IMG/VR virus record: IMGVR_UViG_3300014838_000041
Span: 1-38,613 of that record
DNA from: a virus
Taxonomy: Duplodnaviria > Caudoviricetes
Length of the DNA stretch: 38,613 nt
Direction: 5' to 3' (one strand)
In this document: piece by piece, positions 1-38,613 of the stretch
Position numbering within the stretch: the stretch's first letter is position 1
Layout of the letters: every line of letters starts with the position of its first letter
Translations under genes and position numbers: made by a program
Notes under the pieces: model-generated
The model's database searches: none
Told to the model about the DNA's origin: nothing
The model's input: the letters and a program-made list of their open reading frames with translations, nothing else

Positions 1-40
1 AATAACATACATACATATGCATACTGTAGTTGGTTGTATG

Positions 41-70
41 TATGCTGGGGTATGCTGGGGTATGCTGGGG
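41..70. repeat. 3 perfect tandem copies of TATGCTGGGG; candidate origin iterons
   Basis: Direct repeats at 41-50, 51-60, 61-70. Preceded by inverted repeat CATACATAC (6-14)/GTATGTATG (36-44) in an AT-rich stretch just upstream of replication genes. Confidence 0.75.
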
Positions 71-109
71 GGGATAGGGGATCAGAAGATTCTCAGATCA
101 GAAACGTGA

Positions 110-160
110 TGTCAAGCACTTTTTCACCCCTTGACAATCGTTTGGGATGGGGTGCACACT
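110..160. promoter_or_regulatory. Back-to-back -35 boxes; rightward sigma70-like promoter for replication genes
   Basis: TGTCAA (110-115) and TTGACA (131-136); weak -10 CACACT (155-160) at 18 nt spacing. Confidence 0.5.
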
Positions 161-191
161 TCGCGCCGATGAATCCCACCAGAGGACCGAT

Positions 192-434
192 ATGATCACA
201 ACTGACGTTGACCCGCCAGGGCTGGACCGCGCCGCATGGGACACCTGGCTTGAGTACCGGCGTGCGCTGAAGAAGCCGCTGCGCGAGCCGAGCTGGTGCA
301 TCGCGAAGCGCAAGATGGCCGAGCTGGGCAAGCACCAGATGGCCGCGGTCGAGCACAGCATCGCCAACGGGTACCAGGGCCTCTTCGCCCCTCGCGAGCT
401 GCAGGAAACCATCGACCCGAGCGCCCCGTGGTAG
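192..434 (+). CDS. Phage replication-initiator C-terminal-domain-like protein
   Basis: AGAGGA RBS before ATG 192. Pattern W-x-x-W-x-x-YRRALKKP...SIANGYQGLF resembles phage initiator C-termini; lies upstream of helicase. Confidence 0.6.
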   Translation: MITTDVDPPGLDRAAWDTWLEYRRALKKPLREPSWCIAKRKMAELGKHQMAAVEHSIANGYQGLFAPRELQETIDPSAPW

Positions 435-652
435 AGGCCGACAAGCAGTACTTCGCCGAGATGTTGTCGGCCTTCGCCGCGATCCACAAAGAACGCCTCT
501 CACCGGACATGCGCAACGCCTACTGGATCGCGCTCCAGGACATGGACCGCGGTGAGTTCGAGCGCGTGAGCAAACACCTGATGAAGCACCACCGCTGGTT
601 CCCCAAGCCGGAAGCGTTCTGGACCGCGTCGAAGTCGGCGGGCTGGACATGA
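428..652 (+). CDS. Putative helicase loader/inhibitor-like small protein
   Basis: GTG start overlapping previous gene. YWIALQD...RWFPKPEAF pattern; sits between initiator and helicase. Confidence 0.5.
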   Translation: MVEADKQYFAEMLSAFAAIHKERLSPDMRNAYWIALQDMDRGEFERVSKHLMKHHRWFPKPEAFWTASKSAGWT

Positions 653-1785
653 TCATCGCCACGGGCGCCGTCGCCGCAGAACCGCCTCCACCCCCAGCGC
701 CGGAACCGGTGCAGCCTCCGCAGAAGGACGCCAGCGACGAGCTGATCGCTATCCTGTCGCGTGAGCTGTCGCGTGCCAGGGAGAAGCTGGCCGAGATGGT
801 GATCACCGAGGAAGCGCCAGACGACGGCGCGCCGCAGAAGATCCTGCTCGATTTCAAGGAGGAGGACCCGGCGCAGATCATCGGCGACTACCAGGCGTTC
901 ATGAACACCTTCGACACGCTGCCGATTGACACGGCTGGCGACAAGGTGCGTTTATACAAGGGCGAGTGGTCGATCTGGTCCGGCTTCCCGGGCACCGGCA
1001 AGACCACGCTCCTGCGGCAGATGGCGTGCCACTTCCTGAAGAACGGTCACACCGTGTTCGCCGCGATCCTGGAGCAGGACCCGCGCTGGTTCATCGTCGA
1101 GATGGCGGCAACTGCTGCCGGTGTCGAGATGCCCACGGTCGCGCAGCTGACGAGCTTCCTAACGACGTACGGATCGCGCCTCAAGGTGTGGGGATTCATC
1201 GGCATCGCGGACCACAAGAAGATCTTCGCCATGATCCGCCACCTCGCCGAAAAGCACGGGTGCTCGCATGCTATAATCGACTCCCTCATGGCCCTGGACG
1301 TGGACAGCACCGACAATGAAGCGCAGAGACAATTCGCGAACGTGGTGTCGGCAACTGCTCGCGCAAAGGGCGTACACATTCACCTGGTCGCCCACCCGCG
1401 CAAGCCGATGGCACCGGATCAGGCGCCAAACGTCTGGGATGTGGCGGGAAGCTCGGATCTGGGGCGGCTGGCTTTCAACGTATTTTTTATTCGCCGTGGG
1501 CCTCAAACGCCTGGCAACGACGCGGTTAGCAACATGCTTGTCCACGTCCTTAAGCAGCGCACGAAGGGGACGACGGTGGAGATCCCAGGTTTCTTTTATC
1601 GTTTGCACCGGCAGTTTCACGTGGATTCCTATGCGACTGAGCCTACGAAGTACCTGCCTGACGATCAGTATCCTCCTGCGGGGATAAACGACGACATGCC
1701 GTTTCACGAGTCCAATCCCGACGCGTTCCGCGTGGAGCGCGCACCGATTGAAGAGCCACGCGTCGAGCAACCCTGGGAATTTTGA
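649..1785 (+). CDS. SF4 (DnaB/T7 gp4/Twinkle-like) replicative helicase
   Basis: Walker A GFPGTGKTT, Walker B AIIDSL, HIHLVAHPRK, DVAGSSD, KQR motifs. Confidence 0.9.
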   Translation: MIIATGAVAAEPPPPPAPEPVQPPQKDASDELIAILSRELSRAREKLAEMVITEEAPDDGAPQKILLDFKEEDPAQIIGDYQAFMNTFDTLPIDTAGDKVRLYKGEWSIWSGFPGTGKTTLLRQMACHFLKNGHTVFAAILEQDPRWFIVEMAATAAGVEMPTVAQLTSFLTTYGSRLKVWGFIGIADHKKIFAMIRHLAEKHGCSHAIIDSLMALDVDSTDNEAQRQFANVVSATARAKGVHIHLVAHPRKPMAPDQAPNVWDVAGSSDLGRLAFNVFFIRRGPQTPGNDAVSNMLVHVLKQRTKGTTVEIPGFFYRLHRQFHVDSYATEPTKYLPDDQYPPAGINDDMPFHESNPDAFRVERAPIEEPRVEQPWEF

Positions 1786-2132
1786 TGGCCAAGAAAGCGC
1801 CAACCGTCGAAGAGCAGAAGCGAATGGACAAGCTGTCCGAGATGGGCTGCATCGTCTGCCGTCTGAGCTTTGGCGCGTTCATGCCGAACGAGATCCAGCA
1901 CCTCACGTCTGGAGGCCGCCGCAAGGGTCACATGTTCACGATCCCACTTTGTGAGTGGCACCACCGCGGCGTGACCAAGAACGGCCTGACGCCCGAGTAC
2001 ATGACGTCGATCTACGGCCCGAGCTTCGCCAACTCGCGCAAGGACTTTGAGAAGACGTTCGGCAGCGAGGAGTACTTGCTCGCCGAGACCAACAAGTGGC
2101 TTGGTGTTCCCGACGGGAACAAGGGGGAGTAA
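1785..2132 (+). CDS. Ref-like HNH/zinc nuclease
   Basis: GCIVC...EIQH...TIPLCEWHHRG and FEKTFGSE tail. Confidence 0.75.
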   Translation: MAKKAPTVEEQKRMDKLSEMGCIVCRLSFGAFMPNEIQHLTSGGRRKGHMFTIPLCEWHHRGVTKNGLTPEYMTSIYGPSFANSRKDFEKTFGSEEYLLAETNKWLGVPDGNKGE

Positions 2133-2377
2133 TGGCCTGGATTACGAAGCAGCCTCGGCTGACCCAGATCTATGTCTACGTCGCGTGCCAGCTGAACGAC
2201 ATCGGCATCGAGCCGGATGGCGCGCGGATCAAGCCGTGGGTGCGGCAAGAGCTTGAGGACGCGAAGATCGTAGCGGACCCCACCGAGATCGCGATGGTGC
2301 TCTCCGGGTTCCTGCACGAGAAGGCGATCAACCAGGCCGACATCGACAAGCTGATGCAAAATGCCAAGACGGTATGA
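2132..2377 (+). CDS. Hypothetical protein
   Basis: TAATG coupling, GGGGAG RBS. Confidence 0.65.
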   Translation: MAWITKQPRLTQIYVYVACQLNDIGIEPDGARIKPWVRQELEDAKIVADPTEIAMVLSGFLHEKAINQADIDKLMQNAKTV

Positions 2378-2768
2378 CGAGCACACTGAGCAGGTCGCCT
2401 TTTTCGATCTCGCTGCCAAGCGGAGCTACGGTGAGGGTCGCCTTGTCGATTACCTGTTCGCCATTCCTAACGCAGGAACAGTGGGAGGCCGACGCGGCCG
2501 CATTGCGGGAGCTAGAAGGAAAGCTGAGGGAGTTCGTGCCGGAGTGCCCGACATCGAATGCTTTGTTCCCATGGCGCCCTACACCGGACTCCACATCGAG
2601 ATGAAGCGCGTCGACGGCGTCCCTAGCGACGTCTCGAAGGCGCAGCGCGAGGTGATGGCCAGACTGGAGTCCCAGGGACGAAAGTGCGTGGTCGCTTTTG
2701 GAGTACTGGACGCATGGGTAAAACTGTGCGAGTATCTGAAGATCAAGAACGGACTGGGGACAACGTGA
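2361..2768 (+). CDS. VRR-NUC domain nuclease
   Basis: E-x-x-EQ, FAIPNAG, EGVRAGVPD, IEMK, SKAQ motifs. Confidence 0.88.
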   Translation: MPRRYDEHTEQVAFFDLAAKRSYGEGRLVDYLFAIPNAGTVGGRRGRIAGARRKAEGVRAGVPDIECFVPMAPYTGLHIEMKRVDGVPSDVSKAQREVMARLESQGRKCVVAFGVLDAWVKLCEYLKIKNGLGTT

Positions 2769-2902
2769 AGAAACGGTACCGAGTGTTGAGTGGCGATGGC
2801 TTCGAGGAAGTCATCCGAACGGACCGCAGCACCGCGGAGAGCGACGTCGCTATCTTCCGCTGGCTCGGCAAGAAGGCATGGGTTGAGGAGATCGAGCGAT
2901 GA
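2765..2902 (+). CDS. Small hypothetical protein
   Basis: GTGA and ATGA overlaps with both neighbours. Confidence 0.55.
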   Translation: MKKRYRVLSGDGFEEVIRTDRSTAESDVAIFRWLGKKAWVEEIER

Positions 2903-3537
2903 TACAGTTCCAGGAGTTCCCCAAGATCCCGCGCTACCGGCGCGAGGTGGCAATTACCGAGAAATTGGATGGCACCAACGCCGCCGTGGTGTGGACGCCG
3001 GTCAGCACCATGGAGCCGCCGGACGACAACATCATCGCCAGTCGCGTGCTGAAGGATCAGCACGGCAATTCTGTCGGAGAGTACTGGCTCCTGGCTCAGT
3101 CCAGGCAGCGCTTCATCACGCCCTCGCGCGTTAAGCCGAAGAACGACAACTACGGATTCGCGCAGTGGGTCGACGACAACATCAACGAACTGGCGAAGCT
3201 CGGCCCAGGCGTCCACTACGGCGAGTGGTGGGGCTACGGCATCCAGCGCGGCTACGGCATACCCGAGAAACGCTTCAGCCTGTTCAACGTCAACCGCTGG
3301 GGCGACGGCAAGCAGCCGCTGCCCGCGTGCTGCCACGTGGTGCCGCTCATGGGGTACTTTGGTCCGGACCAGATCAGCACCCAGGTCGAGCGGCTGCGCA
3401 CACTGGGCAGCCTGGCGGCTCCGGGGTACATGAAGCCCGAGGGCATCATCGTCTTGCACAGCCAGTCGAAGCAGCACTACAAGATCCTCCTGGAGAACGA
3501 CGAGATCTCCAAGAGTCAACGAGGGGAAGCAGCATGA
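2899..3537 (+). CDS. RNA ligase (Rnl2-like adenylyltransferase domain)
   Basis: Motif I TEKLDGTN, QSR, YGEWWG-x-GIQ, F-x-LF, motif IV EGIIV, motif V YKI. Confidence 0.85.
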   Translation: MIQFQEFPKIPRYRREVAITEKLDGTNAAVVWTPVSTMEPPDDNIIASRVLKDQHGNSVGEYWLLAQSRQRFITPSRVKPKNDNYGFAQWVDDNINELAKLGPGVHYGEWWGYGIQRGYGIPEKRFSLFNVNRWGDGKQPLPACCHVVPLMGYFGPDQISTQVERLRTLGSLAAPGYMKPEGIIVLHSQSKQHYKILLENDEISKSQRGEAA

Positions 3538-3656
3538 GTGGATGGATTTACTGCATCCGAAACGCCTGGCTGATCACGACGCTGGTGCTGTTCAGCACCG
3601 GTCACCTGATCGGCGGCGCGGTCGCCGCGGGAATCACCATCTGGATGCTGTTCTGA
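3534..3656 (+). CDS. Small membrane protein
   Basis: 40 aa, hydrophobic, translationally coupled on both sides. Confidence 0.55.
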   Translation: MSGWIYCIRNAWLITTLVLFSTGHLIGGAVAAGITIWMLF

Positions 3657-4480
3657 TGGCGATCACGGCGCAGGCGCCGAAGCAGAAGGAATGGGCCGAA
3701 GAGGGTGGGCACTGGTACTGCGCCAAGACGGGCGACGCCAGGTACGAGATCATCGGCGCCAACGGCGTCAAGCGGGGCACGACGCTCCGCGACGCCAGGA
3801 AGCACCACCTGGTGCCGTCGGTGACCACCATCGCGCAGATCGAGGCCAAGCCTCAGCTCACGCGCTGGCTGATCGAGCAGGCCGCGCTCGCCTGCATCAC
3901 GCTCCCGAAGATGCCCGGCGAGAACGCCACCGACTTCATGGCCCGCGCCATCGACGACTCCAAGCAGCAGGCTCGCGCCGCCGCAGCCCGCGGCAGCTAC
4001 CTGCACGGGCTGATGGAGGAGACCATGCGGACCGGCCGCGTGCAGTTCAACCAGGAGTCCGACATCGGCTACATCCAGCCGGTGTTCGATTGGCTGTGCG
4101 TCAACTTTCCGGGGTACACCTGGAACGTCGAGCGCACGATCCCGCCGACCCTGGGGTACGGCGGTAAGGTGGACCTGACCGGCACGCACCCGACGCTGCC
4201 GCCGGTCACCATCGACTACAAGTGCAAGGACTTCGACGACCCGAAGAAGAAGCTCGCCTACGACGAGCACTGCACCCAGCTCGCGGCGTACAACCGGGCC
4301 CTGTATCCTGAGTTCTACCTGAACGCCAGGACGCCACGAGGTTTAAACATCTTCATCTCGTCGACGAAGCCCGGGCTGTACATCGTGCACGAGTGGACGA
4401 AGGAAGACCTGCATCGAGGCTGGCTCGCGTTCCAGGCGATGCAGGCACTGTGGACGGTGCGGAAGAAGTTCGATGCGTGA
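3656..4480 (+). CDS. PD-(D/E)XK exonuclease
   Basis: PSVTTI, RGS-x-x-H, E...GGKVDL...IDYK, QLAAY. Confidence 0.85.
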   Translation: MAITAQAPKQKEWAEEGGHWYCAKTGDARYEIIGANGVKRGTTLRDARKHHLVPSVTTIAQIEAKPQLTRWLIEQAALACITLPKMPGENATDFMARAIDDSKQQARAAAARGSYLHGLMEETMRTGRVQFNQESDIGYIQPVFDWLCVNFPGYTWNVERTIPPTLGYGGKVDLTGTHPTLPPVTIDYKCKDFDDPKKKLAYDEHCTQLAAYNRALYPEFYLNARTPRGLNIFISSTKPGLYIVHEWTKEDLHRGWLAFQAMQALWTVRKKFDA

Positions 4481-4730
4481 CGTTTTCTACCAGAAGAACC
4501 GGCAAGGGCTCTGGGTATTCAAGGCCATGACGGACCGCGCCAAGGCCGAGATGCGCAAGCTCCTGGAGGTTCCCCCGGAGCTGGGCGAGGAGGTGTTCAT
4601 GCACGCCACCGACAAGGACTTCAACTTCGTGCGCACCGCCCTGGTCCGATCCGGACTGACGGTGGACGCACCCGAGGATGAGAAGCCGGTGCGCAAGGAG
4701 ATCGACGTGAGGTCCTACACCGAATTTTGA
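4473..4730 (+). CDS. Hypothetical protein
   Basis: Overlapping ORF with typical codon bias. Confidence 0.65.
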   Translation: MRDVFYQKNRQGLWVFKAMTDRAKAEMRKLLEVPPELGEEVFMHATDKDFNFVRTALVRSGLTVDAPEDEKPVRKEIDVRSYTEF

Positions 4731-4732
4731 GC

Positions 4733-4741
4733 TGCTATAAT
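4733..4741 (+). promoter_or_regulatory. Extended -10 promoter, probably leaderless transcript
   Basis: TGCTATAAT followed 7 nt later by ATG 4749; no Shine-Dalgarno. Confidence 0.65.
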
Positions 4742-4748
4742 CGGCGGC

Positions 4749-4943
4749 ATGAGTGACTGGTTCGACATCTTGGAACGGCAGCCGGAGCATGGGCAGCGGA
4801 TTCTCGCTGAGCACCAGGACCGTGTTGCCCGGGTGATCTGCAACTATGACCGATTCAACTTCGAGCAGTGGGGAATCTCTCACTGGAAACCCATGCCACG
4901 GCAACAGAATGGACAACGACAAAATCTATCGCCAGTGCGGTGA
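4749..4943 (+). CDS. DUF551-like small phage protein
   Basis: MSDW...ERQPEHGQRIL...ISHWKPMP. Confidence 0.6.
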   Translation: MSDWFDILERQPEHGQRILAEHQDRVARVICNYDRFNFEQWGISHWKPMPRQQNGQRQNLSPVR

Positions 4944-5232
4944 CGGCTGGAAAGGCCTGATCGACCCGCTGATTCAACGATGCAACGAGGTTGGCGCCAC
5001 CGTCGACCAGATCAAGGAAAAGTACGGCACCCTCCGGTTCTACTACACGCCCCACAATGCGGGCTGGGACGACAAACTGGAGAAACTGGTTGACGATGCC
5101 GAGTATGCGAGTGCGAGAATGTGCGAAATGTGCGGGGCCGAAGGGAAGCTGCTGGTGAACAAGCGTGGTTCCTGGCTGAAGACGCTCTGCCCCGGATGTG
5201 CATTGGATCTAGGCTATAAGGACAAATCATGA
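4909..5232 (+). CDS. Conserved phage hypothetical protein (QIKEKxGxLRFY + CxxCG)
   Basis: GDGW, QIKEKYGTLRFY, CEMCG...TLC. Confidence 0.75.
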   Translation: MDNDKIYRQCGDGWKGLIDPLIQRCNEVGATVDQIKEKYGTLRFYYTPHNAGWDDKLEKLVDDAEYASARMCEMCGAEGKLLVNKRGSWLKTLCPGCALDLGYKDKS

Positions 5233-5624
5233 CTCAGACTGTTCAGCAATTCATCAGCGCGACGTTCGATGGCAAGTGGGCCGGGGATGCGCGCCACGCG
5301 CTCAAGGTGGGCGAGGTTGGATTCCTCCTGGAACTGACACCCGTGTCGGCCAACCCGAATTTCAAGCCGCGCAAGCGCCTGGAGATTCGCCCCCACCCCG
5401 GCCGCCTGGCTGGCTCCCTGGAGGAGATGCTCTACGGCGTCATCGAGGGCGACAGGACCGACGTGGAGTGCCTTGGGGTCGCCAAGGTGACCGAGGTAGC
5501 CCCCAATGGCCGGGGCCGCGTACAGACGCTCTGGGGAGACGAGGCGCGGGCCGCGCTTGAGACCCTGGCGTACCCTGACCTCGGCGACGAGCTGACTATC
5601 GGCGATGAACGATATACCGGTTGA
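5229..5624 (+). CDS. Hypothetical protein
   Basis: ATGA coupling, codon bias. Confidence 0.65.
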   Translation: MTQTVQQFISATFDGKWAGDARHALKVGEVGFLLELTPVSANPNFKPRKRLEIRPHPGRLAGSLEEMLYGVIEGDRTDVECLGVAKVTEVAPNGRGRVQTLWGDEARAALETLAYPDLGDELTIGDERYTG

Positions 5625-5754
5625 CCCGCTGGAGCTGTTCTGCATGGCAGCAATGGCCACCATTGCATTCTGCGCAGCAACCGTGTACTGTTTCTGGTGG
5701 CTGTATACCGAGCTGACTGGAGATGACAATGATCGTAAGCGACGAGGGTCTTGA
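5605..5754 (+). CDS. Small single-TM protein (49 aa)
   Basis: MNDIPVDPLELFCMAAMATIAFCAATVYCFWWLY...; fills the gap between neighbours. Confidence 0.5.
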   Translation: MNDIPVDPLELFCMAAMATIAFCAATVYCFWWLYTELTGDDNDRKRRGS

Positions 5755-5971
5755 GCGCGTCTGGCGCCCGACCGATACCTGGCAGACGAAATGGCGCCAC
5801 TTCAAGATGGAGGGGCATATCCGGCTCTCCACCAGGCAGCGCTACGTCGAGGGCCGGGGGCACACGCACGAAGGGCTCCTGATCGAGGACGTCGTGATGG
5901 AGGAGATCGGGCTGGTGCTGGCAGAAGAAGTGAGAGAGACGAACTACCCAATCCTGAGGAGACGAACGTGA
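5723..5971 (+). CDS. Hypothetical protein
   Basis: GGAG RBS, coupled to next gene. Confidence 0.55.
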   Translation: MTMIVSDEGLERVWRPTDTWQTKWRHFKMEGHIRLSTRQRYVEGRGHTHEGLLIEDVVMEEIGLVLAEEVRETNYPILRRRT

Positions 5972-6360
5972 GTGCAATTGACAGAGCTTTCGCAGACCAA
6001 TTCAAGTACCTTTCCGAGCAGCTGATCGCCTGGCGAGACGTGGCGCCCAAGCTGCAACCGCTGGCCGACCGACTGGAGAAGATGGAGATCGAGCCGCGGT
6101 TTGATGGCTCCTCCCTGCACCTGTACGTGACCGGAGACAAGAAGCAGCTGACCCGAGTGTGGCGCATGCTCCGCGTCTACGGGTACAACACCAGCCCCGA
6201 GAATCGCCCGAAGGACAAGCAGCCGTCGGTGTGCGTCTGGTTTGATCACCAGGACAACGGCACCCGCGTCTACTTCAACTTCACCAGCACCGTCTGCAAG
6301 CGAGTCCAGATCGGAACCGAGATGCGGGAAGTGCCGGTGTACGAGGTACGGTGCGAGTAA
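5968..6360 (+). CDS. Hypothetical protein
   Basis: GAGGAG RBS, GTG start, followed by terminator. Confidence 0.7.
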   Translation: MSAIDRAFADQFKYLSEQLIAWRDVAPKLQPLADRLEKMEIEPRFDGSSLHLYVTGDKKQLTRVWRMLRVYGYNTSPENRPKDKQPSVCVWFDHQDNGTRVYFNFTSTVCKRVQIGTEMREVPVYEVRCE

Positions 6361-6400
6361 AAAAGATGGCCCGGTCAGTGGGGAGACTGCCGGGCCTTTT
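6359..6400. terminator. Bidirectional intrinsic terminator
   Basis: GGCCCGG-T-CAGT ggggag ACTG-CCGGGCC stem, TTTT on + side and A6 (6359-6364) on the other. Confidence 0.75.
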
Positions 6401-6440
6401 CAATGGCCACTCGACTGGTGGCGTTGGGGCGGGTGCTAGC
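6359..6440 (-). ncRNA. Candidate ~80-nt small RNA
   Basis: Minus-strand TGCTATAAT (6456-6448) upstream, internal hairpin GCCAC/GTGGC, terminator with U6; no convincing ORF. Confidence 0.5.
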
Positions 6441-6447
6441 GATTCCG

Positions 6448-6456
6448 ATTATAGCA
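6448..6456 (-). promoter_or_regulatory. Extended -10 promoter (leftward)
   Basis: ATTATAGCA on + equals TGCTATAAT on -. Confidence 0.6.
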
Positions 6457-6488
6457 CGGCCCCCGGATGAACTGACAAGGAGATTACG

Positions 6489-6767
6489 ATGCAGAAAGGG
6501 CAGACGATGCGAATGACGAAGCCATCCAGCATGCGCCGCGGGCGCCGGATGCTTCCGAAGCGCCTGACGATGAACCCGAAGGCGATGGCTGCGGCCGAAT
6601 TCCTGACCCTGGAGGACGCGGCGGCCCATTTCCTGAAGGATGGATACATGGACCTGGGGATCGTTTGCGGCACGCAGACCTTCCGCAAGGGCAGAGACCC
6701 GGTCACGGCGCAGTACGCCGGGATCTGGTACCACGAGGGCGGCTGGGTGGCAATTCAAGAGTATTAG
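6489..6767 (+). CDS. Hypothetical protein
   Basis: AAGGAG RBS. Confidence 0.7.
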   Translation: MQKGQTMRMTKPSSMRRGRRMLPKRLTMNPKAMAAAEFLTLEDAAAHFLKDGYMDLGIVCGTQTFRKGRDPVTAQYAGIWYHEGGWVAIQEY

Positions 6768-6806
6768 ACATTGCCTTACGCGACCAATGCAATACACGGA
6801 GCATGT

Positions 6807-6962
6807 ATGAAGTGGATGATAGTCTGGTGGGTCATTCACGTGGGTCACTCCGAGGCGATCCACATCGAGCGCGACTTCCCGAACCAGCAGGCGTGCGAGA
6901 TCTACGGCGGCGAGCTGACCGCGCACAACGAAGGGATACGCTGGCACTGCAGTATCGAGTAA
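6807..6962 (+). CDS. Small hypothetical protein (hydrophobic N-terminus, two Cys)
   Basis: GGAG RBS; MKWMIVWWVI...ACE...C. Confidence 0.6.
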   Translation: MKWMIVWWVIHVGHSEAIHIERDFPNQQACEIYGGELTAHNEGIRWHCSIE

Positions 6963-6976
6963 ACTAGGAGATCGAC

Positions 6977-7477
6977 ATGAAGACATTGCACCTGGAGAAG
7001 CAGATCTCCACGCTCAAGCGGGAGCGCAACGCCGCCATGAGACGCGCGAAGGCCGCCGAGCTTGCCGCGCAGAAAGACCGGGAGCGATTCAAGGAGCTGC
7101 ACGACTTGCGCACCGCCGACTTCGAGAGTCGTGACGCGCTGGAGATGGAGCTGCTGAGCCTCAAGGAGCAGATCAAGCACTACACCACGCCGAAGCCGCG
7201 CGCGAGCGTCGTCGACTGGTTCCGGACGAAGGTGATCCGCGCGCAGAACTGGCTCAAGGTCAAGCGCCTCAGCAAGGCGCGCGTCGATGCGATCACAGAG
7301 TACGGCAACGTGCCGAACCACCTGATCAGCCTCGCGCAGCGCTACTGGGAGCAGGACCTCCGGCGCCTGCGGTACGAAGCGCCGCGAGAGTTCGACCGAG
7401 ACGGTAAGCCAGCGAAGTGGAACAACAGCGGGCCCGACCTGGTGCAGCGGATCAAGATCATCCTAGGGAGAGCGTGA
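6977..7477 (+). CDS. Hypothetical coiled-coil protein
   Basis: AGGAG RBS; helical charged N-half. Confidence 0.7.
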   Translation: MKTLHLEKQISTLKRERNAAMRRAKAAELAAQKDRERFKELHDLRTADFESRDALEMELLSLKEQIKHYTTPKPRASVVDWFRTKVIRAQNWLKVKRLSKARVDAITEYGNVPNHLISLAQRYWEQDLRRLRYEAPREFDRDGKPAKWNNSGPDLVQRIKIILGRA

Positions 7478-7908
7478 TGTCCAAGAAGTTTAAACACACC
7501 GATTCGTTCAAGACCAAGGAGCGCCTGCGCTGGGAGGTGGGGCACTGGTCGAAGATCGCCGGGGACATGACGCGCGACTACAGCAACGCGCTGCGCACCC
7601 AGGAGCGCCTGAGCCTGGACAACCGCAAGCTGAACGACAAGGTGATCGCCGACGCATTCCTGATCGACGAGCTGAAGCACCAGCTCTCGCAGCAGCACAT
7701 CCAACTTTGCAACATGAGAGAGAACGCCCGTGGACAAAGCCTCGAACGACTTGCCAGCGTCGGACCACGTCATACCGGACGTGGACCCGCGACTGCTCTA
7801 CCTGAACGCACCCCTGGTGTTGGGTCATCTAGCCCGAGTATGCCGGGCAGCGGCGGACACCCTGGAGTCGGGGAAGCCAACCAAGTCCCTCCGGCTGGCG
7901 TTCGGTGA
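7477..7908 (+). CDS. Hypothetical coiled-coil protein
   Basis: TGATG coupling; low-complexity tail overlaps the next ORF. Confidence 0.6.
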   Translation: MSKKFKHTDSFKTKERLRWEVGHWSKIAGDMTRDYSNALRTQERLSLDNRKLNDKVIADAFLIDELKHQLSQQHIQLCNMRENARGQSLERLASVGPRHTGRGPATALPERTPGVGSSSPSMPGSGGHPGVGEANQVPPAGVR

Positions 7909-7987
7909 CGCCACCGCGCTGATCCTGAAGCTCCTGAAACAGTCGGACGAGAAGCCACAGATCAAATCTGTGACGCAGGTCTTGTAA
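7730..7987 (+). CDS. Hypothetical protein
   Basis: GTG start after GAGAG; overlaps upstream ORF by 179 nt. Confidence 0.45.
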   Translation: MDKASNDLPASDHVIPDVDPRLLYLNAPLVLGHLARVCRAAADTLESGKPTKSLRLAFGDATALILKLLKQSDEKPQIKSVTQVL

Positions 7988-8036
7988 TCTCCACTGGAGC
8001 TGCTAATATCAGCGACAGGCAAAACCAGTGGAGATT
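7982..8036 (+). promoter_or_regulatory. Sigma70-like promoter inside a 12-bp inverted repeat
   Basis: TTGTAA (7982-87), N16, TG-C-TAATAT (8004-09). IR AATCTCCACTGG (7986-97)/CCAGTGGAGATT (8025-36). Confidence 0.6.
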
Positions 8037-8040
8037 TGAA

Positions 8041-8409
8041 ATGAACCTGATCAACGCCTTCATCGCCTTCCTAGGCTTCCAGATCCGCGAGGACATCGTG
8101 GTCGTCGGTCACAACGGCGAAATGGCCGATTACGACAACCCCCGCGGCGAGATCTACGGCCGCAGCTACTACGTGGTAGCCACCGCGAACCACCAGGACA
8201 ACCGCAGCCACGACGACGGCCTGCAGTGGGCCAACGCCGAGAGCTTCCGGGACCCGGCAGACGCCAACGCCTACCTGGAGCGCCTCCTGGAGTACGTGAA
8301 CCACGGCGGCCAGCTGGATGAGGAGTTCTGGCGCGAGATCGAGCCCTGCTACGGCACCCAGGCTTGGCTCGACTGGAACGCCGAGCACCCCGAAACTTGG
8401 AATGATTGA
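8041..8409 (+). CDS. Acidic hypothetical early protein
   Basis: GGAGA RBS; own promoter. Confidence 0.75.
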   Translation: MNLINAFIAFLGFQIREDIVVVGHNGEMADYDNPRGEIYGRSYYVVATANHQDNRSHDDGLQWANAESFRDPADANAYLERLLEYVNHGGQLDEEFWREIEPCYGTQAWLDWNAEHPETWND

Positions 8410-8440
8410 CAGGCACCAGGGGGAGGTTTAAACTCCCCCT
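8406..8440 (+). promoter_or_regulatory. Sigma70 promoter with -10 inside an inverted repeat
   Basis: TTGACA (8406-11)-N17-TAAACT (8429-34). IR AGGGGGAG (8418-25)/CTCCCCCT (8433-40). Confidence 0.8.
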
Positions 8441-8462
8441 CAGTCAACAGCAGGAGAGTGAA

Positions 8463-9272
8463 ATGAACAAGGGACAGAATCGAGGGCATTGCCAGGTTTG
8501 CGGCCGCATCCAGGTGGTGCTGCCGAACGGTCTGGTCGCCAAGCATGGCTACCGGGTCGCCGGGTTCGGCTTCTTCAGCGGTGTCTGCTTTGGCAGCCGC
8601 CACCAGCCGCTGCAGATCGAGCGCCTGGTCACCGACCAGATCATGGCCAACCTGGTGAGCCAGGCGCAGAGCAACGAGGTGCGGGCGATGGCGCTCCGCG
8701 GCGGCATGCTGAACCCGGAGCAGGCGCAGAAGCTGGAGTTCTGGGGCAGCCGCGTGTGGAAGTGGGTGGGCGAGGGTCGCATGAAGGCCCGGGAGCCGGT
8801 CATGGTCCCCTGGAGCGACGCCAGCGCCGAGGAGCGAGAGCGGCAGATCGAGCTGGAAGCTGGCGAGTGCGAGATGTTCGCGCGCCACGCCCGCAGCCAC
8901 GTCAAGAGCCTCGGCGAGCTGATCGCCAAGGTCCACGGCCAGCCCCTGATCGACCGCGACCAGGAAGAGCTGGACAAGGTCGCTGTGCGGACCGCGAAGA
9001 AGGCCCCCATTGAGGGCGCCTACCGGACCAAGCAGGCCCAGAAGGACGACCTGGAGCGCCTCAACCGCGAGTTCAGCAAGCTGAGCCAGGCGATGCAGGC
9101 GGTTGGCGTCTACTACATGGACATCCCGTTCGACCTCCACAACTTCAACCAGAATCGCCTGTCCAAGCTGATGCACCAGTACGGCGGCACCGACGCGAAA
9201 AACCTGTTCCTCGAAGCTGCCGGGCTATACGCCGCCAGGGTCGAGATCAAGTCCCGGCCGGTGATTAAGTAA
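8463..9272 (+). CDS. Hypothetical protein with N-terminal zinc-binding motif
   Basis: CAGGAG RBS; GHCQVCGR...KHGY...CFGS. Confidence 0.75.
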   Translation: MNKGQNRGHCQVCGRIQVVLPNGLVAKHGYRVAGFGFFSGVCFGSRHQPLQIERLVTDQIMANLVSQAQSNEVRAMALRGGMLNPEQAQKLEFWGSRVWKWVGEGRMKAREPVMVPWSDASAEERERQIELEAGECEMFARHARSHVKSLGELIAKVHGQPLIDRDQEELDKVAVRTAKKAPIEGAYRTKQAQKDDLERLNREFSKLSQAMQAVGVYYMDIPFDLHNFNQNRLSKLMHQYGGTDAKNLFLEAAGLYAARVEIKSRPVIK

Positions 9273-9286
9273 AAGTCACGATGGTA

Positions 9287-9327
9287 TTGCAAGGCTCAGT
9301 GGGTGGGCGTATAGTCCACTCACTGAG
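9287..9327 (+). promoter_or_regulatory. Sigma70 promoter with -10 in the loop of a 12-bp inverted repeat
   Basis: TTGCAA (9287-92)-N17-TATAGT (9310-15). IR CTCAGTGGGTGG (9295-9306)/CCACTCACTGAG (9316-27). Confidence 0.8.
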
Positions 9328-9345
9328 ACCTGAAAGGAGATTGAA

Positions 9346-9525
9346 ATGGAACTAAAAGTGAGCATACGCAACGTCTACGGCACCGACCGGATCTACCCGG
9401 CTGACGCCATGACCCGCAACGTCGCCAAACGCCTGGGCGTCAAGACCTTCAACCACGACCAGATCGAAATGCTGAAAGAGCTGGGTCACACCGTCGTCGC
9501 CGACGCGCAGCCGGTGCAGCTGTGA
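9346..9525 (+). CDS. Small phage protein (NVYG...YP type), 59 aa, absent from ORF track
   Basis: AAGGAG RBS; MELKVSIRNVYGTDRIYP...KTF...LKELG. Confidence 0.75.
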   Translation: MELKVSIRNVYGTDRIYPADAMTRNVAKRLGVKTFNHDQIEMLKELGHTVVADAQPVQL

Positions 9526-11033
9526 GCGCCCTCGCAGCCGCCATCGCGCGCACCTGGTCCCCGTACCAGGAACGGATCTACGACTTTGGCGTGAACGGCA
9601 AGGGCAACGCCATCGTCAAGGCCGTCGCGGGCTCGGGCAAGACCACCACGCTGGTCGAGCTGATCAAGCGCATGCAGGCGAAGTTCCCCGGCATGAACAG
9701 CATCTTCCTCGCCTTCAACAAGTCCATCGCCGAGGAGCTGAAGTCGCGCGGTGTAAACGCCCGCACCTTCCACTCGCTCACCTACGGCCCGGTCACCAAG
9801 GCCCGCCAGGTCCGCGAGGTCAAGACCGAGAAGATGCGCGACGTGATCAACGACCGCATCGGCGACGACGAGGCCCGGCTCTACAGCCAGTTTCTGCAGA
9901 AGCTCGTCGGCCTCGGCAAGCAGTCCGGCATCGGCTGCCTGATCCCGGACTCGGAGGAGAACTGGATCGACCTCGCCGAGCACCACGACCTGTCCCTGGA
10001 CAGCGACAAGGCCGACTACCACCAGGCCATCAAGTACGCCTCGCTGATGCTGCAGGCGTCGAACAACGCGAACAGCCTGGACTTCGACGACTTGCTGTAC
10101 CTGGCCGTCAAGGACGGGATCAGCCTGCCGAAGTTCGATCTAATCCTGGTCGACGAGTTCCAGGACACCAACTCGATCCAGATCGCGGTGCTCCGCAAGA
10201 TCATGAAGCCCAACAGCCGCGTGTTCGCGGTGGGTGACCCGGCGCAGTCGATCTACGGCTTCCGCGGCGCCGAGTCCGGCATCATGGAGCGCTTCGTCGA
10301 GGAGTTCCAGGCCACCGAGCTGCCGCTCACCGTCAGCTACCGCTGCCCGAAGTCGGTCGTCAAGCACGCGCAGAAGTGGGTCTCGCACATCGAGCACCAC
10401 GAGGACGCGGCCGACGGCAAGGTGGTCATGGTCGAGGAGTGGGACTACTCGATGTTCCAGCCCGCTGACCTGGTGGTCTCGCGCACCACGGCGCCGGTCA
10501 TCGGCCTCGCGTTCAAGCTCCTCCGGAACCACATCCCGGCTCGCATCATGGGCCGCGACATCGGCGCCGGTCTCAAGAGCCTGATCAAGCGGATGAACGC
10601 CAAGGGCATCGACGCCCTCGAAGAGAAGATCGTCGCCTGGCGCGAGCGTGAGGTCGAGAAGGCCATTGCGAAGCGCCAGGAGGCCCAGGCCGAGGCGATC
10701 CACGACAAGGCGTCGGCTATCCTCTTCCTGGCCCGCAGCCTCCTGGAGACCGACAGGACGGTTCCGGCGCTGGTCAACCTGATCGACACCCTGTTCGCCG
10801 ACAAAGCCAACGCGGTCACCCTGTCGACCATCCACAAAGCCAAGGGCATGGAGGCCGACCGAGTGTTCTGGCTGAACAGCTCCAAGTGCCCGGCCAAGTG
10901 GGCCCGCCAGGAGTGGCAGCAGGAGCAGGAGCGGAACCTTTGCTACGTCGCAACAACCCGGGCCAAGAAAGAGTTGCACCTGATCGAGGATTCGGACTAC
11001 AATGACCGCACAGACAAACGAGAGGTGAAGTGA
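9522..11033 (+). CDS. UvrD/Rep-like SF1 helicase
   Basis: AVAGSGKTT, TFHS, LVDEFQD, VGDPAQSIYGFRGA, SYRCP, STIHKAKGME, YVATTRA. Confidence 0.93.
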   Translation: MSALAAAIARTWSPYQERIYDFGVNGKGNAIVKAVAGSGKTTTLVELIKRMQAKFPGMNSIFLAFNKSIAEELKSRGVNARTFHSLTYGPVTKARQVREVKTEKMRDVINDRIGDDEARLYSQFLQKLVGLGKQSGIGCLIPDSEENWIDLAEHHDLSLDSDKADYHQAIKYASLMLQASNNANSLDFDDLLYLAVKDGISLPKFDLILVDEFQDTNSIQIAVLRKIMKPNSRVFAVGDPAQSIYGFRGAESGIMERFVEEFQATELPLTVSYRCPKSVVKHAQKWVSHIEHHEDAADGKVVMVEEWDYSMFQPADLVVSRTTAPVIGLAFKLLRNHIPARIMGRDIGAGLKSLIKRMNAKGIDALEEKIVAWREREVEKAIAKRQEAQAEAIHDKASAILFLARSLLETDRTVPALVNLIDTLFADKANAVTLSTIHKAKGMEADRVFWLNSSKCPAKWARQEWQQEQERNLCYVATTRAKKELHLIEDSDYNDRTDKREVK

Positions 11034-11034
11034 C

Positions 11035-11427
11035 ATGACCAGCAAGACAAACTCCAACGCCGCCCTCGGCGACGTGCGCTCCACCAGCCACGACGCCGCG
11101 AGCGCCAACGTCCACGGCTACGTGGGCACCATCGAGGACTCCCTGGCGCAGATCCGCGCCGAGGCCGACGTCGCCCGCCCCTACTGGCCGCTCAACATGA
11201 GCCGGGAGCGGTACGAGCTGCTCGGGTTCCTGAACCAGCGCAGCAAGCACGTCACGGCCCGCCGCGGTCCCTCGGTCGAGATGGACGAGGTGAACGAGAG
11301 CAGCTACGGCGTGCCCGAGGCGCCGGTCGAGCCGGGCTTCTACACCCTCGCGTACGCTCAGAAGCACTTCCCGCAGAACTTCAAGCGCGACCACGAGTTT
11401 CCAGTCAACTGGGGTTTACCGTCATGA
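11035..11427 (+). CDS. Hypothetical protein
   Basis: GAGGTG RBS, codon bias. Confidence 0.65.
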   Translation: MTSKTNSNAALGDVRSTSHDAASANVHGYVGTIEDSLAQIRAEADVARPYWPLNMSRERYELLGFLNQRSKHVTARRGPSVEMDEVNESSYGVPEAPVEPGFYTLAYAQKHFPQNFKRDHEFPVNWGLPS

Positions 11428-11496
11428 ATCCGACCCTTTTCATCGTCCTCATGTGGACGGTCGTCCCGGCGCTCTGCCTCTACCTGGCGACTCTCA

Positions 11497-11736
11497 GTGA
11501 GCGGTGAGCGCTGCGCCGGAGTCAAGCTCAGTGGCGCCCACCGCGGTGAGCAGTGCGGCGGCAGGGGCCACTACGCCTTCCGCGGCAAGATGTACTGCGC
11601 GTCCCACCGGACGATAGCCGCAGCAGCCCCGTACGAGTTCACAGCGGCGCGCAACACCCTGTACCGGCGCCTGGGCAGGGCCGAGGCCGAGCGCGCCGCC
11701 CAGGCCGCCCAGGTGGACGCATTCGAGGTGCTATAA
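11497..11736 (+). CDS. Small C3H zinc-finger protein
   Basis: RC...GEQC...YCASH. Confidence 0.55.
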   Translation: MSGERCAGVKLSGAHRGEQCGGRGHYAFRGKMYCASHRTIAAAAPYEFTAARNTLYRRLGRAEAERAAQAAQVDAFEVL

Positions 11737-11737
11737 T
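11729..11737 (+). promoter_or_regulatory. Extended -10 promoter before putative TerS
   Basis: TGCTATAAT. Confidence 0.6.
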
Positions 11738-11769
11738 GGCCGGGTCATCAACCATCAAGGCTAGCCCAA

Positions 11770-12405
11770 ATGGCAGGCGCAGAACAAACCCCGGAAGCCA
11801 CCCCTGGCGATCCGGATACGGGGTATTCCGAGGAGCTAAATCTCAAGCACCTGCGCTTCCTGGCGCTGGGCGGGGGCTCGGACATCCAGATGGACATGAA
11901 GGCGTGGACGCCGCTGTCCGAGCTGATCACGCCGCTGCACCGGAAGATCGTGTTCGACCTGGCAGCCTCGGGGATCTCGAACCAGGACGTCGCGGACGTA
12001 GTCGGGATCAGCAAGGAGCGGCTGCAGACCCTGTTCGAGCAGGAGCTGAAGAGCGCGTACCAGCTGTGCCACGCATCGCTTGCGCGGAGCTTGTACTTCC
12101 AGGGGATCTCTGGGGACGGCAAGGCGGCCGAGGTCTGGCTGAAGCTCCACAATCGTTCCAAGTGGGCGACCAAGACCCAGGTGAGTGGAACTGAGGAGGG
12201 TGCGCCGATCAAGACAGAGGACCAGGGCGCAAAGAGCTTGCTCAACGAATTACTGTCGGGCATGCTAACCTCGAAGAAGCTGAAGGGTGCCGAGAAACCG
12301 GCGCCGAAGCAGCTAGAGAAGACGGACGCGAAGATGCTGGAGGCGCCAGCACCGCGCAAGAGTTCGAAACCCAAGGTGATCAAGAAAGTGAGGCAGGAAT
12401 CGTGA
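11770..12405 (+). CDS. HTH protein, probable terminase small subunit
   Basis: HTH GISNQDVADVVGIS, helical hairpin SLY...GDGKAAEVWLK, tail SGTEEGAPI. Confidence 0.55.
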   Translation: MAGAEQTPEATPGDPDTGYSEELNLKHLRFLALGGGSDIQMDMKAWTPLSELITPLHRKIVFDLAASGISNQDVADVVGISKERLQTLFEQELKSAYQLCHASLARSLYFQGISGDGKAAEVWLKLHNRSKWATKTQVSGTEEGAPIKTEDQGAKSLLNELLSGMLTSKKLKGAEKPAPKQLEKTDAKMLEAPAPRKSSKPKVIKKVRQES

Positions 12406-12749
12406 ACGAATACACCGACAACTCGGCTAAGCTCCGCGCGACCTCGGAATACACCGGCATCCCCAACAAGAGCAAGCAGTCAGCTGACTACACCCGTGGC
12501 TACACCGACGGTGTCGCCAAGGCTGCCGAGGTCAACCGCCTGCTCGACAAGCGCACCGCTGAGCTGATCAACCAGCTCTACCACGACCGCGCCCGGCTGG
12601 AGTCCGTAATCGCCAAGCACCTCAAGGTCCTGGAGTACTACGGCGACGACAGCAAGATCGACTTCGTGGACAAGGAGGCAGGGACAGAGTACGCGACCGA
12701 GTTCACTGTCTACCTGCAGTCGTTCTACGACGCGAATGTCGACGGTTGA
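12402..12749 (+). CDS. Hypothetical protein
   Basis: GTGA coupling. Confidence 0.6.
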   Translation: MNEYTDNSAKLRATSEYTGIPNKSKQSADYTRGYTDGVAKAAEVNRLLDKRTAELINQLYHDRARLESVIAKHLKVLEYYGDDSKIDFVDKEAGTEYATEFTVYLQSFYDANVDG

Positions 12750-13125
12750 CGTCAAGTTCGAGCAGCTGCCGACCGGAGCCGCCTTGAAGATCGACCAGTC
12801 CGACGGGCCCCTGATCGTCATCGAGCAAGACGGCAACGTCACGGTGACCAGGGGCCCGCACAACGAGGCTGGCCGATTGTTCTGGGAGGCTGTCAAGATC
12901 CACGGGGACACGTACCGTGAGAAGATCGCCCGCCAGGCTGCCATGATCGAGGAGCTGCGCCAGGTGGCGAGCACCCTGCAGCATGACCCGTGGCGCGAGG
13001 CAGTCAGCAACGGTTTAAACGTCTGGAACAAGATCCCCAAGGCCGCGCGCAAGACCATTACCCGTACCGACATGCACGCCGTGCTCGAAGCAGTGACACG
13101 GCTCGCGATGGAAAAAATGCAGTGA
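12736..13125 (+). CDS. Hypothetical protein (paralog of 13301..13591)
   Basis: I-x-x-DG-x-V...FWEAVKIHG motif. Confidence 0.65.
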   Translation: MSTVDVKFEQLPTGAALKIDQSDGPLIVIEQDGNVTVTRGPHNEAGRLFWEAVKIHGDTYREKIARQAAMIEELRQVASTLQHDPWREAVSNGLNVWNKIPKAARKTITRTDMHAVLEAVTRLAMEKMQ

Positions 13126-13304
13126 GATACCTGGTGACATTTCAGAAGATCCACACCCAAGAGATCGAGGCCAAGGACATCGACGCCGCGGCGCGCGTTG
13201 CCTGCGCCATCGTCCTGGGCCAGCCGAAGGACAGCGTCAAGGTCCTGAGCATCCTGCCCGGCGCCGACGCACGCCTCGGCTACAACCCGCCCGGTGCCGC
13301 ATGA
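13122..13304 (+). CDS. Small hypothetical protein
   Basis: GTGA/ATGA coupling; RYLVTF...IEAKD...A. Confidence 0.6.
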   Translation: MRYLVTFQKIHTQEIEAKDIDAAARVACAIVLGQPKDSVKVLSILPGADARLGYNPPGAA

Positions 13305-13591
13305 GCGACATGGAGCCGATCACCCTGACCGCCCCGCCCGTGGTCAACCTGCTGTCCCTCAACGACACAGACGGCAACCCCATCGTCACCATCGGCCCCG
13401 ACGGCACCGTGAGGATCTTCCAGCTCGGAGCTGAGCCCAAGGCCGCCAAGGTGTTTTGGGATGCGATCCATATCCACGGGGTGACGCTCTTCAACCAGAT
13501 CGAGAACCTGAAGCAGGACCTAAAGATCATGCGCCAGCGCCTGGAGGGCGACATCCGCGTGATCCAGAGGCTCAATAGGTCGCCCCAGTGA
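13301..13591 (+). CDS. Hypothetical protein (paralog of 12736..13125)
   Basis: I-x-x-DG-x-V...FWDAIHIHG motif. Confidence 0.65.
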   Translation: MSDMEPITLTAPPVVNLLSLNDTDGNPIVTIGPDGTVRIFQLGAEPKAAKVFWDAIHIHGVTLFNQIENLKQDLKIMRQRLEGDIRVIQRLNRSPQ

Positions 13592-13779
13592 ACTTCCCCG
13601 GCTTCGACTTCCTGCTGCAACAGGTGGCCGCGCTCGAAGCCATCGGCAAGACCAGGCTGCAGCACAGCCAGCCGGACTACCTCAAGCACGAGAACAAGCG
13701 TATGCTTGAATGCGCAGACGCATTTGAGACCAGTCGACAACTCGCAAAGTACGGCGTCCCGTACGAGGAACCGAAATGA
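13588..13779 (+). CDS. Hypothetical protein
   Basis: Coupled on both sides. Confidence 0.55.
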   Translation: MNFPGFDFLLQQVAALEAIGKTRLQHSQPDYLKHENKRMLECADAFETSRQLAKYGVPYEEPK

Positions 13780-14195
13780 CACAGAAATTCTTCACCGGCA
13801 TCCGCAACGGCATCTTGCTCAGCATCCCGCTCTGGATGCTGATCATCTGGGCAGCCAAGGCTTTCGCAGGAGAGCACGGTGGCATAGATCCCTGGATGGA
13901 CGCGAACCAGGCGGCATTCAAGGAGCCGGTGATCCTGGTGTGGCAAGATTGCCCAAAGCCGAAGGACAAGGGCGCGCCCGACGCCGAGGAGAACCCGCTC
14001 GCGATGCTGTTCGGTGGCGGCGAGCCACAGTGCACGCTGCACTCGAAGTACATCTTCGCCCCGAGCGTGACAGGCGGCAAGGCCGTGGTGTGCTTCAGGC
14101 CAACCCACGAGCGCCTGACGCAGTGTCTGTACAAGGAAGACAAGACCGACGCGACCGAGATCTTCACGATCCTGGCGCAGGGCGAGCACATATGA
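13776..14195 (+). CDS. Exported or membrane-anchored protein with 4 Cys
   Basis: N-terminal hydrophobic helix ending AKAFA. Confidence 0.65.
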   Translation: MTQKFFTGIRNGILLSIPLWMLIIWAAKAFAGEHGGIDPWMDANQAAFKEPVILVWQDCPKPKDKGAPDAEENPLAMLFGGGEPQCTLHSKYIFAPSVTGGKAVVCFRPTHERLTQCLYKEDKTDATEIFTILAQGEHI

Positions 14196-14266
14196 GCCGG
14201 GTGCTGCAGACGATCAACATCGTGGCGCCGGACGGCAACCTCAAGCAGTGCCCGTAGGAGACATTT

Positions 14267-14782
14267 GTGAGCAAAATTGTAGCGTATATTCGACAGCTGG
14301 TAGGGAACGGCAAGGCAGCCACGATTGGCATCTTCGCGTTCATCCTGCTGCTGATCTTTATGTTCCACCGCGCGCACGCCGCGGAGGTGGACGTGAGCGC
14401 TGGCAGTTCTTTTGGCACACAAGGGACTGGTCCTGTCCTGGGATTGGCCATCAGAGAGCCAATTGCGCCAAACAAGGGGCTCGACTGGGTCGCCGGAACA
14501 GACCTGTGGGGCTCGACCACGCTGCACGGTGAGACCGTCCCTAACAACTGGGACTGGCACGCAGAGCTGGAAGGGTGCAAGGGACCGGTGTGCGCAGGCA
14601 TCGGCCCGGCGTACGTACAGCGCGTCGACTCGGTCAACGGCGCGCACACGAACTTCTACCTGGGACTGCGGTGGCAGATCGCGCCGCGCGTAGCGCTCAC
14701 CCTGGGGCACATCAGCGACGCAGGCACCAGCTCACCTAACGTGGGCAGACAGGCGCTCATGCTCACCTGGAAGCTCCAATGA
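14267..14782 (+). CDS. PagL-like outer-membrane beta-barrel (lipid A deacylase homolog)
   Basis: AGGAG RBS; signal peptide ending AHA; alternating strands; C-terminal HISDAG...PNVG motif. Confidence 0.72.
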   Translation: MSKIVAYIRQLVGNGKAATIGIFAFILLLIFMFHRAHAAEVDVSAGSSFGTQGTGPVLGLAIREPIAPNKGLDWVAGTDLWGSTTLHGETVPNNWDWHAELEGCKGPVCAGIGPAYVQRVDSVNGAHTNFYLGLRWQIAPRVALTLGHISDAGTSSPNVGRQALMLTWKLQ

Positions 14783-15057
14783 GCGAGGTACCGACCAAGA
14801 CCATGTGGAGCACCATCGGCGCGGTGTTCGGCACCCAGGACGGCATGGACGTCATCTGCGTCACCGTCGCGGCCGACGGCAAGCAGTACTCGGTGAGCAT
14901 CGCAGGCCCCGAGGGCATGAAGGCGCAAGGGTTCATCGGAGCCGCGCGCGCCGCGACAGCTGTGCTGCTGCAGGCAGTGGGGGCTGACATGAAACTCGTA
15001 GGTGCCATGACCCTCGAAGACTCTGAGTTTGACACAGGAGACCAGCGTGCTAACTAG
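14779..15057 (+). CDS. Hypothetical protein
   Basis: ATGA coupling. Confidence 0.6.
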   Translation: MSEVPTKTMWSTIGAVFGTQDGMDVICVTVAADGKQYSVSIAGPEGMKAQGFIGAARAATAVLLQAVGADMKLVGAMTLEDSEFDTGDQRAN

Positions 15058-15307
15058 ACGTAGATTCTTCCAGGGACTCGGCGCGGTCGCGGTAGCTGCC
15101 CCAGTCGCCGCGAAAGCCCTGAGCCAACCGGCACCAGTGGTAGACGCATCGCCGTACCTCACCCCTAAGGACACCTGGTTCCTGAAGACCGACCACGACG
15201 TCCCAACGTACAAGCGCACCGGCAACCGGCTGATGACCGCCGCGGAGATGCGCCGCATCCTTGAGCCAGGTTTAAACGCTGCCTTCGAGTCTGTGTATGG
15301 CAAGTGA
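15047..15307 (+). CDS. Twin-arginine-signal protein containing major-capsid-derived segments
   Basis: AGGAG RBS, GTG start; TRRRFFQGLGAVAVAAPVAAKA; two segments align with the capsid protein in this window. Confidence 0.75.
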   Translation: MLTRRRFFQGLGAVAVAAPVAAKALSQPAPVVDASPYLTPKDTWFLKTDHDVPTYKRTGNRLMTAAEMRRILEPGLNAAFESVYGK

Positions 15308-15788
15308 CAAGGAAGCCCTCGACTACGCTATTGACGTACTGCGCATGCACGTCGGCGACATGTCCCCCATCTCCCCAGCACAGGTCAAGGCGTACCTGGG
15401 CGACATCTCCCGGCTGCGCTACCCGCTCCAGGTAGTAAATCGCGACATGCCCACTATCACGGTGTGCTCCCTGTGCGGCACCGAGGCCAAGAACGCCCCC
15501 GGCATTGGGCTGTACTGCCCGAACCTTGAGTGCAAGAACGCTGACGGCCCGATGCGCCGGACGTTTGCTGAGGATACCTCAGCCACTCCACGCGCGCATG
15601 AGAGCCGCGAGGCGATGGCCGCGGACATCCTCAACCGCGCGTTCTTCCAGGACTTCTGGTGCTGCGAGCACCACCCGAGCTGCTTCGACAACTTCCAGAA
15701 CCGACGCACCCACAAGTGCGGCCTGTGCACCGAGCCGCCAACCTGGTACAGCCACGGACGCATGCGTAAGCCGCTGAGCTGGGCATGA
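15297..15788 (+). CDS. Cys-rich zinc-binding hypothetical protein
   Basis: CSLCG...YCPNLEC and CCEHHPSC...CGLC. Confidence 0.65.
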   Translation: MASDKEALDYAIDVLRMHVGDMSPISPAQVKAYLGDISRLRYPLQVVNRDMPTITVCSLCGTEAKNAPGIGLYCPNLECKNADGPMRRTFAEDTSATPRAHESREAMAADILNRAFFQDFWCCEHHPSCFDNFQNRRTHKCGLCTEPPTWYSHGRMRKPLSWA

Positions 15789-15961
15789 GCGACAAGATCT
15801 CGGACGACACGCTGAAGAAGCATGAGTGCTATGGCTCTCCAAAGCGCCGCAACGGACACGCAGATTATTGCGTTTGTCCTAGGTGCGTGCCTTTGCCAGA
15901 CGATGACTCTACCCAGGCAGCCATCCCCACACCAGTCAACCCATGGAACGGTATCCCGTGA
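15785..15961 (+). CDS. Small Cys/His protein (58 aa)
   Basis: ATGA and GTGA coupling; HEC...H...CVCPRC. Confidence 0.5.
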   Translation: MSDKISDDTLKKHECYGSPKRRNGHADYCVCPRCVPLPDDDSTQAAIPTPVNPWNGIP

Positions 15962-16245
15962 CCGAAGAGACGCTAGTCAAGGCAGCCATCGCCGCGCACA
16001 ACGCACTGGATGCCTGTGGGCTCAAGGTGATTCTGTGCCGGAATGCGATGAACACCGACGCCGTGCGCCGCGACCTGTGGAACATGTGCACCTGGTTCAC
16101 CAGCGAGGCACTGTGGATGTATGACAATGGGGAAGAGACGGCCGCGCGGAACCTGGCGCTGGTGGCCAACCTACTGAGTGAGCACCTGAAGTTTGCACGT
16201 GAGCTGCGCGAGAAACCAGATGCGTGCAAGCCTCAGACCTCGTAG
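15958..16245 (+). CDS. Hypothetical protein
   Basis: ORF directly before TerL. Confidence 0.55.
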   Translation: MTEETLVKAAIAAHNALDACGLKVILCRNAMNTDAVRRDLWNMCTWFTSEALWMYDNGEETAARNLALVANLLSEHLKFARELREKPDACKPQTS

Positions 16246-17762
16246 AGATCGGCCTCCAGAAGGGGTTCAGCAAGGATCAGGTATCGTCGGCCCTCCGCGG
16301 CCTCGGTGACGATGAGGTCGAGCGCCTGGCGTGGATGGTCAAGTGGGTAGACCAGCGCCACGAGTTCCAGGTAGTCCCCGAAGGCAACTGGTCGAACTGG
16401 CTGGCGCTCGCCGGACGCGGTAGCGGCAAGACCAGACTCGGTGCCGAGTGGACCGGGATGAATGCCGCCATGGCCGTCGCAGGAGACCGTAGCCTGGTCG
16501 TGGCGCCTACCAAGGCCGATCTAAGGGACGTGTGCTTCGAGGGAGACAGCGGCCTCGTCCGTACGATCCCGAGCGCCCTGGTGCGGTACTACCACAAGTC
16601 GCCCAGCCCGCAGGTTATGCTGCACAACGGCGCGATGATCGGTGGGATCGCCGCAGCCAGCTTCGAGCGCACCCGCGGACCGCAGTGGAACCGTGCCTGG
16701 TGCGACGAGGTAGCCGCCTGGGGTGAGGACGGCAAGATCGACCCCGAAGAGGTCTGGGACACGATGGTGTTCTCGGTCCGCCTGGGCCAGGACACGCGCA
16801 TCCTTGCGACCACGACGCCGCGACCGAAGCCGCTGATCAAGATGCTGGTGAAAGACCCAGACACCGTGATCACGACCGCGACGACGATGGTCAACCTCGA
16901 CAACCTCTCGCCCGAGTTCGCGCGCCGCATCCTGCGCTACCAGGGCACGAAGATCGGTCGCCAGGAGATCTACGCCGAGCTGATCGACGCCGAAGAGGGC
17001 GGCATCATCAACCGCAGCTGGCTGCGCCTGTGGCCGCACGACAAGCCGCTGCCGATGTTCCACTACATCGTGGCGAGCATCGACCCGGCGTTCAGCGAGG
17101 AGGCGTACGACAAGAAGAAGCAGGTGACCGACCCGAGCGCGATGTCGGTGTGGGGCTGCTTCAAGCTGCCGAACGGCAAGCCCGGCGTGATGCTGCTCGA
17201 TTGCTGGGCTGAGCGGCTGGGGCTGCCTGACCTGGTCAAGAAGGTGATCAACGAGACAGACCGCACGAAGGTGCGCTACGGACAGAGCGACCGCCGACCG
17301 CTCATCTCGCCGACCAAGGGACCGCGCGCTACGATGGACGTCGGTCGACCGGTGGACCTGATCGTGATCGAGGGCAAGGCGAGCGGCAAGTCGCTGCGTC
17401 AGTACCTCGCGAAGGCTGGGATCTTCACCCAGGAGTTCAATCCTGGCATGGCCGACAAGCTCACCCGCGGGCATGTCGTCTCGCCCATCGCCAAGGATGG
17501 TATAATTTGGGTGCCTGAGTCTCCCAGCCGTCCTGGGAAGCCGATGACCTGGGCAGAACCCCTTGTCGAACAAGTCTGTAGCTACTCTGGCCCGGGCAGC
17601 GTGGTGCACGACGACCTGTACGACACGACCACCCAGGCGTGGCGCGTGATCGACTGGCAGTGGCTGCACTACCTGGAGGTCGAGGCGAGTCGCAAGAAGA
17701 AGATCGGTCCAGACACAGAAGCCCGCGCTCGGCGCGTCAACCAGAACCCATACGCAGCGTAA
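16224..17762 (+). CDS. terL: Terminase large subunit
   Basis: AGRGSGKT, RGPQWNRAWCDE, ATTTP, QEIYAE, nuclease residues SIDPA, IEGKASG, HDDLYD. Confidence 0.95.
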   Translation: MQASDLVEIGLQKGFSKDQVSSALRGLGDDEVERLAWMVKWVDQRHEFQVVPEGNWSNWLALAGRGSGKTRLGAEWTGMNAAMAVAGDRSLVVAPTKADLRDVCFEGDSGLVRTIPSALVRYYHKSPSPQVMLHNGAMIGGIAAASFERTRGPQWNRAWCDEVAAWGEDGKIDPEEVWDTMVFSVRLGQDTRILATTTPRPKPLIKMLVKDPDTVITTATTMVNLDNLSPEFARRILRYQGTKIGRQEIYAELIDAEEGGIINRSWLRLWPHDKPLPMFHYIVASIDPAFSEEAYDKKKQVTDPSAMSVWGCFKLPNGKPGVMLLDCWAERLGLPDLVKKVINETDRTKVRYGQSDRRPLISPTKGPRATMDVGRPVDLIVIEGKASGKSLRQYLAKAGIFTQEFNPGMADKLTRGHVVSPIAKDGIIWVPESPSRPGKPMTWAEPLVEQVCSYSGPGSVVHDDLYDTTTQAWRVIDWQWLHYLEVEASRKKKIGPDTEARARRVNQNPYAA

Positions 17763-17765
17763 CCC

Positions 17766-20435
17766 ATGCCCAGCGAAAGCCAGATCCTGCAAGGATTCGA
17801 CCTCGAAGATCCAGAGGACGATCCGAAGACCGACATCGCGACGGACGCGGCTGAGCGCTCACAGGGTAAGGTTCCGGATGATGCTGACACCGAGGAGCTG
17901 GATGACGGCAGCGCGATCCTGACGCTGCACGACAACCGTGAGGTGAAGAAGGCCAAGGAGTTCTACGTCAACCTGGCCGACGGCGAGATCCCTGACGACT
18001 TCCTGCGCACGCTCGCCGTTGAGCTGCTCGACCTGTTCGACAAGGACGTGCTCGCCCGTGAGCAGCGCGACAAGCAGTACGAGGAAGGTCTCAAGCGCAC
18101 AGGGTTCGGGAACGACGCGCCCGGTGGCGCTCAGTTCGAAGGCGCCAGCAAGGTGGTGCACCCGATGATCGCCGAGGTGGCCATCGACTTCAGCGCCAGA
18201 AGCATCAAGGAGCTGTGGCCCGCTGGTGGACCGTGCAAGGACAAGATCATCGGCGAGCCGGACGACAAGAAGGAGGAGAAGGCCAAGCGCAAGGTGCGCT
18301 ACATGAACTGGCAGATGACCGAGCAGATGCCGTCCATGCGGTACGAGATCGAGCAGATCCTCACGCAAGTCCCGATGGGCGGCGTGCAGTACTCCAAACT
18401 CTGGTGGGACGTCAAGCGCCGTCGACCGGTGCACGAGCCGGTGTGGGTCGACGAGATTGTGCTGCCGTTCTCGGCTACAGACTACTACAGCTCGCCGCGC
18501 AAGGCTCACGTCCAGAAGCTCGACGAGTTCACCTTCGACGACCGTGTGCGCAACGGCATCTACCGCGATGTCGACACCATCAGCATCGTCACAGCTCCCG
18601 ACCAGACACAGGCTGAGAAGGCCAACGACAAGATCGAAGGCAAGAGCCTGCAGCCGGAGAACGTCGACGGCCAGCGCGTGGTGATCGAGTTCGCGGTGCA
18701 GTACGTGGTGCCTGACAGCTACCGCGGCATCGAGGACATCAACGACACCGACGAGGGCCCGGCGCCGTACCTGATCAGCATCGACAAGGCGACCCGCAGT
18801 GTCCTGTCCATCTACCGAAACTGGGATGAAGATGATGAGCACATGGATGAGCTTGTCCACATTGTGGAATGGCCATTCCTTCCTTGGCGAGGTGCCATGC
18901 CAATCGGCGCTCCACAAGTCCTGGGAGGCATTGCCGCTGCCGCGACGGGAGCGCTTCGCGCCCTTCTCGATAGCGCCCTCATCAATAACTTCCCAGGCGG
19001 CGTGCACCTCAAGAGCGGCCCGGTCAGTGGCCAGAACATCCGCGTAGAGGCTGGGCAGACGAATGAGATCGACGGCGGCATCATGCAGGATGACATCCGC
19101 AAGACCTTCATGCCGACGCCGGTCAACCCGACCAGCCAAGTCCTGTTCAACCTCCTGGAGTACCTGGTAGACAGTGGCAAAGAGATCGTCAAGACAACCC
19201 TGGATGAAGCAAATGACAATGCGAACGTACCAGTTGGCACAACTATGGCCCGAATTGAGCAACAGATGGTGGTGTTCTCAGCCATTCATTCGCGTCTGCA
19301 CAATGCTATGGGTAAACTGCTCAAGGTTCTTCACCGGCTAGATGCGACCTACCTTGAGGACAACGACGTCGTCTCGCAGACCGGCGAGAAGATGGTGTTC
19401 AAGGCCGACTTCGACGCGCCGGACGACGTCATCCCGGTCAGCGACCCAGAGATCTTCAGCGAGCTGCAGCGCATCGCCCAGGTGCAGACCGTAGCCCAGC
19501 GCGCGCAGCTGTTCCCTCAGCTCTACGACCAGCGCAAGGTCGAGTCCGCGATCCTGAAGATGATGAAGATCACGAACCCGGAGCAGTACCTTGTACCGAA
19601 GCCCGAGCCGAAGCCGCTCAACGCCGCCAACGAAAATATTGCCGCATCCCTTGGTCAGCCAATCACAGCTTTCCCCGACCAGGACCATCTGGCGCATATC
19701 CAGTCGCACATGGCTTTCCTTGAAGACCCGCTATTCGGGGCGAATCCCCTCATGGCGGCTCAGGCTATTGGTGGCATCCTTCAGAACGTCAAAGAGCACA
19801 TGCTGTTCTGGTACGGGACCGAGATCCACCGCATCGCTAGCGAGGCTGCGGGCACAGACATCTCGGAGTTTATGACGATCAAGGACGCCGAGGTCCAGAC
19901 GAAGTTCGACGGCATGCTCGCCGCGGCGACACAGCACGTGCACGTGTTCAGCCAGCAGGTATTCAGCAAGCTGCCTCCAGCGATCCAGAAGGCGCAGCAG
20001 ATGCTCAAGCAGTACTCGCCGCCCCCACCGGTCGACCCGGGCCAGGTGGCGCAGCAGAAGGTCAGCGCCGACACCCAGATCGCCCAGGGTCAGCAGGAGA
20101 TCGACAAGCAGAAGCTCCAGCAGGAGGCGCAGAACGACGCACAGCAGGTCGCGCTCCAGCAGGCCGAGCAGGCTCAGGGTGGCCAGCAGCACGCCGCCGA
20201 GCTGCAGAGCGACCAGACGATTGCGGCCGGTGGCAACCAGACCGACCTGCAGAAGCAGTCCATGGGCGACCAGACGAAGCAGGCCGTGGTACAATCCCAA
20301 GACGCAACCAAGCTCACTGTCACCGCGGAAGACAACAACACCGCCGAGACCATCGCAGGCGCCGAAATGGCAGCGGGCAAGCACACCAACATCTCAGACG
20401 GCCAGGCCGTCGGTAAGAAGAGCCCCACAGTATGA
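17766..20435 (+). CDS. Portal protein (podovirus/P22-like, long Gln-rich tail)
   Basis: Follows TerL; FEGASKVVHP, MNWQMTEQM, LRALLDSA, PVGTTMA, SAIHSRLH, PVSDP, AFPDQDHLAHI. Confidence 0.9.
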   Translation: MPSESQILQGFDLEDPEDDPKTDIATDAAERSQGKVPDDADTEELDDGSAILTLHDNREVKKAKEFYVNLADGEIPDDFLRTLAVELLDLFDKDVLAREQRDKQYEEGLKRTGFGNDAPGGAQFEGASKVVHPMIAEVAIDFSARSIKELWPAGGPCKDKIIGEPDDKKEEKAKRKVRYMNWQMTEQMPSMRYEIEQILTQVPMGGVQYSKLWWDVKRRRPVHEPVWVDEIVLPFSATDYYSSPRKAHVQKLDEFTFDDRVRNGIYRDVDTISIVTAPDQTQAEKANDKIEGKSLQPENVDGQRVVIEFAVQYVVPDSYRGIEDINDTDEGPAPYLISIDKATRSVLSIYRNWDEDDEHMDELVHIVEWPFLPWRGAMPIGAPQVLGGIAAAATGALRALLDSALINNFPGGVHLKSGPVSGQNIRVEAGQTNEIDGGIMQDDIRKTFMPTPVNPTSQVLFNLLEYLVDSGKEIVKTTLDEANDNANVPVGTTMARIEQQMVVFSAIHSRLHNAMGKLLKVLHRLDATYLEDNDVVSQTGEKMVFKADFDAPDDVIPVSDPEIFSELQRIAQVQTVAQRAQLFPQLYDQRKVESAILKMMKITNPEQYLVPKPEPKPLNAANENIAASLGQPITAFPDQDHLAHIQSHMAFLEDPLFGANPLMAAQAIGGILQNVKEHMLFWYGTEIHRIASEAAGTDISEFMTIKDAEVQTKFDGMLAAATQHVHVFSQQVFSKLPPAIQKAQQMLKQYSPPPPVDPGQVAQQKVSADTQIAQGQQEIDKQKLQQEAQNDAQQVALQQAEQAQGGQQHAAELQSDQTIAAGGNQTDLQKQSMGDQTKQAVVQSQDATKLTVTAEDNNTAETIAGAEMAAGKHTNISDGQAVGKKSPTV

Positions 20436-20614
20436 GCAACGCAGCAGACCGCGAGAACAACACGTCGAAGGCGACGGGCGAAGAGCAGCTTGACGCGCAC
20501 CTGATCGGGCCGCGCAAGGTGTACCACCGAGACGGCAAGGACATCGAGGACGCAGCAGCGTTCGACGCCTCGCCGAAGAAGCTCGGCAAGGTGAGCACCC
20601 CGTTCCCCTGGTGA
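20432..20614 (+). CDS. Small protein ending STPFPW
   Basis: ATGA coupling with portal. Confidence 0.65.
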   Translation: MSNAADRENNTSKATGEEQLDAHLIGPRKVYHRDGKDIEDAAAFDASPKKLGKVSTPFPW

Positions 20615-20617
20615 TCC

Positions 20618-20842
20618 ATGGCCAAGCTGTCTGCCAAGGCGCGCAGTAAGCTACCAGCCTCGAAGTTCGCTGGGCCCGGCCGCTCGTTCCCCATCCCTGA
20701 CAAGAAGCACGCCAAGGCCGCGCTGATGCTGATCAACAAGGCACCAGAGAGCGCCCGACCGCACATCCGCGCCGAAGCCCGCAAGAAGCTTTCCAAGGCC
20801 AATGGTGGATCGGTCAAGTGCTCGACACCGTTCCCCTGGTGA
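20618..20842 (+). CDS. Small basic phage protein ending STPFPW
   Basis: L...R-x-x-LP-x-S-x-FA-x-P-x-R-x-FPI-x-D-x-x-HA pattern (DUF6582-like). Confidence 0.75.
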   Translation: MAKLSAKARSKLPASKFAGPGRSFPIPDKKHAKAALMLINKAPESARPHIRAEARKKLSKANGGSVKCSTPFPW

Positions 20843-20854
20843 TGTACCCAGATC

Positions 20855-20977
20855 ATGGCGCACGCGCGCTATAATGCTCGCAGCCCCCAGTGGTGGAAGC
20901 ACCTCAGGGACTGGAAGCGTGTCTACTGGAAAAAGGTGAGAAGTGCGAACAAGCGAGATGCATGCGAAGCTCCTTGA
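20855..20977 (+). CDS. Trp/Arg/Lys-rich 40-aa peptide
   Basis: QWWKHLRDWKRVYWKKVR; fills intergenic gap. Confidence 0.5.
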   Translation: MAHARYNARSPQWWKHLRDWKRVYWKKVRSANKRDACEAP

Positions 20978-21155
20978 CTACCTCAAGAAAGCGCGCGACA
21001 GGCAAGTGATGGATGGACTGAACCCGGTGTCACCTGGCATCGACGTCACGTACGAGTTTGGCCGCCGCATAGGCAACCGCATCGGCATGGATTACATGCT
21101 CCTGTTGGCTGACAAGTTCTTCAACGACGACGAATCAAAGGATGACAAACTGTGA
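20958..21155 (+). CDS. Small helical hypothetical protein
   Basis: ORF between portal region and GroES. Confidence 0.6.
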   Translation: MHAKLLDYLKKARDRQVMDGLNPVSPGIDVTYEFGRRIGNRIGMDYMLLLADKFFNDDESKDDKL

Positions 21156-21544
21156 TGGACCTGGAGCTGTCCCGTTGGGATAAGTGCCGTTCCACGGAGA
21201 TACATCGCAAGAAGCTGGCTGGTAAGGTGATGGGCGCGGATACGCCGCAGTACAGGGTCAGGTTGCAGGGCTGGATCGCTCGTGGCTTGCCGCTCCCAAC
21301 TCGCGTTGAACCCACTGAGTGTGAGTTGTGCCATGAGCCATTCGGAAGACACGGATCGCAGCTGGATCACTGTCACTCTACCGGCACATTTCGGGGGTGG
21401 CTGTGCAAGGGTTGCAACACCGGACTGGGGCTGCTGGGAGACGATCTGGAGTCCATAAAGTTGGCGCTCGCGTACCTGCGCAGACACCAAATTGAGACGC
21501 GCGTCAAAGAATCTGAACCATCGGAGTCAATCGGTCATGACTAG
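21152..21544 (+). CDS. Endonuclease VII-family nuclease (possible homing endonuclease)
   Basis: CELC...LDHCHSTGTFRGWLCKGCNTGLGLLGD. Confidence 0.88.
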   Translation: MMDLELSRWDKCRSTEIHRKKLAGKVMGADTPQYRVRLQGWIARGLPLPTRVEPTECELCHEPFGRHGSQLDHCHSTGTFRGWLCKGCNTGLGLLGDDLESIKLALAYLRRHQIETRVKESEPSESIGHD

Positions 21545-22007
21545 TCTTACCAAGCTCAAGGTTTCTACGATTCTCGATCAAACGCTGGACGAGGCGTTCC
21601 CAGCCGTCGACCCAGGCACCGAGCCGTTCGGGTCGCTGGTTCTCCTGCAGATCAAGGCTGCGGCCACCAAGACCAAGGGCGGGCTGATCCTCAGCGACAA
21701 CACCATCGAGACCGAGGCCGACAACACGAAGGTCGCCAAGGTGCTCGCATGCGGGCCGCTGGCGTTCCACGACCGCGCGACCAAGACCCCGTGGCCCGAA
21801 GGCGCCTGGTGCCAGCCCGGTGAGTTCGTCCGCATCGGCCTGTACGGTGGCGACCGCTGGCGCGTCTGCTACGACACGGTCAAGGTCAAGGACCGCGACG
21901 GCCGCGTGATCCGCGAGCAGAAGGTCTACGCCGAGTTTGCGCTCCTCGAAGACCTGGTGCTCAAGGGCCGCGTGAAGGACCCGCTGGCAGCCCTGGCGTT
22001 CATCTGA
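21537..22007 (+). CDS. groES: GroES-like co-chaperonin
   Basis: PFGSLVLL, KTKGGLIL mobile loop, VLACGPLAF, WCQPGEFV. Confidence 0.85.
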   Translation: MTSLTKLKVSTILDQTLDEAFPAVDPGTEPFGSLVLLQIKAAATKTKGGLILSDNTIETEADNTKVAKVLACGPLAFHDRATKTPWPEGAWCQPGEFVRIGLYGGDRWRVCYDTVKVKDRDGRVIREQKVYAEFALLEDLVLKGRVKDPLAALAFI

Positions 22008-22180
22008 TGCGCTTCCTCAAGGGTGCTCTGACGTTCGTCGACCGCCTTATGATGCATATCTATTGCTGGGTAGCGATCTGCATCCTATACGCGACACTGC
22101 GCGACAACCTCATGTTCCATCACGCTGTGTTTAAACAGATCAACATCCTGGTGCAGGCATGGCAAGGGCTCAAGACGTGA
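22007..22180 (+). CDS. Small membrane protein (57 aa)
   Basis: TGATG and GTGA coupling; hydrophobic core IYCWVAICILYA. Confidence 0.5.
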   Translation: MRFLKGALTFVDRLMMHIYCWVAICILYATLRDNLMFHHAVFKQINILVQAWQGLKT

Positions 22181-22428
22181 TCGACCCGAAGAAGTACCTG
22201 GGGATGAACGTGCACGACGCGCTGGCGGCAGCGTCCCGCGTCGACGAGCGCCTCCGGGTGATGTCGGTAGAGCACATCAAGCACCGTCACAGCGGGGACG
22301 ACATCGACCCGAACGTGATCCAGGTGTGGGTCAAGGCCGGTGTGATCACCAAGGCGATCATGGAGTCGAACACCAATGTCGTGGAACAACCTGATCCCGT
22401 GGGCAGTACTGGAGGCGGAAGCACGTGA
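22177..22428 (+). CDS. Hypothetical protein
   Basis: Coupled ORF; YLG...A...R...D...VWVKAGVI loosely recalls the potato-inhibitor/I78 fold. Confidence 0.55.
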   Translation: MIDPKKYLGMNVHDALAAASRVDERLRVMSVEHIKHRHSGDDIDPNVIQVWVKAGVITKAIMESNTNVVEQPDPVGSTGGGST

Positions 22429-22573
22429 GCGAGAAGAAGCCAGCAAGGCCAAACAGCCGGTGGGCGCACGGCAAGCGCCGCGAGCTGGACGAGGCGGCCG
22501 CAAAGAAGGCCGGGTGGCCGTCGAACCTGCGCGAAGAAAAAGGTTGGCACCGCGGCGTACGGGTAAGGTATAA
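22376..22573 (+). CDS. Small basic hypothetical protein
   Basis: ATG ORF overlapping previous gene; low-complexity tail. Confidence 0.35.
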   Translation: MSWNNLIPWAVLEAEAREREEASKAKQPVGARQAPRAGRGGRKEGRVAVEPARRKRLAPRRTGKV

Positions 22574-22574
22574 T
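22544..22574 (+). promoter_or_regulatory. Promoter of tRNA array
   Basis: Perfect TATAAT 22569-74; TTGGCA 22544-49 after an A-tract. Confidence 0.6.
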
Positions 22575-22654
22575 TGACGGTGACGGCTAGCATCCGTTTC
22601 TAACTGCTCCACGCGGCCACAACCGCCAACGCTGGGAAGAGCAGCGATCAATCT

Positions 22655-22730
22655 CAGGAATTAAGTCAGCGGCCAGACAGCCACGCTTGGAACGTGGAAG
22701 CCGCAGGTTCGAATCCTGCATTCCTGACCA
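22655..22730 (+). tRNA. tRNA-Pro(TGG)
   Basis: Cloverleaf; CCACG-CT TGG AA-CGTGG; GGTTCGAATCC; CCA. Confidence 0.92.
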
Positions 22731-22734
22731 CATT

Positions 22735-22809
22735 GATGCCCTGGCCGAGAGGCTTAGGCAGCGGCCTGCAAAGCCGCGAACGTCGGTTCGAATCCGACGG
22801 GCATCTCCA
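22735..22809 (+). tRNA. tRNA-Cys(GCA)
   Basis: GCGGC-CT GCA AA-GCCGC; U73; CCA. Confidence 0.93.
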
Positions 22810-22814
22810 CAATT

Positions 22815-22887
22815 GGGCTGCGAGCAAGGCACTCGCGCATGCCTTGCAAGCAAGCTGTGCTGGGTGCGAGTCCCAGGCGGTCCACCA
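22815..22887 (+). tRNA. tRNA-Ala(TGC), atypical
   Basis: G3.U70, A73, CT TGC AA loop; non-canonical D arm; T loop TGCGAGT. Confidence 0.8.
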
Positions 22888-22892
22888 AATAA

Positions 22893-22966
22893 GCGGGGTT
22901 GGTCTAGAGGCTGGGCCTCTGCCTTCCAAGCAGAAGAGGCGGGTTCAAGTCCCGCACTCCGCTCCA
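22893..22966 (+). tRNA. tRNA-Gly(TCC)
   Basis: GCG start, U73, TCTGC-CT TCC AA-GCAGA. Confidence 0.93.
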
Positions 22967-22973
22967 CGATTAC

Positions 22974-23045
22974 GCTTCCACACCAGGGGTGGAGCAGCAC
23001 TGTCGATGCTGTGAGCGGCGGGTTCGAGTCCCGCTGGGAGCGCCA
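22974..23045 (+). tRNA. tRNA-Asp(GTC), short D arm
   Basis: GCTTCCA/TGGGAGC, G73, CAGCA-CT GTC GA-TGCTG; followed by a second CCA. Confidence 0.78.
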
Positions 23046-23050
23046 CCAAT

Positions 23051-23127
23051 GCCTTCGTGACCGGAACTGGACACGGCGTGGTTTTCTAGTCCACGATATG
23101 CAGGTTCGAATCCTGTCGAGGGCTCCA
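23051..23127 (+). tRNA. tRNA-Arg(TCT)
   Basis: GTGG-T-TT TCT AG-T-CCAC; GGA in D loop; canonical T arm; CCA. Confidence 0.8.
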
Positions 23128-23128
23128 A

Positions 23129-23158
23129 TTGACACGGTAACATCGGCGATGTTATTGT
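23129..23158 (+). promoter_or_regulatory. Internal tRNA-array promoter with palindromic spacer
   Basis: TTGACA (23129-34), TG-T-TATTGT (23153-58); palindrome TAACATCG-G-CGATGTTA (23138-54). Confidence 0.65.
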
Positions 23159-23179
23159 GCGCGGCTTGAGTCATTCGGA

Positions 23180-23255
23180 GTGGCTGTACCCAAGTAGTTA
23201 AGGGAGGACGCTGTGACCGTCCGACGCATGGGTGCAAATCCCATCAGTCACCCCA
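23180..23255 (+). tRNA. tRNA-His(GTG)
   Basis: GGACG-CT GTG AC-CGTCC; C73; -1 base is A. Confidence 0.88.
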
Positions 23256-23258
23256 AAT

Positions 23259-23333
23259 GGCTCGCTAGCTGAGATGGATTAGCGGCTCCCTGAAAAGGAG
23301 CAGAGCGAGGCTCGATACCTCGGAGAGCCACCA
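23259..23333 (+). tRNA. tRNA-Phe(GAA)
   Basis: GCTCC-CT GAA AA-GGAGC; T loop CTCGATA; one acceptor mismatch. Confidence 0.87.
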
Positions 23334-23342
23334 AGTTTAAAC

Positions 23343-23413
23343 GGCCCACGCGCAGAGCGCAGCGAGATTTTACACGTCACGCGGGCGAGGTTTGAGTCCT
23401 CGGTGAGCCACCA
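23343..23413 (+). tRNA. tRNA-Val(TAC), atypical
   Basis: Mini D arm GCGC-AGA-GCGC; extended anticodon stem; loop TT TAC AC; A73, CCA. Confidence 0.72.
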
Positions 23414-23422
23414 AAGTTTTAC

Positions 23423-23500
23423 TGGCACTTAGCGTTCATGGCGAGTGCGCCGCACTGTTAATGCGGAATGAGCCTGGTTCGATCCCAGGAGTGCCAGCCA
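23423..23500 (+). tRNA. tRNA-Asn(GTT)
   Basis: CCGCA-CT GTT AA-TGCGG; G73. Confidence 0.9.
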
Positions 23501-23506
23501 ATTTAT

Positions 23507-23583
23507 GCCCTTGTAGCTCCAACGGCAGAGCAGCCGCCTTGTAAGCGGACGGATGCGGGTTCAAATCCATGCCTAGGGCACCA
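23507..23583 (+). tRNA. tRNA-Thr(TGT)
   Basis: CCGC-CT TGT AA-GCGG; GCC start; CCA. Confidence 0.88.
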
Positions 23584-23588
23584 TGTTT

Positions 23589-23664
23589 GGCGGGTTATTT
23601 CAGCAGCAGAATACTGGCCTCATAAGCCAAGTGGTCACAGGTGCAAGTCCTGTACCCGCTACCA
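23589..23664 (+). tRNA. tRNA-Met(CAT), elongator type (Ile2 not excluded)
   Basis: TGGC-CT CAT AA-GCCA; G1.U72; no initiator GGG/CCC stem. Confidence 0.82.
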
Positions 23665-23671
23665 AGATTAT

Positions 23672-23745
23672 TCACGGTTCGTCTAATGGCAGGACAGCAG
23701 CCTCTGAAGCTGCCCATGGTGGTTCGAGTCCATCACTGTGAACCA
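23672..23745 (+). tRNA. tRNA-Gln(CTG)
   Basis: GCAGC-CT CTG AA-GCTGC; U1-A72. Confidence 0.92.
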
Positions 23746-23751
23746 ATTTAT

Positions 23752-23825
23752 TCACTGATCGTCTAACGGCAGGACAGCTGGCTTTGAACCAGCGTGTGGT
23801 GGTTCGAGTCCATCTCGGTGATCCA
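23752..23825 (+). tRNA. tRNA-Gln(TTG)
   Basis: GCTGG-CT TTG AA-CCAGC; near-duplicate of previous tRNA body. Confidence 0.92.
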
Positions 23826-23829
23826 ATTT

Positions 23830-23905
23830 GCGCGGATAGCTCAGTTGGAAGAGCAGTCGACCGATAATCGACAGGCCGCTGGTTCGAGCCCAGCTCCACG
23901 CACCA
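23830..23905 (+). tRNA. tRNA-Ile(GAT) with C33
   Basis: GTCGA-CC GAT AA-TCGAC. Confidence 0.88.
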
Positions 23906-23912
23906 AGTATTT

Positions 23913-23988
23913 GCGGATGTCGCATAGAGGCAATTGCGCGACCTTGCCAAGGTCGATACCGTGGGTTCGAGTCCCATCGTCCGCTCCA
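23913..23988 (+). tRNA. tRNA-Gly(GCC)
   Basis: CGACC-TT GCC AA-GGTCG; U73. Confidence 0.93.
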
Positions 23989-23992
23989 ATTT

Positions 23993-24076
23993 GCGCTGCT
24001 GGTGGAACGGCAGACACACCGCGCTTAGAACGCGGCGCCTTCGGGCATGAGGGTTCAAGTCCTTCGCGGCGCACCA
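23993..24076 (+). tRNA. tRNA-Leu(TAG)
   Basis: CCGCG-CT TAG AA-CGCGG; long variable arm; A73. Confidence 0.93.
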
Positions 24077-24082
24077 AGATAC

Positions 24083-24153
24083 GAGGCGGTCCTTCAGGAA
24101 GGTCCCGGTCTCCAAAACCGATAAAGGGGGTTCGACTCCCTCCTGCTTCGCCA
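24083..24153 (+). tRNA. tRNA-Trp(CCA), short D arm
   Basis: CGGT-CT CCA AA-ACCG; D arm CCTT-CAGG-AAGG; G73. Confidence 0.8.
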
Positions 24154-24158
24154 ACCAT

Positions 24159-24250
24159 GGATGTTTGGGTGAGTGGCTCAAACCAGCTGTTTGCTAAACA
24201 GCCCGCGGCGTAACTGCCGTGCGAAGGTTCGAATCCTTCAGCATCCGCCA
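24159..24250 (+). tRNA. tRNA-Ser(GCT)
   Basis: GCTGT-TT GCT AA-ACAGC; long variable arm; G73. Confidence 0.93.
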
Positions 24251-24255
24251 ACAAC

Positions 24256-24328
24256 GCCTCGTCCGTCGGACGCGGAGCAGACGCTACGAACGACTGCGAG
24301 GTAGGTTCGAATCCTACACGGGGCACCA
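24256..24328 (+). tRNA. tRNA-Arg(ACG), atypical
   Basis: GCAG-A-CG-CT ACG AA-CG-A-CTGC; no U8; canonical T arm. Confidence 0.8.
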
Positions 24329-24332
24329 ACAT

Positions 24333-24407
24333 GAATCGTTGGGTTTCTGGTGAGACCCGCAGGCTTTCAACCTGCAGAGATGGGTTCGATCCCCATACGA
24401 TTCTCCA
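24333..24407 (+). tRNA. tRNA-Glu(TTC)
   Basis: GCAGG-CT TTC AA-CCTGC. Confidence 0.88.
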
Positions 24408-24411
24408 ACAT

Positions 24412-24500
24412 GGGCTCGTCGCCAAGAGGCCGACGGCACCCGGCTCTTAACCGGATGAGCGCAAGCTCCACCGCTGGTTCGACTCCAGCCGGGCCCACCA
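24412..24500 (+). tRNA. tRNA with CTT (Lys) anticodon and long variable arm
   Basis: CCGG-CT CTT AA-CCGG; variable hairpin GAGC-GCAA-GCTC; A73, CCA. Confidence 0.85.
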
Positions 24501-24563
24501 CCGCGTATAACCGCAGCGCCCTGCAACCGAGGCGTGGCGACAAAAATTTCGGTTATCTATTTC

Positions 24564-24639
24564 GGGGTCGTAACTCAGCTGGATAGAGTCACGCCTTTTA
24601 AGCGCAGAGATGTAGGTTCGATTCCTACCGGCCCCACCA
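24564..24639 (+). tRNA. tRNA-Lys(TTT)
   Basis: CGC-CT TTT AA-GCG (weak upper stem); canonical D and T arms. Confidence 0.87.
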
Positions 24640-24662
24640 ATTTGATGTTGTACAATACACGA

Positions 24663-24751
24663 GGATGGTGCCGCTAGGTTGGCTGGCAACTGGCTTCGAA
24701 ACCCAGGGTACGCTCAACGGTGTAAGGGTTCGACTCCTTCACCATCCGCCA
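24663..24751 (+). tRNA. tRNA-Ser(CGA)
   Basis: CTGG-C-TT CGA AA-C-CCAG; long variable arm; G73. Confidence 0.85.
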
Positions 24752-24755
24752 ATTC

Positions 24756-24841
24756 GGGTTGATAAACGTCTACGGAGAACGCCCCGGCTGTAAACCGGGT
24801 GTCTCGCGACTCGCTAGGTTCGACTCCTAGTCAGCCCACCA
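24756..24841 (+). tRNA. tRNA-Tyr(GTA)
   Basis: CCCGG-CT GTA AA-CCGGG; long variable arm; A73. Confidence 0.9.
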
Positions 24842-24844
24842 CTT

Positions 24845-24954
24845 TGCGGCCCAGACTGAGACCGTAGGTTCTTCTGCTTCTCCAAAAAGCAGTACTCCAC
24901 ATGCTGCCCATATTGGGCACGACGATACCCTCGCAGGGTATTTGACTGCAACCA
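24845..24954 (+). ncRNA. tRNA-like structured RNA ending ACCA
   Basis: TGCGGCC/GACTGCA stem (6 of 7 pairs) + A + CCA; three internal perfect hairpins, one with loop CT CCA AA. Confidence 0.45.
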
Positions 24955-24965
24955 GGAAGACTCTC

Positions 24966-25988
24966 ATGCCGAAGCTCGGACACGAAGACGATGGCGATCA
25001 GGACCAGGATCAATCAGTAGCCCTTGAGGGTAACGCCGAAGCACGGCAGAATGACCCCGATGCACCCAACGAAGAAAACGAAGACCAGGTTGTCGTCGTC
25101 GCAGAAGAAGGCGACCGTCGCCTCAACGCGGACGCTACTGATTCTGATCAAGATGATGATGGTGACGCAGGGGCCAACCGCGGTCGCAAGCGTGAGACGG
25201 CACGTGAACGCCGCGAGAGAGCACGGCTTGCCAAGGAACGCGACAAGCTTGAAATTGATCTGCTGCGTCGGACCACAGCCAAGCAGGACGCCCGCCTCCA
25301 GGAGCTAGAACGCTCACTTACTGTGACACGCGTCACAGACTTGGATTCTCGCCTGGCGACGGAGCTTGCGACCGCCGACCAGATGGACAAGGTGTTCGGC
25401 GCCGCGATCACTGCCAAGAACGGTGACGACGCGCGCCGCGCCGCGCAACTGCGCGATGAGGCCAAGCAGCGCGCCTGGAACATCCACAACGAGAAGCAGG
25501 CCATCCTCCAGCAGGCCAACCAGCGCGACAATGCGCCGCAGGCCGTCCCCTACCAGGCCAAGGCCATTGACTTCCTGAAGGACAAGCAATGGTACAATCC
25601 ACAGGCAGGCGATGAGGACTCTCTCGTGGTCGAGGCCCTGGACAAGGCGCTCTCGAAGCAGATGAACCCCAACGACCCCAACTACTGGGACACCCTGGAC
25701 AAGAAGGTTCGAGCGCGACTGCCTCACCGCTTCCAGCAATCCCAGCGCGACGATAGCAACGACGACGACGGCGAGGACGACAGCGACCCAGCCCCACGTC
25801 AGCAGTCTCGCCGAGGACCCCCGACAGGCGGCTCAAGCCGCGACCGTTCAGGTGGCAACCCTCGTCAGTACGTTCTCCCGGCCGAGATGGTCTCGGCGAT
25901 GAAGGAGGCGGGGCACTGGGATGACCCGAAGACACGCCAGCGTGTAGCCAAGCGCTACATCGACGGCCTCAAGAACAACCGCGGCTAA
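24966..25988 (+). CDS. Probable capsid scaffolding protein
   Basis: Acidic N-terminus, long coiled coil, W-Y core, short helical C-terminus; upstream of capsid genes. Confidence 0.7.
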   Translation: MPKLGHEDDGDQDQDQSVALEGNAEARQNDPDAPNEENEDQVVVVAEEGDRRLNADATDSDQDDDGDAGANRGRKRETARERRERARLAKERDKLEIDLLRRTTAKQDARLQELERSLTVTRVTDLDSRLATELATADQMDKVFGAAITAKNGDDARRAAQLRDEAKQRAWNIHNEKQAILQQANQRDNAPQAVPYQAKAIDFLKDKQWYNPQAGDEDSLVVEALDKALSKQMNPNDPNYWDTLDKKVRARLPHRFQQSQRDDSNDDDGEDDSDPAPRQQSRRGPPTGGSSRDRSGGNPRQYVLPAEMVSAMKEAGHWDDPKTRQRVAKRYIDGLKNNRG

Positions 25989-26007
25989 CCTTTAGGAGTC
26001 AGCCACA

Positions 26008-26559
26008 ATGACCGATGCAAGACTTTCCAAGCAGACCGTTTCGCGCAGACCGAGTCGAGCCGCCCAGAATCGGGCAGTTACTCAGAACCGCAATCAGACG
26101 GACGCTGATCGACTGGAGCTTTTCCGGATGGCGCACGCGCAAGCTGCACTGCCGGACCTCCCACCGATCCCAGGTTTCCACGTTTGCTGGCTTACCAGCA
26201 CGAACAGCAAGGACTCTCTAGCCTTCCGCCGTCGACTCGGATACGAGCCGATCAAGCCGGAAGAACTGGTGGGGTTCGGAGAGTTCGCTGTTGGACAAGG
26301 CGGCACTGTTGATGGACTGGTTCACGTGAACGAGATGGTGGCCTTCAAGCTGCCGCTCGACATCTACAACCAGTACATGCAAGAGAATCACCACTACGCG
26401 CCTGCTCGCGAAGACGAAAAGCTGACCGACGCGGCTCAGCAAGCGAAAGAGCACCTGCAGCGCAAGACTGGTAAAGCAGTGGAACTGGGCGACGGGGTCG
26501 ACATGCTCGAAACAATGGCCTCCATCCAGGCTCCCGATTTCACAGCTGGAGAGCAGTAG
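26008..26559 (+). CDS. Conserved head-module protein
   Basis: AGGAG RBS; LPDLPPIPGFHVCW...GYEP pattern. Confidence 0.7.
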   Translation: MTDARLSKQTVSRRPSRAAQNRAVTQNRNQTDADRLELFRMAHAQAALPDLPPIPGFHVCWLTSTNSKDSLAFRRRLGYEPIKPEELVGFGEFAVGQGGTVDGLVHVNEMVAFKLPLDIYNQYMQENHHYAPAREDEKLTDAAQQAKEHLQRKTGKAVELGDGVDMLETMASIQAPDFTAGEQ

Positions 26560-26621
26560 CTCTCGCTGAAGCCGGGTTCCGGGGTGGGGATTCAACCCTG
26601 CTCATTTTGTAGGAACCAAAC

Positions 26622-27344
26622 ATGTCCCTTACAGCACAGCCATCTGGCCTGGTGCCTGCGTACCACCCGTCGGGTGAGATTCGCAGCATCGTCCACGAAG
26701 GCATCCTGATGCCGGGCACCAACGTCGCGATCAACAAGGGACAACCTGTGTTCCTGTTCCGCGGTACCGGTGCGGCTCAGAACGGCGTGACCATCCCAAG
26801 TGGTCAAGTCGTACTCGTCCCCTTCAACCCAGCGAGCATCGGCAACGCCGGTTCCGCGCTGACAACCAACACTCTCGTCCTGGCACAGCCGATCTACGGT
26901 GTGTTCGCCGGTTGCGAGTACCAAGACGTCACGGGTGCGTGGCAGGAATCGAACTTCTGGCCAGCCGGTCAGGTTTGCTTCCCTGGCACCTTCGTCCGCG
27001 CCATCATCTGGCAGGACCCGCTGATCGAGTACACCATCCAGACCGACGCAGCCCTCGTGGTTGCAACGACTCTGGGCGATGGCCTCTCGCGCTTCGATGG
27101 TCTGCAAGGGCAGCTCAACCAGGCAACGATGGCGAACGCCGCATCGCCTCCCGGTGTGGGCCTCTCGCAGTGCACCTTCCTCGGTGGTGTCGGCAACCTG
27201 GTGGCCAAGGGCACCCAGGGTCAGCTGCAAATCACCAAGGTCGACCCATCCATTCTCAACCAAGCTCCGAATGACCCGTTCCTGCAGGTTCAAGTGCGTA
27301 TCGCGCTACCTCAGACGGCGGCCAACATTCCGAGCACTATCTAG
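26622..27344 (+). CDS. Probable capsid decoration/minor capsid protein
   Basis: PSGLVP, GVFAGCEYQD, WPAG, DPLIEYTIQTD; directly before MCP. Confidence 0.65.
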   Translation: MSLTAQPSGLVPAYHPSGEIRSIVHEGILMPGTNVAINKGQPVFLFRGTGAAQNGVTIPSGQVVLVPFNPASIGNAGSALTTNTLVLAQPIYGVFAGCEYQDVTGAWQESNFWPAGQVCFPGTFVRAIIWQDPLIEYTIQTDAALVVATTLGDGLSRFDGLQGQLNQATMANAASPPGVGLSQCTFLGGVGNLVAKGTQGQLQITKVDPSILNQAPNDPFLQVQVRIALPQTAANIPSTI

Positions 27345-27354
27345 GAGCGCGTAA

Positions 27355-28272
27355 ATGGCTGTCCCAATGCGAAGTACAGACTTCCGCAGCATCGTTGAGC
27401 CAATCCTCAACGAAGAGTTCGACGGAGTCTACGAGCAACGCGCAGACGAGTGGAACCAGGTCTTCAAGCAGATCACCGGTATCCCGCGTGCCTACCATGA
27501 AGAGCCCGTGCTCTTCGGCTTCAGCGCCGCTCCGCTGCTGCCTGACGGTCAACCGGTCACGTACCAAGCTGGCGGCCAGCTGTTCGTGTACCGCTACTTC
27601 TACCAGGTCTACGGCCTAGCGTTCGCGCTGACCAAGGTCCTTGTCGAAGACGGTGACCACATCCGTATCGGTGCGACGTACTCGCGCCACCTCGCTCAGT
27701 CCCTGATCGAGACCAAGGAAACCCTGTGCGCCAACGTGATCAACCGAGCCTTCAACAGCTCGTTCATCGGTGGTGACGGTGTCTCCCTCGTCAACGCAGC
27801 TCACCCGATCCAGAACGCGGGTTCGTTCAGCAACATCCTCGGCACAGCGGCAGCGCTCAGCCAGACGTCGCTCGAACAGATCCTCATCCAGATCCGCGGC
27901 GCGGTCGACAACAACGGCAAGAAGATCCGCCTTGAGCCCAAGAAGCTCGTCGTTGCCCCAAGCAACGTGTTCCAGGCTGAAGTCCTGCTGAAGTCGGTCC
28001 TCCGTACCGGCACAACCAACAACGACATCAACCCCATCAAGTCGATGGGTCTCCTGTCGGGTGGTCAAGCGAACCTGTCGCGTCTGACCAGCAACACCGC
28101 CTGGTTCGTCCAGACGGACGCCCCAGAGGGCCTGAAGCTGGTGAACCGCCGCTCCCTGCAGAAGAGCATGGAAGGCGACTTCGAGACCGACTCGATCCGC
28201 TACAAGGCCACCGAGCGCTACGCCGTAGGTTTCACAGACCCACGCGCGCTCTTCGGCACCCCGGGACTCTGA
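27355..28272 (+). CDS. Major capsid protein (Mu gpT-like family)
   Basis: EPILNEEF, TKE-x-x-x-ANVINRAF, GGDGVSL...HP, PKKLVVAP, NDIN, AWFVQTD, GDFETDSIRYKATERY. Confidence 0.92.
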   Translation: MAVPMRSTDFRSIVEPILNEEFDGVYEQRADEWNQVFKQITGIPRAYHEEPVLFGFSAAPLLPDGQPVTYQAGGQLFVYRYFYQVYGLAFALTKVLVEDGDHIRIGATYSRHLAQSLIETKETLCANVINRAFNSSFIGGDGVSLVNAAHPIQNAGSFSNILGTAAALSQTSLEQILIQIRGAVDNNGKKIRLEPKKLVVAPSNVFQAEVLLKSVLRTGTTNNDINPIKSMGLLSGGQANLSRLTSNTAWFVQTDAPEGLKLVNRRSLQKSMEGDFETDSIRYKATERYAVGFTDPRALFGTPGL

Positions 28273-28400
28273 TCTAGGGTCCAATCCGCGGAGTTACCCA
28301 CCGAACTTGTAATCCGGTGGGTAACTCCCGGCCTCTTTTCTCCCACCAACCAGCGGTAGCTCTCGTCGACCCCGGAAGGCGCAGTGCAGGGCACGAACCG
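28273..28400 (+). ncRNA. Structured element downstream of capsid gene (Mu-gpT-DE-like candidate)
   Basis: CTAGGGTC (28274-81) can pair with GACCCCGG (28368-75), which is enclosed by CGGT..TCGT/ACGA-ACCG stems. Confidence 0.45.
28290..28340 (+). terminator. 14-bp perfect hairpin, probable terminator/attenuator after MCP
   Basis: GGAGTTACCCACCG (28290-303)/CGGTGGGTAACTCC (28315-28), then CTCTTTTC. Confidence 0.6.
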
Positions 28401-28418
28401 AAAAAGGTAGTAACTCTC

Positions 28419-29663
28419 ATGCGTACATCCCTCAACGGTCCCGTCATTCTTTTCGGGAACGACAACCCACAGCAGATTTCTGACACTGATGCTGGCCCGA
28501 ACATCGACTACCAGGCCAATGCGGTTCTGGACTCTCGCTACGTCTCCCAGGTAACTGCCGCTGGCGAAGGCGCCCAGGGCGGCGTCCTGTGCTGGTCAAA
28601 CCCGGTCGAGATGGAGCTTCTGAGCTACATCCCGGCGGCTCCTGGCGCCGCGAACATCGCCGCCGCGCAGGCCCCCACCATCGGTGGGTTCTTCACGCTC
28701 GCCACCTCGCAAACCAACGCCGTCTGCGCGAACATCCCCCTCGTGCCGCAGGGCACCGCAATCCAGCCAAGTTCTGTCACCACCCCGGTGCTGGCGCTTG
28801 ACTTTGGTTTCGCTGTGGTCACCACGACCACGGCGGCTGCAACCGCGAACATCCTGACGATCACCGGCCCCAGCCCGACAGGGTACACGGGCACGGCCAC
28901 ATACGGCTCGCGCTTCTTCTACCCGGGTCAGCGCATCCTGGTGGGCGGCGCTGGCAATGCGGCGGGCACGGTCCCGCTGTCGACGGTGGTCCTCGCGACC
29001 GACCGTTACGCGGCCCCGGGTTACGCGGTGCAAGCCGCTGGCACGGTGCTGATCGCAAACCCCGCGCTCTTCGCTGGTACCAACCTCCCGGTGGGCACGG
29101 CGGATCAAGAGTACGGCGTCGCCGTGAAACCGGTCGTCAAGGCCGGTGCGGCGCGCGTGTACGACCCCGCTCAGATGGGCACCCGTCAGGTGATCGTGAC
29201 CGCCTCCGGTGCCTCCACGGGCACGGTGACGATTCGCGGTTACGACATCTACGAGCAGCCGATGTCTGAGACCCAGACCATCGTGGGCACGGGCGTCACG
29301 GCACCCAAGAAGGCCTTCGCGTACGTCTCCAGCGTGCAGCTGAACCTGGGTTCGACGCTGGCGGGCACGCTCTCGGTGGGCACGAATAGCACGATTGGGT
29401 TGCCGATCCGCACGGACGAGTTCGAGTACTCCTCGCTGTTCGTCAATGGCACGCAGATCTTAACCAGCGCCAACATCACGTTTGCTGACCAGACCCCAGT
29501 CGCGACCAGCACCACGGGCGATGTCCGTGGTACGTACGCGATGCAGACCGCACCGAACGGCACCACGAACCGTGTGGTGTACTTCTACCAGAAGCCCATC
29601 GCCACGGCGAAGGTCAGCACCAACATCGACTTCCGTGGGTATACCGGCGTCGTGAACGCGTAG
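28419..29663 (+). CDS. Virion structural protein (Thr/Ala/Gly-rich, beta)
   Basis: Follows MCP; TIRGYDIYEQPMSE...KKAFAYV...TTGDVRGTY. Confidence 0.75.
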   Translation: MRTSLNGPVILFGNDNPQQISDTDAGPNIDYQANAVLDSRYVSQVTAAGEGAQGGVLCWSNPVEMELLSYIPAAPGAANIAAAQAPTIGGFFTLATSQTNAVCANIPLVPQGTAIQPSSVTTPVLALDFGFAVVTTTTAAATANILTITGPSPTGYTGTATYGSRFFYPGQRILVGGAGNAAGTVPLSTVVLATDRYAAPGYAVQAAGTVLIANPALFAGTNLPVGTADQEYGVAVKPVVKAGAARVYDPAQMGTRQVIVTASGASTGTVTIRGYDIYEQPMSETQTIVGTGVTAPKKAFAYVSSVQLNLGSTLAGTLSVGTNSTIGLPIRTDEFEYSSLFVNGTQILTSANITFADQTPVATSTTGDVRGTYAMQTAPNGTTNRVVYFYQKPIATAKVSTNIDFRGYTGVVNA

Positions 29664-29672
29664 GGCTGAGCC

Positions 29673-30074
29673 ATGAAGCTCACCCAGTACAACGTCGTTT
29701 ACACGGGCGTCACGGCCATCGGGGCCAGCGCGAACCCGGCTGTCATCGGATCGCAAGGTGGCGCGGCAGAGGCCGTACCGGTGATCCCTGTCGACAGCCG
29801 CTCGAACCCGGTCAACGTCTGGGGCTCGATCCTCAGCGCTGGCGCGACGTACGCTCTGCAGTACACAACCTCGGACGTATACGCTCCGGGGTACAACGCG
29901 GCCACCGACCTAATGTGGACCACTGTCCCAAGTGCTCCAACCGGTTCGACTGGCAACGCGCCATTCAACATCACAGCCCTAGGCATCACTGGCATCCGTC
30001 TGAACGTCACGGTCAACCCGACCGGCGTGACGCTGGGACCAGTCTTCCAGAGCGACAGCACAGTAGGCGCGTAA
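29673..30074 (+). CDS. Small virion structural protein
   Basis: Beta-rich; Y-x-LQYT-x-x-D...GIRLNV. Confidence 0.65.
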   Translation: MKLTQYNVVYTGVTAIGASANPAVIGSQGGAAEAVPVIPVDSRSNPVNVWGSILSAGATYALQYTTSDVYAPGYNAATDLMWTTVPSAPTGSTGNAPFNITALGITGIRLNVTVNPTGVTLGPVFQSDSTVGA

Positions 30075-30075
30075 C

Positions 30076-31545
30076 ATGGCAGTCAAGTACGTCAACGAGT
30101 TCGAATTCCCTAGCGACTTCGGCTTCCAGAAGTCCAGCAAGGTGGGCACGACTGTGCCCGGCAAGCACGGCAGCAAGCAAGCCTTCAAGCACGGCGGGCA
30201 CGCATCGACACCGCAGCCGTACAAGCACGGCGGCCACATGGACCCGAAGGGTGCCTCCACCTCGCGCGACACAGGCATCTCGAAGCCAGCTCACAAGCTC
30301 GGCGGCGCGATCCAGGGTCCGCAGTCCAAGTACGCTACCTACACCAAGAAGAATCCCGTCAGCCCGACAACTGGCGCTGGCGCGGACAACCTCAAGTACA
30401 AGCATGGCAACGACCACATCATCGCCAAGACCAAGGGCGAGAAGTCGAGTGGCGTAGAGGCCCCGGCGTTTAAGCACGGTGGCAAGGCCGAGCGCAACGC
30501 AGCCATTGCGAAGGCTCACGCGAAGCACCACCACGCCAAGGGTGGCTCGATCTCGGCGGACATCGCCGACGCACCGGTACCGATGGGCAAGAAGCCTGCC
30601 TGGAACCGCGACGACGCGACCAGCCCCGGCAGCGCGAAGCGCTCGCCCCCGAAGCAGGGCATGAAGAACAGCAAGGCCGCTAGCGACAAGTTCGCAGCCG
30701 ATGGCGAGAACACCAAGCCAGCTACGAAGCAGGAAGGTGACGTCGAGCGCATGAGCGGCTTCAGCGACTTCAAGAAGGGCGGCAAGGTCAAGAAGGCCAA
30801 GGGTGGGCATGCCACGACTCCGCAGCGCTACAAGGAAGGCGGCCACGCCAAGGGCTGCAGCTGCAAGATGTGCTCCGGTGGCGCCGCGATGAAGGAAGGC
30901 GGCTACCTGGGAGAGGGCGTCAGCACCAAGGACACGTACAAGAAGGGCGGCCAGCACGACCGCATCAAGAACCTCGGTCACTACGCCCACGGCGGCAAGG
31001 TGAAGGACGCGAGCAAGTACGAGCACGCCGCTGGCACTCCGAAGAAGAGCCACGACGGCACGAAGTCCGAGAAGCCAAGCGCGAAGCACGTCCCTCAGCA
31101 CCCGCACGCGGGCGCGAGCGTGCACTCCAAGGTGAAGGCTGGCCCTGAGTCGACAGCGAAGCCGCACGACGGCGCCGCGGCGACCCGCAAGGAAGTCAAG
31201 AGCGCCGAGCCGCACATGGCCGGTGGCGGCCTCACCCGCGGTACCTCGGGCAAGCGCAACGCCGCGATCCACGCACACGAAAAGATGAAGGCCCATGGCG
31301 GCCCCGGCCTTGGCGCCCTCGCGGCGGTCCTCGGCGGCGCAGGCCCCGGTGGCGCGATGAAGCAGCCACCAGGCCCAGGAATGGGTCCTCCACCTCCTGG
31401 GATGGCCCCAGGCATGGGATCGCCTCCGGGTGGTCCGATGGGTGGCATGGCACCTCCTCCGGGCGGCGCGATGGGCCCAGGCGGTATGGCGCACGGTGGC
31501 AAGGTCACTCACGTCATGCACCACCACGTGTCCTACAAGCGGTAA
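30076..31545 (+). CDS. Lys/His-rich disordered protein with repeated xxxGG motifs
   Basis: About 15 copies such as FKHGG, YKHGG, FKKGG, YAHGG; Pro/Gly/Met-rich tail. Confidence 0.8.
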   Translation: MAVKYVNEFEFPSDFGFQKSSKVGTTVPGKHGSKQAFKHGGHASTPQPYKHGGHMDPKGASTSRDTGISKPAHKLGGAIQGPQSKYATYTKKNPVSPTTGAGADNLKYKHGNDHIIAKTKGEKSSGVEAPAFKHGGKAERNAAIAKAHAKHHHAKGGSISADIADAPVPMGKKPAWNRDDATSPGSAKRSPPKQGMKNSKAASDKFAADGENTKPATKQEGDVERMSGFSDFKKGGKVKKAKGGHATTPQRYKEGGHAKGCSCKMCSGGAAMKEGGYLGEGVSTKDTYKKGGQHDRIKNLGHYAHGGKVKDASKYEHAAGTPKKSHDGTKSEKPSAKHVPQHPHAGASVHSKVKAGPESTAKPHDGAAATRKEVKSAEPHMAGGGLTRGTSGKRNAAIHAHEKMKAHGGPGLGALAAVLGGAGPGGAMKQPPGPGMGPPPPGMAPGMGSPPGGPMGGMAPPPGGAMGPGGMAHGGKVTHVMHHHVSYKR

Positions 31546-31563
31546 TCTGCCGCGGAGCCTACC

Positions 31564-32601
31564 GTGGCACTGACAACCTCCAACACTTTCTCGAACATCA
31601 AGGTTGACACCCGCACGTTCATCGACCGTGCGTACGGTGCCCTGAAGCTGCGCCCGCAGCAGATCACCGCCGAGATGCAGCAGATCGGACTCGACATGAT
31701 CAACCTGGTCCAGCAGGACCTCGTGAACGACGCGATGCCGCTCTGGACGCTGCGCAAGACCCTCCTGTCCATCGTGCAGGGCCAGAGCCGCTACCAGCTG
31801 CCGACGGCGACGAACGACGTCAACTCGACCTTCTACCGCACCCTGTTCAACGTGACCTCCAGCGCCGTGGTGACCCTGGGCGCGGCGAGCATCGTGTTCC
31901 AGTTCCCGCAGGCGACCATCGTCTCGACCCTGAACGTGAACTTCCCGGCTGGTTCCTTCCCGATCACGATCCAGACCTCGCCCGACGGCATCACCTGGTC
32001 GACTGTTTACACGGCTGACATCTACGACAACGCCGCGAACGGCAGCCCGACCGTCTGGTACGACCCGTTCATCAACAACGCGGCCCTCTACTGGCAGATC
32101 ATCCCCTCGGTTACGAGTCCCGTGAACGGCACCTTGATCACCCCGGCGAACACGATGAGCGGCTGCAGCGCCCAGGTGTACAATACCCCTAGCGACATCA
32201 TGATGTACCGCATGAATCGCGACGACTTCTTCCAGCTGCCGAACAAGGCATTCCCCGGCCGTCCGCTTCAGTACCGACTGGACCGCCAGATCACCCCGAC
32301 GCTTGAGACCTGGCCGACTCCGGACCTCACGTCCTCGCAGAACGTACTCGTCTGCTGGCGCCAGCGCATGATCATGGACACGGGCTCGCTTCAGCAGACG
32401 CTGGAGATCCCGCCGCGCTGGTACCTGCCGCTGCTGTACCGCGTGGCCTCGGAGCTGGCGTTCTGCACGCCGGAGGCCGACGCCGACGCGGCCTCTATGG
32501 TCCAGGGCAAGGCCGACGCGATGATGCGCAAGGCGTGGAACGAGGAGCGCGACAAGTCGCCGATCAAGTACCAGACTCACATCAGCGTTTACACGGCGTA
32601 G
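31564..32601 (+). CDS. Probable head-tail adaptor / tail tubular protein
   Basis: N-terminal helices, LWT, Y-x-LP, LPNK...GRP-x-QY-x-x-DRQ, WPTPD, EIPPRW. Confidence 0.7.
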   Translation: MALTTSNTFSNIKVDTRTFIDRAYGALKLRPQQITAEMQQIGLDMINLVQQDLVNDAMPLWTLRKTLLSIVQGQSRYQLPTATNDVNSTFYRTLFNVTSSAVVTLGAASIVFQFPQATIVSTLNVNFPAGSFPITIQTSPDGITWSTVYTADIYDNAANGSPTVWYDPFINNAALYWQIIPSVTSPVNGTLITPANTMSGCSAQVYNTPSDIMMYRMNRDDFFQLPNKAFPGRPLQYRLDRQITPTLETWPTPDLTSSQNVLVCWRQRMIMDTGSLQQTLEIPPRWYLPLLYRVASELAFCTPEADADAASMVQGKADAMMRKAWNEERDKSPIKYQTHISVYTA

Positions 32602-32604
32602 GCC

Positions 32605-32982
32605 ATGCCTCTTTACCTGGACACCACTGGAAATTCGAGCGTCGCGGTCGCCATCTGCGGCCGCTGCAGCATCAAGTTCCCCATCGGCGAGCTTACGGAA
32701 GATCCGAACGCTCCCGGGCTCCTGGTGTGCGGACGCCCAGGCCAGATGACCGGCAAGGGCACCTGGACCGGCGGCTACGGGTGCGCCGACATGATCGACC
32801 CGTACCGGCTGCCGCCGCGCGAGACTGAGGATATCACGATCCGCATGCCTCGCCCCGACACGCCACTCCCTCAACCTGGCTACGTCAGCGTGGCCCCTGG
32901 CGATGCCAACTGGCCACCATCGTCCTTCCCTGACGACGGCCTGCAGGCGAACCAGCTGCCATCAACCGGAAATAGCTCGTAA
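32605..32982 (+). CDS. Cys-containing conserved virion-module protein
   Basis: AICGRC...PGLLVC...C...DPYRLP...PRPD. Confidence 0.7.
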   Translation: MPLYLDTTGNSSVAVAICGRCSIKFPIGELTEDPNAPGLLVCGRPGQMTGKGTWTGGYGCADMIDPYRLPPRETEDITIRMPRPDTPLPQPGYVSVAPGDANWPPSSFPDDGLQANQLPSTGNSS

Positions 32983-33317
32983 TGCAAACCAGTCAAATCC
33001 AATCTCCTTCGCTCACCTCCAGCCTTGGCACGTCGGTCGCGACCATCCTCGCGGGCCCTCCGGCCTCGACGTACACCGCGGTAAGCGCGATCACGTTCTG
33101 CAACAAGAGCGGCTCGAATTGCTGGGTAACCTGCTCGATCTACAACGGCACAACCGACGTCTACCTAGCCTGGCAGGCAACTGTAGCGCCTGGCGACACG
33201 CTCGTCCTCGGCGGCGTGAACCTGAAGGTCCTCCTGTCGAACGGCTTCTCGCTCCGCGCGCTCGCGCAGACCGCCGCAGCCATTGACGTCACCGTCTCCA
33301 GCGTGCAGTTCACCTGA
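32982..33317 (+). CDS. Small beta-rich virion protein
   Basis: TAATG coupling; I-x-x-CN...V-x-PGDTL...KVLL. Confidence 0.7.
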   Translation: MQTSQIQSPSLTSSLGTSVATILAGPPASTYTAVSAITFCNKSGSNCWVTCSIYNGTTDVYLAWQATVAPGDTLVLGGVNLKVLLSNGFSLRALAQTAAAIDVTVSSVQFT

Positions 33318-33850
33318 TGCGTAACTGGGCCAATGCCATCGCTCAGTACTACGGCGCGCAGATCATCAACGCGTCGGTGGGCAGCGTTGGTCTAACGATC
33401 AATGGCGCGTCTGGCTTCAGCGCGCTGCAGATCCTCGGAACCGGCATGCAGATCGGATCGCCTACCGGCGGCGACCAGGGCGTAGGCTCTATCAATGCGG
33501 TCTCGATGTTCATCGGTGGTGTGCAGATCTACCCAGGAGCCCCGGTCAACACGTTCGGCAGCTCGAATCCGTCGATCACCATAGCGCAGGCGAACCAGGG
33601 CTGGGTAAGCTCGGCATCTGGTCTCACGATCACGATCCCGTCGAACGCCTCGGTCCCGTTCCCGAACGGCACCATGCTGACCTTCCAGAACAACGGTGGC
33701 GGCACTATGAGCATCGCGATCACTGCTGACACGCTGCAGCTTGTGAACAGCTCCACAACCGGCACGCGCAGCCTCGCGGCGAACGCCATGGCTACCGCGT
33801 ACAAGGTCACCTCTACGAAGTGGATCATCTCTGGTGCGGGGCTAACCTAG
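33317..33850 (+). CDS. Tail fibre-associated protein
   Basis: TITIPSNASVPFPNGT...KWIISGAGLT C-terminal domain. Confidence 0.7.
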   Translation: MRNWANAIAQYYGAQIINASVGSVGLTINGASGFSALQILGTGMQIGSPTGGDQGVGSINAVSMFIGGVQIYPGAPVNTFGSSNPSITIAQANQGWVSSASGLTITIPSNASVPFPNGTMLTFQNNGGGTMSIAITADTLQLVNSSTTGTRSLAANAMATAYKVTSTKWIISGAGLT

Positions 33851-34539
33851 TGAGCGGCCAGCAGCCTTTACTGGCTACTGACGCTACGTTCTTCCAGCCG
33901 GTATGGAATACGTACACAATCGGCCAGAGCGGCACAGAAACGGTTCCAGCCGGAGCCTCGAACTGCCTGATCGTAGCCGGTGGTGGCGCCGGACAGGGTA
34001 ACGTGACCATCCCGACGACTGCCGGGCAGTCGGCCGGTGGTGGATCTGGAGCCTGGGTATCGCTCAGTATCGCAGTCACTGGTGGAAACACCATGTCGTA
34101 CTCGGTTGGTAGCGGCGGATACAGCGGCACTATCCCAACGACAACCGGAGCCAACGGTACCGCTACCACGGTCAGCGGCACAGTCGCAGGCGGCACGGTC
34201 AACGTCAGCGCCGGAGGCGGTCACGGTGGCACGTTCTCGGCTGGCACAGGCACAGTCGGAGCCGGTGGAACAGCCAGCGGTGGCAACACGAACACCAACG
34301 GCAACGCTGGCACGAAGACAACCAGCGGCCAGGGTGGCAACGGTGTCGACGGATACGATAGCGCTGGTGGTGCCGGTGGCGTCAACAGCAACGTCAGCGG
34401 CGGTACTGGTGGCAATGCCACTCAGACCAGCAGCCCGACACACACATCCGGATCGGGTGGAGGTGGAGGCGGCACTGAGTCCCAAGCAAACATCGGTGGA
34501 GTCGGTGGTGGTGGTGGAATTTCGTTTTATTACACATAG
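33850..34539 (+). CDS. Glycine-rich tail protein
   Basis: TVPAGA...GGGAG...GGGSGAW...YSVGSGG; terminal G-run then ISFYYT. Confidence 0.75.
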   Translation: MSGQQPLLATDATFFQPVWNTYTIGQSGTETVPAGASNCLIVAGGGAGQGNVTIPTTAGQSAGGGSGAWVSLSIAVTGGNTMSYSVGSGGYSGTIPTTTGANGTATTVSGTVAGGTVNVSAGGGHGGTFSAGTGTVGAGGTASGGNTNTNGNAGTKTTSGQGGNGVDGYDSAGGAGGVNSNVSGGTGGNATQTSSPTHTSGSGGGGGGTESQANIGGVGGGGGISFYYT

Positions 34540-34550
34540 GAAAATTGATC

Positions 34551-34886
34551 ATGGCGAACACTGTAATTGTTCTTTCTGAGGAGTTTCTGAAGCGGGTGCA
34601 AGTTGCGCTGGGCGAGCTGCCAGCCAAGTTCGCGGTCCCGGTGATTCAGGAAGTTGAGGCATGGATCACGCTCGCCGAGAAGCAGCCACACAAGGTGGTG
34701 GAGCTGGTCGACAAGCACATGGCAGAGATCAAGGACAAGATCGCGCAGGAAGGCGCGAAGGCCGCGCTGATGGAGCACGCGATGAAGCTGGTGGCCGATA
34801 AGGCTGCGGCTGACGCGAAAGCTGCTGAGGCCGCGGCGGTCGCTCCGGTGGAGGCCGCAGTCGCTGACGTCGAGAAGGTGCTGTGA
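34551..34886 (+). CDS. Small helical protein (possible tail-assembly chaperone)
   Basis: AGGA RBS; ALGELPAK...VI. Confidence 0.6.
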   Translation: MANTVIVLSEEFLKRVQVALGELPAKFAVPVIQEVEAWITLAEKQPHKVVELVDKHMAEIKDKIAQEGAKAALMEHAMKLVADKAAADAKAAEAAAVAPVEAAVADVEKVL

Positions 34887-35449
34887 GTGCATCCTACGAC
34901 GACTTCAACACCGCGTTCGCCAACGTAGTCGGCCTCGAAGGCAAGTACTCGTGCGACGAGAACGATCCGGGTAACTGGACCGGCGGTGCGGTCAACAAGG
35001 GTGAGCTGAAGGGCACGATGTACGGCATCAGCGCCGCCGCGTACCCGCAGCTCGACATCGCCAGCCTCACGCTCCAGAAGGCGAAGGCGATCTACCTTAC
35101 CGATTACTGGAACAAGCTGCGCTGCTCGACGTTGCCGAGCCCGGTAGCCATCGCGCTCTTCTGCGAGGGGGTGAACCTGGGGGTGTCGGGCGCAGCCAAA
35201 GTCTTTCAGCGCTCGCTGAAAGACCAGCAGATCGACGGGAACATTGGCCAGATCACTGTTGGTCTCGCCACGTCCCAGCCGCCGAAGGAGGTTCTGTGCA
35301 ACTTCCTGACGCAATGCGCGTACGACTACACGCAGATGGCGAACTTCAAGATCGACGGCAAGGGCTGGCTGTCGCGTGTAATCAAGACAGCTGTGGAGGC
35401 ACAGCTAACTCCGGCTGAGAACGTCGGAATCACAGGGGTGAAGGCATGA
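34883..35449 (+). CDS. Endolysin, glycoside hydrolase family 108
   Basis: EGKY...DPGNWTGG...GTMYGIS, IY-x-x-DYW, DGNIG-x-x-T, GKGW-x-x-R. Confidence 0.9.
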   Translation: MSASYDDFNTAFANVVGLEGKYSCDENDPGNWTGGAVNKGELKGTMYGISAAAYPQLDIASLTLQKAKAIYLTDYWNKLRCSTLPSPVAIALFCEGVNLGVSGAAKVFQRSLKDQQIDGNIGQITVGLATSQPPKEVLCNFLTQCAYDYTQMANFKIDGKGWLSRVIKTAVEAQLTPAENVGITGVKA

Positions 35450-35805
35450 GTATCGATATCGCTGGCCTTGGTGCCACTGCCACGGCGGCGCAGAAGATCC
35501 TTGGGATGATCTTCCCGGACAAGACCGCGGAGGAAACCCAGAAGCTCGCCGCATCGCTCGCGCTGATCACGGCCCAGACCGGCATCGACCAGACCGAGGC
35601 GGCGTCCACTGATCCGCTGGAGCACTGGCGCGGTGGACTTGGCTGGGTGTGCTCGCTCGCGTACCTGAACAACTTCATCCTGGTGCCGTGGGCGACCGCG
35701 TTCGGCCTTCACGTACCGGCCCTGGACATCGCACCGCTGTCGGCCCTGACGTTCGGTATGCTCGGCCTCGGTGGCATGCACGTCTACGAGAAGACACAGT
35801 CATGA
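35446..35805 (+). CDS. Holin (3TM/GTA-holin-like)
   Basis: FPD, EA-x-S, WRGGLGWVC, GMLGLGGMHVYEK; adjacent to endolysin. Confidence 0.8.
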   Translation: MSIDIAGLGATATAAQKILGMIFPDKTAEETQKLAASLALITAQTGIDQTEAASTDPLEHWRGGLGWVCSLAYLNNFILVPWATAFGLHVPALDIAPLSALTFGMLGLGGMHVYEKTQS

Positions 35806-36071
35806 GCGAGGACATGCGCGGCATGACCGACAACCAGATCGAACGGGTGTTCGGCGCGCTGGCTCGGATTGAGCAGAAGATCGACGGCCACACCACATGG
35901 ATGGTGCAGCACGTCGCGGACGACGCCCTCATGGCGGCCGACATCGTGAAGCTCAAGGAGCGCGCGGCCAGACAGCGAGGATTCATCACCGCCCTGACGG
36001 CAATGGGTAGCGTGCTCGGCGCCATCGCGGGGTACGCGGTGGACCTATTCAGCAGAGGATCGCATCACTAA
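35802..36071 (+). CDS. Coiled-coil + C-terminal TM protein (lysis-associated?)
   Basis: LARIEQKID coil; C-terminal hydrophobic helix. Confidence 0.6.
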   Translation: MSEDMRGMTDNQIERVFGALARIEQKIDGHTTWMVQHVADDALMAADIVKLKERAARQRGFITALTAMGSVLGAIAGYAVDLFSRGSHH

Positions 36072-36727
36072 TGCCCGTATCGATGACCTTCAATAGCCTG
36101 CAAAGCGATTTGCAGAACTACCTGGAGCGCGGGACAGTGCTCGACCCAATCGTGTACGCCCAGCTGCCGGAGCTGATCAACTTCGCCGAGCGCCGCATCG
36201 CTCGCGAGCTGAAGGTCGTCGGCTTCATCGTTCCCGCGACGTTCACCCTGCAAGCCGGTCTTGCGGTGTACGCCAAGCCTGACCGCTGGCGCGAGATGAT
36301 CTCGCTCAATGTTGGGTCGAGTCCCACCGGGACCATCGTGCGCCAGCAAATCTTCCCGCGCAGCTACGAGTACCTGCGCACGTACTGGCCGGACGACACC
36401 GCGACCCTGCCAGGGCCGCCGAAGTTCTACGCCGAGTACAACTACCAGAACATCATCGTCGCCCCGACCCCTGACCAGGCGTACCCGGCCGAGATGGTGT
36501 ACTACGAAGAGCCCGCGCTGCTCGACGCGACGAACACCACGAACTGGATCACGCAGTACGCCCCGAACCTGCTGCTGTACTCCTCGCTCCTGGAGTGCAC
36601 GCCGTTCCTGAAGAACGACAGCCGCATCTCGGTCTGGCAGGGCATGTACGACCGCGCCGCGGCGGTGCTCAACAGCGAATCGAACGCAGGAGTGCTTGAC
36701 CGCAACAGCACCCGTCAGGAAACCTAG
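36071..36727 (+). CDS. Probable head-tail connector/adaptor protein
   Basis: YLER...I-x-x-AERRIARELK, PPKFYA, VAPTPD, TNW...APNLLLY. Confidence 0.75.
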   Translation: MPVSMTFNSLQSDLQNYLERGTVLDPIVYAQLPELINFAERRIARELKVVGFIVPATFTLQAGLAVYAKPDRWREMISLNVGSSPTGTIVRQQIFPRSYEYLRTYWPDDTATLPGPPKFYAEYNYQNIIVAPTPDQAYPAEMVYYEEPALLDATNTTNWITQYAPNLLLYSSLLECTPFLKNDSRISVWQGMYDRAAAVLNSESNAGVLDRNSTRQET

Positions 36728-37962
36728 TGACCACGTATACCAACATCTTCACCGGGGCGCTCATCGCGCCTGCGCTCGCTGCCTACAACCCGATCACCCT
36801 GACCGGGAACCTGGCGCTGCAGTGGCCGCTAGAAACCGCCCCAAACTCGAACCTGGCGACGCCGATCATCGACATCACCGTCGGGACCACAGGCGCGTAC
36901 AACGTCACCCTGCCCCCGGCGAACAGCGTAGGCGTCGGCACGTTCGTCATCATCAACAATCTGTCGAGCTTCAACCAGGCGATCTACAACAACGCGGGCG
37001 CGGTGATCGTGGCCTCGCAGGCCCCTGGCTCGGTGTTCTTCTACTACCTGCAGAACAACTCCACAGCGGCCGGTGTCTGGTTCGCGTTCCAGTACGGTGC
37101 CGCGGTCTCGACCCCGTCGGTTGCCGCCATCGCCGGACCCGGGCTGCGCGCTGTTGGCGCCACGCTCGGTCAGGATATCGTCGTCCTCTCGGTCAACACC
37201 AACTACGTGCTCTCGACCGCGAGCCCTGGCGACCAGGCGAAGCTGGTCAACTGGACCGGTGGCGCCGGTACGATCACGGTGCCTCTCGCTGCCGTCGTTG
37301 GCGCGAACTGGTACGTCCAGGTCCGCAACAGCGGCACCTCGATCCTGACCCTGACCAACTCGGGCTCGGACACGATCAACGGCGTCGCCAACCTGTCGAT
37401 GAACCCGTCGGACAGCCTCTTCCTGGTGTGCGACGGCACGACCTGGTGGACCATCGGCCTCGGCCCAATCGTGACCGGCACCTTCCACGTGGTGACGATC
37501 TCGCTCGCGGGCAACACCGGCAACTACGTGCTCTCGGGCTCGCAGCTGAACCAGATCGGGTACACCTTCACGGGTGCGATGGCTGGCAACAGCATCATCA
37601 TCGTGCCGAACACGACCCAAGAGTACTGGCTGCGCAACACCACAACCGGCGGCACGCTCCAGATCGCGACCGCGGCGCAAGGAGCTGGAGGCCCAGCCAT
37701 CGCCGCGAACAGCCAGGCGATCTTTTACTCGGACGGCGCGAACGTCTACCTGGCCTCGCCAGCCGGACTCATCTCGTCGGTCCCTGTGACCATCGCGCAA
37801 GGTGGAACGAACGCCACTACCGCTGGGCAGGCGCTGATCAACCTCGGCGGCACCACGACCGGCATCGGAGTGTTCACCGCTGCCTCGGCGCAGGCCGCCC
37901 AAGCCTCGCTACTCACATCCTCGAACGCTGACGCGCTCGTCTACGCACTGGTACTCGGATAA
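36727..37962 (+). CDS. Tail structural protein
   Basis: Beta-rich repeats; VTIAQGGTNATTA..A..NLG fibre-type motif. Confidence 0.75.
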   Translation: MTTYTNIFTGALIAPALAAYNPITLTGNLALQWPLETAPNSNLATPIIDITVGTTGAYNVTLPPANSVGVGTFVIINNLSSFNQAIYNNAGAVIVASQAPGSVFFYYLQNNSTAAGVWFAFQYGAAVSTPSVAAIAGPGLRAVGATLGQDIVVLSVNTNYVLSTASPGDQAKLVNWTGGAGTITVPLAAVVGANWYVQVRNSGTSILTLTNSGSDTINGVANLSMNPSDSLFLVCDGTTWWTIGLGPIVTGTFHVVTISLAGNTGNYVLSGSQLNQIGYTFTGAMAGNSIIIVPNTTQEYWLRNTTTGGTLQIATAAQGAGGPAIAANSQAIFYSDGANVYLASPAGLISSVPVTIAQGGTNATTAGQALINLGGTTTGIGVFTAASAQAAQASLLTSSNADALVYALVLG

Positions 37963-38613
37963 TGCCAATCATCCCGCTAGCGTCCGCTCCGGGAACGCAG
38001 CGAGATGGAACGCTGCTTGCCGCGACCGCTCACACCGACGCACAGTGGTGCCGTTGGCAGCGTGGACTGCCGCGCAAGATCGGCGGCTACAGGGTGATCC
38101 AGCCGTACGCCAACGGGATCTACCGCACGATGCTCTCGCAGGCCCAGGGCGGCGCCTCGGGGCAGCTGCGCTACATGAACAACGGCCACCAGACCGGCAT
38201 GGACGCGTTCACCATCGACAATTTCGGGGTGTGCTCCAGCGTGAGCCAGCCGACGTTCCCGTCGACCACGAACCCGACGACCGCCGGGGTCAACACGGGC
38301 GCGATCTGCAGCTGGCAGTTCGACACGCAGTACGACAACCAGACCAACTCGATGCTGCTGTTTGCTCACGCGAACAACAACCTCCTGGACCCGACCCGCA
38401 GCGACAACTTCCCCTTCTACTCGATGCCTGTTTACACGCCCGCGTCCGGCTTCACCCAGGTCCAGGGGTACGGCACCGGATCGGACGGGCACGGCGGCAC
38501 TCAGCAGGCTCTCTTCCCGAACGGCATCAGCGGCGGGTGCGTCTCGCTCGCGCCTTACATGATCGTCTACGGGAACAATGGTTTCTTCGCGTGGAGTTCT
38601 CCAGGCTACCCAA
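37962..38613 (+). CDS. Probable tail nozzle/tubular protein, truncated by window end
   Basis: TAATG coupling; MPIIPLASAPGTQRDGT...WCRWQRGLPRKIGGY; open to the end. Confidence 0.7.
   Translation, partial: MPIIPLASAPGTQRDGTLLAATAHTDAQWCRWQRGLPRKIGGYRVIQPYANGIYRTMLSQAQGGASGQLRYMNNGHQTGMDAFTIDNFGVCSSVSQPTFPSTTNPTTAGVNTGAICSWQFDTQYDNQTNSMLLFAHANNNLLDPTRSDNFPFYSMPVYTPASGFTQVQGYGTGSDGHGGTQQALFPNGISGGCVSLAPYMIVYGNNGFFAWSSPGYP

What the first reader, a model, noticed from the sequence alone, without database searches (positions are those of the whole stretch)
15047..15307. Tat-signal mini-protein assembled from two major-capsid fragments in swapped order
Seen: after a twin-arginine leader (TRRRFFQGLGAVAVAAPVAAKA) the 86-aa product carries LTPKDTWFLKTD and then MTAAEMRRILEPGLNAAFESVY. 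These align without gaps to this phage's own MCP (27355..28272). The C-terminal-region segment LTSNTAWFVQTD gives 6/12 identities and the N-terminal segment MRSTDFRSIVEPILNEEFDGVY gives 10/22, in reverse order. The gene has its own AGGAG RBS, 12 kb from the capsid gene. Known: several defence systems (CapRel, Lit) are triggered by capsid proteins. Inference: a capsid mimic acting as a decoy or competitor for a capsid sensor, an inhibitor of rival phage assembly, or a membrane tether for capsid partners. EPGLN and YLT look closer to related capsids as I recall them than to this phage's own, hinting at a foreign donor.
Basis: partly seen in the sequence, partly recalled or inferred. Interest (0 to 1): 0.85.

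Follow-up and report, generated by a model that had tools for sequence, protein, structure and literature searches.

The report
Export-tagged mini-protein of reshuffled capsid pieces
An uncultured phage carries a small optional gene that joins a bacterial export-type (twin-arginine) leader to two out-of-order pieces of head-shell protein, and it likely works as bait that binds and would carry off whatever recognises phage capsids in the cell, which is untested.

Summary
Observation confirmed. 15047-15307 is an intact 86-aa gene with a Tat-type leader (TIGR01409 over cut-off) followed by capsid (MCP) residues ~236-268 and then 5-26. The match beats shuffles and 10,719 real reading frames. Twelve other family members exist: all keep the MCP 243-253 piece, 11 keep the RR leader, and 6 keep the same swapped pair. 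Later pieces vary in origin and order. In both carriers whose genome I could read, most pieces fit other capsids better than the carrier's own, so they are old or foreign copies. The next gene carries a third capsid piece without a Tat leader. The gene is optional and sits between the terminase genes. Best guess (0.3): late-expressed bait that binds a host capsid sensor and hands it to the Tat exporter. Rivals are tolerated mosaic scrap, poisoning rival capsids, and a leader-only effect. Export, binding and expression are not shown. I found no paper on it. This scan noted the same design before on other DNA (26 findings, at least 24 genomes).

The parts
15036..15040 (+). AGGAG ribosome-binding site, 6 nt before the GTG start
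   Evidence: sequence
15047..15307 (+). 86-aa mini-gene; overlaps the upstream ORF (14779-15057) and the downstream ORF (15297-15788) by 11 nt each
15047..15118 (+). Twin-arginine (Tat)-type leader, residues 1-24, with an A-x-A at 22-24 as the predicted cleavage site
   Evidence: TIGR01409 18.9 bits vs cut-off 16.7; Pfam TAT_signal 14.8 vs 22.7, below cut-off
15134..15226 (+). Capsid piece 1, residues ~30-60 (core 37-49 = 15155-15193), matching MCP ~236-268 (core 243-255): last A-domain strands and hinge
   Evidence: strands E238-240, E251-254, E260-275 in the MCP model; domain name from recalled HK97 anatomy
15233..15298 (+). Capsid piece 2, residues 63-84, matching MCP 5-26 (N-terminal arm helix); predicted helix 65-84
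15297..15788 (+). Downstream 163-aa accessory gene with Cys/His modules and no Tat leader; residues 102-116 (15600-15644) match MCP 119-133, the end of the long spine helix
   Evidence: 24.4 bits, 0 of 1000 shuffles, second best of 537 frames in the window; kept in homologs in 3 related records
27355..28272 (+). Major capsid protein, HK97 fold, Mu gpT-like / Phage_capsid_4; matching regions at 27367-27432, 27709-27753 and 28081-28119
11770..12405 (+). Terminase small subunit (left edge of the accessory block)
   Evidence: phrog_309 E 3e-5; conserved in 7 of 7 terminase-relative loci tested
16224..17762 (+). Terminase large subunit (right edge of the accessory block)
14267..14782 (+). PagL-like outer-membrane enzyme gene two ORFs upstream (context only)
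   Evidence: PF09411 30.1 bits, over cut-off 23

Best explanation
The gene encodes a Tat-type leader fused to two conserved capsid peptides and is likely made late, with the packaging genes, as bait that would bind a host protein that senses capsids by short motifs and would hand it to the Tat exporter, taking it out of the cytoplasm. SHOWN: intact ORF with RBS; leader over the TIGR01409 cut-off; capsid origin and swapped order of the pieces; a family with a fixed first piece 31-42 residues after the RR; optional presence between the two terminase genes; most pieces fit other capsids better than the carrier's own. INFERRED: late expression (gene position and overlaps only); real Tat engagement; binding of any partner; that the partner is a defence sensor; co-export. 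A bait that keeps the family-wide motif which the phage's own capsid clade has changed (Y243 to R, G17 to I) could out-compete the real capsid for a sensor. The leader would answer the problem that a free capsid peptide could trigger the sensor.
For: Leader plus the MCP 243-253 piece in 11 of 12 other members, and that piece in 12 of 12. W250 is invariant in the 52 capsids of alignment A3 and in all 12 minis of A2. Pieces lie in coding frames and are the two best of 537 frames in the window. A strain from another study has 4 synonymous of 6 listed changes in the gene, none at RR, W44 or P74. The gene lies between terS and terL. Lit and CapRel detect MCP through short motifs, and Avs7/8/10 bind the A-domain (bioRxiv 10.64898/2026.01.04.697583, passages). 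Thoeris also senses capsid (PMC12578639, abstract and passages). A Tat-tagged binder co-exports a partner that has no signal (FLI-TRAP, PMC13111641, passages).
Against: No partner is identified. The host and its defences are unknown. The product is predicted to be mostly unstructured (pTM 0.30, one tail helix), whereas Avs7/8/10 need a broad fold-shaped surface and Thoeris needs the E-loop and P-loop; no member copied MCP 39-99, which holds the E-loop. Copied regions are not clearly more conserved than uncopied ones (rho 0.10, p 0.09). Only 2 of 7 members tested pass TIGR01409 and 0 of 14 pass the Pfam TAT_signal cut-off. Capsid pieces also occur in accessory genes without a leader, and Tat-like leaders occur with tails that show no capsid match. 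The selection signal is weak (p 0.042; 0.124 if two unlisted changes are non-synonymous). Members were found with the query's own motifs, so the fixed first piece is partly ascertainment.
Confidence: 0.3

Rival explanations
1. Tolerated mosaic scrap. The accessory block picks up capsid-gene fragments by recombination. A Tat-type leader makes such scraps harmless, or simply is a common mobile 5' module, and the pieces do no job.
For: Piece order and origin differ between members. P0013 is identical to P0008 for 52 residues and then runs into a complete capsid C-terminus, as recombination at the shared piece would give (766-bp contig, so an assembly chimera is possible). Leaderless accessory genes carry capsid pieces too. 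The gene is rare: none in 120 motif loci, none in 50,697 cultured-phage records.
Against: Pieces are in frame in real ORFs, and capsid-invariant residues are kept at 28-54% overall identity between members. RR-to-piece spacing is held at 31-42 residues. There is a synonymous excess in a second strain. The spine-helix piece is kept in phages with 65-66% terminase identity.
Confidence: 0.25
2. Rival-phage poison. The pieces bind capsid or scaffold subunits of co-infecting phages of other clades by swapping in a strand or the N-arm helix, and the leader drags them to the membrane or periplasm, while the phage's own diverged capsid is spared.
For: Poor fit to the carrier's own capsid in 2 of 2 carriers with a known genome: window piece 1 ranks 145 of 226; G051 pieces rank 206, 133 and 1 of 226. 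P0009 from another source fits this window's capsid best (joint rank 1 of 226). SaPI Ccm is a capsid homolog that redirects helper assembly (PMC8569155, search listing).
Against: Window piece 2 and the downstream piece fit the own clade best (medians 52 and 48), which risks self-poisoning in a late operon. P0009's carrier is unknown and may simply be a relative of this phage. An old copy explains the poor fit without any targeting.
Confidence: 0.2
3. The leader is the working part. The protein occupies TatBC or sits in the membrane and changes the host envelope, like its PagL-like neighbour, and the capsid pieces are filler or act after export in the periplasm.
For: Tat-like minis with tails showing no capsid match occupy the same block in G027, G030 and G031. 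A PagL-like gene is two ORFs upstream.
Against: This does not explain why tails are built from conserved capsid motifs in 13 of 13 proteins mapped.
Confidence: 0.15

Closest known systems
Tat signal peptides and hitchhiker export (TIGR01409, PF10518; FLI-TRAP, PMC13111641 passages)
   Same: RR-x-F-F motif, hydrophobic stretch and A-x-A; a tagged binder can co-export a partner without a signal.
   Different: Here the passenger is a short, largely unstructured chain of capsid peptides encoded by a phage; export and partner are untested.
Mu gpT-like / Phage_capsid_4 HK97-fold major capsid proteins (PF10124, PF25209; Caulobacter phage RW 79% identical, Pelagibacter phage HTVC023P, Roseobacter CRP-902)
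   Same: Source family of the pieces.
   Different: Only about 55 of 305 residues, out of order, no HK97 fold; cannot be a capsid subunit.
Capsid-sensing defences: Lit, CapRel SJ46, Avs7/8/10, Thoeris (PMC13728456 passages; 10.64898/2026.01.04.697583 passages; PMC12578639 abstract and passages)
   Same: Provide candidate targets for a capsid bait; Lit and CapRel read short motifs.
   Different: No Tat-tagged or fragment decoy appears in the passages I read; Avs and Thoeris need folded capsid surfaces that this protein lacks.
SaPI Ccm capsid-redirection protein (PMC8569155, search listing only)
   Same: A capsid homolog used to interfere with another element's head assembly.
   Different: Ccm is described as a capsid-protein homolog of a satellite; full-length fold and no export leader (recalled). 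This is an 86-aa mosaic with an export-type leader in a phage.

Membership tests
Tat substrates | Twin-arginine motif (S/T-R-R-x-F-L-K, consensus recalled) | tested here: met
   T-R-R-R-F-F-Q; TIGR01409 18.9 bits over 16.7
Tat substrates | Pfam TAT_signal gathering score | tested here: not met
   14.8 vs 22.7
Tat substrates | Moderately hydrophobic h-region and A-x-A cleavage site | tested here: met
   best 13-residue Kyte-Doolittle mean 1.91; A-x-A at 22-24; the region is Ala-rich, so A-x-A is weak evidence
Tat substrates | Folded passenger domain | tested here: inconclusive
   model pTM 0.30, pLDDT 65, only helix 65-84 after the leader; 12-row alignment
Tat substrates | TatABC-dependent export | not testable with these tools
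   needs a reporter assay
HK97-fold major capsid proteins (PF25209/PF10124) | Sequence homology to the family | tested here: met
   two pieces; hhalign probability 95.6 for the first
HK97-fold major capsid proteins (PF25209/PF10124) | Full-length colinear HK97 fold | tested here: not met
   86 aa, reversed order, no Pfam or PHROG capsid hit
Known defence / anti-defence protein families | Match to a curated model | tested here: not met
   0 PADLOC hits for 8 of 8 proteins of the block tested (PADLOC holds defence, not anti-defence, models); 0 PHROG hits for the mini
Known defence / anti-defence protein families | Binds or neutralises a defence protein | not testable with these tools
   partner unknown
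Ccm-type capsid interference proteins | Near full-length capsid homolog (recalled) | tested here: not met
Ccm-type capsid interference proteins | Binds the target capsid protein | not tested

The most novel reading that the evidence does not exclude
Phages build baits from reshuffled capsid peptides, fuse them to Tat leaders, and use the host's own folded-complex exporter to expel capsid sensors or rival capsid subunits from the cytoplasm. Bait pieces are refreshed by recombination with capsid genes, so the set of pieces maps which capsid surfaces are watched.
Probability: 0.3. Interest if true: 0.92.

Novelty: categorically new. Interest (0 to 1): 0.72.

Why it matters
A phage gene family made of an export leader plus scrambled pieces of capsid fits no described class that my searches found. 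If it is bait with built-in disposal, it is a new route of counter-defence or phage-phage conflict that works by relocating proteins. The copied pieces would point to capsid epitopes read by unknown sensors. It is directly testable with short synthetic genes, and a cultured phage with a 79% identical capsid exists (Caulobacter phage RW). If it is scrap, it still shows new genes being assembled from structural-gene fragments in an accessory block.

Tried and rejected
Chance resemblance: rejected. Recent copy of the own capsid gene: rejected; DNA identity is 24 of 39 and 38 of 66 and the own MCP is not the best match. Assembly artefact: unlikely; contigs of another study cover 14847-15161 and 15174-15561, and G001 has the identical gene, though G001 may not be independent. 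Longer fused form: none at E<=10 among 1443 candidates (weak). A mini-specific signature: one search gave [YF]xTSxxAW in 9 of 12 minis vs 2 of 157 capsids and LK in 9 of 12 vs 3 of 157, but a targeted scan then found the LK form in 119 of 120 loci in capsid-like context, so LK is not specific; S at the fourth place was in 4 of 120. L087 tblastn hit across stops: only a short terminal piece of another gene. General excess of capsid snippets in flanking DNA: not seen (24 bits or more: 7 real vs 6 reversed in 2.28 million aa), so single pieces under about 25 bits count only by position. No members in bacterial genomes, none for P0009 in viral contigs, and only capsid genes or nothing in cultured phages. 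No informative promoter or terminator (2 found vs 3.0 expected; 16 vs 14.2). RNA run X6 has a contig over 15171-15420 and X8 none; contigs cannot show transcription, so expression is open. Atlas: best feature hits are unnamed viral clusters (0.92); no structure match over the naming bar. Solved-structure search: 3 leader-only hits. The locus comparison was out of register and was redone. Two of 8 rows (P0010, P0012) in the mini column were out of register and are not used. Complex prediction of mini with MCP was not available. No coordinates were on hand, so I could not test whether the pieces touch in 3D. Literature: searches returned 0 papers; others (2 listed; 9 listed) showed no such family in the listings; subscription journals are not covered and bioRxiv supplements were not seen.

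Full report
Setting. The window is a 38.6-kb linear virus record, 67% complete. It has terminase, portal, a 305-aa Mu gpT-like / Phage_capsid_4 capsid, SU10-type adaptors, a GroES-like gene, a GH108 endolysin and holins. The capsid model (pLDDT 82, pTM 0.79) matches HK97-fold capsids and encapsulins. The nearest cultured capsids are those of Caulobacter phage RW and three kin at 78.7%. The host is unknown; the lysis genes and a PagL-like gene suggest a Gram-negative one (inference).

The gene has an AGGAG 6 nt before a GTG and overlaps both neighbours by 11 nt. It lies in a variable block between the terminase small and large subunit genes. Shuffles give p=0.0028, 0 of 5000, and 0 of 3000 jointly. 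With a profile of 157 capsids the pieces score 26.2 and 31.1 bits, each 0 of 400 shuffles. Their sum, 57.3, exceeds the best of 10,719 real frames, 43.6. Against other-clade capsids the first piece extends over residues ~30-60, so almost all of the chain after the leader is capsid-derived. The leader passes TIGR01409 (18.9 vs 16.7) but not Pfam TAT_signal (14.8 vs 22.7). The model shows leader helices, a long unstructured middle and one helix at 65-84 (pTM 0.30).

It is a family. A full scan of 1.84 billion representatives gave 7 hits at E<=0.001: a truncated self copy and 6 homologs at 39-53% identity. A profile search gave 12 hits, 6 of them new (only 7992 candidates scored). A cluster look-up added one near-duplicate, P0011, left out of the counts. 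Of the 12 distinct homologs, 12 carry the MCP 243-253 piece and 11 an RR leader (P0006 lacks it and may be mis-started). The piece begins 31-42 residues after the RR. Six of 12 carry the N-arm piece next at the 95% shuffle level (P0005-P0009, P0012). Others carry MCP 100-122 (2), 158-203 (3) or 274-305 (P0009, P0012, P0016, P0017; P0013 has 243-305 whole), in various orders. The searches started from the query, so shared pieces are enriched by ascertainment. Copied regions are only marginally more conserved than the rest of the capsid (p 0.09). Two of 7 members tested pass TIGR01409. Nine of 14 proteins match Pfam TAT_signal at E<=1 and none passes its cut-off.

It is optional and rare. Among 57 related records searched with the family profile, only G001 has a full-length match, and its gene is identical at DNA level. 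None of 7 terminase-relative loci has it. There is no match in 50,697 cultured-phage records or bacterial genomes. One more carrier genome was found: G051 (97% complete) holds P0017 followed at once by a second Tat-leader mini with MCP 141-153 (26.0 bits, 0 of 300 shuffles), shortly upstream of a portal-like gene.

Selection and expression. A strain in another study's contigs differs at 6 listed sites in the gene: 4 synonymous, plus G12A and S82A. The neutral synonymous share is 0.258, giving p=0.042, or 0.124 if two unlisted changes near contig ends are non-synonymous. This is suggestive only. An RNA-library contig covers 15171-15420 without differences, which does not prove transcription.

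Donor. Among 226 capsids the window's own ranks 145 for piece 1 (37 vs best 66) and 49 for piece 2 (51 vs 56). About 68 of these capsids were gathered with the piece-1 motif and inflate that rank. In the earlier set of 158 the own rank was 74, with clade medians 31 (own) vs 47 (others) for piece 1 and 52 vs 32 for piece 2. Piece 2 mixes own-clade letters (M5, R11, I13) with letters of the other clades (L14, G17). The own clade sits on a branch of 1.33 changes per site (29 of 226 rows used). An old copy from that stem, a hybrid, or a foreign donor all fit. In G051, P0017's pieces rank 206, 1 and 133 of 226 against its own capsid, and the longest piece fits the window's clade best. P0009's two pieces jointly fit this window's capsid best (rank 1 of 226), but its carrier is unknown. 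P0013 shares 52 residues with P0008 and then continues as an intact capsid C-terminus: a recombinant or an assembly chimera.

The next gene (15297-15788) carries MCP 119-133 at residues 102-116 (24.4 bits, 0 of 1000 shuffles, second of 537 frames). At that score about 0.15 chance hits are expected per window, so the case rests on adjacency and on the same piece in homologous genes of G027, G030 and G031. Those records also have a pre-terminase gene with MCP 174-195 (29.9 bits, best of 28,183 frames; one reversed control reached 28 or more) and Tat-like minis whose tails show no capsid match. L086 and L087 have a pre-terminase gene ending in the 243-253 piece (17.8 and 18.1 bits, p 0.010 and 0.027). 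Leaders and capsid pieces thus behave as separate, recombining modules in this block.

Mechanism. Position between terS and terL with overlapping genes implies late expression, when capsid is made (inferred; no promoter evidence). Capsid is a known trigger of CapRel, Lit, Avs7/8/10 and Thoeris (PMC13728456 passages; bioRxiv 10.64898/2026.01.04.697583 passages; PMC12578639 abstract and passages). The Avs preprint says Lit and CapRel read short motifs while Avs7/8/10 wrap the fold, so only motif-reading sensors are plausible targets for an unstructured peptide. Tat can co-export an unsignalled partner bound to a tagged binder (PMC13111641 passages). I therefore favour bait plus Tat removal of a host sensor (0.3) over tolerated scrap (0.25), poisoning of rival capsids (0.2) and a leader-only envelope effect (0.15); 0.1 is left for other readings. 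No step after the anatomy is shown.

Novelty. Five targeted searches returned no paper, and two gave listings that did not show this family. The library lacks most subscription journals. Earlier AI notes of this scan report the same design in other capsid families (26 findings in at least 24 genomes, 8 shown). I did not test their DNA and do not count them as support. What this locus adds is the misfit to the carrier's capsid in two genomes, a leaderless neighbour with a third piece, and a possible recombinant. HK97 domain names, the Tat consensus and the Ccm details beyond the listing are recalled.

Noticed in passing
window 15600-15644 (in gene 15297-15788); L090 6993-7190, L093 5866-6063, L094 5705-5902: Third capsid piece (MCP 119-133) in a leaderless gene, just before a Cys/His module; piece and module are kept together in 3 related records, the module alone in L087 4500-4610.
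   Followed up: yes
L090 7515-7967; L093 6227-6721: Gene just before the terminase carries MCP 174-195 (29.9 and 24.1 bits) and is distantly related to window gene 15943-16245.
   Followed up: partly
L087 7584-7949; L086 7542-7937: Pre-terminase genes end in the MCP 243-253-like piece with no Tat leader (p 0.010, 0.027).
   Followed up: partly
L090 5975-6178; L093 4865-5050; L094 4702-4914: Tat-like-leader mini genes in the same block with short tails that differ between records and match no capsid or other gene in the 2.5 Mb of loci held.
   Followed up: partly
L216 9875-10617 (G051): Two tandem Tat-leader minis with capsid pieces; the second also has a Cys-rich tail.
   Followed up: yes
P0013 (766-bp contig): First 52 residues identical to P0008, then an intact capsid C-terminus of the window's clade: recombinant or chimera.
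   Followed up: partly
window 14267-14782: PagL-like lipid A deacylase gene with its own AGGAG and a hydrophobic N-terminus; may remodel the host outer membrane.
   Followed up: no
window 21492-22007: GroES-like co-chaperonin between portal and capsid genes, also annotated in Caulobacter phage RW.
   Followed up: no
window 12736-13125 and 13301-13591: Both accessory genes hit the same gene in 6 related loci, so they look like paralogs.
   Followed up: no
L093 6708-9095; L094 6708-9095: Terminase large subunit is 795 aa vs about 530 in kin, with a nested HNH-like ORF in another frame at 7403-7969; an insertion such as an intein is possible.
   Followed up: no
L055 (G015, 111 kb): The record holds two capsid genes about 55 kb apart, perhaps a concatemer.
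   Followed up: no
L213 509-1024 (-), G031: A frame ends near a weak MCP 243-253-like stretch (15.8 bits); the frame does not look like a real gene.
   Followed up: partly
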